Source: Candidatus Micrarchaeota archaeon
Lineage (GTDB): Archaea; Iainarchaeota; Iainarchaeia; JAADDC01
Assembly: GCA_027046625.1 (NCBI GenBank)
Contig: JALTXX010000009.1
Location: forward strand, 1-15,402
DNA length: 15,402 nt
Direction of reading: 5' to 3'
Shown here: positions 1 to 15,402 of the stretch, one piece after another
Numbering within the stretch: the stretch's first letter is position 1
Layout of the letters: the number at the start of each line of letters is the position of its first letter
Made by a program: the position numbers and the translations under genes
Notes under the pieces: generated by a model
Databases searched by the model: none
The model's input: only the letters and a program-made list of their open reading frames with translations
What the model was told of the DNA's origin: nothing

Positions 1-505
1 CGGTTCTTTACACACCCATCTACGAATCTCATGATGTAGTTGCTCTCACTCGGAGCGGACCACCCCATGTTAACATCTAAACCATCATAGAAGGTGTAAT
101 CTACTTTGTCATGAACCTTAGCTACATATTCGGAGCCACCTGATAGTGCAACAATTGTATCGCCCCTTTCTATGTGTCTATCAAGAAGCAGGTAATACAC
201 ACAAACATTTTTGGAACACTTTTTGTATGTTTTTAGTGGTTCTTCCGTTTTGTCGTCATTTTTTACCAAAAAGGATGCCTCTACGTTGTGGTATACACTT
301 TATACCAGTTGGGTGGAATGGGAATCACCTCCTTAATGATTACAGGTGTGCCTATAGAGGTGTTTAGAATCTTCTCATTTGATTGTAATGTGTTGGAAAG
401 AGTTGTATACATTAGTATTGCGGCAGCAACTACTAAAGAAACGATCAAAATCTCGCCTATCACATGATAAGAGGCCCTTAGCTGCCCCCTATAAATCGAG
501 AACAA
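1..505 (-). pseudogene. Frameshifted class III signal peptide (pilin-like) surface protein, running off the left edge
   Basis: ORF 505-281 has RA/SYHVIGEILIVSLVVAAAILMY, a prepilin-like hydrophobic helix, and stops at TAG 283-281. A second minus-strand frame, open from 299 to base 1, reads YHNVEASFLVKNDDKTEEPLKTYKKCSKNVCVYYLLLDRHIERGDTIVALSGG...GCVKN. This implies a frameshift at 284-299 (real or sequencing error). Confidence 0.6.
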
Positions 506-890
506 CTCTTACCACCTTCTCTTCCTCATCTTTTACCATCAACCCATGAAGGGCTACAGCCTTCACATCCCCATGGGGTTCGTGCTCCTTCCGGATTTTT
601 TCTCCACATATTTTTCCTTTTACTGTGTACGGCTCTACCTCGATGTAATATCTGCTAAAGGCCATTCCTTCCGCATCCTTGAGTATGATAAGTTCCTCAA
701 GGTATTTAACTACCAGCTCCTCCCAACTATCTCCCTCCACATAAATATTCCTACATTCTACATTCTTTACCTTTTCCACATTAACCATGGCTTCAAACAG
801 TCCCTTTCCAAGTGCTTCAAATACCTCTCTCCAATTCTCTCCCTTTGCCTCTAATACCACATCCGCTGTGTGATCCAGCAGCCTATACAC
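489..890 (-). CDS. Archease (RtcB tRNA ligase activator)
   Basis: N-terminal YRLLDHTADV, C-terminal VKAVALH and VVLDL, 133 aa: the archease signature. Confidence 0.93.
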   Translation of the reverse strand: MYRLLDHTADVVLEAKGENWREVFEALGKGLFEAMVNVEKVKNVECRNIYVEGDSWEELVVKYLEELIILKDAEGMAFSRYYIEVEPYTVKGKICGEKIRKEHEPHGDVKAVALHGLMVKDEEEKVVRVVLDL

Positions 891-922
891 CTAATAAAAC
901 TTTTTAGCACCATCTTTAAACT
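891..922. promoter_or_regulatory. Divergent promoter region between archease and the sulfur-carrier/ttuA operon
   Basis: Minus-strand TTTAAA starts at 920, 30 nt before the GTG at 890. Plus-strand AATAAAA starts at 893, 30 nt before the ATG at 923. Confidence 0.5.
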
Positions 923-1123
923 ATGCGCATACGCTGGCGCATCCTTGGAAGTGATTGGAAGGAGGTGGAGACAGCTTCCACTACGGTAGAGGAGCTAATG
1001 AAAGAGCTATCTCTATCCAGAGAGGAGTATATCGCATCAAAAGGAGGGAAAGTACTTACCTTGGATTCAAAGATAGAAGATGGGGATGAAATAACATTTT
1101 TACCGGTGGTTTCTGGTGGCTAA
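923..1123 (+). CDS. ThiS/MoaD-family ubiquitin-like sulfur carrier (SAMP2/TtuB-like)
   Basis: 66 aa, ends DGDEITFLPVVSGG (C-terminal diglycine), and overlaps the start of a TtuA homologue. Confidence 0.9.
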   Translation: MRIRWRILGSDWKEVETASTTVEELMKELSLSREEYIASKGGKVLTLDSKIEDGDEITFLPVVSGG

Positions 1124-2135
1124 GTGTTCCATATGTGGTGAGGAAGCTGTATACTGTGCAAGGTACGAAGGTAGATGCTATTGTAAGGAGCATTTTATTA
1201 GATGGTTTGAGAGCAGGTTAAGAAAGACCATCAGAAAATTCAACTTCTTTGGAAAGAAAGAGCACATCATTGTGGCAGTTTCTGGGGGAAAGGATTCCCT
1301 AGCAGCCCTCTATTACCTCTCAAAACTTTCAAAGAAGGTTCCAGGTTGGAAAATAACCGCCCTCCTCATAGATGAAGGTATAGAGGGGTATAGAAACGTA
1401 ACAAAGGAGGATTTTATGAGGATTGTGTCTCAGCTTGGGGTGGACTATCATATTGTGGAGCTTAAAAGGGAGGTAGGGCTTTCTCTAGATGAGATGGTTT
1501 CTCTTTCGAAGGAAAGGGGTTTACCTTATCGCCCGTGTACCTTTTGTGGTGTAATGAGAAGGTACTATCTGAACTATTACGGGAAAAAGCTGGGCGGAAC
1601 CGTTTTAGTAACAGCTCACAACCTTGATGATGTGGTTCAAACCTTTCTACTTGATATTTTTAGGGGTGATGTAAAGAAGATACCTCGTCTTGGCCCAGTA
1701 ACAGGAGTCTCTCAACACGAAGGATTCATAAAACGTGTAAAACTCTTCTACGAGGTACCAGAAAAGGAGGTAGCCCTATATTCTATTCTTGTGGGAGTAT
1801 ATCCTCAAACCTTTGTGGAATGCCCCTATGCAAGACTTTCTCCCAGATGGAAGATAAGAGAGTTCCTCAACAATATGGAAGAGCAATATCCTGGCACGAA
1901 GTATGCCTTGCTAAGATCCCTTCTTTCCCTTGTAAGATCTCTCACATCTGAGGAACGACCCATGAAATGTGTGGTGTGTGGAGAGCCGTCCTCCACTCCT
2001 ATCTGCCGTACTTGCCAATTAAAAATAGAACTTGGCATCTTAGAACATGAACCCCTACCTCCTCCTTCTCAAGGAAGTGGAGAGCATCAGCGGAATAAGA
2101 CCACCTCTGAAGGATCCCCCTCCAGGGAAGGGTGA
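1116..2135 (+). CDS. ttuA: tRNA 2-thiolation protein TtuA/NcsA (TtcA/Ctu1 family)
   Basis: N-terminal CxxC...CxxH zinc finger, PP-loop SGGKDS, CTFC and ECPY cluster ligands, C-terminal CxxC...CxxC. The last ~30 aa overlap argS and may be spurious. Confidence 0.9.
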   Translation: MAKCSICGEEAVYCARYEGRCYCKEHFIRWFESRLRKTIRKFNFFGKKEHIIVAVSGGKDSLAALYYLSKLSKKVPGWKITALLIDEGIEGYRNVTKEDFMRIVSQLGVDYHIVELKREVGLSLDEMVSLSKERGLPYRPCTFCGVMRRYYLNYYGKKLGGTVLVTAHNLDDVVQTFLLDIFRGDVKKIPRLGPVTGVSQHEGFIKRVKLFYEVPEKEVALYSILVGVYPQTFVECPYARLSPRWKIREFLNNMEEQYPGTKYALLRSLLSLVRSLTSEERPMKCVVCGEPSSTPICRTCQLKIELGILEHEPLPPPSQGSGEHQRNKTTSEGSPSREG

Positions 2136-3690
2136 TATAGCATTACCCATAGGCTTTCTACTATCTAGAAAGTATAAAAAACCACCAGAGATGCTCTCTG
2201 AAGAGTTTGCACATTCTTTGGAGCTGTCTTTTGTGGAAAGGGCTGTTCCAGAGGGTGGCTACGTGAACATTTTCTTTGACAGGGATAAGTTTCTTCATCT
2301 CATCTGGAAGGATACCATTTCTTCTTTCTTTGGTAGCGATAGAGAGGGAAGAACCTATGTAATAGATTACTCCTCTCCCAATATTGCCAAACCCATGCAT
2401 GTGGGCCACCTCAGGAGCACCGTTATAGGGGAGTCCCTTAAGAGAATTTTATCCCACTTGGGGAACAAAGTTATTGGCCTAAACTATCTGGGAGATATAG
2501 GAACACAGTTTGGCTCCCTTCTTGTAGCCTATAAAAGATGGGTGGACAAGAAAAGACTTGAGGAAGAACCTATAAGGGAGCTCTTTCGTATCTATGTAAA
2601 GTTCCATGAAGAGGTGGAGAAGGATCCGTCCCTTGAGGAGGAAGCAAGAAAAGAGCTGGAACTCCTTGAATCAGGAGACAAAGAAAGGGTAGAGCTTTGG
2701 AAACGCTTCAAAGAGCTTTCTATAAAGGGATTTGAGCGCATTTATAATAGGCTGGGTGTATCTTTTGATGTTGTTGTAGGGGAGAGTGACTTTGTGGAGC
2801 GAGCCAAAACCCTTTCGAGGGAATTACTAGAGAGGGGAATTGCATTTATAGGAGAAGAGGGTGATAAGAAGGGAGCTATCCTTGCAAACCTTGAGGACGA
2901 AGGATTAGACCATCCAGTTCTGTTGAAAAGTGATGGAACCACCATATACCTGTCTAGAGACCTAGCTTCCCTACTCTGGAGGGCGGAACAGTTTAACCCC
3001 GACGTTCTTCTCTATGTAGTTGCTTTAGAGCAAAATCTTCACTTTAAGCAGCTTTTCTCCCTTGCAAGAAAGCTAGGAATAGAAAAGGAACTCGTTCACG
3101 TCTCCTTTGGCATGGTTCATGTGGAAGGTATGAGACTCTCTACTAGAAAAGGACAGGTACTCTTCCTTGAAGATGTGTTGGATAAGGCCGTTTCTATGGT
3201 AGGTGAAGAGATGAAACAAAGGGGTACATTCTCTCCCAACGATGCAGAAAAAATAGGAGTTTCTGCACTCACCTTTTGGATGTTAAAGACGGAGAATAAC
3301 AAGGATGTTACCTTTAGATGGAAAGATCTAACATCTTTTGGAGGAGAGAGCGGCCCTTACATCCAGTATTCCTATGTCAGAGCTAAGAACATTCTTTCAA
3401 AGACCGAAAGTAGTATGAATCCTTTCACACCCACAGATGAAGAGTGGAATCTTATCAAACTTTTCCCCTTCTTTGAGATATCTATTAGAGAATCTGCTAG
3501 AAGATATTCTCCTCACATCCTTGCAAGATATCTTCTCCAACTCTCAACACAATTTCATCACTTCTACGATCATAATAGGGTTATTGGGGATAGGAGAGAA
3601 CCTCTTCGCCTATGGATGGTGAAATCTGTTGAAAACATCCTAAAAATAGGCCAGCACCTCCTTGTCATGAAACCCCCGGAGAGGATGTGA
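2047..3690 (+). CDS. argS: Arginine--tRNA ligase
   Basis: DYSSPNIAKPMHVGHLRST (HIGH motif), NYLGDIG, KSDGTTIYLSRD, LSTRKG, GPYIQYSYVR, C-terminal PERM. Confidence 0.97.
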   Translation: MNPYLLLLKEVESISGIRPPLKDPPPGKGDIALPIGFLLSRKYKKPPEMLSEEFAHSLELSFVERAVPEGGYVNIFFDRDKFLHLIWKDTISSFFGSDREGRTYVIDYSSPNIAKPMHVGHLRSTVIGESLKRILSHLGNKVIGLNYLGDIGTQFGSLLVAYKRWVDKKRLEEEPIRELFRIYVKFHEEVEKDPSLEEEARKELELLESGDKERVELWKRFKELSIKGFERIYNRLGVSFDVVVGESDFVERAKTLSRELLERGIAFIGEEGDKKGAILANLEDEGLDHPVLLKSDGTTIYLSRDLASLLWRAEQFNPDVLLYVVALEQNLHFKQLFSLARKLGIEKELVHVSFGMVHVEGMRLSTRKGQVLFLEDVLDKAVSMVGEEMKQRGTFSPNDAEKIGVSALTFWMLKTENNKDVTFRWKDLTSFGGESGPYIQYSYVRAKNILSKTESSMNPFTPTDEEWNLIKLFPFFEISIRESARRYSPHILARYLLQLSTQFHHFYDHNRVIGDRREPLRLWMVKSVENILKIGQHLLVMKPPERM

Positions 3691-3694
3691 TAGG

Positions 3695-4615
3695 ATGGAG
3701 AAACTGGTAATAGATAACACAAAGGATGTTGCACGCTTCTGGGGACATAGGGAAATACCTCTACCATCTGTTGTAAGAGCAGACAGGAACGTAATAAGAA
3801 CAATAGGTGGAAAGCTAGCGTCAGCAGCCTTTGTTCCAGAGAAGGGCACACTTATCGTGCCTGAAAACACCTCCAAGGAAGAGTTAGTAGCGGAGCTGGC
3901 CCACTTCCTTAGATACCTCCATGTTGGAGATAGGTTTATGTTAGAACACAAACCCGTGGAGGAGTTTATAGAGCATCTCACAACAAGAGGGCTGGGTGTT
4001 AGAGAGCCCTTGACGCCTGGGAAGACAAAGGTATTAAGAAAGGCTTCCACCGATCTATTAAGAGAGCTGGTAAGAGTCCATAAGTTTTTGGGTGATGTAT
4101 CTAATAAACTACGAGAAAGAAAAAGTGAGAAAGCTGCAAAATTTGTGGAAACAGAGAGAAGAAAGCTAGAAAAATATTTGGAAGCTTTTGTGAGAGGTAA
4201 GACAGTAGAGCTTACCAGCTTTTTCAATACGATATCAACGGCAGAGAACATAGCAAAAATGTTTATGGATGACCCAAAACTAGTAAGCGTAAACTACAAG
4301 CTTCTGTTTGAGCTCAACAATGAAGGTCTTCAGCAAATATTTGACCATTGGCCATACCTCCTGGCAGAGTTTCATGTGGAGCGTGTAAAGAAGCTCAAAC
4401 CAGATGAAAGGAAGAGGTTATTAGAAGAGGCGCACCACAGGTTTCCAGAGCTTGCTCTGGAGTATCTCGAGCAAGAAGACAGAGAAGTGGCATCCTACCT
4501 GAGAAAGCTGTTTAAAAACAGTAGTAGAACAACAATGGAAAAGCTACTGACAAAAGCTAGGTTTTACAAGAATGTCTTACTGGCAAAGTTAAGAGGAAAA
4601 ACGGTAAAGGTTTAA
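3695..4615 (+). CDS. Hypothetical protein (helical, K/E-rich)
   Basis: 306-aa ORF 4 nt after argS on the same strand, with a composition like its neighbours. No clear family; ELVAELAHFL resembles a degenerate HExxH. Confidence 0.8.
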   Translation: MEKLVIDNTKDVARFWGHREIPLPSVVRADRNVIRTIGGKLASAAFVPEKGTLIVPENTSKEELVAELAHFLRYLHVGDRFMLEHKPVEEFIEHLTTRGLGVREPLTPGKTKVLRKASTDLLRELVRVHKFLGDVSNKLRERKSEKAAKFVETERRKLEKYLEAFVRGKTVELTSFFNTISTAENIAKMFMDDPKLVSVNYKLLFELNNEGLQQIFDHWPYLLAEFHVERVKKLKPDERKRLLEEAHHRFPELALEYLEQEDREVASYLRKLFKNSSRTTMEKLLTKARFYKNVLLAKLRGKTVKV

Positions 4616-4621
4616 ACAGCC

Positions 4622-5425
4622 TTAGCCTTTACTAATACCTTCAATAAACTTCTTTGCAGCTTCCCCAATGAGGGGAGAGTAACCTCCTTCTAAGACAGCC
4701 ACCCAACTCCACTCCCTAATCCTTTCCCCTAGCTCATAAAAAGCCTTGGGGGTAAGGGAAAAGTAGGTTAGAGGATCTGAGTATAACCCATCAAACCCTA
4801 GGGAAACCACAATAAACTCAACCCCTCTTTCCTGAAAGAACCTAAATGCCATTTCAAGGAACTCCGCAAACTCTTTATCTGTAAGGGAGTGGTATACAGG
4901 CATATTAAATCTCCTTTTGTCAGAGGATCTTCCCGTTCCTGGATACCCTGACCCCATGTGTACGGATGCGTACACCGCGTTTTCTGGCAGCAGCTCCTCT
5001 GTACCATTTCCATGGTGGGCATCCACATCTAATATACCTACCTTTTCCTCTTTTGAGATGGCTGAAAATACTGCGTTATTGAAAATACAGAAGCCCATAC
5101 CTTTATTTCTGGTTGCATGGTGTCCGGGTGGTCTTGTAAGGATGAGAGAACCTTCTTTTGCATAGTAGGAAGCTGTAGCTGCCCTCGCAGCTATCTGATA
5201 TGTATAAGGTGTTACATACGTATCTGGATCCAGCCATCCCACATATGTTTTTACCAGCGAGATGTATTCTGGATGGTGTACCCTTTCAAGAAGTGACTCA
5301 TCTACCCTCTCCCATTCCCTTGAGTACCCCACCTCCTTTACGATCCATTCTACCCTTTCTGGTTTTTCGGGGTGGTTTGGATAATAATGTCTCTCGTGGT
5401 CTTTTATGGTAATGATTTTAACCAA
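4622..5425 (-). CDS. Zn-dependent histone deacetylase family protein (HDAC/AcuC-like)
   Basis: HPEKPER, RPPGHHA, GFCIFNN, DVDAHHGNGT, GFD...DPL and LEGGY motifs. TTG start preceded by GGAGGTGA. Confidence 0.93.
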   Translation of the reverse strand: MVKIITIKDHERHYYPNHPEKPERVEWIVKEVGYSREWERVDESLLERVHHPEYISLVKTYVGWLDPDTYVTPYTYQIAARAATASYYAKEGSLILTRPPGHHATRNKGMGFCIFNNAVFSAISKEEKVGILDVDAHHGNGTEELLPENAVYASVHMGSGYPGTGRSSDKRRFNMPVYHSLTDKEFAEFLEMAFRFFQERGVEFIVVSLGFDGLYSDPLTYFSLTPKAFYELGERIREWSWVAVLEGGYSPLIGEAAKKFIEGISKG

Positions 5426-6243
5426 TTAGATATCACCTCCGCTACAGAAACAACACTCTCCTTTCTTTGGATAGTATCCGTTACAATTACCTCTCCTTTT
5501 TCTTTCAGTCTCTCCCACCCTGGGGAGAATACTCCGTGTACCCCCACAAACAACACCTTCTTAGCCTCTACATACCCAGAAGCCATTAGCATGGTAGCTC
5601 CCGACCCAATAATATCGTCCACTATGGCTACAACCTCCCCTCCAACTCTCTCTCCCTTTAAACGAACCCTCCCACTATACCTATCCCTCTCCTTGTGAAA
5701 TACTACACTTTCCCCACCTAACACCTTGTTTACCCTCTCCACTAAATCATTAGCGCCCTCATCTGGAGCAACTATTATGTCCACACCCCTCTCTTTGAGA
5801 AATTTCCCTATTACCTCCGCTGCTGAAAGAGAATGTACCTCCTTTCCAAAGAGATGATGTGTACCTATCCTCCTTGCAAAGTGCGGTTCCACCGATGCGA
5901 ATCTTTCAACTGGCAAAGCCCTTCCAAACACCTCCGCAGATACAGGCTCTCCCCTAAGGAACACCTTATCCTGCCTTCCATACCCAAAGTATGGTATTAT
6001 TACCTCTACGCTATCTGTAATTCTCTTTGCAGCGTCCACCAATAGAAGGAGTTCTACCCAGTTTCTGTCCGGCTGGTGGGTAGATCCAATAACTACAATC
6101 CTCTCATCTTCCTCTGGTATTCGAACGTACAACTCTCCATCTCTAAATTCCTTTACAAGAGGCAACACCACCCTTTCTTCCATTATCCTCCCGATCCGCT
6201 CCGCCAATAGCCTTGATACCCGTGTAGGAACTATCACACACAA
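5404..6243 (-). CDS. prs: Ribose-phosphate pyrophosphokinase
   Basis: FRDGELYVRI, IPYFGYGRQDK, APDEGA, and the PRPP-binding loop VDDIIGSGATM. The start may be the GTG at 6237. Confidence 0.94.
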   Translation of the reverse strand: MCVIVPTRVSRLLAERIGRIMEERVVLPLVKEFRDGELYVRIPEEDERIVVIGSTHQPDRNWVELLLLVDAAKRITDSVEVIIPYFGYGRQDKVFLRGEPVSAEVFGRALPVERFASVEPHFARRIGTHHLFGKEVHSLSAAEVIGKFLKERGVDIIVAPDEGANDLVERVNKVLGGESVVFHKERDRYSGRVRLKGERVGGEVVAIVDDIIGSGATMLMASGYVEAKKVLFVGVHGVFSPGWERLKEKGEVIVTDTIQRKESVVSVAEVISNWLKSLP

Positions 6244-6305
6244 ACAACCTCTCCAAAGTTTTTAACCTTCACCCTCCAAACATTACAGATAGACCCCTAC
6301 TTTAC

Positions 6306-6380
6306 GGGCCCGTAGCTCAGCCTGGTAAGAGCGCTCGCCTGATAAGCGAGAGGTCCGGGGTTCAAATCCCCGCGGGCCCA
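6306..6380 (+). tRNA. tRNA-Ile(GAT)
   Basis: Acceptor GGGCCCG/CGGGCCC+A, anticodon arm CTCGC-CT GAT AA-GCGAG, T-loop TTCAAAT. No intron; CCA not encoded. Confidence 0.96.
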
Positions 6381-6425
6381 CTTTAGTGCATAACTTGTTA
6401 AACCCTCGCTGAACAAAATAGTATA

Positions 6426-6634
6426 ATGTTACCTCCGCTTGTGCCAGTGTTGGTTACCACAATAGTAGGGTGTGGTGGGAGGTTGTGGAGATTGCGGCCT
6501 TCCTTCGATACATCCCACGCTTCTTTGAGATGTACGCCCAGACAGAGTATCCACTAAACCTCCTAGTAATAGAACTCATCGTAGGAACGCTTGGAGCTAC
6601 CGTAATGACGTTAACAGCTACCCTTTTCCTTTAA
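6426..6634 (+). pseudogene. Possible frameshifted small membrane-protein fragment
   Basis: ATG 6426 gives MLPPLVPVLVTTIVG. Shifting frame at GGG 6468-6470 gives VWWEVVEIAAFLRY...LVIELIVGTLGATVMTLTATLFL, stopping at TAA 6632-6634. Two hydrophobic segments. Confidence 0.35.
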
Positions 6635-7557
6635 ACCCTTCTTACACCATCTCCACAGCGAGATATCACATACTCTACTCCCAATTCCTCAGCAATAGCC
6701 TTTGCAATGCCTTCTCCCTCTTTGGTGGTGATGACGTGCACTGTGGGGCCTGCATCCATGGTGGGATAGAGGTGATCCCCTCTGTGACTGTTAACTTCTC
6801 TCAATACCTCTAGGGTTTTAGGCTCAAAGTATATAATATCAGAAGAAATTGCTACAGCCATAAGTCCGTTCATCTCATCCACGATAACCCTTCCTAACAT
6901 TTCTATGTCTCTCTTCTCTAACGCTGTTCTTGCGAGCCACCAGTTCTTCCAGGCCTCCTTTACCCTTACCATGTTATAGTCCCCTGCCTTTTTGTGTCCT
7001 TCCCAGCTGGAAACCTTTTTGTGCTCCTTGGAGATGATGAAGGTTACCACCCTCAAATCCCAGTAATCTTTGGGAAACACCACCCTTGCATAGGAATCTT
7101 CATGGGTTTCCCCATACAACCATTCACTGTAGTTTCCTGGTACAGACCTGGCAGCAGACCCAGATCCTACTCTAGCCACAGTAGACAACTCTCTTGTGTC
7201 CAACTTTATTCCCTCCTCCCATAGGACAGCCGCTGCCAGGGCAGACATGGATGCAGAGGATGATGCTATGCCCGTCCCTGTGGGAATATTTGACTCAGAA
7301 TATACCCTATAATGACCTACTCCATACCTTTCTCTCATAAATTCCATTAGCTTTCTGGGTTTTTCCTCCAGCTTTCCCCCCAATCTTGTACCGTTAAGGT
7401 AGAACTCATCCTTATCTGATGGCTCAACCTCCACGGTGGTATAAAACCCATCCAGGTTCATGGCTATAGAAGGGTTAAGTGGTAAAAACAAACGCTCATC
7501 AATAAAACCCCAATACTTTACAAACGCCAAACTAGGATGGGATACTACCTTTACCAT
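6631..7557 (-). CDS. mvaD: Mevalonate-5-(di)phosphate decarboxylase family (GHMP), likely phosphomevalonate decarboxylase
   Basis: AFVKYWG, GIASSSA, ARVGSGSAARS, and TMDAGP with the catalytic Asp retained. Overlaps the IPK gene. Confidence 0.9.
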   Translation of the reverse strand: MVKVVSHPSLAFVKYWGFIDERLFLPLNPSIAMNLDGFYTTVEVEPSDKDEFYLNGTRLGGKLEEKPRKLMEFMRERYGVGHYRVYSESNIPTGTGIASSSASMSALAAAVLWEEGIKLDTRELSTVARVGSGSAARSVPGNYSEWLYGETHEDSYARVVFPKDYWDLRVVTFIISKEHKKVSSWEGHKKAGDYNMVRVKEAWKNWWLARTALEKRDIEMLGRVIVDEMNGLMAVAISSDIIYFEPKTLEVLREVNSHRGDHLYPTMDAGPTVHVITTKEGEGIAKAIAEELGVEYVISRCGDGVRRV

Positions 7558-8321
7558 GTTATCAATGTCCCCCTAACCTTTTTTCCCTTAAGGAACGCCT
7601 CCACATTTTCAGGGGTGCCCTCAAAGATGTAGGAATCTATGCCCATCTTTGCCAGCTCGATCAACATCTCTACCTTATGTTTCATTCCTCCTGTTACATC
7701 AATCCCATGTGATCCAGATAAATATTGCATTATCTCCCCTGCGTTGCTCTTGTCTATTCTTTCTATCAACTCAGCATCCTCTGTTTGCTTCGGATCTGCT
7801 GTATATACTCCTCCCACCTCTTCTGCCATTCCAATAGCCTTTATCCCTTTCATAACCTTTACTAATTTGTAGATTATGGTCTCTGTAGAGTAGATGTTGC
7901 ATCCCTTTTTTCTATCCATTACCACGTCTCCATGGAATACGGGGATGAACCCCTTCTCTATAGCCACTTCAAGAGGCTCTGTGTATAGTTCTCCTCCTTC
8001 CACTACAAAGGAGTTTGGATGGAAGGAAATAGCTGGTACACCCTCCTCATGGAGAGCTCTCATGAATAGCTGGTTTATCCACACTGCATCGTAGTGTACA
8101 ATGCCAGCCCCTAAAAGGGAATTACTATCTTTACAGCCTTCCTTTGTCCTATACTTCTTGGCAGAGGTGTGGGGAAAGGAACCCCCTCCATGCCCTATTA
8201 GGAAGGTGTTACCTATTGCTCTCTTAACTGCAGCCGCAATCTCTCTCATTCTTTCCTCTCTGGGGGTGTAGGGTTTGTCTTTTTCTGTGATGAGAGAGCC
8301 TCCTATCTTTATTATTCTCAC
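7551..8321 (-). CDS. ipk: Isopentenyl phosphate kinase
   Basis: Amino-acid-kinase fold: KIGGSLITEK, HGGGSFPH (IPK-specific His), PVFHGDVV, DVTGGMKHK. GTG 8321 chosen over TTG 8342 because TTAAAAA lies 31 nt upstream. Confidence 0.92.
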   Translation of the reverse strand: MRIIKIGGSLITEKDKPYTPREERMREIAAAVKRAIGNTFLIGHGGGSFPHTSAKKYRTKEGCKDSNSLLGAGIVHYDAVWINQLFMRALHEEGVPAISFHPNSFVVEGGELYTEPLEVAIEKGFIPVFHGDVVMDRKKGCNIYSTETIIYKLVKVMKGIKAIGMAEEVGGVYTADPKQTEDAELIERIDKSNAGEIMQYLSGSHGIDVTGGMKHKVEMLIELAKMGIDSYIFEGTPENVEAFLKGKKVRGTLITW

Positions 8322-8389
8322 AGCTTTACCCTTTCTTATCAATGCTTTTTAAGCTACACTGTTGCCATCGTTCTTTGACGAACTTACCT

Positions 8390-9040
8390 TCACTTTAGTT
8401 CCTTGTGGCAGAACCACCAGTCAAAACACTCCACCTCTCCCCTCTCTTCCATCTCTTTCCTCTTCTTGATGTCTTCTACTGTCTGGGGTGGTGGCACAAT
8501 AACCCTGTCCCCTATTATCTCATTCTCTGGCCATTTATGTGGCAGTGCCACCCCGTTTTCTGCACTTACCTTCAACGCCTTTGCCAGTCTGAGGATTTCA
8601 TCCCAGTCTCTTCCAACTTCCATAGGATAGTAGACAATAGCACGTATAATGCCAAGGTTGTCTACAATGAAAACGGCTCTGGCAGTAGATGTGTTACCCT
8701 CTGGTATCATTCCTAGTTCCCTTGCAATATTTCCATTTTCATCTGCTATAATGGGGAAGGATATGTCCACACCTAGCTTTTCTTTGATCCATTCTATCCA
8801 CTTTATGTGGGAGAATATCTGGTCCACTGATAACCCAATCGGCTCTACTCCCAATTCCCTAAACTTGTCCACCCTCTTTTCCAGCGCATAGAACTCTGTG
8901 GTACATACCGGTGTAAAGTCTGCGGGGTGTGAAAACAGCATAAACCACTTCCCCTGCTTCGTGTAGTACTCGGGCAGCTTAAATATACCGTGTGTAGTTT
9001 TTACTACAACCTCGGGAAACTTCTCTCCCAGCACCTTCAT
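8390..9040 (-). CDS. Archaeal peroxiredoxin (Prx6-type)
   Basis: [13 protein letters not shown] peroxidatic motif and C-terminal CFDWWFC. ATG 9040 preferred because TTTTAA lies 29 nt upstream. Confidence 0.95.
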
Positions 9041-9093
9041 GTTGATATACATCCACGGACTCATTAAAACATTTACCTACCCCTTACATACAG

Positions 9094-9177
9094 GCGGGGG
9101 TGCCCGAGCGGCCAAAGGGGCCGGATTCAGGGTCCGGTGGGTCAGTCCCTTCGTGGGTTCGAATCCCACCCCCCGCA
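9094..9177 (+). tRNA. tRNA-Leu(CAG)
   Basis: Acceptor GCGGGGG/CCCCCGC+A, anticodon arm CCGGA-TT CAG GG-TCCGG, long variable arm, TTCGAAT. Confidence 0.95.
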
Positions 9178-9182
9178 TAATG

Positions 9183-10055
9183 TTATGCATATCTAACAGT
9201 ATCACACACTCTCAATCCTTCTCCTACCAAACAAACCTTCATCTGTTCCACTTCTGTAGGTATTACCTTTAAGGGAACACCAACGAATGTGCATGAACCA
9301 CTCCCACCGGGTTCTACGTTAAACTTATCACACTTTAGCATAGGAAGAACTAGGTTCACCAATCCACTGCTAGTATCCACGGTAAAGCCATACTTTCTAT
9401 CTACTCTTGCGGATGCAAGCAACGTACCATCCCTTGTATCGTAAACCTGAAGATACATCCTCCAGAGCGGGAGGGGAGTATCCGGGGAGGTGTTTGTTAC
9501 AGTAAATCCTATGGGTATCTTTTCGCAGAAGAAGTTTATCTCGACGAGAGCATTTGAATCATTCCATCCACTTAACCATAATTCCCCCACATGCTCTCCA
9601 CCGACATTATCCGGCTGTAGGGGAGCCCATAGATCATACTCCACATCATCCCCCGTAATGTACTTCCATCCCCCATCTGGTTCTACAGATCCAGGCTGTT
9701 GATACATTCCTATATACGCTCTGCTCCATCCCTTTCTTGACATTAGACTCTTCAGAAAACCGTTTTGAGCGGTGTTTTTGGGTGTAGCAAGGAACATACC
9801 CCTCTCTTTACAATAATTAAACGCATCCACCCAGTTCATGGGGGTGGAAACTGCCACGTAATGGTGGAAGTATAGGTTACCTATGGCGTTTTTGGGTGGT
9901 TTCTCCCTGTAAGCATCAAACATTACTGTATATACCGTTCCTCCCTTGGGAGAACTTTCTAACATCTGAGAAACACCCATATAGAGCAACGCTCCAATAG
10001 CAACCACTATGGCAATCAACAGCACCGTTGCCACGATGGGTGAGATACCTCTCAT
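9183..10055 (-). CDS. Type IV pilin-like protein with C-type lectin domain, copy 1
   Basis: MRG/ISPIVATVLLIAIVV class III signal peptide. CTLD motifs: WVDAFNYC..G.FLA, AYIG, WKYITG, W...QPDN..GE, WND, FFCE. Confidence 0.88.
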   Translation of the reverse strand: MRGISPIVATVLLIAIVVAIGALLYMGVSQMLESSPKGGTVYTVMFDAYREKPPKNAIGNLYFHHYVAVSTPMNWVDAFNYCKERGMFLATPKNTAQNGFLKSLMSRKGWSRAYIGMYQQPGSVEPDGGWKYITGDDVEYDLWAPLQPDNVGGEHVGELWLSGWNDSNALVEINFFCEKIPIGFTVTNTSPDTPLPLWRMYLQVYDTRDGTLLASARVDRKYGFTVDTSSGLVNLVLPMLKCDKFNVEPGGSGSCTFVGVPLKVIPTEVEQMKVCLVGEGLRVCDTVRYA

Positions 10056-10110
10056 CCTAACGAAAAAAACGATGAATAAATACCTTTCGGTTGGGAATTG
10101 TTATGTATAA
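10027..10110 (-). repeat. Pilin 5'-end/promoter repeat, copy 1 (T7 tract)
   Basis: Near-identical to 11686-11771 and 13185-13268. Minus strand reads CCGAAAGG-TATTTATT-CATCG-T7-CGTTAGG-ATG. Confidence 0.95.
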
Positions 10111-10145
10111 TAACCCCTTATATATATCTCCTCCCATTTAATAGT

Positions 10146-10475
10146 ATGGAACCCCTTTCCACCATTAAGCGAATAATAGAGGAGGAAGCCTCCCGCCTCA
10201 ACATAAAAATAGAGAGGATTATCCTCTTTGGAAGCAGAGCAAAGGGAACAGAGAGAAAGGATAGCGATTATGACATTCTAGTAATTACAAAGGGACAGCT
10301 GCTGTGGCGGAAGAAGATGACATTCTATAGAAATGTTCATAGACGCCTTGTAGGGCTATTGAACAGTCCCGTAGACCTTCTAATAGTACCTTCGGAGTGG
10401 TTTTGGCAGCATGCTAAGATGCCAACCTCCTTTGAGGCCGAGGTGATGGAAACTGGCAAGGAGCTATCCGTGTAG
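10146..10475 (+). CDS. Minimal nucleotidyltransferase (MNT) of an MNT-HEPN pair
   Basis: ILFGSRAKG...DSDYDILV (GSx10DxD) and VDLL. ATG 10146 has a TTATATA box ~28 nt upstream. Confidence 0.92.
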   Translation: MEPLSTIKRIIEEEASRLNIKIERIILFGSRAKGTERKDSDYDILVITKGQLLWRKKMTFYRNVHRRLVGLLNSPVDLLIVPSEWFWQHAKMPTSFEAEVMETGKELSV

Positions 10476-10836
10476 ATGGTTGGAAAAAGCTAAGAGAGAC
10501 CTAAGAATGGCGGAACTTGCCCTTGAAGAGGATTTGTTTGATGAGTCTGCCTTCCATTCCCAACAAGCGGCGGAAAAATCTCTGAAAGCTATTGTGGCAC
10601 TTTTGGGCAAAAGACCACCAAAAACTCATGACATAGACGTTATACTTCAGTCATTAAGAGATTTGGGTGTTGAGTGTCCCTATGAAGATGTTTCAAGCTT
10701 GACGGCGTATGCAGTGGAATCCAGATATCCTGGGCCTCCAATAGTGGAGGAGGAAGCCAAAGAAGCCCTTAATATAGCAAAAAGGATATATAATTGGAGC
10801 AAGACTTTCTTCAAGAAGAGAAACATTGATTGTTGA
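10453..10836 (+). CDS. HEPN domain protein (partner of MNT)
   Basis: WLEKAKRDL, FHSQQAAEKSLKA, PPKTHDI and AVESRYP motifs. Start uncertain: TTG 10480 removes the conserved Trp, while CTG 10453 follows AGGTGA. Confidence 0.88.
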   Translation: MARSYPCRWLEKAKRDLRMAELALEEDLFDESAFHSQQAAEKSLKAIVALLGKRPPKTHDIDVILQSLRDLGVECPYEDVSSLTAYAVESRYPGPPIVEEEAKEALNIAKRIYNWSKTFFKKRNIDC

Positions 10837-10850
10837 ATGTTTAGGTTATG

Positions 10851-11714
10851 TCAAGTGGCGGTAGTATCACACACTCTCAATCCTTTCCCTATAAGGCATG
10901 CCCTTATCTCAGTGGGTTCGAATGTTATCATGAAGGGAATCGCCTGAAGCGTACAGCTTGTACTACCAGATGGGGGAACAGTGCCAATATCACATTTTAC
11001 AACCGGTATGGAGAGGGACTGTACAGTACCTCCTATGTTTACATCAACCCTGATTGGTTCTCCAATCTTTTTTGAGGTGATTGTGTCACCTGAGAATGTC
11101 TCCACTTTGAGTGTTGTATTTACAAGGTACAAATTCCTTGTAGAAGACTGGTTGGACACAGTAAACCCAACTCTAATCTTCTCACATATGAAGGGAAGAG
11201 GTACGGACCCATTTCTATCGTCCCACCCTGTGGGTGTTATGACGGCCACATCCTCCCCGTTAGCATCATCTGGCTTGCCACCCATCCAAAAATCACCCAC
11301 TATAGGATCTCCCGTAATGTACTTCCACCCACCATCTGGCTCTGAAGATTCAGGGGATTGATACACCCCTATGTATGCTGCACTCCACCCCTTCGAGCTA
11401 ACAATACTTTTCAGCACGCTGTTTTGGCCATCCGTTCTGGGAGTGGCAAGGAACATCCCCCTCTCTTTACAGTAATTAAATGCATCTACCCAGTTCATGG
11501 GGGTAGAAACAGGCAGGTAATAGTGTAGATAGTGTATATAAGCACCTTTGGGAGCATTTTGCCTATAAACATCTAATAATACCCCAATGGGAGAGGTGTT
11601 CTCCGTTGTAGTCTGCTCAGAAAGTCTTACCACACCCATGTATATGATTATCCCGAGTGCCAATACTGTGGCTATGAGAAGGAGTGTTGCCACGATGGGT
11701 GAGATACCTCTCAT
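10851..11714 (-). CDS. Type IV pilin-like protein with C-type lectin domain, copy 2
   Basis: MRGISPIVATLLLIA signal; CTLD with KPDD..GE, WDD and FICE; four conserved C-terminal Cys. Confidence 0.88.
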   Translation of the reverse strand: MRGISPIVATLLLIATVLALGIIIYMGVVRLSEQTTTENTSPIGVLLDVYRQNAPKGAYIHYLHYYLPVSTPMNWVDAFNYCKERGMFLATPRTDGQNSVLKSIVSSKGWSAAYIGVYQSPESSEPDGGWKYITGDPIVGDFWMGGKPDDANGEDVAVITPTGWDDRNGSVPLPFICEKIRVGFTVSNQSSTRNLYLVNTTLKVETFSGDTITSKKIGEPIRVDVNIGGTVQSLSIPVVKCDIGTVPPSGSTSCTLQAIPFMITFEPTEIRACLIGKGLRVCDTTAT

Positions 11715-11778
11715 CCTAACGAAAAAAAAACGATGAATAAATACCTTTCGGTTGGGAATTGTTATGTATAAGAGGTGT
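11686..11778 (-). repeat. Pilin 5'-end/promoter repeat, copy 2 (T9 tract)
   Basis: Same repeat with A9 at 11722-11730. Shares an extra plus-strand GAGGTGT with copy 3. Confidence 0.95.
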
Positions 11779-11782
11779 GGGT

Positions 11783-12076
11783 ATGAAGGAAAGATGGGAA
11801 GTAATATTTACAGAGGATGCGGTGAAGGATATCAAGCGATTGGTAAAGGGTTTGGGTAAGGAAAGGACGGAAAAGGTTCTAAAGAAGCTTGTAGCACTCC
11901 TTGAAAACTTGGATGATTATATTTCGCGGGTAAAGCCTGTGAGAGGTTTAGAAGGTGTGTACAGGGTTCGTATTGGAACCCTTAGGGTAGCTTTTGTGTT
12001 GGAGAGGGAAGAGAGAAAGGTGAAAGTAATTGCAATAGGGTTTAGAGAATCCTTCTATGAGAAGCTTATGCGTTGA
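11783..12076 (+). CDS. relE: RelE/ParE-family toxin
   Basis: WEVIFTEDAVKDIKRL...YRVRIGTLRVAF...VIAIGFRESFY. GAGGTG Shine-Dalgarno-like site at 11772 before ATG 11783. Confidence 0.88.
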   Translation: MKERWEVIFTEDAVKDIKRLVKGLGKERTEKVLKKLVALLENLDDYISRVKPVRGLEGVYRVRIGTLRVAFVLEREERKVKVIAIGFRESFYEKLMR

Positions 12077-12278
12077 GCTCTTTTAATACTTCGTCAAAGG
12101 TGTATGTTTTTACCTCCCCCTTACTCAGCCTATCTACCCTCCTTTTTAGCTCCTCTACCTCCTCTTCTGTCAGTTCATCCTCCATGAGGGATATGATGTA
12201 GTCTATCTTTTCCTCCAGTGCAGAAACCCTCCTTCTCAGCTCTTCTATTTCTCTTTGAACAGATACACCTACAGGCAT
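12066..12278 (-). CDS. Putative archaeal RelB-like antitoxin
   Basis: 70 aa, N-terminal coiled coil, then EDELTEEEVEEL...TYTFDEVLKEL. Has its own TTTTTA box 30 nt upstream and is adjacent to relE. Confidence 0.7.
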   Translation of the reverse strand: MPVGVSVQREIEELRRRVSALEEKIDYIISLMEDELTEEEVEELKRRVDRLSKGEVKTYTFDEVLKELNA

Positions 12279-12322
12279 ATAGCACTATATACAAAAAGTA
12301 TGTAAAAAGATTTTAGTGCGTG

Positions 12323-13213
12323 CTAAGTGGTAGTATCACATATCTTGCCTCCTATATTTCCTCCTGTCAAACAAACCCTTAGGTTTTCAACTCCTGGCTC
12401 ATAGCTAACATTAAACGGAATGGCCCACACATCACATGTGGCGGTTTCTTTCGGAGGAATATGGAACGTAGAACACCTCAATGCCCCTATATCCAGGGAG
12501 TAAACAGTGCCTCCGCTGTCTACTTTGATGATATATCTTTTATCTACCCTTACAGATGTTGCAGCCTCCGGCAAGCCTCCCGGATATATTTGCAGAGTTG
12601 CATTAGAAAAGTGAAGGAACTTGGAGGAATGAAGATTCGAGATGAGGAATCCTATCCTAATACCTTCACATATAAAGGGACGATTGGTCTCCCCGTTTAC
12701 ATCATGCAACCCCTCCGTCATGGGAGAAACCCCCACGGCACCCACATTCTCCTCTGGTTGAGAGATCTCTGGCTGCCCTGCTGCCCATAGGATGTCGGGT
12801 ACCACTTCTCCTGTTAGATAATACCATTTAGCCTCCTCCTTAGGAATACCCGCCTTTCGATAGATACCTATGTGTGCTAGCGTCCACCCCTTCTCCTTTA
12901 GAATGCCTATTAGCCTGTTTAGCTGATCCCTATTTCTTGGCATGGCAAGGAACATCCCCCTTTCCTTACAATAATTAAATGCATCTACCCATCTTATATG
13001 TGTGGAAACGGGCACGTAGTAGTGTGAAAAGAACTGGTACGACCCAGGCGGCTCCTTCTTTAGGTATACATCAAGGGTGAGAGGATGTGAACTGCTGCCT
13101 AGAGTGGAGGTACCCTCCACCATCTGAGAAACACCCATATAGAGCAACGCCCCAATAGCAACCACTATGGCAATCAGCAGCACCGTTGCCACGATGGGCG
13201 AGATACCTCTCAT
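12323..13213 (-). CDS. Type IV pilin-like protein with C-type lectin domain, copy 3
   Basis: First 31 aa identical to copy 1. CTLD with WAAGQPE, LHD and FICE; four conserved C-terminal Cys. Confidence 0.88.
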   Translation of the reverse strand: MRGISPIVATVLLIAIVVAIGALLYMGVSQMVEGTSTLGSSSHPLTLDVYLKKEPPGSYQFFSHYYVPVSTHIRWVDAFNYCKERGMFLAMPRNRDQLNRLIGILKEKGWTLAHIGIYRKAGIPKEEAKWYYLTGEVVPDILWAAGQPEISQPEENVGAVGVSPMTEGLHDVNGETNRPFICEGIRIGFLISNLHSSKFLHFSNATLQIYPGGLPEAATSVRVDKRYIIKVDSGGTVYSLDIGALRCSTFHIPPKETATCDVWAIPFNVSYEPGVENLRVCLTGGNIGGKICDTTT

Positions 13214-13275
13214 CCTAACGAAAAAAACGATGAATAAATACCTTTCGGTTGGGAATTGTTATGTATAAGAGGTGT
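13185..13275 (-). repeat. Pilin 5'-end/promoter repeat, copy 3 (T7 tract)
   Basis: Same repeat with A7 at 13221-13227. Confidence 0.95.
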
Positions 13276-13277
13276 TA

Positions 13278-14747
13278 TTATTGCCTGTGCTCAAAATAAA
13301 TGTGTTTGGAGCCTACGATATTCATTCTTTTGCCTTCAGACAGCGATATATCCTTAAAGAATACTAGTTTGGGGATGGATGCAGCCGCAGGCTTTGCACC
13401 CGCTGGCGGATCTATCTCATGATGGACTTCTATTCCGTGTTTGTTTAACGTTCTAATGGTATGGTGCAAAATATCCATCACACCATAGGATTTGTTTGGT
13501 ACAAAGAATAGCTTCCCATCTTTCTCATACCCAATGAGGGAAACCCTCCCCTTTACATTGTGATCTGCATCTACAGCAGCTACCATGAGTACCGGCCCTA
13601 ATATTGCGGCATCCAGATAAAGTCCCCCGTCCTTGCTAGACAGACAAGAGTCTAATACATTGGTGTAATGTACAATATCATAAACATCCTCTGATATTTT
13701 GAGCTTTGGAGGATTTACCTTCATCTTTGTAAGCCTTCTTAATATTTCAATGGTGTTCTCTAGACCAAGCTTCTGAGCGATACCATCATTCTCAAGAGCT
13801 TTCAGATCCCCCTCTGTTACCTTGGCAGTTTCCGGTCTTTCTACAAGCTTCCAGTACAGCCTCCTTATGCGTTTCAAAAATCTTCTCTCTTTTGTGTTTG
13901 AACCCTTCTTTCTGAATAGATTTTCCATCTTTGTAGCCTCTTTTAGCCTTTCTACATCTTTGTAATACGTCTTTGGAAGGGCGTCAAGATTTTTCCTGTT
14001 GATCTCTCTTATCTTTTTCAGTATTTCATCTCCTACCCCATAGGGTTGGAACTTAATCCTGAACAAGTCTACTGGATCCTTGTAAGTTTCTACTATTTTG
14101 GAAAGGCGAGGATTTAGTACATAGTATTCCAACATCGAGATAGAGTGTGGCACCTTTTTCCAATTTATAAGCTCCTCAGGAACATACACACTATGCTTCA
14201 AGATCCTATCCTTGACTTTCTCAACGAAGTCTAACACATCTCTTGCATTCTTTCCTACCTCCTCCAGATCTACCCCATACATTTCTGCCGATCTAAGCAT
14301 GTCCACACGTTTCAATAGGCTTTTATAGCTTCTTTTACCAAGCTTTATACCCTCTTCCTCAAGGATTTTACTGGTTTTTAGGAAAGTGTTCAACAAACCA
14401 GGCTCTCTAATTATCCTCTGGGTGAGGGCTTTATTGACAAGGTATCCCCTAGAGATATGCTTTAGGAGCGGATGTGCCGAAAAGATATTCATATACTTGC
14501 TTATTAGCTCAGCATCCCCAAAGTTTATTACCCTAGAAAACACCTCCACAGGATGATACCCCTTGGTTTTCTTAGGATCCACGTGCCATTTTACAATTTT
14601 TGTCCAAAATTCAGGCTCCTTCCCCATCCCTTTATCATGAAGCTGCTTCACAACCTCAATTTTGCAATCATCAGGCACCTTTCTTACCAGCCTGTCCACC
14701 TTCTTTATATCTCTCTCAAAAGAAGGGACCTCACATATTCTCCCCAT
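13278..14747 (-). CDS. Hypothetical protein (Lys-rich; C-terminal alpha/beta region with DSCLS motif)
   Basis: 489-aa ORF with GGAAAG-TTTTTATT 29 nt upstream of the ATG. No recognised family. Confidence 0.8.
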   Translation of the reverse strand: MGRICEVPSFERDIKKVDRLVRKVPDDCKIEVVKQLHDKGMGKEPEFWTKIVKWHVDPKKTKGYHPVEVFSRVINFGDAELISKYMNIFSAHPLLKHISRGYLVNKALTQRIIREPGLLNTFLKTSKILEEEGIKLGKRSYKSLLKRVDMLRSAEMYGVDLEEVGKNARDVLDFVEKVKDRILKHSVYVPEELINWKKVPHSISMLEYYVLNPRLSKIVETYKDPVDLFRIKFQPYGVGDEILKKIREINRKNLDALPKTYYKDVERLKEATKMENLFRKKGSNTKERRFLKRIRRLYWKLVERPETAKVTEGDLKALENDGIAQKLGLENTIEILRRLTKMKVNPPKLKISEDVYDIVHYTNVLDSCLSSKDGGLYLDAAILGPVLMVAAVDADHNVKGRVSLIGYEKDGKLFFVPNKSYGVMDILHHTIRTLNKHGIEVHHEIDPPAGAKPAAASIPKLVFFKDISLSEGKRMNIVGSKHIYFEHRQ

Positions 14748-14798
14748 GTATCTAGCATATATCCTCCAAATAAAAACTTTCCACCCTTTACTTTCTTT

Positions 14799-14882
14799 GC
14801 CGGGGTGGCCGAGCGGTCCAAGGCGTCGGACTTGAGATCCGATGGGATCACTCCCGCGCGGGTTCGAATCCCGCCCCCGGCG
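14799..14882 (+). tRNA. tRNA-Ser(TGA)
   Basis: Acceptor GCCGGGG/CCCCGGC+G discriminator, anticodon arm TCGGA-CT TGA GA-TCCGA, long variable arm. Confidence 0.95.
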
Positions 14883-14951
14883 CTATACTATGTGATATCA
14901 TCAGCAACCAGGAAGGTTTTCTTCGTAGAACTGGATAGAACTAAGAGAAGA

Positions 14952-15023
14952 TGGACCCGCCGGGATTCGAACCCGGGGCCTCCCGCACGCCAAGCGGGCG
15001 CTCTACCGCTGAGCTACGGGCCC
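14952..15023 (-). tRNA. tRNA-Ala(GGC)
   Basis: Acceptor GGGCCCG/CGGGTCC+A with G3:U70, anticodon arm CCCGC-TT GGC GT-GCGGG. TTTAAAA lies 29 nt upstream. Confidence 0.96.
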
Positions 15024-15269
15024 ATATATTATCCACCCCGATAGATTTTAAACCCTCTCCCCAACCTTCTCCTTCAACAACTTCTTCAGCCTAACATTGT
15101 CAATGTTAATCCACACATTTAACCTATTATCACAAATAGCTTCATCCCACTCGATGAAGTTTTAAGAAAAAGGAACAACAAATAGCTAAAACCCTCCTGT
15201 TGTGACCTCCCCATCGTCAAATACCTCTGGCATATTAATATAGGGTCACTCCTTGTATTTATACCTTAA

Positions 15270-15402
15270 TTACCAAGGTATCGGTGGTTTGAATTTATAC
15301 CTTACCTTCCTGTGTTCAGCAGATGCCAGCTCATCCATGAACATCTCATGGTGCATCTTCAATATCCTCCCTCCCTTGGCCTTGTTTATCATCCCCTCAA
15401 GC
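15270..15402 (-). CDS. C-terminal end of an unidentified CDS entering from the right edge
   Basis: Open frame ...LEGMINKAKGGRILKMHHEMFMDELASAEHRKVRYKFKPPIPW with TAA at 15272-15270. Confidence 0.55.
   Translation of the reverse strand, partial: LEGMINKAKGGRILKMHHEMFMDELASAEHRKVRYKFKPPIPW

Follow-up and report, generated by a model that had tools for sequence, protein, structure and literature searches.

How do DPANN-type archaea recognize and attach to their hosts? Most candidate adhesins are no more than 'hypothetical surface proteins'. The locus analysed here, from a hydrothermal vent archaeon with a tiny genome, raises the question in specific form, as neighbouring genes join a pilin-type N-terminus to a C-type lectin domain (CTLD). 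The window (the whole 15,402-nt stretch of DNA analysed) holds three such genes, all on the minus strand, whose products of 290, 287 and 296 amino acids (aa) are, as a sequence-only reading of this DNA had described, paralogues; they share 44–50% pairwise identity. The features of the window are as follows.

9094..9177, plus strand: tRNA-Leu(CAG) (ARAGORN), which stops 6 nt before copy 1's 3' end
9183..10055, minus strand: lectin-pilin copy 1, ORF of 290 aa; Lectin_C 36.5 bits, Pilin_N 17.5 bits; site QPD / E / WND
10098-10475, plus strand: nucleotidyltransferase (Polbeta, 49.2 bits)
10480-10836, plus strand: HEPN protein (97.6 bits)
10851..11714, minus strand: lectin-pilin copy 2, ORF of 287 aa; Lectin_C 43.3 bits, AlphaFold2 models and fold matches; site KPD / E / WDD
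10854-11174, minus strand: four-Cys beta-sandwich of copy 2 (residues 181-287)
11175-11525, minus strand: CTLD of copy 2 (residues 64-180)
11619-11714, minus strand: signal and helix of copy 2 (residues 1-32)
11759-12076, plus strand: ParE-like toxin (ParE_toxin, 36.2 bits), between copies 2 and 3
12066-12278, minus strand: Unstab_antitox-like ORF (26.6 bits), between copies 2 and 3
12323..13213, minus strand: lectin-pilin copy 3, ORF of 296 aa; Lectin_C 17.5 bits, below cut-off, aligning with the family; site QPE / E / LHD, with a longer loop

Invariant in all three copies are MRGISPIVAT, WVDAFNYCKERGMFLA, the F.CE motif and the GF...N strand, together with six cysteines, two in the CTLD and the four in the C-terminal part whose conservation had been pointed out before. 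The array of three is real but is only part of the picture, as the 652-kb genome (G000, 94% complete) holds at least 13 copies: 12 complete and 1 truncated at a contig end, together about 1.6% of the genome. A genome of this size at this completeness fits a host-dependent lifestyle. Full-length relatives turned up only in a single sister species and among a handful of metagenome proteins, and canonical Lectin_C domains occur in 4 of the 215 genomes of the phylum sample, all within one order.

The nucleotidyltransferase and HEPN genes (10098..10836) form a toxin–antitoxin-type pair divergent from copy 1, and a pair of this type also adjoins three or four further family copies (neighbours on contigs C16 and C2); upstream DNA is shared by C7:55722 and C16:58268 in this context. 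These intergenic pairs, like the family of 13 and its common promoter with a simple-sequence tract, had been missed by the sequence-only reading.

The lectin head and its ligand site

We assessed the CTLD by profile searches and structure prediction, and the assignment made from the sequence was borne out by Lectin_C matches, PDB profile matches and AlphaFold2/Foldseek alike. Scores above the gathering cut-off of Pfam Lectin_C (PF00059; 22.6 bits) were obtained for two of the three window copies (the third being copy 3) and for 10 of 12 copies genome-wide. A profile built from the 12 copies matched 120 PDB sequences at E ≤ 0.01, among them collectin-11 (E = 2.6e-12). In the AlphaFold2 model of the 287-aa copy (pLDDT 85.4), a helix (residues 6–32) and a strand (45–51) precede the CTLD (64–180), which is followed by a beta domain (182–284). 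The CTLD would be a genuine insertion if the 45–51 strand were packed against the C-terminal sandwich. Its best Foldseek matches in the PDB were CL-K1 and the carbohydrate-recognition domains (CRDs) of DC-SIGN and DC-SIGNR (E down to 1.3e-9), with target TM up to 0.89 and rmsd 1.6–2.3 over ~130 columns; target TM was 0.86–0.89 for DC-SIGN CRDs, and 0.80–0.89 for DC-SIGN, DC-SIGNR and a scavenger receptor CRD together.

Sequence alignment showed that C82 and C177, the cysteines predicted to form the outer disulfide between helix 1 and strand 5, are invariant in 12/12 copies. The inner pair (strand 3 and the loop following strand 4) is missing from all 12, according to both the collectin-11 and the family alignments, which confirms what had been noted for the window copies. 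Some accepted CTLDs also lack it. P148 and D166 are invariant, and E154 is present in 10/12 copies. All five canonical Ca2+ site-2 ligands (E/Q-P-N/D, the loop E, and the N and D of WND) are found in a single copy, that at 9183-10055 (QPD, E, WND); the other 11 have partial sets, with Lys at the first ligand position in two copies and His in place of the WND Asn in five. The alignment and site table reproduced the motifs first quoted for the window copies (QPDN/WND, KPDD/WDD and QPE(I)/LHD). Family members carry a canonical CTLD with ligand-site loops that vary from copy to copy. Reading QPD as galactose specificity nevertheless appears too simple, given that 1 of the 12 copies has the full ligand set and that regions outside the site vary more.

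CTLDs commonly bind non-sugar ligands without Ca2+, and the heads could likewise bind proteins or other non-sugar ligands, in which case the motif differences would mark lost lectin activity, not altered sugar specificity. At least one canonical Ca2+ ligand is missing in 11/12 copies (KPD, EPT, EPS, QPS, LHD, WVD), the inner disulfide is absent and variation extends over the whole exposed surface, all of which would suit such a function. However, the cis-Pro position, D166 and, in 10/12 copies, the loop Glu are kept; the relatives P0040, G004:C4 and G015 retain EPN with WND or WDD; and Ca2+ is available from seawater. We consider non-sugar binding somewhat unlikely. In the preferred reading, the variable long-loop site of the head would grip a host-surface ligand, with a glycan bound via Ca2+ as the most plausible candidate.

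We also compared variation along the protein. Non-synonymous divergence (pN) was lowest in the helix (codons 1–28; 0.14) and ranged from 0.27 to 0.51 elsewhere, with the linker (0.51) and C-terminal beta domain (0.47) both exceeding the CTLD loop region (0.41). In five pairs tested, dN/dS did not exceed 1 in any region (range 0.04–0.42). Divergence between C9:11714 and C16:58268 is mosaic: dS is 0.12–0.20 in the CTLD, 1.13 in codons 29–63 and 0.46 in the C-terminal domain, with amino-acid identities of 97%, 54% and 69%, respectively. Copies that differ in site residues and over the whole exposed surface may thus swap segments by recombination, yielding a repertoire of specificities. A diversity-generating retroelement (DGR) acting on the C-type lectin fold is a conceivable source of the variation, and CLec-fold DGR targets in archaea, including some nanoarchaea, have reportedly been treated in published papers. 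Yet the 94% complete genome gave no RVT_1 match at E ≤ 1, the domain is of the canonical Lectin_C type, and the variation runs across the whole protein, between old paralogues with saturated synonymous sites; a DGR origin is extremely improbable.

Pilin-like ends and the pilus machinery

The prepilin-type signal ascribed to the window ORFs is present in each of them and resembles a class III signal. Across the family, the N-terminus reads MRG/ISPIVAT in 11/12 copies and MRS/ASPIVAT in one, a short basic leader preceding ~22 uncharged hydrophobic residues. The proposed check with the archaeal pilin N-terminal HMM turned out less favourably: window copies scored 12.3–17.5 bits against a cut-off of 25.2 for Pfam Pilin_N (PF07790), and every family member fell below it (12–22 bits, the value of 22 coming from searches of DNA), with alignments limited to the first 30–42 positions of the 78-position profile. 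Scanning the genome with a strict class III pattern retrieved 13 proteins, which comprise all 12 family members plus a single Pilin_N protein of 145 aa (25.4 bits). Residues 1–25 are identical in 9/12 copies, and the helix closely resembles that of this sole short Pilin_N protein.

The C-terminal domain was modelled with a pLDDT of 88. With VIA-align, FlaG/FlaF was among its best matches (Z 7.9) and six archaellins or pilins scored Z 5.1–6.7 (M. hungatei archaellin and P. calidifontis pilus, 6.7 each), these filament subunits being interspersed with glycosidase Ig domains and all lying at Z < 8, a level that the tool calls common. Foldseek returned nothing for this domain at E ≤ 0.001. At ~285 aa, the mature protein is large as a filament subunit.

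Profile searches of the genome identified 2 Peptidase_A24 genes, 7 above-threshold T2SSE ATPases and 5 loci bearing T2SSF platform genes, and so the prepilin peptidase, ATPase and platform genes on which a pilus interpretation depends are all there. Pilus machinery was not found beside any family copy, the neighbours being housekeeping genes.

The sugar-binding proteins of the Sulfolobus bindosome offer a comparison for a different arrangement, in which the family members would be surface lectins with a class III signal peptide or simple N-terminal anchor that never enter a filament, and would be membrane-bound or form a short assembly. The sub-threshold Pilin_N scores, the large head and the distance of every copy from ATPase or platform genes are compatible with this, and a T4F survey lists among T4F-related systems both the bindosome and proteins that join a class III signal to a galactose-binding domain. 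Against it, the near-invariance of the helix (9/12 identical over residues 1–25; pN 0.14) exceeds what a plain anchor needs, the helix is like that of the short Pilin_N protein, and the C-terminal sandwich may be akin to those of archaellins and pilins. A purely non-filament role is unlikely.

Instead, we favour with moderate confidence the reading of a DPANN-type archaeon that depends on a host and encodes 13 or more pilin-like lectin adhesins. An A24 class III signal peptidase, one of two in the genome, would cut off the three-residue leader MRG, and the nearly invariant hydrophobic helix ISPIVATVLLIAIVVAIGALLY would admit the protein to a type IV filament, which one of the five ATPase/platform loci would assemble. 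The main subunit of that filament would most likely be the 145-aa pilin (G000:C4:12522), the sole protein outside the family to have this N-terminus. The head, whose CTLD fold is canonical and is followed by an Ig-like four-Cys sandwich, would be displayed outside the cell. The earlier interpretation of the window genes as interchangeable glycan-reading pilus adhesins is, as a whole, partly supported, with the class III signal-type N-terminus, the real CTLD and the copy-to-copy differences in the site loops on its side.

Promoter tracts and candidate switching

Each window copy is preceded by a promoter element on the same strand.

10056..10110, minus strand: promoter element of copy 1, abutting the ATG; T-tract at 10063-10069
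11715..11771, minus strand: promoter element of copy 2; T9 tract at 11722-11730
13214..13268, minus strand: promoter element of copy 3; T7 tract at 13221-13227

The copy 1 element consists of TTATACATAAC-N11-BRE/TATA (GAAAGGTATTTATT)-CATCG-T7-CGTTAGG, followed directly by ATG. Near-identical elements of 55–57 nt with a T6–T9 tract lie upstream of all 13 copies, and the 19-nt promoter core occurs 13 times in the genome, every time at a family gene. The element is nearly identical across copies although synonymous sites in the gene bodies are saturated (pS 0.74–0.81), and tract length is the chief variable within it. Only 11 A/T runs of ≥8 nt exist in the 652 kb, 10 of which are family tracts. 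In 343 other genes, TATA-like hexamers begin between −31 and −28 relative to the ATG; the family TATTTA starts at −29, −28, −27 or −25, depending on tract length, and all four spacings fall within the range of other genes, −27 and −25 being rare there. As this spacing matches the leaderless pattern of the genome, we infer that each gene has a BRE/TATA promoter to itself, from which a leaderless transcript arises.

In the sister species (G004), family genes instead have (GA)n tracts inside the signal-peptide leader. AGAGAGAGAGA was found at 5 loci in G004, 4 of which are family 5' ends ((AG)5.5+). Of five leaders read, two are in frame with an upstream start and three are out of frame, calls that hinge on the true start codon, since the 'in frame' C2 copy has a second candidate start that is out of frame. 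In one cluster, three proteins share a single mature sequence; P0022 and P0163 (284 aa) lack the leader, whereas P0164 (307 aa) has it in frame, MVAGKAEREREIVNNFSRG, a difference seen at the protein level only. In the DNA of G004:C4, a P0164-type leader is shifted out of frame at the GA tract.

These observations suggest that the adhesin repertoire is probably phase-variable: a slippage-prone tract at the 5' end of every copy, T6–T9 between TATA and start codon here and the (GA)n leader in the sister species, would flip copies on and off at random, and the population would then always include cells with different adhesins. Oligo-T is also an archaeal terminator, and the tract may be a mere promoter-proximal A/T element or an insulating terminator of neutral length, with the copies co-expressed. 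We regard this as a real possibility, if a little short of an even chance: every tract length gives a TATA-to-ATG spacing found in other genes, and population heterogeneity is not demonstrable in G000, which consists of contigs only and whose paralogues cross-map. Neutrality is harder to reconcile with the near-absence of runs of ≥8 nt elsewhere (1 in 652 kb), with length as the main variable of a fixed element, and with the sister lineage's use of another repeat at this end of the gene, where one gene seems to be in frame in one database assembly but shifted in two more.

More tentatively, random switching could make this the first archaeal multi-locus contingency system, with 13 lectin-headed pilins independently switched by slippage of a poly-T that sets the TATA-to-start distance. 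Were that so, one base more or fewer would decide whether the leaderless transcript still includes its AUG, an undescribed kind of switch; (GA)n in the leader would be the sister species' route to the same end; and an obligate symbiont with a 0.65-Mb genome would be hedging its bets on host surface glycans.

Relation to known systems

The family, which takes up about 1.6% of a minimal genome, is a concrete and testable adhesin candidate that pairs a well-understood ligand-binding fold with a pilus-type N-terminus. Like modular type IV pilins, its members combine a class III signal and pilin helix with a ligand-binding module from a general-purpose family that a filament would present (here a CTLD; IPR001304 is the C-type lectin-like entry). 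Streptococcus sanguinis has such pilins in PilC, with a concanavalin-A-like lectin module, and PilB, with a vWA module (PMC8179133, PMC9934059), and the architecture IPR012902-IPR001304 appears in 3 bacterial proteins (PMC8179133, Dataset S1). The archaeal family differs in its class III signal (Pilin_N-like, not IPR012902), in the position of the CTLD, between the helix region and the beta-sandwich and not at the C-terminal end, and in comprising 13 paralogues that share one promoter element and its simple-sequence tract.

The heads resemble the CRDs of animal collectin-11/CL-K1, DC-SIGN and DC-SIGNR in sequence (E 2.6e-12) and fold (TM up to 0.89), in the xPx ... E ... (W)xD site framework and in the cysteines of the outer disulfide, whereas they have no inner disulfide, neck or collagen region and the full ligand set in 1/12 copies. 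Their loop motif, Q.PG..EPDGGW.Y.TG, is like that of CTLD repeats of uncultured prokaryotes (P0074; 'lectin-like protein' in MAGs of Planctomycetota and Hodarchaeales), and so gives no pointer to a recent animal origin.

Bacterial phase-variable families include Neisseria Opa, with a repeat in the signal-peptide coding region, and surface genes of Mycoplasma and Haemophilus, with promoter-spacer tracts. The archaeal family is likewise a multi-copy surface family with simple-sequence repeats at its 5' ends, and the sister-species repeat lies inside the signal-peptide leader, whose frame it appears to shift. Its host, however, is an archaeon, the G000 tract lies between the TATA box and a leaderless start codon, and switching is a candidate property; to our knowledge, this geometry has no bacterial counterpart. 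If the tracts do switch, phase variation, so far bacterial, would extend to archaea, with a switch geometry particular to leaderless archaeal genes. The subject is covered by general reviews (PMC11868660, PMC2831843).

Finally, as in nanoarchaeal DGR proteins, a CLec-type ligand-binding surface protein is diversified in a small symbiotic archaeon. Here the 94% complete genome gave no match to a reverse transcriptase, the domain belongs to the canonical Lectin_C type and not the Mtd/FGE-like one, and diversity is stored as paralogues; the family shows that prokaryotic symbionts make use of canonical Lectin_C domains.

C-type lectin domains on pilin-like proteins

The window spans the complete 15,402-bp contig C9 of its source genome (G000). 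This genome comprises 652,019 bp in 18 contigs, with a completeness of 94.2% and contamination of 0.5%, and the public data containing the window stretch originate from a hydrothermal vent metagenome. The sequence-only reading had claimed three prepilin-like paralogues with a near-invariant scaffold, and the corresponding ORFs were found on the minus strand:

9183-10055, minus strand: window copy 1, 290-aa ORF
10851-11714, minus strand: window copy 2, 287-aa ORF
12323-13213, minus strand: window copy 3, 296-aa ORF

Alignment revealed 44-50% identity from end to end among the three. The scaffold was borne out, with MRGISPIVAT, WVDAFNYCKERGMFLA, the F.CE motif, the GF...N strand and six cysteines all constant; judged by sequence, the likeness is far beyond chance.

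Using the Pfam profile Lectin_C (cut-off 22.6 bits), we found matches over residues 72-179 in two window copies, at 36.5 and 43.3 bits. The third scored 17.5 bits, under the cut-off, so that the profile check upheld the claimed lectin domain in two of the three; genome-wide, 10 of the 12 complete copies score above it. At E ≤ 0.01, a profile built from all members retrieved 120 different sequences from the PDB, the best being collectin-11 (2.6e-12). In the collectin-11 alignment, EPN, the loop Glu and WND stand opposite the variable positions of the family, and both cysteines of the inner CTLD disulfide are missing, as had been claimed. AlphaFold2 modelling of the 287-aa copy (pLDDT 85.4, pTM 0.78) predicted a helix (residues 6-32), a low-confidence linker leading to a strand (45-51), a CTLD (64-180) and a beta domain (182-284). 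The PDB structures that Foldseek ranked best for this model were CRDs, among them CL-K1, DC-SIGN and DC-SIGNR, and the target TM reached 0.89, confirming the proposed fold. We conclude with high confidence that the domains are genuine CTLDs carried by class III signal proteins. We also considered a recent animal origin of the domain, as animal multi-CTLD receptors top a library of 1.84 billion representatives. They do so because the scores of many domains add up, and individual prokaryotic CTLD proteins carry the loop motif of the family, among them one 'lectin-like protein' each of Planctomycetota and Hodarchaeales and P0074, a repeat protein; a recent animal origin is not supported.

The N-terminus has a class III layout, consisting of a short basic leader, Gly and 22 uncharged hydrophobic residues. 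Only the first 30-42 positions of the Pilin_N profile aligned with it, and the scores of 12-22 bits stay under the cut-off (25.2 bits), so that this part of the profile check failed. A strict pattern scan of G000 in six frames found the layout 13 times, in the 12 family genes and in one 145-aa protein (C4:12522) which passes Pilin_N at 25.4 bits. Modelled by itself, the C-terminal domain reached a pLDDT of 88.1. Foldseek gave no match to this model at E ≤ 0.001. A search independent of Foldseek placed FlaG/FlaF among its best rows (Z 7.9 and 6.6), with the archaellins of Methanospirillum, Halobacterium, Sulfolobus, Methanocaldococcus and Aeropyrum and the Pyrobaculum pilus at Z 5.1-6.7; glycosidase Ig domains were interspersed with these matches, and all scores are below Z 8, the level the tool terms common. 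The model hints at, but does not prove, a relationship to archaeal filament subunits.

Peptidase and pilus machinery, for which a search had been proposed, is present in G000: two Peptidase_A24 genes, seven T2SSE ATPases over cut-off and T2SSF platform genes at five loci. We hold with moderate confidence that the family is incorporated into pili and binds sugars, and the signal is presumably cleaved.

Two thioredoxin/DsbA-like genes (C4:32525-34067) adjoin the family copy at C4:31507 on its downstream side and may be relevant to the disulfides of the six-Cys family proteins. The window also contains the N-terminal part of a second pilin-like family (48-463, minus strand), homologous to a 409-aa protein at C11:7765-8994; this gene has a frame change near 272 and continues past the contig start. 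As a C-terminal homologue of its product lies on C5 (4177-5085), C5 and the window contig (C9) may be neighbours.

Variation and distribution of the family

G000 carries 12 complete family genes, encoding 283-297 aa and spread over 7 contigs, and a thirteenth whose reading is cut off after 26 residues by the end of contig C1; all told, they account for about 1.6% of the genome. Since several copies lie at contig ends, this count may be too low. A word-based protein search returned 11 proteins of 287-297 aa, all of them the family itself.

The sugar-site motifs quoted for the three window copies proved correct, and the same positions vary throughout the family.

Residues at the site-2 Ca2+ ligand positions in 12 copies
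First ligand position: Q 6, E 4, K 2
Pro: invariant
Third ligand position: D 5, S 3, T 2, E 1, N 1
Loop Glu: E 10, Q 2
Asn of WND: N 3, D 3, H 5, V 1
Final Asp: invariant

The complete ligand set (QPD, E, WND) is retained in just one copy, that at 9183-10055. EPN together with WND or WDD is retained in the database protein P0040, in the contig C4 copy of the sister species (G004) and in G015, a genome of the same order, suggesting that the canonical site is probably ancestral. Across the protein, pN was 0.14 in the helix, 0.27 in the N-terminal half of the CTLD, 0.41 in the long-loop region, 0.47 in the C-terminal domain and 0.51 in the linker, while pS was saturated (0.74-0.81) in all regions except codons 1-28 (pS 0.50). 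In five paralogue pairs, most of them saturated, no region had dN/dS > 1; with values below 1 in every region of the pairs tested, positive selection was rejected. A DGR as the source of variation was likewise rejected, as no reverse transcriptase was found in the 94.2% complete genome. Comparison of C9:11714 with C16:58268 revealed a mosaic: dS is lowest in the CTLD (0.12-0.20), higher in the C-terminal domain (0.46) and highest in codons 29-63 (1.13), and the amino acid identities of these three segments are 97%, 69% and 54%, respectively. This pattern points to segment exchange between copies.

The copies are surrounded by housekeeping genes, including RuBisCO, CysRS, RtcB, Kae1, CDC48 and adenosine kinase, and the neighbourhoods of the G000 copies contain no pilus machinery. 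Nucleotidyltransferase/HEPN pairs adjoin copies on C9, C16 and C2 and, judged by shared upstream DNA, at C7:55722. Window copies 2 and 3 are separated by a ParE-like pair (11759-12278): the ParE-like toxin (plus strand) and an Unstab_antitox-like gene (minus strand) are convergent and their 3' ends overlap by 11 nt, an unusual layout for a toxin-antitoxin pair. The 489-aa ORF directly upstream of copy 3 (13278-14747, minus strand) matches no Pfam family above noise. A 26-residue relic of the family C-terminus (C16:57074-57151, minus strand) lies downstream of C16:57405-58268, at a distance of some 250 nt from that copy and near a tRNA-Ser-like sequence. A further multi-copy surface family, represented by C11:37553-38902 with paralogues on C3, C16, C15, C10 and C14, combines a hydrophobic N-terminus (MNTIISPLL...) with a DUF2341 domain; one member is 1.1 kb away from a lectin-pilin copy.

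Examination of 41 related genomes for copy number, another check proposed from the sequence, showed that the family extends to the same-genus G004 (five matches, 112-195 bits); the full architecture occurs in G000 and G004 and in no other genome of this set. Lectin_C was found in 4 of 215 phylum-sample genomes (G000, G004, G011 and G015), all of one order, and in none of 14 control genomes. Among the best 150 matches in the 1.84-billion library, eight proteins aligned over their full length, four from G000 together with P0022, P0037, P0040 and P0045; the remainder were CTLD-only matches. Five further loci from a genome-contig scan were discarded, as they align over the first 24-44 residues only, that is, the shared pilin helix.

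Longer proteins were also observed. In a fused form of at least 560 aa in G004 (C14:6543-8222, reaching the contig end), a class III N-terminus is followed by an additional Gly-rich and Ig-like part, a CTLD, the 4-Cys domain and the beginning of a DUF2341-like domain. In G015, the CTLDs, at least two of them with EPN/WND, belong to a giant surface protein of 1,027 aa (contig C49) whose N-terminus is hydrophobic and whose tail is lectin/LamG-like.

Promoter element and repeat tracts

One shared element precedes 13 of 13 copies in G000, in the order TTATACATAAC, an 11-12-nt patch, GAAAGGTATTTATT (the BRE and TATA-like part), CATCG, a T-tract, CGTTAGG and ATG. Its 19-nt core, with two mismatches allowed, does not occur elsewhere in G000. 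Promoter and helix region together form a stretch of roughly 150 nt that the copies have in common. Since synonymous sites are saturated, the identity of this non-coding element implies strong constraint or homogenisation. A 20-nt promoter word had 12 matches in JGI metagenome contigs, none followed by family sequence, and these were dismissed as chance.

The T-tract is T9 in five copies, T8 in five, T7 in two (window copies 1 and 3) and T6 in one, and 10 of the 11 A/T runs of at least 8 nt in G000 are family T-tracts. Contig C15 ends in an (AC)13 microsatellite (12849-12874), the longest dinucleotide repeat of the genome. A set of 343 other genes whose ATG start is well defined was also examined: counted from the ATG, their TATA-like hexamers began at -31 (13 genes), -30 (18), -29 (19), -28 (13), -27 (6), -26 (4) and -25 (1). 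On the basis of this peak at -31 to -28, most G000 genes appear to be leaderless. The family TATTTA starts at -29 (T9), -28 (T8), -27 (T7) and -25 (the T6 copy, with a GTG start); thus, the tract shifts the TATA box over the downstream edge of the working range. Tract length would, from this spacing, set whether or not the transcript begins at or before the AUG. Logan contigs over the window, which break at the repeated promoter, contained a single 1-nt deletion, at 11722 in a T9 tract (depth 59/338, one contig); this may derive from a T8 paralogue and is evidence neither way. Phase variation of the family in G000 is a tentative proposal, to which we give slightly less than an even chance.

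The leader of the family is longer in G004 and has a (GA)n tract inside. AGAGAGAGAGA is present at five G004 loci, four of which are family 5' ends (C2, C4, C70 and C85); in C48, the fifth family copy, the tract is shorter. C2 and C48 have the upstream start codon in frame; in C4, C70 and C85 it lies out of frame, with a shift equal to one GA unit. The leader MTGP..RE. is common to C48 and C85, showing it to be coding. Three proteins make up the 90% cluster of the C4 gene. Two of them, P0022 (JGI) and P0163 (NCBI), begin at the helix; the third, P0164 (ENA, 307 aa), has an identical mature sequence after MVAGKAEREREIVNNFSRG, the out-of-frame upstream peptide of the C4 gene joined in frame across the GA tract. 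At the protein level only, this points to one gene with different tract lengths between assemblies. We consider phase variation somewhat more probable in this sister lineage than in G000.

Relation to known systems

Surfaces of host and symbiont stain with different lectins in a cultured nanoarchaeal system, according to one report, and lectin-domain proteins have been proposed to act in host recognition by a nanohaloarchaeon. Our literature search (C-type lectin, pilin, archaea, DPANN, Nanoarchaeota, hydrothermal) retrieved no published description of such a family, and the word 'lectin' is absent from the main text and six of the seven supplementary files of a 2026 survey of archaeal type IV filaments (PMC13705601). 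The search on archaeal phase variation returned bacterial studies and one homopolymer-tract genome survey from 2010, which included 18 archaea; a 2025 review of phase variation lists archaea as future work. The size of the family in a minimal genome, the promoter common to its copies and the repeat tracts of both species mark it out as an unusually strong candidate for a stochastically switched repertoire of host-recognition proteins.

We take IPR001304 to be the C-type lectin-like entry. Three proteins with an IPR012902-IPR001304 architecture are found in Dataset S1 of PMC8179133, and modular pilins with lectin or vWA modules are reported as established in bacteria (PMC8179133, PMC9934059). 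In its architecture, the family represents a new variant, in archaea, of the modular lectin pilin.

Follow-up and report, generated by a model that had tools for sequence, protein, structure and literature searches.

The DNA analyzed here, hereafter the window, is a stretch of 15,402 nt (positions 1 to 15,402 of contig JALTXX010000009.1, assembly GCA_027046625.1) from Candidatus Micrarchaeota archaeon (Iainarchaeota; JAADDC01), a tiny archaeon from a hydrothermal vent. Its genome is available as a 652-kb, 94%-complete metagenome assembly in 18 contigs with a depth of about 10-14x, and the tract lengths discussed below were taken from the contigs. Three paralogous genes on the minus strand of the window encode predicted lectin-pilins of 290 aa (paralog 1, 9183-10055), 287 aa (paralog 2, 10851-11714) and 296 aa (paralog 3, 12323-13213), the third copy being 44% identical to the second. 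In paralog 1, a class-III signal peptide (MRG/ISPIVATVLL..., the slash marking the cleavage position) is followed by a C-type lectin domain and then by a C-terminal domain, and all copies begin with MRG-ISPIVAT. The C-type lectin domain (Lectin_C, PF00059, gathering cut-off 22.6) exceeded its cut-off in copies 1 (E=8.5e-09, 36.5 bits) and 2 (E=6.8e-11, 43.3 bits) and reached 17.5 bits, under the cut-off, in copy 3; the lectin role is a predicted one. The archaeal type IV pilin N-terminal domain (arch_flag_Nterm, TIGR02537, cut-off 20) was over cut-off in two of the three window copies (30.2 bits in copy 1 and 29.2 bits in copy 3) and scored 17.0 bits in copy 2, while Pfam Pilin_N gave a score of 17.5 against a cut-off of 25.2. 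In addition, a profile search of the genome detected candidate pilin assembly genes over cut-off, namely two Peptidase_A24 and seven T2SSE matches. The N-terminal motif R-[GS]-x-S-P-I-V-A-T is retained through different codons in one variant of the family with a shorter tract (T6, see below) and in a sister genome, the only one of 14 genomes of the taxonomic family searched in which the motif is present. Because this motif has been kept, TIGR02537 exceeds its cut-off in two of the three copies and Peptidase_A24 and T2SSE genes are present, the annotated ATG, judged from sequence, is the real start. A search of 5.8 billion proteins found no homologues beyond the organism's own paralogs.

Each of the three ORFs is preceded, on the same strand, by CCGAAAGG-TATTTATT-CATCG-(T)n-CGTTAGG-ATG, in which CCGAAAGG corresponds to the BRE and TATTTATT to the TATA box. 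Upstream of copy 1, the conserved cassette opens with TTATACATAAC (10100-10110) and continues through a block at 10070-10090 that contains the BRE (10083-10090), the TATA box (10075-10082) and CATCG (10070-10074), a poly(T)7 tract (10063-10069) and CGTTAGG (10056-10062), which sets a tract-to-ATG distance of 7 nt. The corresponding features of copy 2 are TTATACATAAC at 11761-11771, the block at 11731-11751 (BRE 11744-11751, TATA box 11736-11743, CATCG 11731-11735), a poly(T)9 tract at 11722-11730 and CGTTAGG at 11715-11721, and those of copy 3 are TTATACATAAC at 13258-13268, the block at 13228-13248 (BRE 13241-13248, TATA box 13233-13240, CATCG 13228-13232), a second poly(T)7 tract at 13221-13227 and CGTTAGG at 13214-13220. 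All of these features lie on the minus strand, and the tracts appear as A-runs on the plus strand. A sequence-only reading of the window had described the cassette as identical in the three copies save for n = 7, 9 and 7; its coordinates and sequence were confirmed, and the identity extends further than it claimed, from TTATACATAAC, 22 nt 5' of the TATA box, to approximately the first nine codons. The full cassette, near-identical between copies, thus comprises TTATACATAAC, BRE/TATA, CATCG, (T)n, CGTTAGG, the leaderless ATG and the class-III signal peptide.

Genome-wide, 10 exact matches to the cassette pattern were counted compared to none for a reversed control, so its recurrence is more than chance. 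A relaxed search of the genome retrieved 13 cassettes, with one T6, two T7, five T8 and five T9 tracts, and both T7 cassettes fall within the window. The family comprises 12 full-length ORFs of 283-297 aa, all of which are intact. In the aligned cassettes, the 21-nt BRE-to-CATCG segment contains a single variable column (1/21, n=11 copies) and the 10 nt of CGTTAGG and ATG contain none (0/10, invariant in all 12 ATG-type cassettes), whereas the poly(T) tract between them occurs in three lengths and 25 of the next 60 coding nucleotides are variable. TTATACATAAC is the commonest 11-mer genome-wide. No Shine-Dalgarno sequence lies at a usable distance in CGTTAGG, and the A/T-rich box, the A-rich BRE and the lack of a Shine-Dalgarno sequence would be those of an archaeal leaderless BRE/TATA promoter. 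The simple sequence repeat (SSR) lies inside the promoter/5' coding region of the putatively regulated genes.

Leaderless genes predominate in this genome, and its promoters define a spacing rule. Among 608 non-pilin genes, the starts of A/T runs peak at -30 from the ATG (-32:19, -31:30, -30:38, -29:29, -28:23, -27:15, -26:6; background ~8) and their ends at -23. Run ends in 165 aligned non-pilin promoters are distributed similarly (-25:18, -24:35, -23:34, -22:30, -21:19, -20:6, -19:5), giving a genome-wide TATA 3' edge 23 nt before the ATG and a usual range of 21-25. Across these 165 promoters, positions -5 to -3 relative to the A/T-run start are enriched for A, matching CGAAA-GG-TATTTATT, which argues that the TATA register is right; the BRE register used above agrees with this profile as well. 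The earlier assignment of TATA-dependent leaderless promoters therefore holds, given this enrichment and the -30 and -23 peaks, as do the distances of 27, 29 and 27 nt that it had measured from the start of the TATA box to the ATG of copies 1, 2 and 3; the four comparison promoters recounted by eye (Prx 29, ORF 14747 29, MNT 28 and antitoxin 30) agree as well. The pilin TATA 3' edges, at -22 (T9), -21 (T8), -20 (T7) and -18 (T6), occupy the short edge of the genome range. The T9 spacing of 22 nt is common among genome promoters, and the T7 spacing of 20 nt is at the extreme short edge, being found in 6 of the 165 aligned promoters and, among the 608 genes, at a count of 11 versus a background of ~7 per position.

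The tracts are also exceptional as homopolymers. A/T runs of length 6, 7, 8 and 9 were observed 382, 28, 6 and 5 times, respectively, compared to 359, 101, 27 and 8 expected under an order-3 Markov model, and only two G/C runs of at least 7 were observed versus ~57 expected. Pilin tracts account for 10 of the 11 A/T runs of at least 8 in a genome that is otherwise depleted of long homopolymers. The repeats thus exceed what composition predicts and are concentrated at surface genes, with copies of single origin; since the 13 tracts come from one ancestor, the 10/11 enrichment represents one evolutionary event that was amplified. A profile search of the 94%-complete genome found no match to MutS_V or NucS_C, the mismatch repair domains looked for. 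In the sister genome, a (GA)5-7 repeat is present within the leader-peptide coding region at the 5' ends of five homologous pilin genes. The start codon served by the TATA box is in frame in only one of these five copies; in the other four, d mod 3 = 2 and a stop follows after 11-14 aa, while the three contig-complete pilin copies retain intact ORFs of 285-292 aa. Pilin 5' ends hold five of the eight (GA)>=5 loci and two of the three (CA)>=5 loci of that genome. Taken together, the presence of the sole long homopolymers of the genome at a large surface-protein family, the absence of detected mismatch repair and the SSRs of the sister genome in the same family suggest a genomic signature that fits a contingency locus.

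On this basis, the window tracts may belong to a group of 13 poly(T) spacers, spread over the genome and prone to slippage, that act as a putative slippage-driven expression switch, a reading that we hold tentatively, at a little under an even chance. Archaeal RNA polymerase would set the transcription start by its distance from the TATA box, ~23 +/- 2 nt from the 3' edge, and a leaderless mRNA would have to start at or close to its AUG, such that tract length would determine the share of transcripts retaining the AUG. Spacings of 22, 21, 20 and 18 nt give a predicted productive expression of T9 > T8 > T7 >> T6. Replication slippage by plus or minus one T could then turn individual adhesin-like pilins up or down, possibly ON or OFF, and a population would show changing combinations of lectin pilins. 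The model presumes a useful slippage rate, the position of the transcription start and an effect of length on expression. The ranking proposed in the sequence-only reading, with copy 2 ON and copies 1 and 3 OFF, is likewise drawn from spacing only. The order T9 > T8 > T7 >> T6 may err in detail, because the modal spacing puts the start at +2 even for T9. With T9 itself 1 nt below the mode of 23, graded and binary effects are equally likely.

The main alternative is neutral length wobble in a tolerant spacer, in which a T-rich proximal element would aid melting, slippage and gene conversion would shift the tract among 7-9, the polymerase would still pick the A of the ATG and all copies would be expressed alike, with any regulation exerted by an upstream-binding factor. 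We regard this as a serious possibility, yet one appreciably below even. In M. jannaschii, the distance from the TATA 3' edge to the start site is 23 +/- 2 in 126 of 134 promoters, and an A+T-rich proximal element between the two influences efficiency and start choice (PMC2699501); in T. kodakarensis, the spacing is ~23 bp and 5' UTRs of up to 8 nt are counted as leaderless (PMC4247193), figures that also support the switch model. Since 21-25 is normal in M. jannaschii and 20-22 is only 1-3 nt under the mode, T8, T9 and perhaps T7 may all work, and the spacings of 21-22 are within the normal range of this genome too. The tract occupies positions -8 to -16, the place described for the proximal/WW element, all 12 full-length ORFs are intact, and the conserved upstream TTATACATAAC is a candidate regulator site. 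Against this, neither a homopolymer nor a marked A/T signal is seen between -8 and -16 in other promoters of the genome, so promoters here do not generally require such a tract; the genome avoids runs of at least 7 elsewhere, so 13 uninterrupted tracts call for a reason; all pilin spacings are shorter than the mode, none reaching or exceeding it; and frame-switching SSRs occur in this family in the sister species.

The evolution of the tracts bears on both readings. Tract length does not track the gene tree (six changes needed, compared to a minimum of three and a shuffled mean of 6.2), and a one-T difference separates the members of two of the three sister pairs with good support. Both observations speak for the switch, although the differences between sister genes may reflect cassette exchange, not slippage. 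T8 is tied to a SNP haplotype: codon 4 is ATT in four of five T8 cassettes versus none of seven T7/T9 cassettes (Fisher p ~0.01, or 0.02 if cassettes C1 and C12 are one locus). This linkage implies that length states are co-inherited with the haplotype, probably via gene conversion; it is in line with neutral wobble and is evidence against very fast switching. The three copies of 7/9/7 in the sequence-only reading had the right lengths within what is in fact a family of 13 cassettes that includes T8 and T6; with T8 linked to the SNP, exchange of cassettes and a moderate stability are indicated, and not very rapid switching. Its phase-variation proposal is partly supported: the promoter and the short-edge spacing of T7 stand and the genomic signature fits a contingency locus, and the T8-SNP linkage weighs against the very rapid form.

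It is highly improbable that a single true length exists and that 7/8/9 arose from homopolymer miscalls or mis-phasing among near-identical repeats during sequencing or assembly. The 18 contigs have a depth of only about 10-14x, four cassettes are at contig ends, and the cassette exceeds a 31-mer, so that public contigs break there and lengths are unphased to loci. Length variation was seen between paralogs, metagenome scans and a genome scan having found no related strain. On the other hand, one contig was assembled through all three window copies, and random miscalls would not give a correlation between length and a linked SNP. A separate contig, in run X1, has one T fewer at 11722 (T8), which indicates that more than one tract length is present in the data; its depth of 59.2, which at roughly 12x would correspond to some five copies, is not that of a rare error variant. 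This contig provides no independent support, because the X1 run is probably the source sample.

Finally, a role of the oligo(T) chiefly as an archaeal terminator or insulator against upstream read-through, with length above ~6 unimportant, is very unlikely: oligo(T) is the archaeal termination signal, a pentaU motif being named in PMC2151090, and the copy 3 tract lies 51-57 nt past the stop of the same-strand ORF 13278-14747, but copies 1 and 2 have divergent upstream neighbours (MNT 10146+ and ParE-like 11759+) and hence no same-strand transcript to stop, the terminators of a genome with 382 A/T6 and only 28 A/T7 runs evidently do not need 7-9, and the fixed place of the tract, with the TATA box on one side and the ATG on the other, is left unexplained.

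If the slippage-driven switch is real, the wider picture would be the first archaeal SSR phase variation, in which a DPANN-like ectosymbiont varies ~12 lectin-tipped pilins by poly(T) "start-codon clipping" (transcription starting before or inside the AUG) and its sister uses (GA)n/(CA)n leader-peptide frameshifts; as a whole, this picture is rather doubtful. Two SSR types at one gene family would, if true, imply that stochastic switching of adhesins, as cells attach to a host, has been under selection for a long time. Simple-repeat phase variation is characteristic of host-adapted bacteria, and contingency loci would then have arisen independently with the archaeal transcription machinery, which is eukaryote-like. 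A start site shifted across the AUG of a leaderless mRNA would be a new gene switch, and lectin-tipped pilins would be the variable organelles through which ultra-small symbiotic archaea, whose mode of attachment is little understood, contact their hosts. No report of simple-repeat phase variation in archaea was found in the literature searched, and the available part of a 2025 centenary review names archaea only as a future extension (PMC11868660).

Several known systems resemble the one described here. With archaeal type IV/adhesive pilins such as UpsA and Aap, the family shares the TIGR02537 domain and weak N-terminal UpsA matches, and the genome encodes homologues of the prepilin peptidase and of the T2SSE ATPase; unlike those pilins, its members have a body made of a C-type lectin domain (PF00059) and a C-terminal domain and form an expanded set of 12 genes within 652 kb. 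Among the A/T tracts known to phase-vary in bacteria, lengths of 7-9 count as short, which weighs against the switch. Within the sources available, the established SSR contingency loci are all bacterial, unlike the archaeal tracts here, which are short (7-9 A/T). Those of Neisseria, Haemophilus and Mycoplasma mycoides (Vmm) likewise have an SSR at adhesin or pilus genes, either in the spacer of the promoter or in the part that codes for the leader peptide, and SSRs are over-represented at surface-protein genes, as far as the accessible parts of the sources describe (PMC11868660, PMC10502178); the (GA)n in the leader peptide of the sister genome corresponds to the textbook translational type of SSR contingency locus. 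A further likeness is to the Vlp system found in Mycoplasma hyorhinis, a minimal-genome host-associated organism with a multigene surface family, in which each paralog has its own conserved promoter and signal peptide and slippage of a core-promoter homopolymeric A/T tract, a poly(A) stretch, leads to independent, combinatorial expression (PMC10502178, citing Citti and Wise 1995). Every pilin paralog here similarly has its own promoter and signal-peptide cassette with a core-promoter homopolymer, a candidate switch, whereas Vlp, for which switching has been demonstrated, uses a sigma-factor promoter of the bacterial kind, whose elements fit together differently as tract length changes. The Vlp tract sits between -35 and -10. 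The pilin tract does not lie between such bacterial elements, and the archaeal family is thus an analogue of the Vlp type and not a true member of it.

The three lectin-pilin paralogs of the window lie on the minus strand at 9183–10055 (copy 1, 290 aa), 10851–11714 (copy 2, 287 aa) and 12323–13213 (copy 3, 296 aa), and all of them are preceded by CCGAAAGG-TATTTATT-CATCG-(T)n-CGTTAGG-ATG, with n = 7, 9 and 7, respectively. When the three upstream regions are aligned, identity extends from TTATACATAAC, located 22 nt 5′ of the TATA box, to approximately codon nine, and the T-run is the sole indel. The encoded proteins begin with MRG-ISPIVATVLLIA and score 30.2, 17.0 and 29.2 bits (copies 1–3; cut-off 20) against TIGR02537, the archaellin/type IV pilin N-terminal domain, and 36.5, 43.3 and 17.5 bits (cut-off 22.6) against Pfam Lectin_C. 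Two other ways of starting these genes were considered. A promoter further upstream at TTATACATAA, which would give a 29-nt leader, was ruled out because this leader has no Shine-Dalgarno (SD) motif and the downstream BRE/TATA fits the geometry of the genome. The ATG was also preferred to an in-frame GTG at codon 8 behind an SD-like AGAGGT, because the residues ahead of this GTG are kept at the amino acid level while their codons differ; initiation at the GTG is a possible fate of transcripts lacking the AUG.

The cassette anatomy, tract lengths and coordinates given by the sequence-only reading were right, and they could be extended to 13 cassettes across the genome (652,019 bp in 18 contigs, of which the window is C9; 94% complete, 44% G+C). 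The exact pattern had 10 matches and its reversed control none; a relaxed search gave the full 13. These comprise two T7 cassettes, both within the window, five T8 cassettes (contigs C1, C2, C7:55722, C11:35562 and C12), five T9 cassettes (C4, C9:11714, C11:10180, C16:59948 and C16:58268) and a divergent T6 paralog (C7:53925–54797, minus strand) with CGTTGT, whose GTG start codon is only 18 nt away from the TATA 3′ edge. The T6 paralog lies 62 nt past the stop codon of another pilin gene, and it may be silent, co-transcribed or differently started. Twelve ORFs are full-length (283–297 aa). The remaining cassette, on C1, is cut off by a contig end, and because its 110 nt match the C12 copy exactly, the two may represent one locus. 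Apart from the tract, the core hardly changes: only 1 of 21 columns from BRE to CATCG (11 cassettes) and none of the 10 columns of CGTTAGG plus ATG (12 cassettes) vary, versus 25 of the 60 coding columns that follow. In a search of 5.8 billion proteins, all 11 matches were the organism's own paralogs. Identical or 99%-identical proteins (P0002, P0003, P0005 and P0011) are found on contigs of 33,455, 55,026, 9,537 and 8,713 nt, and since no contigs of these lengths occur in the genome studied here, another assembly, from this population or one very close to it, seems to exist.

Promoter geometry was derived from positional k-mer and A/T-run histograms, with A/T runs of at least 6 upstream of 608 non-pilin first-ATG ORFs as the spacing set. 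Run starts reach their maximum 30 nt ahead of the ATG (19, 30, 38, 29, 23, 15 and 6 starts at −32 to −26, background approximately 8 per position) and run ends at −23, so the genome appears to be dominated by leaderless genes with the TATA 3′ edge 23 nt from the ATG; an SD motif is also present for other genes. In 165 promoters aligned on the run start, A is enriched at −5 to −3 (0.36–0.40), and the AAA of the pilin CGAAA-GG-TATTTATT coincides exactly with these positions, which bears out the TATA register assigned by the sequence-only reading. Published archaeal promoter maps agree with this spacing in their available excerpts: 23 ± 2 nt in 126 of 134 promoters of M. jannaschii, where an intervening A+T-rich proximal element influences efficiency and start choice (PMC2699501), about 23 bp in T. 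kodakarensis (PMC4247193), and a TATA centre at −27/−28 with BRE CGAAA and a WW element at −10/−11 in haloarchaea (PMC2151090). The ORF directly upstream of copy 3 (13278–14747, minus strand, 489 aa), which has no match in Pfam or NCBIfam, carries a pilin-like promoter, GGAAAG-TTTTTATT, 29 nt before its ATG.

From the TATA 3′ edge to the start codon, the pilin genes measure 22 (T9), 21 (T8), 20 (T7) and 18 nt (T6 variant). Run ends in the 165 promoters are distributed as 18, 35, 34, 30, 19, 6 and 5 at −25 to −19, and therefore the entire family lies on the short side: T9 is a common spacing, still 1 nt short of the modal value, T8 is found fairly often, T7 occupies the extreme edge and T6 is outside. 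If the polymerase initiates at its usual distance, transcription from a shortened tract would begin at +2, +3 or +4 instead of at the A of the ATG, and the G at +3, preceded by T, would be a good pyrimidine-purine initiator. Leaderless mRNAs tolerate additional 5′ nucleotides but cannot do without the AUG; the effect of tract length should therefore be one-sided, with the family poised at the threshold. The start-codon clipping proposed earlier is thus plausible from spacing, but a graded effect is as likely as an ON/OFF switch.

The tracts are also unusual within their genome. Compared with an order-3 Markov model of the genome, A/T runs of 6 are about as frequent as expected (382 observed, 359 expected), and there is a sharp length cut-off between 6 and 7, with 28 runs of 7 (101 expected), 6 of 8 (27 expected) and 5 of 9 (8 expected). 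G/C runs of 7 or more number 2 against about 57 expected; both are runs of exactly 7 (42 expected), and none reaches 8. In this genome so poor in long homopolymers, the pilin tracts make up 10 of the 11 A/T runs of at least 8; the eleventh is an A8 at C4:54620. Neither MutS_V nor NucS_C domains were found, which in a genome 94% complete does not prove their absence. Missing mismatch repair, if real, would leave slippage unrepaired and would explain why long runs were purged and why the tracts that remain are mutable. The census points to strong selection against runs prone to slippage, in a genome perhaps without mismatch repair. On the pilin protein tree, tract length is unclustered, requiring 6 changes (minimum 3) against a shuffled mean of 6.2, with 122 of 200 shuffles as low; of the three sister pairs with good support, two differ by a single T.

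A pilin match was present in 6 genomes, including the one under study, when 41 relatives were searched, and only a sister species of the same genus (G004) has a family (7 matches, approximately 30% identity). The motif G-[IV]-S-P-I-V-[AS]-T, searched in DNA, occurred only in these two among 14 genomes of the taxonomic family. Five G004 copies, at repeat loci L024 (contig C48 of that genome), L029 (C4), L030 (C85), L031 (C2) and L039 (C70), have their own conserved 5′ block, consisting of a TATA-served ATG or GTG, then (GA)5–7, which encodes (RE)n, followed by ...NNFS-[RK]-G|VSPIVATLL. The C48 copy (n = 5) has an in-frame ATG 30 nt past TTTAAAA (MTGPERETINNFSRGVSPIVATLL...); the starts of the C2, C4, C70 and C85 copies are out of frame (d mod 3 = 2) and run into a stop after 11–14 aa. 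Downstream ORFs are intact (285–292 aa) in the three contig-complete copies. Two more pilin-type 5′ ends carry (CA)n (L026/L059 on C14 and L062 on C113), one of which starts in frame as ATG-CC(AC)n-AGG-GGC (MPHTHRGISPIV...). Altogether, 5 of the 8 (GA) loci with at least five units and 2 of the 3 such (CA) loci in G004 lie at pilin-type 5′ ends. An intact gene without an in-frame start, one repeat unit off, is the classic picture of translational phase variation, and judged from their sequences, these 5′ ends look like that. The two sister species thus bear different simple sequence repeats at the 5′ end of one surface-protein family; of the indirect evidence for a switch in the genome of the window, this is the strongest.

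The earlier interpretation gains partial support from the cassette anatomy, the genome-wide spacing, the homopolymer counts and the repeats of the sister species, and a contingency-type switch is the best single reading, to be held tentatively. Nearly as likely is that tract length wobbles neutrally within a tolerant spacer. ATT is the fourth codon of 4 of 5 T8 cassettes versus none of 7 T7/T9 cassettes (Fisher p approximately 0.01, or 0.02 with C1 and C12 counted as a single locus), and therefore tract length is co-inherited with a nearby SNP. The mosaic first 70 nt suggest that paralogs exchange the cassette by gene conversion; sister genes may thus differ through such exchange instead of recent slippage. 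Tracts of 7–9 A/T are short by bacterial standards, and such short, SNP-linked tracts speak against a fast switch. No related strain for locus-by-locus tract comparison was found in two metagenome scans and one genome-collection scan; the first scan gave no matches, and a 20-mer gave 12 + 11, all unrelated chance matches. That the length differences are an assembly or sequencing artefact is improbable. Contigs from the three sequencing runs that were compared with the window end at the cassette the copies share, and two of the runs (X2 and X3) added nothing useful on the pilin region. In the third, a variant shorter by one T has a depth of 59.2, worth approximately five copies at an organism depth of approximately 10–14x. 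The run containing that variant is probably the source sample of the genome, whose only public run is a hydrothermal-vent metagenome.

The surroundings of the cassettes offer further observations. An MNT/HEPN toxin-antitoxin module (10098–10836, plus strand) separates copies 1 and 2, and a ParE-like toxin with its antitoxin (11759–12278) separates copies 2 and 3. One MNT/HEPN flank (...TATTAAATGGGAGG...GGGGTTA) lies directly 5′ of a T7, a T8 and a T9 cassette (window 10098–10836, plus strand; C7:~55780–55903; C16:~58330–58400), and pilin and toxin-antitoxin module seem to have been duplicated as one unit. The word TTATACATAAC, which opens every pilin cassette (10100–10110, 11761–11771 and 13258–13268 in the window, minus strand), is the commonest 11-mer of the genome, with 33 copies versus 25 for the word from the tRNA T-arm. 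The 20 copies that have no link to pilins include nine on C18, where an inverted pair occurs at 29715/29757, and no conserved flanks were seen around the copies in this genome; a regulator site, a recombination site and an uptake-like sequence are all possibilities. The longest dinucleotide repeat of the genome, (AC)13, at a contig end (C15:12849–12874), sits 60 nt past a TTATACATAAC motif. A family of approximately 24 copies in the 11-mer counts, with ATTAGTCTGATTTGAAC and TTTGGGGTTGAAA among its words, resembles a CRISPR array. Seven T2SSE-type secretion/pilus ATPase matches and two prepilin peptidases exceed the cut-off (C3, C4, C10 and C16), an unusually heavy investment in pilus-like machinery for a 652-kb genome. 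A diversity-generating retroelement was considered as a source of lectin variation, and no RVT_1 match is present in the 94%-complete assembly.

With regard to known systems, no case of repeat-based phase variation in archaea or DPANN was found in the available text of the literature searched: the accessible parts of PMC11868660, PMC10791045 and PMC11001535 offer only general references or an inversion system of a haloarchaeal virus, and those of PMC2831843 describe a homopolymer count for coding genes from 18 archaeal genomes. The closest parallels are bacterial. As described in the available portion of PMC10502178, the Vlp system of M. hyorhinis consists of paralogous surface lipoproteins, each with a conserved promoter in which the length of a poly(A) tract switches transcription; in Vmm of M. 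mycoides, a dinucleotide repeat lies within the promoter spacer. The poly(T) system of the window would work like both, but is not a member of either.
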